Source: a virus (taxonomy: Duplodnaviria; Caudoviricetes). Taken from it: a stretch of 34,566 nt of DNA. Both the position numbers and the translations under genes were made by a program. The DNA lies in IMG/VR virus record IMGVR_UViG_3300011918_000007, positions 1-34,566 of that record; one strand, written 5' to 3'. The notes under the pieces were generated by a model. That model worked only from the letters and a program-made list of their open reading frames with translations, searched no databases and was not told where the DNA came from. Positions 1 through 34,566 of this stretch are shown here, one piece after another (positions within the stretch are counted from its first letter, which is position 1; each line of letters begins with the position of its first letter).

Positions 1-1
1 C

Positions 2-1381
2 CAAAAGGTTAAAGACAAGCTGCCAAGCGTTCGCATGGAAAAAGCGCCAGTAGAAACCATGAAAGGCATGGGCGCTGCTGAAGTTGACGCTGCACGTTTG
101 CGCCAAGAGCGCGGCAATCAGTTGCTTGTTCCAATGGGTGATGACATGACTAAAAGCATGATTACCCGTAATCCAGCAGACGTTATGTTTGAGCGTGAAA
201 CTGCAAAAAGCCCAGAATTTGGTGGCCCATTGCAAGAAAAATATGCTTACCTTAACGACAAATTACAACGCAACTTGCAATCTGAAGTTGATCAAACTGG
301 CGCTCAAATGGTTGGCATGGATGCCCCTGATTTTGGTCAATTTTTGTCAGAAAAAGTTGGCAAATACAAAAGTGACCGTTATCAAGACGTTTCTGATACC
401 TACAAAAAAGCACAAGATGCTGGCGAAACTGCACAGCTGGTGCCTTACAAGGGAATTACCGATTTAATTCAAAAAGAAACACAAGGTCGCCCAACAAAGA
501 AGGAACAAAATCCTCTTTACGCTATTGTTGAGGAAGAACTTAAAGCCAATGACCCGCAAGGTACTGGCATGATTAGTGTTAATGCGATGGAAGATATACG
601 CAAGCTAATCAATGAAGAAGCCGACCCTTCCAAAAAAGGCAGTGTTCGTCTTGGTAAACAGATTAAAGGTGAAATTGACAAAGCCACAGAAAATGCTGGC
701 GGCGACTTTTACAAAGAAGCTAGAGCAAAGAATCGTGCTTTTGAAGCAGAGTTTGAAGACCAAGGCATTATTCGTGATATCAATCGTTTAAAACGTGGCA
801 CTTCTGACCGTGTTGTTCCTTTGGAAAACTTGGCAGACAAATTGGTTTTTAAAGGCACTGGCGCTGATGTCAAGGCTGTGTTTGCTACTTTGGAAAAGAT
901 GGGGCCAGAAGGCCAACAAATTGCCAATGAATTGCGCGGTTATGCTGCCGATAAAATCAAAGAACAAGCTACAAAAGGTGTTGGTCGTGACATTAACGGC
1001 AAGCCTTATGTATCAACGGCTGAACTTGATAAACAAATTAACGCTCTTGATAAAAGCGGAAAACTTGATTTCTTGTTTGGCAAACAACAAGCCGAACGTT
1101 ATCGCACACTTAACGAGTTTACAAAAGACATTCAAACAACACCACAAGGCACTGTAAACACATCTGGCACAACATCAACATTGCTATCTGCTCTTGGCGA
1201 AATGGGTGCGTCTGCTGCAGTGACAGGAATTCCTGCGCCAATTGCAACAATTACAAAATACGGTTACGACAAATATAAAACAAAACAAAAAATGCAAAAA
1301 GTGCAAGAGTATGCCAATCCAGGCACTAAAATTTCAGATATTCCACGCATTGAAATGCGCGGCATGGCAACTAAGGACTAA
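2..1381 (+). CDS. C-terminal part of large internal virion/DNA ejection protein (P22 gp16-like position); probably continues from 33919..34566
   Basis: Frame is open from base 2 (CAA AAG GTT...) to TAA 1381; helical, charged protein; follows the two other ejection-type genes if the genome is circular. Confidence 0.6.
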   Translation, partial: QKVKDKLPSVRMEKAPVETMKGMGAAEVDAARLRQERGNQLLVPMGDDMTKSMITRNPADVMFERETAKSPEFGGPLQEKYAYLNDKLQRNLQSEVDQTGAQMVGMDAPDFGQFLSEKVGKYKSDRYQDVSDTYKKAQDAGETAQLVPYKGITDLIQKETQGRPTKKEQNPLYAIVEEELKANDPQGTGMISVNAMEDIRKLINEEADPSKKGSVRLGKQIKGEIDKATENAGGDFYKEARAKNRAFEAEFEDQGIIRDINRLKRGTSDRVVPLENLADKLVFKGTGADVKAVFATLEKMGPEGQQIANELRGYAADKIKEQATKGVGRDINGKPYVSTAELDKQINALDKSGKLDFLFGKQQAERYRTLNEFTKDIQTTPQGTVNTSGTTSTLLSALGEMGASAAVTGIPAPIATITKYGYDKYKTKQKMQKVQEYANPGTKISDIPRIEMRGMATKD

Positions 1382-1383
1382 AA

Positions 1384-1911
1384 ATGGCAGTCAATCTATC
1401 CCCTATTGGTAACGGCTTTCAGTTCTTTACTACCACAGGCATCCCGCTTGCTGGCGGTTTGATCTATACATACGTTGCTGGTTCATCTACGCCATTGTCA
1501 ACTTACACAAGTAACACAGGCTTGATTGCTAACACTAACCCAATCGTCTTGGGTACTGATGGCCGCCCACCTTCGGGGATTTGGTTGACTGTTGGCAATT
1601 CATACAAATTTGTTTTGGCTGATTCCACAAACGCTGTTATCCAAACTTACGACAACATTGCTGGAATCTTGACAAGTGCGCCAGCTACTTCTCAAGTGCC
1701 TGCTGGTTCTATCTTGATTTGGTCTGGTTCTATTGCAAACATTCCTGCTGGATATGTGATTTGTAATGGTTCAAACGGAACGCCAGACTTGCGTGACAAG
1801 TTTGTGGTGGGCGCTGGCAACTCTTACGTTGTAGGCGCAACATCAAACACTACTGGCACAGGTTCTAACCTGCCTGCTTATTACGCATTAGCATTTATTC
1901 AGAAGACATAA
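1384..1911 (+). CDS. Virion protein: tailspike head-binding-like N-terminus plus minimal tail collar domain
   Basis: N-terminus G.PLAGG.IYTY.AG..TPL.TY...NTNPIVL..DGR; C-terminus PAGSILIWSG..ANIPAGYVICNG.NGTPDLRDKFVVGAG collar motif. Confidence 0.7.
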   Translation: MAVNLSPIGNGFQFFTTTGIPLAGGLIYTYVAGSSTPLSTYTSNTGLIANTNPIVLGTDGRPPSGIWLTVGNSYKFVLADSTNAVIQTYDNIAGILTSAPATSQVPAGSILIWSGSIANIPAGYVICNGSNGTPDLRDKFVVGAGNSYVVGATSNTTGTGSNLPAYYALAFIQKT

Positions 1912-1912
1912 C

Positions 1913-2092
1913 ATGACTACCATTGACGCAACCGAGGCCCGCTTGTCCACCCATGAAGAAGTTTGTGCGCTACGGTATCAGGTTATAAACGCCCGATTAA
2001 AGCGCATGGAAGGAATTATGATTACTTGCGCTGGTGCAATGATCTTGAGCATGGCGGGCGCTGTTTTTACGTTAATAACTCACACTAAATGA
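1913..2092 (+). CDS. Small membrane protein (59 aa, coiled coil plus C-terminal TM; XhlA/holin-like lysis accessory)
   Basis: Own translation MTTIDATEARLSTHEEVCALRYQVINARLKRMEGIMITCAGAMILSMAGAVFTLITHTK; starts 1 nt after previous stop; precedes holin. Confidence 0.6.
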   Translation: MTTIDATEARLSTHEEVCALRYQVINARLKRMEGIMITCAGAMILSMAGAVFTLITHTK

Positions 2093-2152
2093 TGTGGACA
2101 TATTCAGCCTCTTAGCAAAAGAACTGCAAAAACTTAAAGAGGAGCTAAAGAA

Positions 2153-2650
2153 ATGAATGAACTATTCAATCTACTTAAGGGCATTGCACCTACTCTTGCA
2201 ACTGTTGTTGCTGGTCCTCTTGGCGGTGCTGCCGTATCTGCCATTGCTAATCGACTTGGTGTGGGGGACAGCGTAGAAGCCGTTGCAAAAGCCATTGCTG
2301 GCGACCCTGCCGCTGCTGCAAAATTACAAGAGTTAGAGTTGGAATATGCCAAGCTAGACATGGCAAATACCGCTAATGCGCGAGACATGAACAGCAAGAT
2401 TCAAGAATCTGCCAATGCCTCTTGGGTGGCTAAGAACGCTGCTTATGTGCTTGATTTTGCCATTGTGAGTGCAACCATCATCATGACTTGGATTGTGTTC
2501 TTTAAGGGCGTTCCTGTTGAAAATAAAGAGATTGCATACATGGCCATTGGTTCATTGATTACCATGTGCGGTACTGTGCTTAATTTCCATCGTGGTTCAT
2601 CTGCTGGTAGCAAATCTAAAACTGAAGAAATGATGAGGACAATCAAATGA
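2153..2650 (+). CDS. Holin (3TM/GTA-type holin-like)
   Basis: APTLAT..GPLGG N-terminus, two C-terminal hydrophobic helices followed by F.RGSS.GS..K; SD GAGGAG; ATGA overlap with endolysin. Confidence 0.75.
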   Translation: MNELFNLLKGIAPTLATVVAGPLGGAAVSAIANRLGVGDSVEAVAKAIAGDPAAAAKLQELELEYAKLDMANTANARDMNSKIQESANASWVAKNAAYVLDFAIVSATIIMTWIVFFKGVPVENKEIAYMAIGSLITMCGTVLNFHRGSSAGSKSKTEEMMRTIK

Positions 2651-3084
2651 ACTTAACGCCCAACTTTACGCTTGAAGAACTTACAGCTTCAGAAACCGCA
2701 GAACGCAACGGGTGGGACAATAGCCCCAACGATCAAGAGTTAGCTAACCTTACTAGGCTTGCAGACTTTTTAGAGCAAGTAAAAGAAGTGTTAGGCGGTA
2801 AGCCAATTATGATTAGCTCTGGCCTGCGTACCAAAAAAGTTAATGATGCGGTGGGAAGCAAAGACACTAGCCAGCACATGATTGGCTGCGCCTGCGACTT
2901 CAAAGTGCCAGGCATGACGCCAGATGAAGTGGTGCGTAAGATTGTGGCTAGTGGCATTGGTTACGACCAAGTAATCCGCGAGTTTGATCGTTGGACACAC
3001 ATTTCTATTCCCAATACTGTTGCAACAGCACCACGCAAGCAAGCACTTATTATTGATAAAGCTGGCACACGCGCTTATTCATAA
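2647..3084 (+). CDS. Endolysin, peptidase M15A family
   Basis: NFTLEEL.., ISSG.R...N.AVG...TSQH..G.A.D and W.H.S zinc-binding motifs. Confidence 0.9.
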   Translation: MNLTPNFTLEELTASETAERNGWDNSPNDQELANLTRLADFLEQVKEVLGGKPIMISSGLRTKKVNDAVGSKDTSQHMIGCACDFKVPGMTPDEVVRKIVASGIGYDQVIREFDRWTHISIPNTVATAPRKQALIIDKAGTRAYS

Positions 3085-3115
3085 ATAGTACATACTGCCA
3101 ATGTGTAATACGCTT

Positions 3116-3544
3116 ATGAAAATCAAGCGTGTTGACATTAGATGTTCCGCGATACAAGAAACTTTGGCATTGCTTCAACAGAAGTGTTTGCCAGGGGATG
3201 CGCCATTTGATACTAACTATGGTTACTGGTGGATAGTCTATGACGCACTTAATTTGCCGTGTGCTTTTGCTGGTCTTGTTTCCAGTGTGCGTTGGCTTGA
3301 TACTGGTTATTTGTGTCGTGCAGGCGTTCTATCTGGCTATCGTGGACACGGCATACAGAAACGTCTTATACGGGCGCGTATTCGCCAAGCAAAAGCATTA
3401 GGCTGGAACTGGTTAATTACCGATACATATCTAAACCCTGCATCCTCTAACAGTTTGATCGCTTGCGGTTTTAAATTGTTTGAGCCGAGTAAACCTTGGG
3501 GTGCTACTGGCACTTTATTTTGGCGACTTAAACTGAAGGATTGA
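3116..3544 (+). CDS. GNAT-family acetyltransferase
   Basis: Acetyl-CoA motif A (V...YRGHGIQKRLI) and N..S...L..CGF motif; start may be 3101 or 3116. Confidence 0.85.
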   Translation: MKIKRVDIRCSAIQETLALLQQKCLPGDAPFDTNYGYWWIVYDALNLPCAFAGLVSSVRWLDTGYLCRAGVLSGYRGHGIQKRLIRARIRQAKALGWNWLITDTYLNPASSNSLIACGFKLFEPSKPWGATGTLFWRLKLKD

Positions 3545-3545
3545 T

Positions 3546-4523
3546 ATGGCTGCTCCACTATGTAGCGAAAACGAATTTTTAGAGTTGTGGCATAACCATG
3601 CGTCATCTAAAAAAATTGCCGAAGTTCTTGGCACTTCTGAAAGAAAAGTTAACGCCAGACGTAGACGGATAGAAGAACGGTTAAAAATTAACCTAGACAT
3701 TCATCCTAATAGACAAAAATACGTTACCGTAAGTGTCAATCAGGCAAACAGGAATCCTGCGCGGCTACATCTTGGGGTGGAAAATGGAACAGTCATTGTT
3801 TTCTCTGATTCACATTTTTGGCCAGGTATCCACACTACTGCTTATCGTGGTTTGTTATGGGCTATTAAGGAACTGCAACCGAAGGCAGTTATTGCTAACG
3901 GGGATGTTTTTGACGGTGCTTCCATTAGCCGTCACCCTCGTATTGGTTGGGATTCAAGCCCTAGTGTCATTCAGGAACTAAAAGCCTGCGACCTAGCAAT
4001 GGGTGAGATAGAAGAAGCCGCAAAAAAAGCCCGTCACAATGTTCAGTTGGTTTGGACACTTGGCAACCATGACGCTAGGTTTGAAAACCGTCTAGCAGCT
4101 AACGCGCCACAGTACGAACAGGTTAAAGGGTTTTCCCTTAAAGATCATTTTCCTGCGTGGAAACCCTGCTGGTCATGTTGGGTGACTGAAGATGTGGTCG
4201 TTAAGCATCGTTGGAAGGGCGGCGTTCATGCTACTCACAACAACACGGTTAACAGCGGTAAAACGATGGTTACAGGCCATCTGCATAGCCTTAAAGTTAC
4301 GCCTTATGCTGACTACAACGGCAATCGGTTTGGGGTTGATACGGGGACACTAGCTGAGACAAATGGCCCACAATTTATGGACTACTTGGAAGACGCGCCC
4401 GTGAACTGGAGATCGGGTTTCGCCGTTCTGTCATTTAAAGATGGGAAACTGTTGTGGCCAGAGTTAGTTCACAAGTGGGCTGAAGGGCAGATCGAGTTTC
4501 GTGGGCAAATCATCAATGTTTAA
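3546..4523 (+). CDS. Calcineurin-like metallophosphoesterase with N-terminal HTH
   Basis: SDSH, NGDVFD, LGNHD, H and GHLH motifs; SKKIAEVLGTSERKV HTH-like segment. Confidence 0.85.
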   Translation: MAAPLCSENEFLELWHNHASSKKIAEVLGTSERKVNARRRRIEERLKINLDIHPNRQKYVTVSVNQANRNPARLHLGVENGTVIVFSDSHFWPGIHTTAYRGLLWAIKELQPKAVIANGDVFDGASISRHPRIGWDSSPSVIQELKACDLAMGEIEEAAKKARHNVQLVWTLGNHDARFENRLAANAPQYEQVKGFSLKDHFPAWKPCWSCWVTEDVVVKHRWKGGVHATHNNTVNSGKTMVTGHLHSLKVTPYADYNGNRFGVDTGTLAETNGPQFMDYLEDAPVNWRSGFAVLSFKDGKLLWPELVHKWAEGQIEFRGQIINV

Positions 4524-4533
4524 AGGACTAATC

Positions 4534-4764
4534 ATGTACAAAATTGAAATCGACATTTCAGCTTGGGGCGGTGACGTAAAAGTAACTATCGAAACTTCAG
4601 ACTTTGACAAGATTGAGTTAATCCGCGAGTTCATTGAGTTCCAACAAGAAAATGGTTGGGCTGCTGACTACGAACAAATCGTGGAAGAAGAAGAAGAAGA
4701 CGAAGAAGATGAAGACGAAGCTGTGACCGTCTCCACCTACGTTGTTACAAAGATCGAAGATTAA
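4534..4764 (+). CDS. Small highly acidic protein
   Basis: SD AAGGA before ATG 4534; EEEEEDEEDEDE tract. Confidence 0.65.
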   Translation: MYKIEIDISAWGGDVKVTIETSDFDKIELIREFIEFQQENGWAADYEQIVEEEEEDEEDEDEAVTVSTYVVTKIED

Positions 4765-4969
4765 ATTTCTCGAAATTTTTTCCCGCATTTGGGTTGCCTT
4801 GGCTTCTTTTAGGAGGCTGAAGCAACTCATTATGCGTTTCGGCAAAATAATCTAAGTTGTTGCTATCTAACTTAATGTGCCGCCAGCTATGTTGTTTAGG
4901 CTTTTTTGGAACAACGCGTTTTTCGTTTGGGTCAGGCCAAGGTGCGCCAGGCACTAAAACTGTTTTCAT
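4745..4969 (-). CDS. Hypothetical protein (74 aa)
   Basis: SD AGGAG upstream; coupled to upstream gene; last gene of leftward operon. Confidence 0.55.
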   Translation of the reverse strand: MKTVLVPGAPWPDPNEKRVVPKKPKQHSWRHIKLDSNNLDYFAETHNELLQPPKRSQGNPNAGKNFEKFNLRSL

Positions 4970-5268
4970 ATTAACTCCTGTTGTACTGGTTTAAAGCGCC
5001 ATTCACGCTCACCCCTGCCGCTGTTAGACGTTACCTGTTTTCCAGTTAACTCAATCAAATCAAGTTTTTGCAACTCGTTCATGCGTCTGGCTACTTGGTT
5101 GCTTTGCAAGCCTGTGTGCATAGCAATTCCATCTTTACCCAATGGCCCAAAGCGTTGTAAACACGCAACAATCACTTCTTGGTGCTGTTTTGCTACGTCT
5201 TTAATGGAATCAGCCGCTTTGAAGCTAGTGATTGCGTCTGTTGTTCTTGCTCTAAAAAATTCAAACAT
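4966..5268 (-). CDS. Winged-helix DNA-binding protein
   Basis: GPLGKDGIAMHTGLQSNQVARRMNELQKLDLIELTG HTH plus wing (SGRGEREW); SD AGGA. Confidence 0.7.
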   Translation of the reverse strand: MFEFFRARTTDAITSFKAADSIKDVAKQHQEVIVACLQRFGPLGKDGIAMHTGLQSNQVARRMNELQKLDLIELTGKQVTSNSGRGEREWRFKPVQQELI

Positions 5269-5282
5269 ATTGGTTCCTATGC

Positions 5283-5337
5283 AAAAAAATGGGGGTTACT
5301 AATCAATGGCAACTGCAAATTGCTGACGTTCACCCCC
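5283..5337 (-). terminator. Long hairpin plus U7 tract, intrinsic terminator-like, with GAA/AGUA internal loop
   Basis: Minus strand GGGGGU-GAA-CGUCA...UGAUU-AGUA-ACCCCC-A-UUUUUUU directly after the HNH stop. Confidence 0.65.
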
Positions 5338-5342
5338 GAAAA

Positions 5343-5825
5343 TTAAACTGCGTTTGGGTTGTGTGTGTGGTACTTGGCTGCTGCATTGCAATAAGCCATG
5401 TACGCATCTTCTTTGTTGTCGTATCTGCCAAGTGCAATCGTTTTGTACTTGTGCTGAATACAGGAAAACCATTTTTTTCTTTGTGAATCCCAACTTACAC
5501 CTTTGTAGCCAGACTTATTGTTTTCTTGTTTTTCTTTGTTTTCTTGATTTTGTTTTTTGCTTACAACGCGCAAATTTGAGATTCTGTTGTCTGTTGGAAT
5601 TCTGTTGATGTGGTCTATGTATTCAGGCAATTCGCCGTAAACATAAAGCCAAGCCAAACGATGTGTGAGGTACAGCTTTCCATTTATGTTGATTCTGAAA
5701 TAACCTTGGCCACAATGACCCGCTGGTGTTCCAGCATGGCAACGACCTCTGCGGACTTTGTTAATAAAAATACCAGTTTCAGGGTTGTAATCAAACAACT
5801 CTTTTAAACGCTGCTGCGTAATCAT
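5343..5825 (-). CDS. HNH endonuclease with C-terminal AP2-like domain (copy 1)
   Basis: HRLAWLYVYG, IDHINR..TDNRISNLR..S...N..N and N.SGYKGVSW...W...I..LG.Y motifs; likely start at MITQQRLKELFDY. Confidence 0.9.
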   Translation of the reverse strand: MITQQRLKELFDYNPETGIFINKVRRGRCHAGTPAGHCGQGYFRININGKLYLTHRLAWLYVYGELPEYIDHINRIPTDNRISNLRVVSKKQNQENKEKQENNKSGYKGVSWDSQRKKWFSCIQHKYKTIALGRYDNKEDAYMAYCNAAAKYHTHNPNAV

Positions 5826-5857
5826 GATGAACCTTTCATGTGTGAACCTGTTTAAAG

Positions 5858-5906
5858 TTAGCAAGGGGGAGGTTCAATCCCCCCTGTCCTCCGTCGAGTT
5901 AGCTAA
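5858..5906 (-). ncRNA. Structured leader RNA, three-way junction (copy B)
   Basis: UUAGC-U-AA/UU-GCUAA, CUC/GAG and GGGGGA/UCCCCC stems; loop UGAACCU complementary to two downstream AGGUUCA sites. Confidence 0.6.
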
Positions 5907-5919
5907 AAATCATTTTATC

Positions 5920-6171
5920 CTAAAAAGGAATCGAATCGTCTGGAAAGTCGTTATGTGATTGTTTAGATGGAATACTTGGCGCAGCATCTCGCGGAGTAAA
6001 AAGGTAACTCCAACCGTTCCAGCCACCATCTACTAATGGCACAGAATCCATCTTCATCATCAAACCTTTCTTGGTTTCAATCACGCTGCCGATGCGCTGA
6101 TAACGGATTTTTTCTTGTCCGTCTTTTTGGTATGTGCCAGCGCGAACAGTCACTTCATAAATTGTTGCCAT
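5920..6171 (-). CDS. Small SSB-like protein
   Basis: Beta-rich core plus acidic DFPDDSIPF tail typical of SSB C-termini; located in recombination operon. Confidence 0.6.
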   Translation of the reverse strand: MATIYEVTVRAGTYQKDGQEKIRYQRIGSVIETKKGLMMKMDSVPLVDGGWNGWSYLFTPRDAAPSIPSKQSHNDFPDDSIPF

Positions 6172-6421
6172 TTTTTTCTTTCAAGTGGTTAAAAATTTTT
6201 TCTAGTGTTGGTGCTGCAATTCTGCAAAATCCAACGGGTGTATGAGGATACCAATGCAAAACCCATAAGTTATCTGTGTCAATTGCTTCTTGCATTTCTT
6301 CTTTAGATAAAAACGCATCTTGCAAATCAAGGTCAACAATATGTTGTTCAACACTTATGTAATAGTTTTTATGCTCGTTGTGTTCAAGTGACAACCCTGC
6401 TTCATGTTTTGGAAATTCCAT
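6155..6421 (-). CDS. Hypothetical protein (88 aa)
   Basis: Fills the gap between exonuclease and SSB-like gene; SD AAGGA. Confidence 0.6.
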   Translation of the reverse strand: MEFPKHEAGLSLEHNEHKNYYISVEQHIVDLDLQDAFLSKEEMQEAIDTDNLWVLHWYPHTPVGFCRIAAPTLEKIFNHLKEKNGNNL

Positions 6422-7037
6422 GATTTCCTTTCAGTTCGTTAAGTTTCGTAATTTTGCCATCCAGTTCAACCAAGAACTTTTTGACTTCTTCTTCAAGCAT
6501 TGCAATGTAAGCGTCATTCCTTGGAACTCGTACTACAAACAATTGAAGTTCTTTTGGAAGTCGTGGGTCAAAACTCACGAAATCACACCATTTGCGACCA
6601 GTACACGCAAGTTGCCAATACATTTGTGTCATGTACTTTGTTGGCACTAATTGGCTTAAAAGCGTTTCAATGTGCGTGGCTGTGTTGGGGCATTTAATCT
6701 CAAGCTGGCCATCATCACCAACAAGCCCGTCAGGAGAAGCGCCAGCGGCCTCAATCGTTGGGTGGGTAATCATGGCAACCTCATCCACTAAAACGTCTGC
6801 ATGGGCTTCATACGCTGCCCTAGCTAATGGTTCTGTCTCAGTACCCCATTGCATAGCTGTGTTGGTAAACGATTCTGCAACGGTGTTGGTCATACGTTCA
6901 CAAACCAATTGCGCCATGTAGTTGTCGCGGCTAGTGCTGTAACCTGTCTTGGTCTTAGCAATTACGTCAGCAACACGGCTGGCCGTAACTTTGCCAAGCC
7001 TCTGTGCAAACCATTCTGGTGAGCCTTGTTCAATCAT
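6402..7037 (-). CDS. YqaJ/lambda-type exonuclease
   Basis: QGSPEWF..RLGKVTAS, MQWG.E.EP.AR, ASPDGLV, LEIKCP, Q...QL motifs. Confidence 0.92.
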   Translation of the reverse strand: MIEQGSPEWFAQRLGKVTASRVADVIAKTKTGYSTSRDNYMAQLVCERMTNTVAESFTNTAMQWGTETEPLARAAYEAHADVLVDEVAMITHPTIEAAGASPDGLVGDDGQLEIKCPNTATHIETLLSQLVPTKYMTQMYWQLACTGRKWCDFVSFDPRLPKELQLFVVRVPRNDAYIAMLEEEVKKFLVELDGKITKLNELKGNHGISKT

Positions 7038-7588
7038 GATAGTGCCGCTTTCTTTGCGTCTTTGGCTGCAATAACTTTTTTCTGCCAGTTGGCATCTGTA
7101 CCGCAGGCTTTATACGCTGCTTGGTAGGCTGCTTTTAAGCTGTCCTGATCGGTTGCGTCTTGGATGGCAAGTAAGTGGTCAGCCATCAAGTTGGAATCAA
7201 CCGTAGTCTTGGCTGGTCGTGTGGCTGCTTCGCCATCATCATCCTGTGGGGCAATACCGCAAGCGGCCATCAAGCTGTAACGCCTGGCGTATGTCAGCGC
7301 CGAACCGTAACCTTGTGGGTCTTGTTTGTTGGCTGGCACTTGCAGGATGCCACATTCAAGCATCTCACCTGATTCGTGGATAAACACAGTCTCAACCATG
7401 ATGCCTGTGTTGCAGTCATAGCACTTCTGAATCATGGCAATACCGTTATCGTTTAAAGCGTCTATGACGGCCTCAACGCAAGCGGATAGGTCAGCATATC
7501 GGCTACGGAAATGCGGGTTTGTAGCGGTCTTTAAAGCAGGGCCAAAGGCCTTTTGTGCTTTGACAAGTGCGGTGGCGATGTTTTTCAT
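7034..7588 (-). CDS. erf: ERF-family single-strand annealing protein
   Basis: K.A.NPHF.S.YADL and Q..GSALTYARRYSL..ACGI...DDDG; start 7588 by ATGA coupling. Confidence 0.92.
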   Translation of the reverse strand: MKNIATALVKAQKAFGPALKTATNPHFRSRYADLSACVEAVIDALNDNGIAMIQKCYDCNTGIMVETVFIHESGEMLECGILQVPANKQDPQGYGSALTYARRYSLMAACGIAPQDDDGEAATRPAKTTVDSNLMADHLLAIQDATDQDSLKAAYQAAYKACGTDANWQKKVIAAKDAKKAALS

Positions 7589-7707
7589 AGTCCTGTCCAA
7601 ATTAAGATGAATACGGTGAAGCAAGCAACGATGTAGGTAACACGCAGAACGTGAGGCCAGATTGGTTTCTTGATCTTGGGAATTTCAGGGTAGAAAGTGC
7701 GTTTCAT
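7585..7707 (-). CDS. Small single-TM protein (40 aa)
   Basis: Own translation MKRTFYPEIPKIKKPIWPHVLRVTYIVACFTVFILIWTGL; ATGA overlaps at both ends. Confidence 0.6.
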   Translation of the reverse strand: MKRTFYPEIPKIKKPIWPHVLRVTYIVACFTVFILIWTGL

Positions 7708-7922
7708 ACTTGTTCCAAAATTTCGTGGGCGAATGTTTCAATGCGAGTGTGGTCTTCGCGTGTTATGTCGTATGTGATGTTGTAGTCGTTGTCGTACAAC
7801 CAAACTTGAACATCATCAGGCTCATCAAAAGCACAAGTGACTTTTTTCTGTGAACCGTAAAAGGTGATGTAGGTGGTAAACACATGGTCAAAGTGTTCTG
7901 GTTTGAGGTAAGCATCTTTCAT
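7704..7922 (-). CDS. Hypothetical early protein (72 aa)
   Basis: SD AGGA before ATG 7922; first gene of leftward operon. Confidence 0.6.
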   Translation of the reverse strand: MKDAYLKPEHFDHVFTTYITFYGSQKKVTCAFDEPDDVQVWLYDNDYNITYDITREDHTRIETFAHEILEQV

Positions 7923-7967
7923 ATTGTTTCCTAAGTTACCGTTTGCGTTGCGCTGCGGGATGTATGT

Positions 7968-7997
7968 ATTGTGTAGCAAAATAGACAGAATTACCAA
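7968..7997 (-). promoter_or_regulatory. Putative leftward early promoter
   Basis: TTGGTA-N18-CACAAT on minus strand in AT-rich divergent region. Confidence 0.35.
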
Positions 7998-8022
7998 CAA
8001 TCTAAAAAATATTTTCTATGTG

Positions 8023-8051
8023 TTGTATTTTTGTCAATTTATCTATACACT
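8023..8051 (+). promoter_or_regulatory. Rightward sigma70-type promoter, probably giving a leaderless mRNA
   Basis: TTGTAT-N17-TACACT; ATG 8058 lies 7 nt after the -10 and has no SD. Confidence 0.6.
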
Positions 8052-8057
8052 ACTAGC

Positions 8058-8228
8058 ATGGACATTAACAAGATTATCATGAACGCAGGCTCGCAGAGTG
8101 AGCTTGCCCGTATGCTAGGGGTTGAGCGTGGCGCTGTATGGCTGTGGAAGCGAAATGGGGTCATACCTAAGTCGCGTTTGTGGCAGATACAGTTGCATTT
8201 TCCTGAACTATTGAAAGACAAACCATGA
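8058..8228 (+). CDS. Cro/YdaS-like HTH regulator
   Basis: GSQSELARMLGVERGAVWLW...IP..R..QI..; first rightward gene. Confidence 0.85.
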   Translation: MDINKIIMNAGSQSELARMLGVERGAVWLWKRNGVIPKSRLWQIQLHFPELLKDKP

Positions 8229-8512
8229 GTTACGCTGAAACAGAGATGAAAATTATCCGTCAGGTCGAGGCAACTTGCGGTTTTGACGGAAACATTGAGT
8301 TTGACCTAGAGGCCATCGAGGACTACATGGAATCGCTGACATGGTTTAACGAACAAAACAGCCCAGACAAGATGGCCAAGATGATCGGCTGGATTGGTAT
8401 TTCGCTGATTAGCATCTGTGCGACATTGGATGTGAACTTTGCTGATTGCCTAAACATAGCTTATGAAGAAGGCGAAAAAAGTTCTGAAGCGTTTGAAGAT
8501 GACGATTCTTAG
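8225..8512 (+). CDS. MazG-like all-alpha protein, possibly catalytically degenerate
   Basis: Helical pattern ending IG.I.ISLI..CA.LDV.F.DCL..AYEE resembles phage MazG-like proteins; acidic catalytic motif poorly conserved. Confidence 0.5.
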   Translation: MSYAETEMKIIRQVEATCGFDGNIEFDLEAIEDYMESLTWFNEQNSPDKMAKMIGWIGISLISICATLDVNFADCLNIAYEEGEKSSEAFEDDDS

Positions 8513-8520
8513 GCTATAAT
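8493..8520 (+). promoter_or_regulatory. Promoter for replication operon
   Basis: TTGAAG-N16-TATAAT; predicted start at about 8527, the 5' edge of the structured leader. Confidence 0.65.
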
Positions 8521-8527
8521 TTTTTTA

Positions 8528-8590
8528 AACAAGGCTAGGTGCGAAGTCATGAGCGCACCGAAAAGAGTTACCCGTTCTCCTGCCATTGTT
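8528..8590 (+). ncRNA. Structured leader RNA, three-way junction (copy A)
   Basis: GGC-U-AG/CU-GCC, GUGCG/CGCAC and GAG/CUC stems; ACCCGUU loop complementary to AACGGGU at 8600-8606. Confidence 0.6.
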
Positions 8591-8625
8591 TCTTTTTCAA
8601 ACGGGTTGTTAAAAACTGGAAAACA

Positions 8626-9405
8626 ATGCACTACTACACATTTAATGTGGGTGACTACCGCAAGGATACTGGTCACCTTACAACGCTTGAGCATGGCATT
8701 TATCGCCAATTGCTTGATTGGTACTACCTAGACGAAACACCAATACCCAAAGAAACCCAAACGGTTATCAGGCGGTTACGATTGGGTTCTGATTCGGATA
8801 TTCAATCACTACAAAATGTGCTAAATGACTTCTTTGTTTTGCAAGACGATGGGTATCACCAAGGCCATTGCGATGTGGTTATTGCCAAGTATCACGAGAA
8901 CGCAGACAAGAACAAGGTCAACGGGAAGCTAGGTGGAAGGCCAAAGAAAACCCAGTCGGTTATTTTGGGAAACCCAACTGAAACCGAATCAAAAGGCAAC
9001 CACCAACCAATAACCATTAACCAAGAACCAAAGGTAAAGACGCAGCGCGGTTCCCGCCTGCCTGCCGATTGGTCTTTGCCAGATGATTGGAAAGAATGGG
9101 CAGAGCAAGAACGATCAGACCTAAACATCAAGACGGTGGCAGACAGTTTTAAAGACTTTTGGATTGCCAAGCCTGGAGCTGGTGGCGTTAAGTTGGATTG
9201 GCAAGCAACATGGCGCAACTGGATACGCAGTCAATCAGCGCCCAAGACTTTTGCCAACAAGTTTGATGTAGCGCACATTACTACACCAACACCGCCAAAC
9301 CAAGACGCTGCATTGCGGAAGATTGAAGAACATAGAAAAAATGCTGTGCCGCCTTCGTTAGAAGTGTTGGCTAAATTGGCAGAATTACGAAAGGCGGCGC
9401 AATGA
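8626..9405 (+). CDS. YdaU (DUF1376)-family replication initiator (lambda O-like)
   Basis: MHYY.F.VGDY..DT.HL..LEHG.Y..LLD.YY N-terminus; NGKLGGRPKK; C-terminal F.DFW....KLDW.ATWRNW domain. Confidence 0.88.
   Translation: MHYYTFNVGDYRKDTGHLTTLEHGIYRQLLDWYYLDETPIPKETQTVIRRLRLGSDSDIQSLQNVLNDFFVLQDDGYHQGHCDVVIAKYHENADKNKVNGKLGGRPKKTQSVILGNPTETESKGNHQPITINQEPKVKTQRGSRLPADWSLPDDWKEWAEQERSDLNIKTVADSFKDFWIAKPGAGGVKLDWQATWRNWIRSQSAPKTFANKFDVAHITTPTPPNQDAALRKIEEHRKNAVPPSLEVLAKLAELRKAAQ
8949..9032. repeat. Iteron-like repeats, probable replication origin
   Basis: AACC-N5-GGTT at 8949; AAACC at 8970 and 8981; five tandem AACCANN 7-mers at 8998-9032. Confidence 0.6.
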
Positions 9406-10070
9406 AAGTTTTGCCAATCAAGCCTGAAGAAGCAGAGCCTTGGTTGCTCAAGAAGCATTACGCAAAGCGTATGTGTCCAATCAGCTACGCTTTTGGTGTT
9501 TACCGTGACACGCAATTGATTGGCGTTGTGACTTACGGAACGCCAGTAAGCAGCGCCTTGCGTGTTGGTGTTTGTGGTGAAAAATGGATAGAAAATGTAA
9601 TTGAATTAAATCGGCGTTGTTGTGAAAACGAAAAAAACGTTGCTTCAATACTTGTTGGCAGGTCTTTAAAAATGTTGCCAAAGCCTTCGGTAGTTGTTTC
9701 CTACGCAGATACAGAGCAAGGTCACGTTGGTTATGTGTATCAGGCCACAAATTTTGTTTATACAGGTCTAAGTGCTAAACGAACAGATTGGAAACTTAAA
9801 GGCATGGAGCATTTGCATGGCGCAACTGTGGCAGATATGAGCCGAGGCCAAGAAAACCGCGCTCAATGGATGCGTGACAAATTTGGTGATGACTTTTACT
9901 TAGAAGACAGGGCAAGAAAACACCGCTATGTGTATTTTGTTGGAAGCCAAAAACAAAAGAAAGCCATGCTGTCAGACCTGAACTACGGCCTTGAATCGTA
10001 TCCAAAAGGCGACAGCAGACGTTATGACGCTGGCGGTGTGGTTGCAACACAAGAACTTTTATTTGTATGA
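9402..10070 (+). CDS. Mom-like adenine-modification protein (GNAT fold)
   Basis: KKHYA, AFG.Y....LIGVVTYG.P, ELNR, SYAD..QGHVG.VYQATNF.YTG and KHRYVYF motifs. Confidence 0.8.
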   Translation: MKVLPIKPEEAEPWLLKKHYAKRMCPISYAFGVYRDTQLIGVVTYGTPVSSALRVGVCGEKWIENVIELNRRCCENEKNVASILVGRSLKMLPKPSVVVSYADTEQGHVGYVYQATNFVYTGLSAKRTDWKLKGMEHLHGATVADMSRGQENRAQWMRDKFGDDFYLEDRARKHRYVYFVGSQKQKKAMLSDLNYGLESYPKGDSRRYDAGGVVATQELLFV

Positions 10071-10270
10071 ACTACTACGAAGCAGTAAAAATACTTGACC
10101 AAGTGCGTGATAATGTGTCTTATAATATAGACACGATTAACAAGGCTTTGGAACTAACAGGTGACTTGGACATTGGAGAATGTGAGGGAGATGCAAATCC
10201 AGCATCTCACAAATATGGCTCGCAAACCTGGCTGGACAGCTTATGCCAAGGCAAGGTCAGAGGAACTTGA
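10067..10270 (+). CDS. Hypothetical protein
   Basis: ATGA coupling; helical N-terminal half. Confidence 0.6.
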   Translation: MNYYEAVKILDQVRDNVSYNIDTINKALELTGDLDIGECEGDANPASHKYGSQTWLDSLCQGKVRGT

Positions 10271-10334
10271 GAAAGAAGACTTGTTTAAAGGTATCACCAA
10301 TGAAGTGCGAGAGCGCCTAAAGGAGCAGCCATGA
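10191..10334 (+). CDS. Hypothetical protein (47 aa)
   Basis: Own translation MQIQHLTNMARKPGWTAYAKARSEELEKEDLFKGITNEVRERLKEQP; stop coupled to next ATG; start may be GTG 10182. Confidence 0.55.
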   Translation: MQIQHLTNMARKPGWTAYAKARSEELEKEDLFKGITNEVRERLKEQP

Positions 10335-10534
10335 ACACGAAACTGAATCAAGCATTTGCAGAATTGGATTATGAACAGTCGCCAGAGGACATTCAGCGCG
10401 TCATTGACGTACTGGACGCAACCAGTAAAGCGTGGATGAACATGACCCAAGCTGATTACGACAAGCTAATTTGGCAAGATGAACGCATTGCTATCCAGCG
10501 CGTAGAGTTTGAAATGAATGGGGTAGATGAATGA
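10331..10534 (+). CDS. Hypothetical protein
   Basis: SD AAGGAG; ATGA coupling. Confidence 0.65.
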   Translation: MNTKLNQAFAELDYEQSPEDIQRVIDVLDATSKAWMNMTQADYDKLIWQDERIAIQRVEFEMNGVDE

Positions 10535-10638
10535 ACTGGCCTTTTCCACCCGCAACAGGCGCTGTTCCTTGGACTGCCAAACAAATCAAAGCGTACCAAC
10601 AAGCGCAACGCGCACAACTTCCAGAGGCTCCATTATGA
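10531..10638 (+). CDS. Small Pro/Trp-rich protein (35 aa)
   Basis: MNWPFPPATGAVPWTAKQIKAYQQAQRAQLPEAPL; ATGA overlaps at both ends. Confidence 0.6.
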   Translation: MNWPFPPATGAVPWTAKQIKAYQQAQRAQLPEAPL

Positions 10639-11030
10639 GTAAAGAAGCAATGAAGCTGGCGCTTGAGGCGTTGAAGGAGTCGCATCCAAAGCCATACAGC
10701 GAGTCTGTGATTACGCATGTTGAAGCCATCAAAGCCCTAGAAGAAGCACTAGCCAAGCAAGAACAGGGTGAGCCTGTGGCGTGGCGTAACGCTGCAATTC
10801 GAGTTGGTGAGGATTTGTGTTCGGTTGGACCGCATGGTTACTACGACATGACCGCAGAACAATGGCTTGATTGGGCATTAAGCGTTGTAACTGTGCATTT
10901 ACCACCACAACAACGCACATGGGTTGGGCTGACGGATGAGGAAGCAAACGAGTTGTGGGAAAGCACAGATTCAGATTGGGAGTTAATGAAGCGAGTAGAA
11001 GCAAAACTCAAGGAGAAGAACAGTGGATGA
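10635..11030 (+). CDS. Modular hypothetical protein (EPVA-repeat type)
   Basis: MSKEAMKLALEAL...QEQGEPVA...QRTWVGLTDEE...EAKLKEKN; true start 10635 by coupling. Confidence 0.7.
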   Translation: MSKEAMKLALEALKESHPKPYSESVITHVEAIKALEEALAKQEQGEPVAWRNAAIRVGEDLCSVGPHGYYDMTAEQWLDWALSVVTVHLPPQQRTWVGLTDEEANELWESTDSDWELMKRVEAKLKEKNSG

Positions 11031-11464
11031 CGACACCACAATCAAAGCAAGAGCAGGGTGAGCCTGTGGCGATTGTTGAAAAAGTTATCAAAAATCTTGA
11101 GCCACTTCTTGACGCAAAAAACCAATCGTGGGCAAAAGCAGAAAAGATGTTGCTCAGTATTCTTGAAAATCAATCAGAACAGCCAAAGCAAGAGCAGCGC
11201 AGCGACAGCGAGCAACTGGGTGAGCCTGTGGCTGTGATGGAGTTGCATGAAGGTGGATGGGATTTGGTTGAAGACATTGACACCGATTGGCTTGAGACGT
11301 TGCCTTTCGGAACAAAGCTCTACACCACACCACAACAACGCAAGCCGCTGACGTTTGAACGAGTTTACGAATTGTGGTTGGCACGTTTTGACACAAACGA
11401 ATATGACGATGTGTTTATGAACTTTGCCAGAGCAATCGAAGCCACTCACGGCATTAAGGAGTAA
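11027..11464 (+). CDS. Modular hypothetical protein (EPVA-repeat type)
   Basis: Two EPVA units, LYTTPQQRKPLT, FARAIEA.HGI; SD AAGGAG. Confidence 0.7.
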   Translation: MTTPQSKQEQGEPVAIVEKVIKNLEPLLDAKNQSWAKAEKMLLSILENQSEQPKQEQRSDSEQLGEPVAVMELHEGGWDLVEDIDTDWLETLPFGTKLYTTPQQRKPLTFERVYELWLARFDTNEYDDVFMNFARAIEATHGIKE

Positions 11465-11476
11465 GACAGGTGAGAT

Positions 11477-12055
11477 ATGCCTAAACTAATTACACCAAAT
11501 GAACTTTACAGGCGGCAAAACTGGAGCAGGGTTTGTGGGTCTTGTGGTATTACTTTTGGTTGGAAAAAATCTGGCGACAAAGCAAAGTATTGCAGCAATG
11601 TATGCTCTGGAAAAGCTAATGGTTCTATTTCAACTGATAGAGGAAAATTAACAAAATACAACTGTTTTGAATGTAAAAAAGACTTTACTTCGTATCATAA
11701 AAACAGAAAATTTTGCAGCAAACAATGTGCAAACGAAGCATGGAGTAAAGATATGCCAAGAGGCTATGCCTGTAAAAAAGATGCAAACCACAATGAAATT
11801 GTTGAAGCATTACAAAAAGTTGGGGCTTCTGTAATTGATATGTCCCATGTTGGGAGGGGGTTTCCTGATTTGATTGTTGGGTTTCAGTCAAAAACCATTT
11901 TGATGGAAATCAAAAATCCTAAAACTGCCTATGGCAAAAGAGGGTTAAACAAAAATCAATTGAAATGGAAAGAGCAATGGACAGGTGGCACATATTGCGT
12001 TGTAGATGGCCCTGAAGCCGCTTTAAGAATGATTGGCGTATGCGGTATAACCTAG
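11477..12055 (+). CDS. PD-(D/E)XK VRR-NUC-like endonuclease with two N-terminal Cys4 zinc fingers
   Basis: CxxC..F...K(Y/F)CSxxC twice; DAN..EIV.AL...GA.V, GFPDLIVG, MEIK, L...Q..W. Confidence 0.75.
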   Translation: MPKLITPNELYRRQNWSRVCGSCGITFGWKKSGDKAKYCSNVCSGKANGSISTDRGKLTKYNCFECKKDFTSYHKNRKFCSKQCANEAWSKDMPRGYACKKDANHNEIVEALQKVGASVIDMSHVGRGFPDLIVGFQSKTILMEIKNPKTAYGKRGLNKNQLKWKEQWTGGTYCVVDGPEAALRMIGVCGIT

Positions 12056-12459
12056 AAGACCAAGCTCAAGCCACGAGCCTGATGAAGCATTTATGGCCAA
12101 AGGTTAAAGAATCGTTGGCAGCGGGTAACCAATTGACGTTAGAGATCAAACCAGCCAGTAAGAGCCGCGACCAAGAGGAAAAGTATCACGCCATCATTGG
12201 CGACATTGCCAAGCAAGCGCAACACATGGGCGCTAAGTGGGATGCTGAAACGTGGAAAAGGCTACTGGTTGACAAATATGTGCGTGAAATAGGCTTGACA
12301 AGCAAAATAATGGCAAATCTGGATAACGATGGGCTGGTGCAACTTGGATTTCAGACCCGCAAATTCACAAAAGAACAAGCCAGCGAGTTTGTAGAGTTTT
12401 TATTGGCATGGTCAGCAGAAAACGGAATCACATTAAATGACAGCAATTCCAAAGTTTAA
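12040..12459 (+). CDS. ninB: NinB-family recombination protein
   Basis: S.DQ..KYHA.I.DIAKQ, W..E.WK.LL, G..T.KFT..Q.SE.VE...AW. Confidence 0.8.
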   Translation: MRYNLEDQAQATSLMKHLWPKVKESLAAGNQLTLEIKPASKSRDQEEKYHAIIGDIAKQAQHMGAKWDAETWKRLLVDKYVREIGLTSKIMANLDNDGLVQLGFQTRKFTKEQASEFVEFLLAWSAENGITLNDSNSKV

Positions 12460-12751
12460 TTACTTCAGAAGCACCAAGCATTTAAAGAATGTGGCCAACT
12501 TGCCTTGCCAAAATTGCTACATAGAAGACCAAACCCAAGCTGCACATAGCAATTGGGCTGAACACGGCAAAGGCAGGGGCATTAAAGCAAGTGACGAATT
12601 CACGGCTGCGTTATGCCAAACCTGCCACGCAGAGTTAGATTCAGGCGCAAAACTAAGTAAAGAACAGCGCCGAATGTTGTGGGACTTGGCTTACTTTAGG
12701 ACTGTAAGCCGCTTAAAAGGCCAAAACCTGTGGCCAGATCACTTGCCGTGA
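12437..12751 (+). CDS. Zinc-binding putative nuclease (DUF968/YbcO-like)
   Basis: LPCQNC, QAAH, GKG.GIKASD, LC..CH..LD. Confidence 0.7.
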   Translation: MTAIPKFNYFRSTKHLKNVANLPCQNCYIEDQTQAAHSNWAEHGKGRGIKASDEFTAALCQTCHAELDSGAKLSKEQRRMLWDLAYFRTVSRLKGQNLWPDHLP

Positions 12752-12906
12752 GCCTTGACTGCTGGCATTTTTTCGTGCTTCTTTAATTCTTTTTCAACGG
12801 CAACAATGCGCTTCATTTCTGATTTGTGTTGTTTTTCTGGTTCATAGTGGCCAGTTGGGGTTTTTTTAGATTTCATGTCGCCAGAGATTGTGAAATTGGT
12901 AGCCAT
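12739..12906 (-). CDS. Small basic protein, counter-oriented (55 aa)
   Basis: SD AGGA before ATG 12906; fills otherwise empty space; K/H/E-rich helix. Confidence 0.6.
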   Translation of the reverse strand: MATNFTISGDMKSKKTPTGHYEPEKQHKSEMKRIVAVEKELKKHEKMPAVKAHGK

Positions 12907-12928
12907 AGGAATTCCTGTTAAAATAACA

Positions 12929-12957
12929 TTGACATTGTGCCACCAACGGCATAAAGT
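12929..12957 (+). promoter_or_regulatory. Strong rightward promoter at head of late region
   Basis: TTGACA-N17-TAAAGT. Confidence 0.7.
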
Positions 12958-12986
12958 CACCAAACAACTTTCTTAAGGAAATTATC

Positions 12987-13205
12987 ATGGGTAAAATGGA
13001 TACAGGCAAAGGCGCACCAAGTTCAACTGGCGCAACTCCACCCAAAGGCGCTGACAAGCCAGACAACAGCGGTAACCGCATGGGTAAAGTCGTTGGCGGC
13101 GTTGGCATGGGCAAAGAAGACATGATCGACAACAACAAGCAATTCAACACTGGCAAGACCGAAGGTGTTTGCTACGTTAAAGAAAAAGCCTGTTACCCTT
13201 GCTAA
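12987..13205 (+). CDS. Small Gly/Lys-rich protein
   Basis: SD TAAGGA; biased codon usage resembling highly expressed genes. Confidence 0.7.
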   Translation: MGKMDTGKGAPSSTGATPPKGADKPDNSGNRMGKVVGGVGMGKEDMIDNNKQFNTGKTEGVCYVKEKACYPC

Positions 13206-13283
13206 AATAGCGAAACCTCTGCAACCGTGAAGGGATTGCAAAGGCTTCTAACCAAACAACTGAAAAGGAGTTGAAATGGCTGA
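13205..13283 (-). ncRNA. Predicted cis-antisense RNA to HNH copy 2
   Basis: Minus-strand GTGAAG-N17-TAAAAT promoter; 15-bp stem fully paired only on minus strand; covers SD and ATG. Confidence 0.5.
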
Positions 13284-13779
13284 GTCAAATTTTAGCTTGT
13301 CGCAAGATTTACTTCACGAACTGTTTGAGTATCGTGATGGAAAGCTATTTTGGAAAAAAGTTACATCTACTAGAACAGATGTAATTGGCAAAGAGGTTGG
13401 ATGTATCAATGCGCGTGGATACAGACTAACGCAAATTGGCAAAAAAAATTATTTAGTGCATCGTTTGATTTATGTGATGTTTTATGGAAAAGTTCCTGAA
13501 ATACTTGACCATATCGATGGAAACACATTAAACAACAACATTGAAAATTTACGCCCAGCAACATCTTTGCAAAATGCGTACAACCAAAAAAACTATAAAA
13601 ATAATAAGACTGGTGTTAAAGGAGTAAACTTTAACAATCAATGTGGTAAATTTTCAGCAAGATGTCAAGTCAATAAAAAACAAAATTGGCTTGGCTTTTT
13701 TCCTACATTAAAACTGGCTGAAGAAGCTGTAAAAGCCTTCAGAACTGAACATCATGGGGAATATGCAAATCATGGATAA
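13276..13779 (+). CDS. HNH endonuclease with AP2-like domain (copy 2)
   Basis: HRLIY, LDHIDGN..NN.IENLR.AT..QN..N, N.TGVKGV; SD AAGGAG. Confidence 0.9.
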   Translation: MAESNFSLSQDLLHELFEYRDGKLFWKKVTSTRTDVIGKEVGCINARGYRLTQIGKKNYLVHRLIYVMFYGKVPEILDHIDGNTLNNNIENLRPATSLQNAYNQKNYKNNKTGVKGVNFNNQCGKFSARCQVNKKQNWLGFFPTLKLAEEAVKAFRTEHHGEYANHG

Positions 13780-13996
13780 ATCATGTAGAGGCTGCGATCA
13801 CTTTGTTGATAGTGGTCACAGCGTAGGTACTTGCAGACGTTATCCGCAGTATCAAAACAGATCACCCAACGAGCGTTGCGGTGAATTTTTGGCTTTGGAA
13901 TACGGCGAACCTGTATTAGATATGCTTGCGTTGCCAGTTGTATCTGAGCCGCCAAAGCGCAAAGGCAGACCGCCAAAGGTGTCTTATGACCATTAA
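13772..13996 (+). CDS. Small Cys-rich protein with AT-hook-like tail
   Basis: CxxC..F...G.CRRYP...CGEF; KRKGRPPK. Confidence 0.65.
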   Translation: MDKSCRGCDHFVDSGHSVGTCRRYPQYQNRSPNERCGEFLALEYGEPVLDMLALPVVSEPPKRKGRPPKVSYDH

Positions 13997-14273
13997 GCCA
14001 TTACGAGACAAGATCATTGTTAAGCCTGAGCAACGCTTTAAGTCTGAATTGTTGGACTTAAGCAAAGTAGAAGGCGCGTTTACCACAGGCCATGTGGTTG
14101 CGTTAGGTGATGATGCTATGCGCCAAGGGTTGAAGATGGGCGACTTAGTGCATTATGGAACTGTGGCAGACACAGCCAAAGACGAATATCTAAAGTTTGA
14201 GCCGATTAAAATTGGTGACGACATTTGTTTGCGGATGAGTTGGCAAGACATTTGTTTTGTGGAAGAAGCATGA
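13986..14273 (+). CDS. GroES/Cpn10-like co-chaperonin
   Basis: IKPLRDKIIVK, G.VVALG, LK.GD.V.YG, C-terminal M...DI..V.E. Confidence 0.8.
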   Translation: MTIKPLRDKIIVKPEQRFKSELLDLSKVEGAFTTGHVVALGDDAMRQGLKMGDLVHYGTVADTAKDEYLKFEPIKIGDDICLRMSWQDICFVEEA

Positions 14274-14386
14274 ACAAGATCAAATGGTTAGTTTGGAAGA
14301 TTGGCAAACTTTTAGAACGCAAAGACCCAAAGAAACGCCCAAGACTGTATAAACAAGCAACCGTAGTAACTGGAGAAGATAAATGA
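14270..14386 (+). CDS. Small basic protein (38 aa)
   Basis: MNKIKWLVWKIGKLLERKDPKKRPRLYKQATVVTGEDK; ATGA coupling at both ends. Confidence 0.5.
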   Translation: MNKIKWLVWKIGKLLERKDPKKRPRLYKQATVVTGEDK

Positions 14387-14538
14387 AAGAAACGATTAAC
14401 TTGCGTATCCAAGACCTGATGGTCAAAGGCCGTGAGCTAGAGCAGCAACTGCAACAGATCAATGGTGCGTTGCAACAATGCCAATGGACTTTGGCTGAGT
14501 TGGAAAAAGAAGAAGCGCCCGCCAAACAAGAGGAGTAA
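14383..14538 (+). CDS. Small coiled-coil protein (51 aa)
   Basis: MKETINLRIQDLMVKGRELEQQLQQINGALQQCQWTLAELEKEEAPAKQEE; SD GGAG. Confidence 0.65.
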   Translation: MKETINLRIQDLMVKGRELEQQLQQINGALQQCQWTLAELEKEEAPAKQEE

Positions 14539-14540
14539 GC

Positions 14541-14813
14541 ATGAAAAAGCACGATAAACCTATTGAGCATAAAACCACGGGTAAGGGTAAGACCTACAAC
14601 CCAACGGAAAAAGGCGCAGGAATGACCGCCAAAGGTCGTGCTGAATACAATGCAAAGAACAACTCTAACTTGAAGCCACCAGCGCCAAACCCAAAGACCA
14701 AGGCAGATGAAGGCCGCAAGGCAAGTTTCTGTGCAAGGATGGAAGGCGTAGTAAAGAACGCCAAAGGCCCAGCCGAGCGAGCCAAGGCATCATTAAAGAA
14801 CTGGAACTGCTAA
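14541..14813 (+). CDS. Basic phage protein (RKASFCARM motif)
   Basis: G.T.KGR..YN, NLK.P, R.SFCARM, SL..W.C; SD AGGAG. Confidence 0.75.
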   Translation: MKKHDKPIEHKTTGKGKTYNPTEKGAGMTAKGRAEYNAKNNSNLKPPAPNPKTKADEGRKASFCARMEGVVKNAKGPAERAKASLKNWNC

Positions 14814-14974
14814 TGTCAAAACCTGGACTGTACGCAAACATTCACGCCAAGCAAGAACGCATAGAGCGCCAAAAGGCTGCTGGCAAGCCTACTGAAAAGA
14901 TGAGAACGCCTAGCACTAAGGGTGCGCCCACAGCCAAAGCGTTTAAAGAAGCCGCAAAGACTGCCAAAAAATGA
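14813..14974 (+). CDS. Small basic protein (53 aa)
   Basis: MSKPGLYANIHAKQERI...GAPTAKAFKEAAKTAKK; TAATG and ATGA coupling. Confidence 0.7.
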   Translation: MSKPGLYANIHAKQERIERQKAAGKPTEKMRTPSTKGAPTAKAFKEAAKTAKK

Positions 14975-15375
14975 CCGAAACTAAGCGCCCTGTTGGTAGA
15001 CCAAGCCTATATGACCCATCATTCTGTGATGAGGTTGTAGCATTAGGGCGCGTAGGTAAATCTGTTGAGCAAATTGCGGCCATTCTGAACGTTTCATTAA
15101 GAACAATGTATTCGTGGCGTGATGCACATGAAGAATTTTTGCACGCCTTGGATGATGCCAAGACTTATGAGCAAGCATGGTGGGAAGAACAAGCCGCTGC
15201 TTACATGGTCGAGAACAAGGAAAGTGACCGCTTAAACGCTTCGCTATGGTCGCGGTCAATGGCGGCAAGGTTTCCTAAGAAGTACCGTGAAAGCACAAAG
15301 ACCGAGATTACGGGTGTTGATGGAACGCCGCTACTGGCTGGCATCCAAGTCACCTTTGTAAAGCCTAATGAGTGA
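14971..15375 (+). CDS. Terminase small subunit
   Basis: GRPS.Y, HTH (SVEQIAAILNVSLRTMYSW), EF..A; immediately upstream of TerL. Confidence 0.85.
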   Translation: MTETKRPVGRPSLYDPSFCDEVVALGRVGKSVEQIAAILNVSLRTMYSWRDAHEEFLHALDDAKTYEQAWWEEQAAAYMVENKESDRLNASLWSRSMAARFPKKYRESTKTEITGVDGTPLLAGIQVTFVKPNE

Positions 15376-16651
15376 CATACAGGGCGCAATAGCTAAAGCA
15401 CAGTTCCCGATCAAGCTGCAATGCTTGTTTGAAAAGTCACGCTACAAGGTTCTTTACGGTGGTCGTGGTGGCGCTAAATCATGGGGTGTTGCTAGGGCGC
15501 TGCTGATTAAGGCGGCAAAAGACCCGTTACGCATACTGTGCGCCCGTGAGTTTCAGACCTCAATTCGGGATTCGGTGCATAAGCTGTTGTGCGACCAGAT
15601 TGAGGCGCTTGGGCTACTTGGGTTCTATGAGATTACCCAAAACACAATCAGGGGCAAAAACGGCTCTGAATTTAGCTTTGTTGGCTTAAAGAACAATGTG
15701 GCCAACGTCAAGTCTTATGAAGGCGTAGACATTTGTTGGGTAGAAGAAGCGCAGACAACTAGCCGATTAAGCTGGAACGTGCTGATTCCTACTATCCGCA
15801 AAGAAGGCTCAGAAATCTGGATTACGTTTAACCCAGAGTTAGAGACTGACGAGACTTATCAAAGATTTGTCATTCACAAGCCTGACAACGCAATCGTTCA
15901 AAAGATTAACTGGTCTGATAACCCTTGGTTTCCTGACACGTTGCGGGATGAGAAAGATGCGCTAAAAGGCCGCGACCCTGAAGCCTATAACGTGGTGTGG
16001 GAAGGTTTGTGCCGCCAAACGGTTGATGGCGCTGTGTTTGCCAAAGAGATGCAACTAGCTGAGTTGGATAGCCGCATCACAAAAGTTAACTACGACCCAA
16101 CAAAGCCCGTACACGCCATTTTTGACTTGGGTTGGTCTGATGCTACGGCTATTTGGTTCTTACAGTTTGTGGGCATGGAAACCCGCTTGATTCGCTATAT
16201 TGAAGGAAATCAGCAGACCATGAGCGACTACTTAGCCAAAATGCAGACGTTTGGCTATATCTATGATACGTTGTGGTTGCCGCACGATGCTGAGAACAAG
16301 ACGCTTGCAGGCAATGGCCGCAGCATTGAGGAAATTGTTAGGACTGCTGGCTACAAGACCAAGATCATTCCACGAACGCCAATCATGGACAGCATCAACG
16401 CTGCCAGAACAATCTTTAGAAATTGCTGGTTTGACCGCGACAACTGCCATGACGGGTTGCAATGCCTGCGGCACTACCGTTACGATGTAGACCCTGACAC
16501 AAAGCAATTTAGCAAAACACCCGTTCACGACCAATATTCACATGGCGCAGACGCTTTTCGCTACATTGGTTTGATGATTAACGAACCCAAAGAGCGCAGA
16601 AGGCCAAAGCAGACGCAATATTATGGTGGCGCACACGGCTGGATGGGGTAG
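15368..16651 (+). CDS. Terminase large subunit (PBSX/XtmB type)
   Basis: Walker A YGGRGGAKS, Walker B WVEEA, FNP, nuclease DLG..D and H.ADAFRY. Confidence 0.95.
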   Translation: MSDIQGAIAKAQFPIKLQCLFEKSRYKVLYGGRGGAKSWGVARALLIKAAKDPLRILCAREFQTSIRDSVHKLLCDQIEALGLLGFYEITQNTIRGKNGSEFSFVGLKNNVANVKSYEGVDICWVEEAQTTSRLSWNVLIPTIRKEGSEIWITFNPELETDETYQRFVIHKPDNAIVQKINWSDNPWFPDTLRDEKDALKGRDPEAYNVVWEGLCRQTVDGAVFAKEMQLAELDSRITKVNYDPTKPVHAIFDLGWSDATAIWFLQFVGMETRLIRYIEGNQQTMSDYLAKMQTFGYIYDTLWLPHDAENKTLAGNGRSIEEIVRTAGYKTKIIPRTPIMDSINAARTIFRNCWFDRDNCHDGLQCLRHYRYDVDPDTKQFSKTPVHDQYSHGADAFRYIGLMINEPKERRRPKQTQYYGGAHGWMG

Positions 16652-16659
16652 ACGTATAA

Positions 16660-16731
16660 TGCAAAAAGCCTAGAAGCGGGAGCTTGCTAGGCTTTTCTAA
16701 CCACTTGATAAAGGAGCTATCGCATGGGTGA
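16660..16731 (-). ncRNA. Predicted cis-antisense RNA to HNH copy 3, ending in hairpin terminator
   Basis: Minus-strand -10 TAAAAT at 16737-16742; AAAAGCCTAG/CTAGGCTTTT hairpin at 16664-16696. Confidence 0.45.
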
Positions 16732-17218
16732 TTCAGATTTTACATTGACCAAAGACCTTTTAAACGAGGTGTTTGATTACAACGGCGAAACTCTTTACTG
16801 GAAAATATCCACAAGAGGACATAGAGTTGGTCAAGAAGCTGGTTCAATTGCCAGCGGTTACTATTGCGTAAAGTTTAATAATAAACTTTATAAAGCACAC
16901 CGTTTGATTTATTTAATGGTTCATGGGGTTTTGCCTGACTTAATTGACCATGTTGATGGCAATCCATTAAACAACAAAATTGAAAATCTTAGAGCTGCAA
17001 CCAAAGCAGAAAACGGATTTAATCGCAAAATTAACAAAAACAGTAGCACTGGCGTTAAAGGCGTTAGTTGGGATGGACAATCAGGAAAGTACAAAGCTAG
17101 ATGTTGGGTCAACAAAAAAGTCCACACATTAGGCTTATTTAACACTATTGAAGAAGCTGCAATTGTCGTAAAATCGGCAAGAGAGCGACTTCATGGTGAG
17201 TTTGCCCGACATTCATAA
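16724..17218 (+). CDS. HNH endonuclease with AP2-like domain (copy 3)
   Basis: HRLIY, IDHVDGN..NN.IENLR.AT..EN..N, TGVKGVSW; paralog of 13276..13779. Confidence 0.9.
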   Translation: MGDSDFTLTKDLLNEVFDYNGETLYWKISTRGHRVGQEAGSIASGYYCVKFNNKLYKAHRLIYLMVHGVLPDLIDHVDGNPLNNKIENLRAATKAENGFNRKINKNSSTGVKGVSWDGQSGKYKARCWVNKKVHTLGLFNTIEEAAIVVKSARERLHGEFARHS

Positions 17219-17226
17219 GGCTACAC

Positions 17227-19338
17227 ATGGCAGATGATTACGACCCAAGAATTCAAGAAGCCGTAGAGTTTTTAAAACTCGCTAACGAGGCTGATACAAA
17301 TAACCGTCAAGAGGCTCTTGAAGACCTCAAGTTTGGCGGCGGCGATCAATGGCCTGTGGAGTTGCAAAACTCTCGCAATCTAGAATCACGCCCCGTTATT
17401 GTGGTTAACAAGGTAGACAACTATTGCCGCCAAGTTTGTAACCAGCAGCGCCAGCAACGACCACGAATTAAAGTTCATGCTGTTAATACGCAGCAGGACA
17501 TGGTTGACGCACAAGTTATTCAGGGCGTGATTCGCCATATTGAAGTTAACTCAAACGCCGATCACGCTTACGACAACGCGTTTGAATATGCTGTTCGTAT
17601 GGGTTGGGGTTATGTGCGTGTGCGTACAGACTACGTTTCAGAAGATTCATTCGATCAAGAAATCTATATTGACCCCGTAGACAATCCGTTTACTGTTTAC
17701 TTTGACCCTAATTCCGTTGCCCCTGATGGTTCTGACGCTGACCGTTGTTTAATTACAACAATGATGCCAAAGAAGGAATTTGCAAAGTTGTATCCAGATG
17801 CAAATGATGGCAATGGCACATCGTTTACGCAGCGCGGTACTGGTGACAGCCAATCAGAATGGATTACCAAAGAGGACATTCGCCTTGCTGAGTATTACTA
17901 CACGGTGCGCGAGAAGGCCACGTTGTATCAGTTAAGCGATGGTTCTAGCACCTTTGCTGAAGACAAAGATGTGTTTGCTCGTTTGGCTATGGCTGGCATT
18001 ACGGTCATTGACCAGCGCAAGTCATACAAGAAAACCATTAAATACTGCAAGCTAACCGCCAACGAAATCATTGAAGAAGGCACATGGGCTGGCCGCTATA
18101 TCCCAATCGTGCCTGTTTATGGCCGTCATTTGGTTGTGGGCGACAAGCGTAAGAAATTTGGCATGATTCGCAATGCCAAAGACCCGCAGCGTATGTATAA
18201 CTTCTGGCAGACTTCTATTACCGAAGGCGTTGCACTGGCTCCAAAAGCCAAGTGGTTGATTGCTGAAGGTCAAGACGAAGGCCACGAAAACGATTGGGCG
18301 CAGGCAAACATTAAGTCTTTCCCGCTGTTGCGTTACAAGCAGACAGATATTGAAGGCCGACCAGCACCAGTTCCAACACGCTTACAACCAGAGCCGCCAC
18401 AGCAAGGCATTATGATGGCCGCTGCTGGTGTGGATGATGATATTAAGTCAATCATGGGTGTGTTTGACCCTGCACAGCTAGGCCAAGGCAACATTTCTGG
18501 CAAGGCTTTGAACGGCCAACAGCAACAAGTTGACCTGACTAATTACGATTATTACGACAACCTGACCCGCTCTATCTCGCACATTGGTAGGATTTGTTTG
18601 GATTTGATTCCTAAAATCTACGACACACAGCGCGTTATGCGGATTATTGGTGATGATGGCAAGCCAGAGTTGTTGACAATGAACCAGCGCGAAGCAACAG
18701 GCCGAATCTTGAATGACCTGACCATTGGCCAATATGATGTGGTGATGGACACAGGCCCAGGCTACGATAGCAAGCGCCAAGAAGCTGTGGCAAGCATTGG
18801 CCCGATTCTGGCGGCTGACCCCGCTTTGATGGAAAAGATTGGCGATCTATATTTCAGAAACCAAGACTTTCCAGGCGCAGACGTTATTGCAGACCGCTTG
18901 GCTACGCTTAATCCGCTGGCACAGATTGATGACAAATCTGACATTCCGCCGCAAGTTCAGATGCAATTGGCGCAATCCAAGAAGCAGATGGAAGATATGC
19001 AACAGCAAATGCAAGCAATGGCACTTGACCTGAAATATGGTCAGTCTGTGGCTCAAATCAAAGAAGAAGGCAACAACAAGCGCAAGCTGATGGATTTGAC
19101 TTCACGCGCCCACAACACTGAGACAATGGCTGAAGTACGTGTCAATGACCAGAACACCCGTTCAATCACAAGTCAGAACAAGACTGAGATTGACGCAATT
19201 GTTCAGCTTCTGTTGCACAACATGGACACTAGCCGAATCCTGCAAGAAATTGAAAGACGCAACGCAGACCAACTGCAAGCGGCGCAATTTGCAGTGTCGG
19301 ACATTGATAACGAACAAAACCCCTTGATGGGACAATGA
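17227..19338 (+). CDS. P22-like portal protein
   Basis: 703 aa; F..G.QW, RP....N, YIPIVPVYG, KDPQR.YN, SG.A; Q-rich C-terminal barrel helix. Confidence 0.93.
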   Translation: MADDYDPRIQEAVEFLKLANEADTNNRQEALEDLKFGGGDQWPVELQNSRNLESRPVIVVNKVDNYCRQVCNQQRQQRPRIKVHAVNTQQDMVDAQVIQGVIRHIEVNSNADHAYDNAFEYAVRMGWGYVRVRTDYVSEDSFDQEIYIDPVDNPFTVYFDPNSVAPDGSDADRCLITTMMPKKEFAKLYPDANDGNGTSFTQRGTGDSQSEWITKEDIRLAEYYYTVREKATLYQLSDGSSTFAEDKDVFARLAMAGITVIDQRKSYKKTIKYCKLTANEIIEEGTWAGRYIPIVPVYGRHLVVGDKRKKFGMIRNAKDPQRMYNFWQTSITEGVALAPKAKWLIAEGQDEGHENDWAQANIKSFPLLRYKQTDIEGRPAPVPTRLQPEPPQQGIMMAAAGVDDDIKSIMGVFDPAQLGQGNISGKALNGQQQQVDLTNYDYYDNLTRSISHIGRICLDLIPKIYDTQRVMRIIGDDGKPELLTMNQREATGRILNDLTIGQYDVVMDTGPGYDSKRQEAVASIGPILAADPALMEKIGDLYFRNQDFPGADVIADRLATLNPLAQIDDKSDIPPQVQMQLAQSKKQMEDMQQQMQAMALDLKYGQSVAQIKEEGNNKRKLMDLTSRAHNTETMAEVRVNDQNTRSITSQNKTEIDAIVQLLLHNMDTSRILQEIERRNADQLQAAQFAVSDIDNEQNPLMGQ

Positions 19339-19352
19339 TTCTGTGGTAGATT
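19324..19352 (+). promoter_or_regulatory. Internal promoter for scaffold/capsid genes
   Basis: TTGATG-N17-TAGATT with extended -10 TGn. Confidence 0.6.
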
Positions 19353-19404
19353 AACCACAACCTTACCCGTCAGGTAGACGGGGCAAATTCGGAGTGACAA
19401 CGTA

Positions 19405-20307
19405 ATGTCTGAAAAAAATGCAGGTCAAGTTTTGACCAGCGAAAACGCAGCGGAATTTTATGCAAACAGATTAGGTTTAGCTGAATCACCAGCTCCTGCC
19501 GAGGCTGTGGAAGAATCCACAGAGCCGACAGAAGCAGTTGAACAGAGTGAACCTGAAGAAGCAGAAGCCGAAGCAAAACAAGAGGGTGAGCGTAAGCAAA
19601 ATCCTAAACTTGAGCGCCGTTTTTCTGAGATTACCAAGCAACGTGAAGAAGCGCGTAAAGAAGCGCAACAAGAACGTGAAGCAAGGCAAGCTCTGGAAGC
19701 GCGTTTGGCAGCTTTAGAAAACAATACACAGCCCAAAAAGGCTGAGTTTGTAGACGAAAAGCCGCAACCTAGCCAGTTCAGTGATGCGTTTGAATATGCT
19801 GAAGCTCTTGCAGAGTACACAGCCGACAAACGAATCAGTGAAATGAAGCAACAAGAAGCGCAAGCTAAAGAAGCCGAGCAACGCCAAAAGGTAATTACCC
19901 AATGGACTGCAAAGGTGGAATCAGCCAAGCAATCGTTGCCTGATTTTGATGACATTGTTGCATCGAGTGATGTGGTCGTAAATGACGACATTCGTGATGC
20001 CATTCTGGAGAGTGACGTAGGCCCACAAATCCTGTATCACCTAGCTGAGAACGATGAAGTCGCTAAGAAAATCGCTGGTTTGTCGCCAAAGCAAGCGTTG
20101 CGAGAGATTGGGAAGTTGGAAGCTCGTTTCGAGGCAAAGCCCGAAGCTGAGAAGCCAGCCCCTATTGTTAGAAGTAAAGCACCAGCACCGATTCAACCGA
20201 TTCGCGGGGGTAAGAACACGCCTGATGTGCCATTAGATTCCAATGGGGTCTTTTTTGGAACGGCAGCGCAGTGGAAAGAACTCCGTAAAGCGGGAAAAAT
20301 TCGGTAA
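19405..20307 (+). CDS. Scaffolding protein
   Basis: Acidic, coiled-coil protein between portal and coat; basic C-terminal helix. Confidence 0.85.
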   Translation: MSEKNAGQVLTSENAAEFYANRLGLAESPAPAEAVEESTEPTEAVEQSEPEEAEAEAKQEGERKQNPKLERRFSEITKQREEARKEAQQEREARQALEARLAALENNTQPKKAEFVDEKPQPSQFSDAFEYAEALAEYTADKRISEMKQQEAQAKEAEQRQKVITQWTAKVESAKQSLPDFDDIVASSDVVVNDDIRDAILESDVGPQILYHLAENDEVAKKIAGLSPKQALREIGKLEARFEAKPEAEKPAPIVRSKAPAPIQPIRGGKNTPDVPLDSNGVFFGTAAQWKELRKAGKIR

Positions 20308-20331
20308 ACCTAATCTTTTTGAAAGCAAAAA

Positions 20332-21588
20332 ATGGCAAATAATCTCTTAACCATTAGCAAGATCACCAACGAAGCGTTGATGGTCTTGGAAAACGAACTA
20401 ACCTTCACATCTGAAGTTGACCGCAACTATGATGACCAATTCGCCGTTACTGGCGCAAAAATCGGCGCAACCGTTAACGTTCGCCGCCCTGGTCGTTTCA
20501 TCGGTACAACTGGCCCCGCTTTGAACGTTGAAGACTTCAACGAGACTAGCGTTCCAGTTACCCTGTCTACTCAGTTCCACGTTGATACCCAATTCACTAC
20601 ACAAGATTTGGCTCTGTCTTTGGATATGTTCTCTGACCGTGTGTTGAAGCCTGCAATTGCAGCGATCGCTAACAAGATCGACCGTGATGGCTTGGCTATG
20701 GCTACCCTGCAAACTGCCAACATTGTTGGTACTGCTGGCACACCACCCACAGGTTTGATCACTTATCTGACTGCTGGCGCGTTCTTGGACAGCGAAGGCG
20801 CACCCCGCGATGGCCGCCGTTCATGTATCGTTGAACCCTTCACATCTGCAACTATTGTTGACAGCTTGAAAGGTTTGTTTGCTCCTAATCAAAAGATTAG
20901 CGAACAATACGAAAAAGGCATGATGGGTACTGACAGCGCAGGCATGAAGTGGAAAATGGACCAGAACGTTGTGTCTCAAGTGTTTGGCGCTAACAGCACA
21001 ACCACCGTGACCGCTTCTGTTGCTACTACCACAGCTACTGGTTTCTTGACTAGCGGCTGGGCATCTAGCTCCACCATCACTTTGACCGCCGCCAACACAG
21101 GTACATTGAACCTGAACGCTGGTGACGTTATCACTATTGCTGGCGTGTTTGCTGTTAACCCACAAAACCGCCAAGCCTACGGCACTAACCGCCTGCGTAA
21201 CTTTGTTGTTAAGTCAACTGTTGCTATCGCTTCTGGTGCTTCTGGCTCTGTGGTTGTGTCTCCTGCTGTGATTACTGCTGGTCAGTTCCAGAACGTGTCT
21301 ATCCCGACTACTTCTGCTACTGCCGCTGTGACCCAATTCAACAGCACAGGTGTTGTGTCTCCACAAAACATCATCATGCACAAAAACGCTTTCACTTTGG
21401 CAGTAGCCGATTTGGAATTGCCTGAAGGTGTGCATTTTGCTGGCCGCGCTTCTGATAAAGAAATCGGCTTGTCAATGCGTGTGGTGCGTCAGTACACAAT
21501 CAACAACGACAGCATCCCAACTCGTTTGGATGTTCTCTACGGTTGGGCGCCTTTGTACCCTGAATTGGCTTGCCGCGTTGCAGCCTAA
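20332..21588 (+). CDS. Major capsid protein (P22 coat/gp5 family)
   Basis: N.LLT...IT.EAL.VLEN, KIG.T..VR.P, RLDVLYG; strong codon bias. Confidence 0.93.
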   Translation: MANNLLTISKITNEALMVLENELTFTSEVDRNYDDQFAVTGAKIGATVNVRRPGRFIGTTGPALNVEDFNETSVPVTLSTQFHVDTQFTTQDLALSLDMFSDRVLKPAIAAIANKIDRDGLAMATLQTANIVGTAGTPPTGLITYLTAGAFLDSEGAPRDGRRSCIVEPFTSATIVDSLKGLFAPNQKISEQYEKGMMGTDSAGMKWKMDQNVVSQVFGANSTTTVTASVATTTATGFLTSGWASSSTITLTAANTGTLNLNAGDVITIAGVFAVNPQNRQAYGTNRLRNFVVKSTVAIASGASGSVVVSPAVITAGQFQNVSIPTTSATAAVTQFNSTGVVSPQNIIMHKNAFTLAVADLELPEGVHFAGRASDKEIGLSMRVVRQYTINNDSIPTRLDVLYGWAPLYPELACRVAA

Positions 21589-21592
21589 ATCT

Positions 21593-21620
21593 GATGGGGG
21601 CGTAAAAACCCCCGTTATTT
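21593..21620 (+). terminator. Hairpin after coat gene (weak terminator or RNA stabiliser)
   Basis: GATGGGGG-cgtaaaaa-CCCCCGTT followed by ATTT. Confidence 0.5.
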
Positions 21621-21641
21621 AAAACTTTTAAGGAATTTATC

Positions 21642-22019
21642 ATGCCTAATCCAGGACCAGCAACCACCATCACCCAAGAATCGTTTGCCCCAATGACAAA
21701 CGTTGTCAAGGGTGGCGTGTTCTCTCTCTCCTTGACCCCCGCAGCAGTTGCAACCATCACCACCGCAGCCCAAAACTTTGCCAGTACTGGCATTGGCTTG
21801 GCAGTTGGCGACATGGTTTCTGTGGCTTTTAACGGCGCTCAGACTGCTGGCGTTGGCGTTCTTGACGCTTATGTTTCTGCTGCTGACCAGTTGACCATCC
21901 GCTTTGTAAACCCAACCGCAGCGAGCGTAACTCCTGCTGCTGGCGCTTACTTGGTGTCTGTGCAGCGTCCAAGCACCCTAACTGGCTCGACTGCAACTTC
22001 TCCATTGCTTTCTTGGTAA
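21642..22019 (+). CDS. Putative capsid decoration protein, paralog 1
   Basis: Beta-rich, Ala/Thr/Val-rich; follows coat; similar to 22110..22436. Confidence 0.55.
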   Translation: MPNPGPATTITQESFAPMTNVVKGGVFSLSLTPAAVATITTAAQNFASTGIGLAVGDMVSVAFNGAQTAGVGVLDAYVSAADQLTIRFVNPTAASVTPAAGAYLVSVQRPSTLTGSTATSPLLSW

Positions 22020-22038
22020 GCTGGAAGAAATAAGAACG

Positions 22039-22072
22039 GGCCACTCTCAAAAGGGGTGGCCTTTTCTTTTTT
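22039..22072 (+). terminator. Intrinsic terminator
   Basis: GGCCACTC-tcaaaa-GGGGTGGCC followed by TTTTCTTTTTT. Confidence 0.8.
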
Positions 22073-22109
22073 ATCGTACAATCAAATTGTTCTTTTGTAA
22101 GGAATCATC

Positions 22110-22436
22110 ATGCCTTCTACCACCATTGCCCGTGGAAACTCCCTTTCTACTTTCTACATTGCACCAAGCCTGACACCAGTTTCTGTTGCCGCTAATACAA
22201 CTGCTGCACAAACTTTTAGCATTGCTGGTTTGCAAACAACTGACATCGTGACCGTGATCGGCATGAATGTGGCTCAAATTGCTGGCATCGTTATCGCACA
22301 AGCTGATTGCTTGACTGCTAACGTCTTGACCATTCAGTTTGGTAACTTGACTGCTGCTGGCGTTGTGCCTACTGCTGGTGTTTACAACATCCAGATCGTT
22401 CGCGCTGAAGGCCCGTTGCCTGTAACTGCTGTCTAA
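22110..22436 (+). CDS. Putative capsid decoration protein, paralog 2
   Basis: LTP..VA..TTAAQ.F...GL...D.V.V...AG......LTI.F.N.TAA.V.P.AG.Y shared with paralog 1; SD TAAGGA. Confidence 0.55.
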   Translation: MPSTTIARGNSLSTFYIAPSLTPVSVAANTTAAQTFSIAGLQTTDIVTVIGMNVAQIAGIVIAQADCLTANVLTIQFGNLTAAGVVPTAGVYNIQIVRAEGPLPVTAV

Positions 22437-22438
22437 TC

Positions 22439-22789
22439 ATGGCCGCTACATCTGTCTTGCGTGTTGCAGGAAATACACAAGCTATTTCCGTAACAGCTAC
22501 ATCGTCTACTGCATTGGAAATCAAAGCAGGCTATACCAACGACCAAGTTAACTTTGTTTCTGTCCTAAATACAGGCTCTGTGCCTGTTGCGGTGAAATTT
22601 GGTGACGCTAACGTTGGTGCAGCCGTGTTTCCAGTTGCAGGCTCAACAGAAGGTGACTACGTTTTGCCAGCACTAATGACAAGACCAGTTATCTTGGCTG
22701 TCCCCGCAGCCCCTTTCTATGTTCGTGCTATCGGTTCTGCCGCTGGCCCGTCTATTTTGTACGTCACACCTGTTGGCGACCAATCCTAA
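22439..22789 (+). CDS. Small beta-sandwich virion protein
   Basis: Beta-strand pattern; structural gene cluster. Confidence 0.55.
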   Translation: MAATSVLRVAGNTQAISVTATSSTALEIKAGYTNDQVNFVSVLNTGSVPVAVKFGDANVGAAVFPVAGSTEGDYVLPALMTRPVILAVPAAPFYVRAIGSAAGPSILYVTPVGDQS

Positions 22790-22798
22790 AGGGGTTTT

Positions 22799-25267
22799 AT
22801 GGCTGACCCTGCCGAGACTGAAAACCAAAACATCCTGCCCGTTCAGGCGCTGTTTAATTTAGACAATTCGTTTAACACTTTCATCGGGCAAGGTCAGCCG
22901 TTCTTCGCTACTGTGAATCCATCCCAATCGGGATTGAACATCACAAATAGCACGATCAACAGTAGCCCTATCGGGGCAACTACACCTTCAACGGGTGTTT
23001 TTACTAATATCTTGACCTCAACAGGGCAAGTAACTACTGCGCCAAGTGGCAACACAGACATTGCCAACAAGCAGTATGTGGATGCCGTTGCTCAAGGGTT
23101 AAACCCAAAGCAAGCCGTTAAGTGCGCGACAACCGTAAACATTACTTTGTCTGGCTTGCAAGCTATTGACACCTACACCACATTGGCTGGTGACAGGGTG
23201 CTGGTTAAGAATCAAAGCACACAATCACAAAACGGCATTTACATTGCTGCGGCTGGCGCTTGGACACGCGCAACGGACATGGATGTGTGGGCAGAAGTGC
23301 CTGGCGCTTACACGGTTGTTTTGGGCGGCTTTACTAACATCAATACTGGTTGGGTTTCCAATTCTGCTGATGTTGGCACGATTAACGTCACACCAGTTAC
23401 TTTTGTCCAGTTCTCTGGAACTGGAACTTATTTTGCGGGTACAGGTCTAACCCTTGGTGCTAATACATTCAGCATCACAAATACTGGCGTGATTGCGGCT
23501 TCGGTTGGCTCTGCATCTAAGACGCTTACAGCCACAGTCAACGCACAAGGCCAATTGACCGCGCTGGCTGATACAAACATTGCCATTGCAAACACACAGG
23601 TGTCTGGTCTTGGCACTATGTCTACGCAAAACGCTAACAGCGTTGCTGTAACTGGCGGGACAATTGATGGCACTACGATTGGCGGCACAACTGCGGCGGC
23701 GGTAACTGGCACAACCATCACAGCAAGCACGCAATTTTCGGGCGCTGGCACTGGTTTAACGGGTACAGCAAGCGGTTTGTCTATTGGTGGCAATGCAGCT
23801 ACTGCAACAACGGCTGGCTCTGCTTCTACGGCGACAACCGCAACCAATTTGGCTGGTGGCGCTACTGGCTCTGTGCCTTATCAAGCGTCTAGCGGCTCAA
23901 CGTCAATGTTGGCGGCTGGTGCTAATGGTCAAGTGCTGACTTTGGCTGCTGGCATCCCATCATGGGCAACGCCTACGGTTGGCACAGTTACATCGGTTGG
24001 CGGCACAGGTACGGTATCGGGCATTTCTTTGTCTGGTACGGTCACAAGTTCAGGCGATTTGACCCTTGGCGGCACACTTGATCTGTCTGTGCCACCCGCT
24101 ATTGGTGGAACAACTGCAAACACAATTAGAGGCACAACGATCACGGCAACAACAAAGTTTGTCGGGCCTTTCTTTGATGCGGCAACAAGTGCAGGCGGCG
24201 CATTACGCAATTTGGGCGGCACAACGCAATTGTTATGGGGCGCAGGCGGCGCTGATAATTTGACTTTGTATGTTTCTACCAACATTAACGGTACAAACGC
24301 CCAAATTGACATTAGCCCAACTGGTACAGGCCACGTTCACATAAAGCCTACTGGCGTTAACTCAGTCGAAATTGCGCCTATTTTTGTTGGCGACATGGAA
24401 AACGTTGCTATTGGCGCAGTAACCCCTGCCGCTGGTACGTTCACCACCTTGCGCTTCAACACAAATCTTTCAATCAATGGCTCAACTGGAACGATTGGAC
24501 AAGTTCTAACGTCTAACGGGTCAGGCTTGCCTACTTGGACAACGCCAGCATCGGCTGTGACGGTAAGTGATGACACAAGCACCGCCACAACCCGCTATCC
24601 GCTGTTTGCAGACGCTACAAGCGGTTCTGCCTCTACTATCTACACTAGCTCCACCAAATACCAATATGTGCCTTCTACGGGCATTTTGACCGCAACTGGC
24701 TTTGCTGGTTCAGGCGCAGGGTTAACGGGTACGGCAACAAGTCTTTCGATTGGCGGCAATGCTGCTACGGCAACAAGTGCAACAACTGCAACAAACTTGG
24801 CTGGCGGCGCAACTGGTTCATTGCCATATCAAGCAAGCGCAGGGTCTACGACTTTTCTTTCTGCTGGCACTAACGGTCAAATCCTGACATTGGCGGCTGG
24901 TGTCCCATCTTGGGCTGCTGCGCCTGTAACTGGCATCACGATTACAGATGACACCACGACTAACGCCACGCGCTATTTGACGTTTACAAGTGCAACGACA
25001 GGCACAATCACTGGTGAGGATGTATCGTCAACTAAACTGCAATACAACCCAAGCACAGGGACTTTGAGTTCCACAAACGTAACCGCAAGCGGTACGGTGA
25101 CAGGCGCTTTGGTTAATGCAACGAATGGCATTGTGATTAACAGCTTAACGGTTGCTGCAAGCTATTCAATTCCAAGCGGTTCAAGCGCAATGTCTTCTGG
25201 CCCTATTACTGTTGCTTCAGGGCAATCGGTGACGGTGGCAAGCGGCTCGCGTTGGGTTGTTTTATAA
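22799..25267 (+). CDS. Tail fibre-like protein (822 aa) with internal repeats
   Basis: G/T/A/S-rich; ANKQYVD, GDRVLVKNQ..QNGIY....W.R..D fibre motifs. Confidence 0.8.
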   Translation: MADPAETENQNILPVQALFNLDNSFNTFIGQGQPFFATVNPSQSGLNITNSTINSSPIGATTPSTGVFTNILTSTGQVTTAPSGNTDIANKQYVDAVAQGLNPKQAVKCATTVNITLSGLQAIDTYTTLAGDRVLVKNQSTQSQNGIYIAAAGAWTRATDMDVWAEVPGAYTVVLGGFTNINTGWVSNSADVGTINVTPVTFVQFSGTGTYFAGTGLTLGANTFSITNTGVIAASVGSASKTLTATVNAQGQLTALADTNIAIANTQVSGLGTMSTQNANSVAVTGGTIDGTTIGGTTAAAVTGTTITASTQFSGAGTGLTGTASGLSIGGNAATATTAGSASTATTATNLAGGATGSVPYQASSGSTSMLAAGANGQVLTLAAGIPSWATPTVGTVTSVGGTGTVSGISLSGTVTSSGDLTLGGTLDLSVPPAIGGTTANTIRGTTITATTKFVGPFFDAATSAGGALRNLGGTTQLLWGAGGADNLTLYVSTNINGTNAQIDISPTGTGHVHIKPTGVNSVEIAPIFVGDMENVAIGAVTPAAGTFTTLRFNTNLSINGSTGTIGQVLTSNGSGLPTWTTPASAVTVSDDTSTATTRYPLFADATSGSASTIYTSSTKYQYVPSTGILTATGFAGSGAGLTGTATSLSIGGNAATATSATTATNLAGGATGSLPYQASAGSTTFLSAGTNGQILTLAAGVPSWAAAPVTGITITDDTTTNATRYLTFTSATTGTITGEDVSSTKLQYNPSTGTLSSTNVTASGTVTGALVNATNGIVINSLTVAASYSIPSGSSAMSSGPITVASGQSVTVASGSRWVVL

Positions 25268-25275
25268 GGAACGCC

Positions 25276-25587
25276 ATGTTTGAGTGGAAAATTACAGAAA
25301 TTCAAGCCACAGATGGTTTGATTACGCAAGCGAAATACCACGTTACGCTGTCAGAAGACGGTAAGAAAGTGGAAACAGAAGGATATTGGAAGTTTGGCGA
25401 CCCTGTTTTGACTGTGCCGTTTGACAAAGTAACAGAGCAAGTGGTTGCGGGATGGATTCAACAAGAGGCTGTTCAATACGGCAAAAATATCATAGAATCA
25501 TGCCTAACGGAACAGCTTGAAGCATTGAAGACGCAAAAGGTCTTGCCGCCCTGGGTTCCACAAGTGTTCACATTGGATATGAAATGA
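25276..25587 (+). CDS. Fibre-associated small protein (chaperone-like)
   Basis: SD AAGGA before ATG 25276; PF..VTE..V.GW and PW motif. Confidence 0.6.
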   Translation: MFEWKITEIQATDGLITQAKYHVTLSEDGKKVETEGYWKFGDPVLTVPFDKVTEQVVAGWIQQEAVQYGKNIIESCLTEQLEALKTQKVLPPWVPQVFTLDMK

Positions 25588-26564
25588 CAAAGCCAATCGA
25601 CATTATCAGCAGGGCATTAAAAGACATTGGCGCATTAGAAGCTGGTGAAATACCTACGCCTGATGCCGCCCAAGACGCTTTTGACATGATGAACGACTTG
25701 GTTGACCAATGGTCAAACGAGAACATGATGGTTTTCAACGTCACAGAGATTATTTTCCCTGTGATAGCTGGACAAGTTCAGTACAGCCTTGGCCCATATC
25801 CGCAAACGACTAACTTTATTGGCGCATCGTTTCAAGGCTCAATTGTTGGCGACATTCTGACTGTCACAACTGTTAATTCAGGCGCTGTGGTTCAGGGTCA
25901 GATTTTGAGTGGCTCTGGCATAGTAACTGGCACACGCATTATTCGTGGAATTACAGGCGCTGGCGGCAACGTTCTTGAGGCGGGTACATATCGGGTAAAC
26001 ATTCCACAAGCCGTAGCAGCCACAACTATCACGGCAAACTACCAAAAGCCGCTGAACATTGATTCAGCATTTGTTAGGGTAAACACTACGGCAAATGGCC
26101 AGCCAATTACGGGCGGCGGGTTGGACTATCCAGTTTCTGTTTTGGCTTTGCAAGACTATCAAATGATTGGTCTTAAAACGCTAAACGGCCCTTGGCCTAA
26201 AGCTGTTTATTACAACCCTAATGAAGAATCAGGCAACTTGTTTGTTTGGCCTAATCCATCACAAGGTGAAATGCACTTGTTTGCAAACACTTTGTTTACG
26301 CGCTATGGCTCGTTGTATGAAGATGTTGTTTTGCCACAAGGCTACTCAATGTGCTTGCGCTGGTGTCTTGCTGAACGCTTAATGCCTATGTATGGCAAAG
26401 TTTCTACCACACAGATTCAAATGATTAACGCTTATGCCTCGCAAGCAAAGGCCACGCTAAAGCGTACCAATATGTCACCCCTTCAAGTGGCTCGTTATCC
26501 CGATGCGCTTTTAGTCGGCAAATCAAAAGATGCTGGCTGGATTCTCAGCGGCGGCTTTATTTAA
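25584..26564 (+). CDS. Head-tail adaptor (P22 gp4-like) with inserted beta domain
   Basis: DII..AL..IG.L..GE.P....QDA...N..VD.W; LP.GY...L...LA..L.P.YG. Confidence 0.75.
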   Translation: MTKPIDIISRALKDIGALEAGEIPTPDAAQDAFDMMNDLVDQWSNENMMVFNVTEIIFPVIAGQVQYSLGPYPQTTNFIGASFQGSIVGDILTVTTVNSGAVVQGQILSGSGIVTGTRIIRGITGAGGNVLEAGTYRVNIPQAVAATTITANYQKPLNIDSAFVRVNTTANGQPITGGGLDYPVSVLALQDYQMIGLKTLNGPWPKAVYYNPNEESGNLFVWPNPSQGEMHLFANTLFTRYGSLYEDVVLPQGYSMCLRWCLAERLMPMYGKVSTTQIQMINAYASQAKATLKRTNMSPLQVARYPDALLVGKSKDAGWILSGGFI

Positions 26565-26573
26565 GGAACTAAC

Positions 26574-26975
26574 ATGGCATCGACCACGTTTATTGACAAC
26601 CAGACGGTTATTGTTGCTTCATGGCTCAATGACGTTAACGCCTATACCTATAACGGAACTTCACTTAGTGGAATATTGAATGGTTCTACTTTGGCTTTGC
26701 AAACTGGCGGCTTAAACGCAGTCAACATTGATGCAAGTCAAAACGTCACTATTGCTAAATTGGTTTTGCCAACTGGTTTGAAGTTTACAGATGGCACAAC
26801 GCAAACAACTGCGGCTTACATGGGTGCAAATAATTGTTTGTTTGAAAACAACATGACAATTACTGCTAATTACAGTATTACCGCAGGCCGTAGCGCCAGC
26901 AGTGTTGGCCCTATCACAATTAACAGCGGTGTAACCGTAACTGTCCCAAGCGGTAGCAATTGGGTAATTCTTTAA
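26574..26975 (+). CDS. Short fibre adaptor protein
   Basis: ASWLNDVN N-terminus; C-terminal ENN.TIT.NY.I...A.SVGPITI..GVTVTVPSGS.WVIL. Confidence 0.65.
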   Translation: MASTTFIDNQTVIVASWLNDVNAYTYNGTSLSGILNGSTLALQTGGLNAVNIDASQNVTIAKLVLPTGLKFTDGTTQTTAAYMGANNCLFENNMTITANYSITAGRSASSVGPITINSGVTVTVPSGSNWVIL

Positions 26976-26984
26976 GGAAATAAT

Positions 26985-27410
26985 ATGCCATACGGCTCAG
27001 TTTTAACAGATGTGGTGCAATCAAGCATCACTGGTACACCTCCTCAGTTCAATGATGGTAGCGGTACTCAGACGGGTACGCTGTGTCGTGCTTGGGTGAA
27101 CTTCAACGGTACAGGTACTGTTGCTATTCGCGGCAGTTTTAATGTGTCTAGCATTACAGACCAAGGCACTGGAGGGTACACAGTAAACTTCAAAACTGCG
27201 ATGCCTGACGCAAATTATTCTAGTGTTGTGTCCGTATCCCCAACCTCGTTTGGCAATAATAATGGAGGAATGGTTAATATTGCATCGACCATTAGCGGAA
27301 ACAACCAGAATGAACTTGCCCCAACAACTTCAGCAGTTGGAATTACTATTGTTGACAGGTCTGGTTTAGCTGTTGATATTAAATATGTATCTGTCGCAAT
27401 TTTCCGCTAA
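26985..27410 (+). CDS. Fibre/receptor-binding module, paralog 1
   Basis: RAWVNFNG...IR.SFNVSSITD.GTG.YTVNF...MPDANY. Confidence 0.7.
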   Translation: MPYGSVLTDVVQSSITGTPPQFNDGSGTQTGTLCRAWVNFNGTGTVAIRGSFNVSSITDQGTGGYTVNFKTAMPDANYSSVVSVSPTSFGNNNGGMVNIASTISGNNQNELAPTTSAVGITIVDRSGLAVDIKYVSVAIFR

Positions 27411-27419
27411 GGACACACC

Positions 27420-27833
27420 ATGCCAGTAATAATCAACGCATCCCCCTCAAACGGCTTAGTCCAGACCGCTGATGGCTCAGGCATCGTCAAGGTGCAATCA
27501 AACGGCGTGACCACCAATGCTTTGGCTTGGTGTAACTTTAACGGAACGCTATCTGGCCCTATAACACCACGTGCAAATTACAACGTAAGCTCAATTACTA
27601 AGAATAGTACGGCAGACTATACGTTAAATTTCACTTCAGCTCTGTCTGACGCAAACTATGCAATTGCAGGTACAGCGAGGCGCGTTTCTGGACAGTCTTT
27701 TACTGTTGTAACTCAGTCTGAATCAACTGCACAAACAACTTCCGCAGTTCGTATTTTGGTAGTTTCACATCTTTCTGTAACATCGTCACTTTTAGATAGT
27801 GATTATGTTTATGTTTCTGTCTTCGGTAACTAA
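27420..27833 (+). CDS. Fibre/receptor-binding module, paralog 2
   Basis: AWCNFNG...RA.YNVSSIT...T.DYT.NF...L.DANY. Confidence 0.7.
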   Translation: MPVIINASPSNGLVQTADGSGIVKVQSNGVTTNALAWCNFNGTLSGPITPRANYNVSSITKNSTADYTLNFTSALSDANYAIAGTARRVSGQSFTVVTQSESTAQTTSAVRILVVSHLSVTSSLLDSDYVYVSVFGN

Positions 27834-27845
27834 GGAATCACAATC

Positions 27846-28250
27846 ATGGCACAAGTAATCATCTTCACAAACGACAACGGCGGCGTATCAGTCTGCACTC
27901 CCACAGGTGAACTAGACATTCACGCTGTTAAGGCTAAAGACACCCCATCAACTTCAATCATCGTTCAAGATTCTGAACTGCCTCAAGCAGACAATGACTT
28001 TTTCAACGCTTGGGAGTTGGCTAACGGTGTTGTCACAGTCAACTTGGACAAGGCCAAAGAACTTACGCGCACGCGCCTACGCGCTGAACGTGAACCTTTG
28101 TTGGCTGCACAAGATGTGTTGTTCCAACGCGCTCAAGAGACAGGCGCCGATACTGCTGCAATCGTGGCTGAAAAGACCCGTCTGCGTGACATTACAGGCT
28201 TGGTTGATGCTTGCACAACTACTGCACAGCTTCGTGCATTGTCAGCATGA
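27846..28250 (+). CDS. Tail fibre assembly chaperone
   Basis: R..R..LL...DV.F.RA.E........K..LRDI Tfa-like helix. Confidence 0.7.
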   Translation: MAQVIIFTNDNGGVSVCTPTGELDIHAVKAKDTPSTSIIVQDSELPQADNDFFNAWELANGVVTVNLDKAKELTRTRLRAEREPLLAAQDVLFQRAQETGADTAAIVAEKTRLRDITGLVDACTTTAQLRALSA

Positions 28251-28438
28251 ACCGCATAGAAGTAAACGTAGCTACTGGCGAGACAACAGTAGTCCCGTTG
28301 ACACAAGCAGAGCAAGAAGCTGCTGCTGTGCAATACGCTGCGTGGCAAGTTGAAGAAACTGCTCGTCTGGCTAAAGTAGCCGCAGAAGAAGCAAAACAAG
28401 CCAAGTTTGAAGAATGGCTTAAAAAGGAGCAACCATGA
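28247..28438 (+). CDS. Small fibre chaperone-like protein
   Basis: MNRIEVNVATGETTVVPLT.AE; ATGA coupling. Confidence 0.6.
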   Translation: MNRIEVNVATGETTVVPLTQAEQEAAAVQYAAWQVEETARLAKVAAEEAKQAKFEEWLKKEQP

Positions 28439-28962
28439 GTGTAGTAATCAACGGCTCCGCAGGGGTCACAGTCAACTCAGGTGCTGTTCTTGGCATCACT
28501 TTAGGCACAGCCGTAGCAAGCACTTCTGGCACAAGCATTGACTTTACGTCTATCCCTTCTTGGGTAAAACGAATTACTGTGATGTTTAGTGGTGTGAGTA
28601 CAAGTGGAACTTCTATTGTCCAAATCCAACTTGGCGCGGGTTCTGTAACAACAAGTGGTTATTCTTGTATGGGGACACAACTGTCAACTTCAGCAATTGC
28701 TGGCGCAACAGCAACAAGCGGTTTTGTTTTAGGGTCTGATTCAGTCGCGACAGATGTAAGTTATGGGCAAGTTGTTGTTTCAACTTTAGGCTCAAATATT
28801 TGGGAAGGTACTGGCTCAACGTATAGCGGAGCCACAGGGTCAAGAACACGATTTACAGCAGGCGGCATTGCGCTTGGCGGCACTTTAGACCGTGTACGCA
28901 TCACCACAGTAAACGGCACAGACACCTTTGACGCTGGTTCTATTAACATCTTGTACGAGTAA
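28435..28962 (+). CDS. Fibre/receptor-binding module
   Basis: STSGTSIDFTSIPSWVKRITV...LDRVRITT.NGTDTFDAGSINI.YE beta-sandwich. Confidence 0.7.
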   Translation: MSVVINGSAGVTVNSGAVLGITLGTAVASTSGTSIDFTSIPSWVKRITVMFSGVSTSGTSIVQIQLGAGSVTTSGYSCMGTQLSTSAIAGATATSGFVLGSDSVATDVSYGQVVVSTLGSNIWEGTGSTYSGATGSRTRFTAGGIALGGTLDRVRITTVNGTDTFDAGSINILYE

Positions 28963-28964
28963 AT

Positions 28965-31178
28965 ATGGCAGACTTTGGTTTTATCGGGCCAAGTTATGAA
29001 GCTCCATCCATTTACCAAGATGCACAAGAGCTAATAAATTTCTTTGGAGAAATTGACCCGTTAAAACAAGCGGGAGAGCGTGGCATTGTTGCGCTTTATC
29101 CAACGCCAGGTCTTACGCAGTTTGTGCAATTGCCACCACAGCAAGAAGTGCGCGGTATGCGTACCATTTCTGGCGGTCAGTTGATGATTGCGGTTTCAGG
29201 CCCGTATGTTTATGCAATTAACTCAACAGGTTCTTTTTTCCTGCTTGGGTTCTTAAACTCTACGTCAGGCCGTGTCGGTATTTCTGATAATGGCATAAAC
29301 GTTTACATTGTTGACGGTTCTTATCGTTACACATGGCGCATTAACAGCTTGCCAGTGACAAACTTTGTTGCTTCAATTTCAAGCACTACGTTAACCGTTT
29401 CATCTGTTCAATCTGGCGCTATTCGTATTGGTCAACAGATTTTTGGTGTTGGTATGCTGCCAAACACGATTATTACGGCTTTAGGTACAGGCACAGGCGG
29501 CACAGGCACTTACACGGTCAATCAATCACAAACGGTGATTAGCCAAACAATGAACGGTGTTCAGTCTGGCGCTGCCGTTACAGCCTCTATTGGTCAAACC
29601 TTAAGCGGTGTAGCAATTACTGGATTAGCGGGGCAATTTTCTTGTACTGCTGCAACACAGACTTTGGTTGTTGGGCAAGCACTAACAATTAGCGGCACAT
29701 TTGGCGGCACAGGCTCAATTACTGGCTACACCAACCCAACGACCTATTACATCATTGCCACTAACGGCACAACGACATTTACGTTGTCAACAACGCCAAC
29801 TGGTTCTGGCGTTACAACCACAATTGGAACTCCAACTGGTTTAACTTATGCTGTGGCTAACACCACAATGACCATTTCTGCTGTGGCTAACGGTGTTGCT
29901 TACCTAGGTCAAACGGTGCAAGGCGTTGGCATAACGTCAGGAACGATCATTACTGCACTTGGTACTGGCACAGGTGGAGTTGGCACATACACGGTCAGTT
30001 CAGCTCAATATGTGGCTTCAGTCACCATGTATTTGCTCAACTTTAGCCAAATGCCATCCACAGACGGTGCTTTTAGCGGTGGCAATACAGTTGACATTGT
30101 GGACAATTATTTTGTTTACAACAGGCCAAACTCACAACAATTTGGCGCTACAAACCTTTTGTCGCCAATTAGTTCTGGTTTAAGTTTTGCCAGCAAAGAC
30201 GGTGCGCCTGACTTTTTGGTTTCGCTGATTGTTGACCACCGTGAAATCTATTTGTTGGGGGCTGAATCGTCAGAAGTTTGGACTGATGTGGGTGCGTTTC
30301 CGTTCCCATTCCAACGTATCCCTGGCACTTCAACCCAACACGGCATTGCGGCTCAATACTCAATGGCTCGTTTAGGCAATTCGTTTGCTTATTTGTCAAA
30401 GAATAACCGTGGCCAAGGCATGATTGTTCAAATGAACGGTTACACGCCAACTCGCATCTCTACTCACGCAGTAGAAAACAGTTTGTTAAATCAAACAATT
30501 GATGATGCTGTTGCTTACACATACCAGCTTGAAGGCCATGAAATTTATGTGATTTCGTTCCCAAGTATTGATCTTACATGGGCTTACGACACATCAACAA
30601 CAATGTGGCACAAATGGCTTTGGGTAGATTCAGACAACATTTACCATCGTCACCGTTCTAATTGTTCTGCTTCTTTCAACGGTAATGTTTACGTTGGCGA
30701 TTGGCAGAACGGCAAGATTTATTTGTTAGACACAGAAAATTACACAGACGATGGCGGTGAGATTCGTAGATTGCGCCGCTGCCCACATTTGGTGGCTGAT
30801 CTGCAACGCCAATACTTTGATGAGTTACAGATTCAATTCCAGCCTGGCGTGGGTTTGTCTGGTATTGTCAGTTCAAGCAATTCGTCTGCTATTGCAGGGA
30901 TTGCCATTGCTGGAATTGCTGTGGCTGGTTCATCTGCAACGGCTGGTGGTGGCGCTGGTACAAACCCGCAAGCCATGTTGCGCTGGTCAAATGATGGCGG
31001 CTCAACGTGGTCAAAAGAATATTGGGTAGGCATTGGTTTACAAGGCCGCTACAAGAATCGTGCCATTTGGCGCAGATTGGGCATGGCGCGTGACCGAATC
31101 TTTGAAGTGGCGATTACAGACCCTGTAAAGGCTGTGATTGTGTCTGCAAACCTTAAAGCAAGCGGGGCAGATAACTAA
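28965..31178 (+). CDS. Tail hub / packaged DNA stabilisation protein (P22 gp10-like) with inserted domains
   Basis: LYPTPGL, E.W...G..PF.R, YQ.EGH..Y...FP....TWAYD....WH, LRWS.DGG.TWS, W.RLG.ARDR.FE. Confidence 0.88.
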   Translation: MADFGFIGPSYEAPSIYQDAQELINFFGEIDPLKQAGERGIVALYPTPGLTQFVQLPPQQEVRGMRTISGGQLMIAVSGPYVYAINSTGSFFLLGFLNSTSGRVGISDNGINVYIVDGSYRYTWRINSLPVTNFVASISSTTLTVSSVQSGAIRIGQQIFGVGMLPNTIITALGTGTGGTGTYTVNQSQTVISQTMNGVQSGAAVTASIGQTLSGVAITGLAGQFSCTAATQTLVVGQALTISGTFGGTGSITGYTNPTTYYIIATNGTTTFTLSTTPTGSGVTTTIGTPTGLTYAVANTTMTISAVANGVAYLGQTVQGVGITSGTIITALGTGTGGVGTYTVSSAQYVASVTMYLLNFSQMPSTDGAFSGGNTVDIVDNYFVYNRPNSQQFGATNLLSPISSGLSFASKDGAPDFLVSLIVDHREIYLLGAESSEVWTDVGAFPFPFQRIPGTSTQHGIAAQYSMARLGNSFAYLSKNNRGQGMIVQMNGYTPTRISTHAVENSLLNQTIDDAVAYTYQLEGHEIYVISFPSIDLTWAYDTSTTMWHKWLWVDSDNIYHRHRSNCSASFNGNVYVGDWQNGKIYLLDTENYTDDGGEIRRLRRCPHLVADLQRQYFDELQIQFQPGVGLSGIVSSSNSSAIAGIAIAGIAVAGSSATAGGGAGTNPQAMLRWSNDGGSTWSKEYWVGIGLQGRYKNRAIWRRLGMARDRIFEVAITDPVKAVIVSANLKASGADN

Positions 31179-31414
31179 TGTCTAACGGTCTTTACAGCTC
31201 ATCTCAACTAAACCCTTATCCACAGAGCGAGTTTTTGGATGGGGCTACCAAACGCCCAACACGGGCATGGCAACAGTTCTTTTTGAACATTATCAATTTT
31301 ACGTCAGCAACAGATGCAACGGCGGGTTCTGCCACGCTGCCTGCTAATCCTGTTGGGTTTATAAACATCACAGTAAATGGCCAACCTTTTAAGGTTCCAT
31401 ATTACAATCCTTAA
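31178..31414 (+). CDS. Small tail protein (gp26-like position)
   Basis: TRAW..FF and LPANP.GF..I..NG..FKVPYY; follows gp10-like gene. Confidence 0.6.
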   Translation: MSNGLYSSSQLNPYPQSEFLDGATKRPTRAWQQFFLNIINFTSATDATAGSATLPANPVGFINITVNGQPFKVPYYNP

Positions 31415-31415
31415 T

Positions 31416-31766
31416 ATGAACACCGCAGAAATTTTTGCACAAAAAGAAGGCACTTTTGAGTGTGATTTAGGCACTGTTCATCATTTTTCTGATGGGCTTT
31501 ATGCTAAAGAAATGCACATTCCAAAAGGCTATGTTGCTGGCAGTCATGCACACAAGTATTCGCATCTAAGCATATTGTCAAAAGGCAAAGTCATTGTTAA
31601 AACTGATGATTTTGTTAAAGAATTTACAGCGCCAGCTTGCATAGAAATCAAGGCTGGAATTCACCACATGATTGAAGCATTGGAAGATGCGGCGTGGTTT
31701 TGTGTTCATGCAACGGATGAAACAGATGTTTCTAAAGTTGATGAAATCCTAATTAAGGAGAAATAA
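31416..31766 (+). CDS. Cupin-fold protein
   Basis: HHFS.G.YA.E..IP.G.....H.H...H, H.I.ALED..W.CVH. Confidence 0.8.
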   Translation: MNTAEIFAQKEGTFECDLGTVHHFSDGLYAKEMHIPKGYVAGSHAHKYSHLSILSKGKVIVKTDDFVKEFTAPACIEIKAGIHHMIEALEDAAWFCVHATDETDVSKVDEILIKEK

Positions 31767-31768
31767 TT

Positions 31769-32569
31769 ATGCCTATGGGATGGATTGCCGCCGCAACAAT
31801 CGGCGCTGGTTTACTTGGTGCTAATGCCGCTGAAAATGCCGCAGATACTCAAGCCGCATCACAACGCGAATCTATGGCTGTGCAAAAAGCCATGTTTGAC
31901 AAACAAAATCAGCAACAGGCGGGTTATCGCGCTGCTGGTGGTCAGGCTCTTTCACAAATTGGCGCTTTAGGTTCTGGAACATACGGAATGTATGACGCTG
32001 AAGGCAACCCAATTGGAACTGGTACAGGCTCTGGTTATTTAACCAAGCAGTTTACGCCTCAAGATTTTGCTGAAGGCGTTGACCCTGGCTTTGCGTTCCG
32101 TTTGAAAATGGGCCAAGAACAAGCCCAACGACAAGCCAACCAAGCTGGTGGCGCTATTGGCGGTAATGTTTTGGCTGGTCTGCAAGACTACACACAAGGG
32201 CAAGCAAGCCAAGAATACGGCAATGCGTTTAATCGTTTCCAAACCCAACGTGGCAACATCTATAACACTTTGGCATCAATTGCTGGTTTAGGTCAGACTT
32301 CACTTGGTCAAACAGGCGTAGCAGGGACAGCCGCTGGCGCTAACATTGGACAAGCAATTGGCAACATAGGCTCTGCACAAGCGGCTGGAACTGTGGGCGC
32401 TGCAAATGCTATTGGCGGTGCTGCTCAAGGTTTAGGTAATCAATATTATTTAAGCCAATTGCTAAAGCCGCAAACAACAGCTACATCGCCAACTACAAAT
32501 TATTCCAGCGGTGCTAACTATGATCTAACGTCAGGTCAAAGCACTGGTGGACTTGGATTGCGTACATAA
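31769..32569 (+). CDS. DNA ejection/pilot protein (P22 gp7-like)
   Basis: Hydrophobic G/A N-terminus; DPG..FRL..G, Y.QG.ASQEY.NAFNR. Confidence 0.75.
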   Translation: MPMGWIAAATIGAGLLGANAAENAADTQAASQRESMAVQKAMFDKQNQQQAGYRAAGGQALSQIGALGSGTYGMYDAEGNPIGTGTGSGYLTKQFTPQDFAEGVDPGFAFRLKMGQEQAQRQANQAGGAIGGNVLAGLQDYTQGQASQEYGNAFNRFQTQRGNIYNTLASIAGLGQTSLGQTGVAGTAAGANIGQAIGNIGSAQAAGTVGAANAIGGAAQGLGNQYYLSQLLKPQTTATSPTTNYSSGANYDLTSGQSTGGLGLRT

Positions 32570-32578
32570 GGAACAATC

Positions 32579-33919
32579 ATGGCTGATTTCACACCAGTTG
32601 CGTTGGGCGTAAAGCCACCACAAGGCATGAGTTTGAGCGAAATGCTCAACATGGCTAACGTTGCACAACAATACCAACAAACGCAACAGCTAAATCCTTT
32701 GCAGCTTCAAAAAGCACAAATGGAAGTTGAACAAGCGCAAAAAATGAATCCATTGGCGGTTCAAAAAGCTACAGCAGATGTAAGCACAGCACAAACTGGC
32801 GCTGAAAAGTCAAAATTTGATTTGAACAAAAGCTATGCTGAAAAAGCGCGTGGTGTTTTTGGTGGCTTTACCAATGACCCTGATTTTGTTGCTGGCAATA
32901 GCGATGCAATGATTAAAAAGCTAGAAGCAAGTCAATCGTTCCTTACATCAATTGGCGTTCCAACGCATCCTGATGGAACAACAGCACAGATGATTGAGTT
33001 AGCTAGGACAAACCCTAAAGCAGTTCGTCAACAGCTTGCAAACATGACGCAAGGCGAAATGTCTGCTGAGGCTAAATTGGGCGCTCAATTTCCTGCTGCT
33101 CAAGCTCTTAACACTGGCAATCAAGTTATTCCAGTTCAGATGGGCAACAAAATGCTTACTGGTGTTACGCCTGGCACTCCACAAGGTCTTGGCATTGAAA
33201 CTCAATTACCACCAACCACAGAGGCTGTTGCCGTTGAAGGCGATGGAACTGGTTTGCCGCCTGGCACTCGTTACATAGTTGGCCCACAAAGCCAACAAAT
33301 GCAAAACAAGCCACGATTGCCAACTGCTTTGTCTCCAACTGCCGCTGCTGCAAACGTTGTGATTAGTGAAGATTGGGCAAAAACCCAAAAAGCCGCAACA
33401 GACGCGCAGCCAAGAATTGCTATTTTCCAGAACATCAAGAAGTTTGCTCCTGATGCGTTTACTGGAACTGGTGGCTCTCGTAAAGAATTGGCGGCTGGTA
33501 TTCTTAATGCTGTTGGCATTTCTGCCTTTGAAGCCGAAAAAGTGTCAACAGAAGAATTGGCTAAAAACTCTGCATTGCTGGCAATTGCTGGTGGCAATAC
33601 TGATGCAGCAAGGGCTTTGGCTGAAATTGCCAACCCAAGCAAGAAACTAAATGAACGCGCCATCAAGGAAATCTCAAATCAGATGATCGGCATTGAGAAG
33701 ATGAACCAAGCCAAGGCTGCGTTCTTGTCTCCTGTTGCTCAAGATTCTGCTAAGTATCAAGAAAAACTTAATGTGTTTAATCAAGTGGCTGACCCGCGCT
33801 TGTTCCAAGAAGCAACAGCAGAAGATGTGGCTAGAATGAAAGCCAGAATGTCCAAGGCTGAGATTGCTGACTTTGGTAACCGTGTGAAATTGCTCAAACA
33901 AATGGGATTGACACAATAA
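32579..33919 (+). CDS. DNA ejection protein (gp20-like position)
   Basis: Q/A-rich helical protein after pilot gene; SD TAAGGA. Confidence 0.6.
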   Translation: MADFTPVALGVKPPQGMSLSEMLNMANVAQQYQQTQQLNPLQLQKAQMEVEQAQKMNPLAVQKATADVSTAQTGAEKSKFDLNKSYAEKARGVFGGFTNDPDFVAGNSDAMIKKLEASQSFLTSIGVPTHPDGTTAQMIELARTNPKAVRQQLANMTQGEMSAEAKLGAQFPAAQALNTGNQVIPVQMGNKMLTGVTPGTPQGLGIETQLPPTTEAVAVEGDGTGLPPGTRYIVGPQSQQMQNKPRLPTALSPTAAAANVVISEDWAKTQKAATDAQPRIAIFQNIKKFAPDAFTGTGGSRKELAAGILNAVGISAFEAEKVSTEELAKNSALLAIAGGNTDAARALAEIANPSKKLNERAIKEISNQMIGIEKMNQAKAAFLSPVAQDSAKYQEKLNVFNQVADPRLFQEATAEDVARMKARMSKAEIADFGNRVKLLKQMGLTQ

Positions 33920-34566
33920 TGGCAACAGTCGCTGAACTTTGGGGTGAACCAGAAGTGAAGCCTAAAGGCGGCGCTTCTGACATTACGCCTAAACAAAAAT
34001 CATTTAGTACCTACAAAGACGGTATTGTTATAAATGAACAAGCCGCGCCACAACAGCCACAAGGCTCAACTATTGCTGATTTGTGGGAATCTACCCCTGC
34101 GGCAACCCCTGCTGAATTAAAAAAACAATCAGGCAGCATTGTTGGAGAAGCAATTAAAAAAGGCTTTGAAATGCGCCAACAATTGCAAGGCGCTGGCGAA
34201 GTTGGGCTAACTACCTTAACTGGTGCTGTTGCGGCTCCATTGGCGGCTGTTACAGGAGTTATTGCAGCGGCTCGTTCTGGCAAGTTTGGCACAAAAGAAG
34301 GCGTAAAGGCTGGTGAAGAACAAGCTGCAAACCTGATGGGTCAGATGACTTATCAACCACGTACAGAAAAAGGTCAAGAGTACATTCAAGGCTTACAAAA
34401 AGCGTTTGAAGCAAGCAAATTGCCGCCTGTTGGTGTTCCTGAGTTGGCTGGCTTTGCGCCTTTGGCTGGCCCTGCTACGCAACAAGTTGCTGGCGCAGTT
34501 AAAAAAGGTGTTTTTGCCGCAGATCAAGCACTTGTTAATGAAGCGACAATGCTTGGCGGGGCTGTT
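33919..34566 (+). CDS. N-terminal part of large ejection protein (open at window end)
   Basis: ATG in TAATG overlap; 216 codons with no stop (MATVAELWGEP...TMLGGAV); absent from the ORF track. Confidence 0.75.
   Translation, partial: MATVAELWGEPEVKPKGGASDITPKQKSFSTYKDGIVINEQAAPQQPQGSTIADLWESTPAATPAELKKQSGSIVGEAIKKGFEMRQQLQGAGEVGLTTLTGAVAAPLAAVTGVIAAARSGKFGTKEGVKAGEEQAANLMGQMTYQPRTEKGQEYIQGLQKAFEASKLPPVGVPELAGFAPLAGPATQQVAGAVKKGVFAADQALVNEATMLGGAV

Follow-up and report, generated by a model that had tools for sequence, protein, structure and literature searches.

What does a three-way-junction RNA do in front of a small phage endonuclease gene, when its hairpin loop is complementary to two tandem copies of one heptamer lying at the ribosome-binding region of that same gene? 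The question is raised by a linear virus record of 34,566 bases (hereafter the window, i.e., the whole stretch of DNA that was analysed), which contains ERF and YqaJ recombination genes, a Cro-like gene, a DUF1376 replication gene and three HNH_3 genes. One of these HNH_3 genes combines matches to PF13392 (E 1.5e-16) and PF00847 (E 3.7e-09) with PHROG 99, and in the Pfam scan this pair of domains (HNH_3 and AP2) fits free-standing HNH-AP2 homing endonuclease genes. The RNA under study (copy B, or leader B) is located on the minus strand, with the stop codon of an 83-aa gene (5920) on one side and the HNH_3-AP2 gene on the other. The 83-aa gene, downstream of the ERF and YqaJ genes, displayed neither a Pfam nor a PHROG match; its product may be SSB-like, as suggested by an acidic tail ending in IPF, a feature of SSB tails. 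Note that the other two HNH_3 genes of the window have a different leader, common to both (13213-13279 and 16666-16726, plus strand), in which a long hairpin is followed by UUCUAACCA and then by a small hairpin directly before the AUG, with an SD-like AAAGGAG partly in its loop; these leaders gave no Rfam match at the gathering level. The window also carries GNAT acetyltransferase and metallophosphoesterase genes (3101-4523, plus strand) after the predicted lysis region.

When the sequence was read again, the fold, the -10 box and the two AGGUUCA sites described in the initial annotation were all found in their places (Table 1), with several details redrawn. The core stem of P1 was kept, but the AA/UU pairs that had been added to it are not conserved, many relatives having CU at that position, and UAA and YU are therefore treated as junction strands. 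P3 was likewise kept as a stem, of 5 bp with a 9-nt loop instead of the 6 bp first drawn, since the supposed closing A-U pair is A.A or A.G in 4 of 18 aligned rows. Site 2 does lie next to the start codon, although 2 nt separate its end from the ATG where direct contact had been described. In addition, folding of B revealed a fourth hairpin (P4), absent from the earlier description, which holds site 2 in its loop and the AUG start codon in the 3′ arm of its stem; site 2 also overlaps a weak SD-like AAGG (5835-5832). The two sites of B are identical and spaced by 15 nt, and the computed duplexes of the loop with site 1 (-8.9 kcal/mol) and with site 2 (-9.0 kcal/mol) are treated as equal. The minus strand of the window contains the AGGTTCA 7-mer five times, and finding two occurrences within 40 nt has a rough P of 2e-6, a figure to be taken as a rough guide because the test was chosen after the fact. 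Transcription is predicted to start directly 5′ of P1, while the sigma-70 scan at B returned no full promoter and no consensus -35. RNAfold applied to B extended P3 and dropped P1 (z = -1.5), so that the three-way junction does not emerge from thermodynamics alone and P1 depends on covariation. A mini-ORF starting from the AUG in the 5′ arm of P4 was also considered and rejected: in relatives it runs on or is in frame, and in the window its stop lies over the start codon.

Table 1. Positions of the elements of leader B, of its gene and neighbours, and of copy A in the window
Feature	Position	Strand	Remark
Optional cassette (promoter, leader and nuclease)	5343..5919 (about)	-	between 83-aa gene stop and next intergenic hairpin
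HNH_3-AP2 endonuclease gene, free-standing, homing-endonuclease type, 160 aa	5343..5825	-	Pfam and PHROG
ATG of the HNH gene	5825-5823	-	
83-aa gene	5920..6171	-	upstream of cassette
-10-like box TAAAAT	5912..5917	-	T, A, A, T invariant in 18 rows
Three-way junction P1-P2-P3, int-alpA-type core	5858..5906	-	junctions UAA / GACAG / UU
P1, UUAGC / GCUAA	5906-5902 / 5862-5858	-	
P2, CUC, loop GACG, GAG	5898-5896, 5891-5889	-	
Junction GACAG	5888-5884	-	
P3, GGGGG / CCCCC	5883-5879 / 5869-5865	-	
P3 loop, AUUGAACCU	5878-5870	-	pairing seed 5876-5870
Site 1, AGGUUCA	5843..5849	-	8 nt 3′ of P1; predicted pseudoknot (parking) partner
Site 2, AGGUUCA, in P4 loop	5828..5834	-	predicted kissing partner
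Hairpin P4, CAUGA 5840-5836 / UCAUG 5827-5823, 8-nt loop	5823..5840	-	-3.6 kcal/mol
Copy A, int-alpA-type leader before DUF1376 replication gene (ATG 8626)	8528..8628	+	RF02996, PF07120

Relatives of B were collected in two ways. The HNH search yielded 34 loci, for 27 of which the upstream DNA was inspected; the seven closest HNH relatives (79-93% identity) carry the same leader as B, and L012, L013, L015 and L016 carry a three-way leader with a different loop code. Two DNA patterns added further relatives, with 14 of 16 and 21 of 33 matches being true leaders, the other matches (2/16 and 12/33) being left out as pattern matches without a leader. Over 18 distinct aligned rows, P1, P2, P3 and the helix between the loop and site 1 were paired in 99.2% of the cells, and seven pairs were changed on both sides: one in P1 (A-U to G-C in 6/18 rows), one in P2, three in P3 and two in the loop-site 1 helix. 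The latter helix was paired in 100% of its cells and showed a C-G to U-A change in 7 of the 18 rows; the loop-site 2 helix was paired in 97.5% of its cells and showed the same change in five rows, and two further rows, mis-gapped by the aligner at site 2, retained this site when parsed separately. Thus, a single loop change is matched at both sites in the B-type rows, and it may correspond to one substitution and perhaps to one or two events only. P4 is mostly invariant in these rows and folds in the window as well as in all 17 B-type nuclease leaders parsed. Loop-target covariation, which had been proposed as a check on the structure, was accordingly present at both sites, in these rows and in the family counts given below. 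The blastn search of B against annotated phages gave no match and the B-type core pattern was absent from species-representative genomes, so that there is no cultured host at hand.

Is this RNA a new class, a status that, according to the initial annotation, an Rfam match would remove? At the gathering level, Rfam gave no match anywhere in the window, and comparison of B with RF02996 (int-alpA; gathering cut-off 35.8 bits) reported no match even at E up to 10, while the close relatives of B reached 25.6-31.1 bits, i.e., below the cut-off. B displays the int-alpA architecture (a three-way junction, a 5-bp P3 and a loop of about 9 nt, with all three stems covarying) together with a GACG-like P2 loop. 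It differs by its short P1, by a 3-bp P2 without the closing G-C and by its GACAG and UU junctions; the junction bases are UAA, GACAG and UU in B and UA, G-C, GAAAA and CU in the family. The core appears to fall within the int-alpA range, since L131, a leader with the core type of B (UAA, 3-bp P2 with GACG, GACAA), scored 49.0 bits against RF02996, and L285, which has the UAACUCGACGG of B, scored 54.2 bits. Moreover, the loop code of B was found on canonical cores above the cut-off (L157, 42.8 bits; L290, 40.6 bits; L301, 41.8 bits), and a model built from B-type rows recovered the canonical-core leader L104 at 41.2 bits, in one of five records tried. Based on the L131 score, the shared loop codes and the L104 match, we treat B as a divergent member of the catalogued and functionally unexplained int-alpA class, although it fails the score test. 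Novelty as a class is consequently not supported: the Rfam model is matched by copy A, by the relatives of B and by its core, though not by B itself.

The int-alpA motif reportedly first came from a 2017 survey by Weinberg, and its Rfam type is ‘Gene; sRNA’. The name implies a place between integrase and alpA genes, which does not hold for B, located before an HNH gene; nor does this name define the class, since members above the cut-off also precede other genes. The Rfam model has 71 positions and ends at about site 1, with site 2 and P4 lying beyond it. The consensus tail of the model (uaAgGG) is complementary to its own loop (CCuUua) and corresponds to site 1, so that the motif as catalogued probably includes the site 1 pairing already, in implicit form. 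The term ‘alpA’ does not appear in the main text of PMC5737381, the supplement of which may already draw the site 1 pseudoknot or discuss the gene context; a literature search that covered the main text of this paper found no functional study of int-alpA. In the relevant passage of one report, int-alpA is only listed as found in 2 of 5 STEC genomes, without a test there (PMC12370729), and ‘int-alpA’ has also been used as a name for a gene order (PMC13612085).

We now turn to the canonical members of the family, whose exact 18-base form is present in about 1000 stored viral stretches (an estimate) and whose leaders occur, according to record titles, in Pseudomonadota, Planctomycetota, Acidobacteriota, Bacillota and Bacteroidota, among many phyla. 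The exact 18-base pattern provided a viral set of 120 loci (101 distinct, of which 10 failed the parser and 91 were scored), and a 21-base form provided a genomic set of 100 loci from many phyla (96 distinct, 6 failing the parser and 90 scored). Two non-overlapping perfect complements of at least 5 nt to the own loop of the leader, within 60 nt, were present in 71 of the 91 viral and 57 of the 90 genomic leaders. Swapping loops between leaders gave means of only 1.6 (viral) and 2.2 (genomic), with a maximum of 6, and upstream DNA gave 1 and 0, respectively. The sets contain 54 and 59 distinct loops, which implies many independent loop changes, and, according to these counts, two sites are a family rule in canonical int-alpA leaders. 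The geometry is also regular: the distance from the first base of the P1 3′ strand to that of site 1 is 13-17 nt in 67/76 leaders, and the site ends are 12-15 nt apart in 58/76. Both sites use overlapping loop bases in all 76 leaders, and pairing with one would thus exclude pairing with the other. A -10-like box directly 5′ of P1 was found in 52/91 viral leaders (2 in the control window) and in 29/90 genomic leaders (4 in the control window).

The fourth hairpin also extends beyond B. Among distinct rows in which each of the two position windows contained a site (76 viral and 74 genomic), site 2 was enclosed in the loop of a hairpin of negative energy in 69/76 viral and 58/74 genomic leaders, compared with means of 33.6 and 38.3 (maxima of 45 and 47) when the 5′ linker was shuffled, and compared with only 11 viral and 19 genomic leaders in which site 1 was enclosed in this way. 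P4 starts at -1 to +2 nt from the end of site 1 in 62/69 leaders. The initial annotation had placed the RNA where it could gate translation, and this agrees with the family, the best anti-SD match overlapping site 2 or the 3′ arm of P4 in 61 of 63 members.

Within the window, a model built from B found no further copy, and the related copy A, before the replication gene, scored 30.8 bits against RF02996 (E 0.0013), the cut-off of 35.8 not being reached. As first described, copies A and B share their architecture and differ in loop code. Copy A has one perfect 7-nt site (8600-8606) and a second one that is only mismatched (about 8614-8619), the second site being weak in similar replication-gene leaders too. 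Cross-pairing of copy A with the sites of B gave -3.8 and -4.9, versus -10.0 and -9.0 for own pairing. Differing loop codes within one genome were also noted by eye in G005, G010, G016, G019, G036, G046 and G049. Most multi-copy genomes differ in this respect from one provirus, whose two leaders (G026:C1:22247-22313 and 28562-28630) have a common loop code and common targets (GCCUA / UAGGC). Tandem pairs of int-alpA-type leaders, ~500-600 bases apart, with different loop codes and one member having the core type of B, were observed in the gut-phage contigs L103, L131 and L143 (about 218 and 701, leader strand) and in G019, G032 and G042. Directly 3′ of the replication gene led by copy A lies a Mom-family DNA modification gene (9402-10070, plus strand; PF25680, E 2.4e-40).

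Relatives of the 83-aa gene indicate how leader B travels. Among 68 scorable loci (3 of 71 were too short and were left out), 11 had the leader and the nuclease, 57 had neither and none had one alone. The empty loci pass straight from the stop codon into the hairpin that, in the window, comes after the HNH stop, and these junctions delimit a cassette of ~5919-5343. Thus, the putative promoter, the leader and the nuclease come and go as one cassette, which some related phages have and others lack at one fixed site, as described for free-standing HNH-AP2 homing genes. The B-type leader was also found before a second, Cys-rich endonuclease type (PHROG 2340). Concerning the hairpin 3′ of the cassette, it is a conserved intergenic element (5340-5290, minus strand; also L206, L209, L222 and L232, just past position 1750), which in relatives is longer, its constant ends GAAAGCGGAUG ... 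GCAGCGAGUA flanking an insert that varies freely, with a possible loop-E-like AGUA/GAA core; five loci with this hairpin gave no Rfam match at E 0.5. In L054, L059, L076 and L078, the nuclease cassette is located after the intergenic hairpin and not before it.

The leader is not reserved for nucleases, as its initial reading as the gate of a toxic nuclease would have it. For canonical leaders, 68 of the 99 downstream genes extracted were scanned, giving 16 DUF1376 replication proteins, 5 HTH_36, 7 with a nuclease domain (HNH, HNH_3 or weak GIY-YIG), 2 Rha, 2 helicases, 1 lambda P and 1 DUF551, the others being without assignment.

Three stems, two alternative loop pairings, a P4 over the ribosome site and co-transfer with the gene can be read from the sequences, and copy B, an int-alpA-type RNA at the predicted 5′ end of the HNH message, likely acts in cis as a two-state translation brake. 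According to this mechanism, the P3 loop of the nascent RNA would pair first with site 1, forming a pseudoknot; with the loop parked there, P4 would be left weak and the SD exposed in the P4 loop, so that ribosomes would load (open state). A shift of the loop by ~15 nt would then bring it into a kissing contact with the P4 loop, which would clamp the hairpin and put an end to initiation (shut state). Such a device would work as a timer or as an equilibrium throttle without a ligand, allowing few protein copies per message, and a low output of this kind would be useful for nucleases, replication initiators and antirepressor-type proteins. Which of the two states is open is something that we infer. 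Base pairing alone does not account for the push toward the shut state, since the duplex at site 1 is the stronger one in 40/76 leaders and the weaker one in 20 (means of -7.8 versus -6.9 kcal/mol), and this push would need kissing or stacking energy beyond the computed duplexes.

The initial annotation had left the choice between a pseudoknot switch and a processed antisense RNA, and the near-fixed distance to site 1 favours the cis switch over the latter. An antisense action in trans, in the style of IsrK or C4/CI, nevertheless deserves attention, although we consider it unlikely: a short RNA ending after P1 would keep its loop free and, on full-length messages whose own loop is at site 1, occupy site 2; output would then track transcript number. 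This would account for the two copies of one target and for the display of a target in a hairpin loop, and it agrees with the sRNA type given by Rfam, with the loop codes that differ between copies of one genome (A and B, and the seven genomes compared by eye) and with the short and long isoforms acting on each other that are known for IsrK (PMC4825925). However, a run of four T after P1 was found in only 24/91 leaders and is absent from B, where no terminator-like site was found either; the two G026 leaders have one code between them; and the fixed spacing corresponds to a cis geometry, at least for site 1. An intrinsic terminator after P1 as a general feature was rejected on the same count.

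The conserved junction could also bind something, which would turn the two-state brake into a gated switch, with a host or phage protein or a small molecule choosing between site 1 and site 2 and the gene answering to the stage of infection or the state of the host. We regard this as improbable. The same junction indeed recurs in phages and in many phyla, with no such constraint on the loop code, and the J2/3 hexamer is GAAAAG in 65/101 leaders (with its first three bases fixed by the search pattern); yet the junction tolerates change, with 17 other hexamers in the remaining 36/101 and UAA/GACAG/UU in B, P2 ranges from a 4-nt loop up to a long hairpin, and the downstream genes have no common metabolic theme. 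The opposite polarity, in which pairing with site 2 would activate by holding the region accessible to ribosomes, as in repZ, and site 1 would be the off state, appears very unlikely to us. A pseudoknot between a loop and the RBS region does activate repZ (PMC8383071) and site 1 is usually the stronger site, but site 2 reaches into the SD or up to its edge, either the SD or the start codon lies within P4 (the stem holds the AUG in the case of B), and pairing at site 1, which overlaps the 5′ arm of P4 in 13/69 leaders, would weaken P4 there. Finally, a self-cleaving ribozyme or an RNA cofactor of the nuclease, as a compact three-way junction with a pseudoknot beside a nuclease gene might evoke, is hardly credible, given that no Rfam ribozyme family was matched, that this RNA is also found before genes for replication proteins, helicases and Rha-type regulators and that the second site is tied to the RBS.

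The preferred reading, a translation brake in cis, can be compared with several known systems. The C4 RNA of P1 and the CI RNA of P4 are small structured phage RNAs placed 5′ on the message they control, with loops as specificity codes; the Rfam models of the C4, CI and IsrK type gave no match for B. IsrK of Gifsy-1 is of the same small structured kind and has the same 5′ placement on its message (PMC4825925). In contrast to these RNAs, a single loop of B matches both targets, which are found no more than 35 nt downstream. Structures hiding the RBS have a precedent at phage homing endonucleases: T4-type genes (I-TevI, segB, Aeh1 mobE) combine an own promoter with an RNA structure over the ribosome site, and their late promoter starts inside the hairpin, which then cannot form (PMC2988022). 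In B, transcription is predicted to begin before any part of the leader, and a loop able to pair with either of two partners would exert the control. The kinetic translation window has its own precedent in the maturation leader of MS2, a multi-arm 5′ leader in which the anti-SD stretch is at first kept from the SD, trapped at another place, and closes on it afterwards, leaving a short translation window for a low-copy protein (PMC4615214); the likeness is a functional analogy only; MS2 is an RNA phage and uses a long-distance helix and not loop-loop kissing (PMC4615214). In the IncI repZ pseudoknot, pairing of a hairpin loop near the RBS controls translation, also of a replication protein, but there the pairing activates, a separate antisense RNA blocks and there is no tandem target (PMC8383071).

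With the motif class already catalogued, what is new here is a test of the two-site rule, repeated in a second set of leaders, together with hairpin P4 and the limits of the cassette as drawn from empty loci. The two-site rule and P4 make an orphan motif a directly testable switch, for which B is a clean test case owing to its identical sites and to an AUG buried in the hairpin, and they suggest self-carried dosage control for selfish nucleases and replication starters. As a broader and tentative proposal, which we hold to be possible rather than probable, int-alpA would be a portable and recodable translation timer of mobile DNA, in which the loop first parks in a pseudoknot and then slides into a kissing clamp and in which short copies might possibly fill site 2 in trans, each element counting its own transcripts by a private code of 5-7 bases. 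If this timer reading is true, it would mean a regulatory device shared across phyla, dozens of orthogonal codes and a function for an orphan Rfam family.

Follow-up and report, generated by a model that had tools for sequence, protein, structure and literature searches.

The window, by which we mean the whole stretch of 34566 bases analysed here, is the record of a complete linear virus with a lambdoid-like gene set, including Erf-like, exonuclease, small Cro-like regulator and NinB genes and several HNH genes. Neither an integrase nor a full-length CI-type repressor was identified among the 15 proteins scanned. A divergent promoter region (7922-8059) lies between a leftward 72-codon gene without a PHROG match and the Cro-like gene. 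The leader considered here, copy A, precedes a DUF1376 gene, and a related leader, copy B, precedes an HNH endonuclease gene on the other strand (Table 1). An earlier note on this DNA, made from the letters of the window, had placed copy A in control of a replication initiator. The DUF1376 product does fall in PHROG families annotated as primosomal or replication-initiation proteins, but that annotation is the whole basis for the term, and since the gene contains no iteron array and the search for a relative of solved structure found none, we use "initiator" as an annotation only. The Mom-like gene that follows is probably translationally coupled to the DUF1376 gene, which would put it indirectly under the same leader. 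It occupies the slot where a helicase loader usually sits.

Table 1. Genes and leader features at the copy A and copy B loci (coordinates of the window; offsets in brackets are relative to the start codon).
Feature	Position	Strand	Remarks
MazG-like gene	8225-8512		flanks the leader upstream
sigma-70-like promoter, TTGAAG-N16-TATAAT	8493..8520	+	10/12 consensus; transcript start predicted at the 5' end of P1
copy A, int-alpA-type three-way junction	8527..8591	+	Rfam RF02996 30.8 bits; own model 49.9 bits; MFE; covariation
copy A P1	8527-8535 / 8582-8591	+	junction strands UA, GAAAA, CU
copy A P2 hairpin	8538..8559	+	loop 8544-8553; candidate dimer (kissing) loop, putative role
copy A P2-loop palindrome TCATGA	8547-8552	+	purine-flanked
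copy A P3 hairpin	8565..8579	+	loop 8568-8576 complementary to both downstream sites
U-rich linker	8589..8597	+	weak terminator at most
copy A site 1	8600..8606 (-26 to -20)	+	7-bp P3-loop match, -10.0 kcal/mol
copy A site 2	8614..8620 (-12 to -6)	+	overlaps Shine-Dalgarno position; 5 bp + bulge, -2.7 kcal/mol
DUF1376 (PF07120) gene	8626..9405	+	primosomal/replication-initiation annotation; ATG 8626 is the true start
Mom-like DNA-modification gene	9402..10070	+	overlaps the DUF1376 stop codon (ATGA)
copy B, divergent int-alpA-type junction	5858..5906	-	P1 5906-5858; found by eye; before HNH gene
copy B P2	5898-5889	-	loop GACG
copy B P3 loop	5878-5870	-	
copy B site 1	5849-5843	-	7-mer complementary to B loop, identical to site 2
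copy B site 2	5834-5828	-	7-mer complementary to B loop, identical to site 1
HNH endonuclease gene behind copy B	5343..5825	-	phrog_99, E 1.6e-68

The motifs that the earlier note had named at copy A were all found in place, with TTGAAG at 8493-8498 and TATAAT at 8515-8520, followed by P2, P3, the U-rich tract and the two sites; the self-complementary P2 loop had been overlooked. Its three-way junction also stands, but in a different register, since both the MFE structure and Rfam pair G8538 with C8559 and leave the strands UA, GAAAA and CU unpaired, in place of the proposed AG/CU pairs and CGAAAA linker. Site 2 is at the Shine-Dalgarno position as described, but is better read as 5 bp with one bulged base, as in close relatives, than as a degenerate copy of site 1. 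The core alone folds as the three-way junction (-16.9 kcal/mol). The folding energy is not beyond chance, with z of +0.89 for the whole 134 nt and -1.05 for the core, and therefore the support for the element is comparative. A 7-bp match to the P3 loop, the length seen at site 1, arose by chance in 34 of 20000 shuffled copy A tails.

The earlier note had not recognised the RNA family, and here the Rfam comparison supplied a name. The int-alpA model (RF02996) matches copy A over its full length (positions 1-71) with 30.8 bits, E 2.6e-6 in its own genome, which is below the gathering threshold of 35.8 bits; the junction bases CUAG, GAAAA and CUG agree with the model and the MFE fold is in the same register. 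A close relative, L126, passes the threshold at 39.4 bits, and in 20/20 chosen pattern-match loci int-alpA was the sole Rfam match, 10 of them exceeding the cut-off. A covariance model built from 50 of the loci gives copy A 49.9 bits. Given this sub-threshold match and the continuity with members above the threshold, copy A is almost certainly, on comparative sequence grounds, a member of the int-alpA family, as a divergent homologue rather than a curated member. A new RNA family is thus ruled out, as copy A and all 20 tested relatives match int-alpA. Membership of the C4/CI/IsrK group is likewise ruled out, there being no match to Rfam C4 or isrK in this genome at E up to 10, and no C4 match in the loci of 32 relatives.

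Further homologues proved abundant. A scan of IMG/VR with the junction pattern gave an estimated ~3300 matches, and all three helices are present in 102 of the 120 loci listed from it. The same kind of scan in bacterial genomes returned 121 matches, mostly chance, of which 23 were structured by the filter applied; a second site was found in 14 of the 23 structured matches and in 13 of the 98 unstructured ones. The titles of the genome records name Planctomycetes, Acidobacteria, Bacillota, Actinobacteria, Pseudomonas and Bradyrhizobium, and on one scaffold of Novosphingobium organovorum (L210) two matches to the pattern are separated by 240 nt. When the leader was compared with annotated phages by BLAST, chance matches alone were obtained.

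Covariation is strong in all three helices, in line with what the earlier note had expected of a true structure. When all 118 unique pattern matches are counted and none is left out, pairing at the variable positions of P1, P2 and P3 is kept in 105-114 of them, whereas shuffling of the columns reached maxima of 62-105; each of these positions shows 3-6 pair types. A deeper P3 pair is kept in 74/118 (shuffle maximum 67). The shuffles ignore relatedness, and since relatives share ancestry these counts overstate the number of independent events. The earlier note had also described two G-C to A-U swaps between copies A and B. The inner one is doubtful, since the opposition is A.C in 6/11 unique B-type relatives, these 11 having been picked out by eye from 31 unique pattern matches.

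The P3 loop is complementary to the tail of its own transcript far more often than to that of another. In 117 loci (one record with a short tail being dropped), the best run was at least 6 in 77, a second run was at least 5 in 61, and both held in 53, while 500 partner swaps gave means of 9.6, 5.4 and 3.0 and maxima of 20, 12 and 8, respectively. By the same run criteria, control matches of the loop numbered 1/0 for its own upstream sequence and 1/3 for its own coding region. The geometry was measured in those of the 112 filtered loci, 104 in number, where a start codon follows within 24-55 nt. The median position at which site 1 begins is -24.5, and site 2 covers a median of -12 to -8; the spacing of the sites has its mode at 13 nt, and the site 2 stretch is the better anti-SD match. 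The median duplex energy is -8.0 for site 1 and -6.4 for site 2, compared with -3.1 and -3.4 for swapped partners, and the stronger site is site 1 in 77/104 loci and site 2 in 27/104. The code is diverse, with 48 different site-1 5-mers among 92 of the 104 records. Set against six chosen close relatives, copy A has a single loop base altered from C to G, and each of its two sites carries the matching G-to-C change; in the B family (L138, L139, L292) a C-to-T change in the loop accompanies G-to-A at both sites. It is very probable that both sites pair with the P3 loop in vivo.

Within the window, the code duplexes of copies A and B are -10.0 and -9.0 kcal/mol for own pairs and -3.8 and -4.9 kcal/mol for cross pairs, and in 8 other genomes with both types own pairs range from -7.0 to -12.7 and cross pairs from +0.3 to -5.2 kcal/mol. 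Such weak cross-pairing does not show selection, since random partners are equally weak. In the related genomes G028 and G029 (loci L371, L360, L319, L320), the A-type loop contains GAACCU and the B-type loop is the variant that would not cross-pair with it. This is one event only, and it hints at avoidance of cross-talk between A and B.

The -10 hexamer of copy A, at offset -19, is at the modal position for its relatives. A -10 hexamer was found at -21 to -12 in 73/104 loci compared with 14 in the coding control, and a TTG -35 in 35/104 compared with 1. The conserved position of the promoter leads us to predict that the leader RNA is the 5' end of its own transcript. A start at GTG 8539, which the earlier note had named as damaging to its reading, is ruled out: just 7 of 38 DUF1376-type loci have at least 29 open codons upstream, the phase of the RNA relative to the start splits 16/14/8 among these 38, and the upstream frame is therefore not conserved. 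The note had further proposed a test for attenuation at the U tract, which is not a family-wide feature; at least 6 U occur in the best 8-nt segment of 52/104 loci, some loci have 1-3, and no terminator was called at copy A, so that a U-tract terminator or attenuator is unsupported as the family mechanism. An antisense counter-transcript was also considered and rejected. Minus-strand -10 sites show no positional peak in 103 loci, hence no conserved antisense promoter, and the one 9-of-12 minus-strand site at copy A (8612-8585) is within chance.

The genes that follow the RNA are varied. A Pfam scan of 69 of the 104 relatives found 26 DUF1376, 5 HNH, 2 antirepressor/Rha and 1 integrase-like gene downstream, and no alpA gene. 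Among 35 further genes, chosen as Pfam-blank or short, PHROG assigned 12 to replication, primase or helicase-loader families, 7 to endonucleases, 1 to an antirepressor and 1 to an unknown family, with 14 blanks. The view of the earlier note that this is a portable, cis-located RNA family, with an interchangeable loop and target code before unrelated DNA-acting genes, is thus supported. The loop/site code also varies freely before one gene family. All 9/9 full-length relatives of the DUF1376 protein of the window (one of them 100% identical) carry the RNA; in 2/9 it stands one gene further upstream, in front of a 78-codon gene to which the DUF1376 gene is coupled. In several related phages (L365, L372, L375) the replication locus has the A-type RNA in front of an HNH-like gene and not DUF1376, which suggests that a nuclease can insert downstream of the leader and thereby come under its control.

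The P2 loop has a second kind of complementarity, to itself. After removal of duplicates, matches without the outer P1 pair and five matches judged to be chance, 112 loci with 59 unique P2 sequences were left, and of these 47 contain a palindrome of at least 4 nt and 29 one of at least 6 nt, compared with means of 30.4 and 8.5 and maxima of 41 and 17 when the interior of P2 was shuffled (n=1000). The same test found no palindrome excess in P3 loops. In 42/48 the palindrome is centred off the stem axis, displaced by 0.5-2 nt in the 3' direction, in 3/48 it is centred on the axis, and 11 different central 4-mers are seen; a palindrome that is both off-axis and variable argues against a DNA operator. 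The feature is not universal, as no 4-nt palindrome is present in 11-12 of the 59 P2 sequences, and where the P2 loop is short it offers just 4 self-complementary bases. As to the strand, the minus strand is more stable than the plus strand in 95/110 cores, and the oppositions counted were A.C 19 against G.U 4 in P3 (mostly at the loop base) and A.C 38 against G.U 31 next to the loop-site helices, P2 alone leaning to the plus strand with G.U 12 against A.C 4. We infer that this test is biased by the A/C-rich loops, yet it lends a plus-strand RNA no support. The stability of the cores is modest (median z -1.7; 21/60 below -2).

Copy B was not detected by Rfam, nhmmer, regex or our own covariance model (E 2.4). 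Two of its near-identical relatives score on int-alpA, L138 with 27.7 bits and L292 with 25.5 bits, while L134 was not matched; L145, which precedes a related HNH gene, reaches 41.5 bits. From these sequence scores copy B is probably an int-alpA homologue more divergent than copy A. A third loop/site code is carried by the B-type L327. The start codon of copy B closes a 5-bp hairpin with site 2 in its loop (5840-5823, minus strand), an arrangement also visible in L327, a distant B variant before an unrelated gene; site 2 may be met loop-to-loop. The other two phrog_99 HNH genes of the window have different leaders, at 13207-13275 and 16660-16723, each consisting of a long hairpin, then the common TTCTAACCA, then a small hairpin at the SD. 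Their folding z values are -3.06 and -1.75, neither has an Rfam match, and they are possibly a second portable nuclease leader.

How might such a leader act? We propose, with a little less than even confidence, that copy A could act as a self-sensing brake, lowering translation of the predicted replication gene as its P3 loop moves from site 1 to the site at the SD. On a lone transcript, the P3 loop would sit on site 1, the earlier to be transcribed and in most cases the stronger of the two, and the resulting pseudoknot would keep the ribosome-binding site open. As transcripts build up, through multiplication of the phage DNA or co-infection by a related phage, leaders would kiss in pairs through their P2 loops. 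In this dimer initiation would be blocked by a P3 loop covering site 2, supplied either by the partner or by a short RNA consisting of the leader alone. A brake of this kind would cap dose-sensitive genes such as those for replication proteins, HNH nucleases and antirepressors, and copies A and B, having different loop codes, would act independently of each other. That the net effect is translational down-regulation we regard as probable, while the dimer as the trigger is a possibility of not quite even weight. Against the brake, site 2 of copy A is weak (-2.7 kcal/mol), and the U tract varies so much that a short leader form is not assured. The relatives in which site 2 is the stronger site, the P2 sequences without a palindrome, the more stable minus strand and the modest stability of the cores also count against it.

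Two mutually exclusive sites and a conserved junction would equally suit a switch within one transcript, in which the P3 loop occupies either site 1 (on) or site 2 (off), the choice being set by folding kinetics, a junction ligand (a riboswitch) or a protein such as the gene's product, the P2 palindrome then being a protein-binding or structural loop. The constant geometry, with a modal site spacing of 13 nt, and the predicted position of the RNA at the 5' end of its own transcript fit this too. The P2 loop, however, changes in sequence (11 central 4-mers) yet stays self-complementary, which a protein site would not require, and the downstream products are unrelated, so that no ligand or product shared by all of them readily suggests itself; we consider the switch rather unlikely. 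It is improbable that the leader works instead as an sRNA like CI or IsrK, a terminated or processed leader-only RNA acting in trans on both sites without P2 kissing and giving immunity-like or timing control. A U-rich tract does follow P1 in 52/104 relatives, Rfam types int-alpA as an sRNA, and IsrK and P4 CI show that a long transcript can be the target of its own short form (PMC4825925, excerpts), but the match here is just 5-7 bp, no terminator is called at copy A, both sites are downstream where those of CI are on either side, and the P2 palindrome would go unexplained.

The sign of the control could also be the reverse of the proposed brake, so that a lone transcript is off, with the loop on site 2 or the pseudoknot hindering 30S loading, and a second leader or a translating ribosome activates it, like IsrK or the IncI repZ pseudoknot. 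Site 1, at about -24 from the start codon, is just where the 30S footprint ends. Site 2 is the stronger in 27/104 loci, and IsrK is described as activating in trans (PMC4825925, excerpts). Site 1 is nearer and earlier, though, and is the stronger in 77/104 loci, and positive feedback on nucleases and initiators seems less plausible to us; we judge the reverse sign quite improbable. The greater stability of the minus strand in 95/110 cores, the palindromes in P2 and the DNA-acting neighbour genes would be in keeping with an element that acts as DNA, through operator-like inverted repeats or an opposite- or single-strand structure. The palindrome is off the P2 axis in 45/48, the freedom of the loop/site code before one gene family is not what such an element would show, and the placement on the plus strand between promoter and start codon is fixed, which makes the DNA-level reading very improbable indeed.

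Taken to its full extent, the self-sensing brake would make int-alpA leaders widespread concentration sensors free of protein and ligand, with the mRNA counting itself by kissing-loop dimerisation and using a programmable loop to shut its own ribosome-binding site, a portable control of copy number and incompatibility for the replication initiators of phages and a limiter of the dose of selfish nucleases, with orthogonal codes within one genome; this broad form is speculative and in our opinion somewhat unlikely. If dimer-triggered repression were true, a bacterial-type mRNA would sense its own concentration, a new route of copy-number control for phages would be at hand, and so would a programmable part of ~100 nt for synthetic biology. 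Should the cis switch alone be right, an orphan motif would still have gained a mechanism. What makes that mechanism directly testable is the two-site code, together with the self-complementary loop and the fixed placement between promoter and start. The range of the motif is far wider than its name, as most copies precede genes for replication or for HNH nucleases, and structured ones occur in genomes of several phyla.

The int-alpA motif reportedly originates with Weinberg et al. 2017. Rfam types RF02996 as "Gene; sRNA". Copy A shares with int-alpA the three-way junction, the CUAG/GAAAA/CUG junction bases and the U-rich tail, and the loop of the Rfam consensus is already complementary to the last bases of the model, that is, to site 1, the model stopping before site 2. 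Copy A differs in scoring below the cut-off and in its long P2 with a 6-nt palindrome and its 3-bp P3, and it precedes a DUF1376 gene whereas the name int-alpA, if we read it correctly, implies int or alpA. In the literature searched, which omits most subscription papers, "RF02996" does not occur and no mechanism of this kind was found described; the available portions mention int-alpA just in a table of predicted RNAs or in gene order, with no function found, and "alpA" is absent from the accessible part of the main text of Weinberg et al. (PMC5737381). Copy A is a real, divergent leader of the abundant int-alpA type, and hence of a known kind, with a mechanism that is possibly novel.

In the IncI/IncB repZ system, a leader loop pairs near the ribosome-binding site of the initiator and links translation to copy number; this pseudoknot activates, and a separate antisense RNA competes with it. 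Copy A is similar in having a leader loop that would pair near the ribosome-binding site of a (predicted) replication initiator, but it differs in having two sites, no conserved antisense promoter and no identified leader peptide. The repZ pseudoknot and the Inc antisense RNA are the subject of titles in the reference list of PMC10724649. The comparison with P4 CI and P1 C4 RNAs made in the earlier note holds as an analogy, and the note was right that the sequence is neither; membership does not follow, there being no Rfam C4 match. P4 CI is a branched phage leader RNA complementary to the sites seqA and seqC of its own transcript, and in IsrK of Gifsy-1 the short form acts on the long form (PMC4825925, excerpts). 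Copy A resembles this group, which includes the P1-P7 C4 antisense RNA (RF01695), in being a branched phage leader whose own transcript holds two complementary sites. The CI targets, however, flank CI and cause termination, whereas copy A has one loop and two short downstream targets, one at the SD, and IsrK activates where the model for copy A is repression.

The P2 loop of copy A resembles the HIV-1 DIS, a purine-flanked 6-nt palindromic loop, and the GACG of copy B is of the type of the MoMuLV kissing loop (PMC7357161, in the part available). These are unrelated eukaryotic viral RNAs concerned with genome packaging, and the likeness is one of loop layout alone. In the homing endonucleases I-TevI, segB and mobE of T-even phages, hairpins that hide the ribosome-binding site limit translation (PMC2988022, in the part available), so that RNA structure hides the ribosome-binding site of a homing endonuclease much as in the model of the leader proposed here. 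The T-even structures are simple hairpins removed by use of a late promoter, whereas the int-alpA-type leader has a junction, loop pairing and a promoter of its own.
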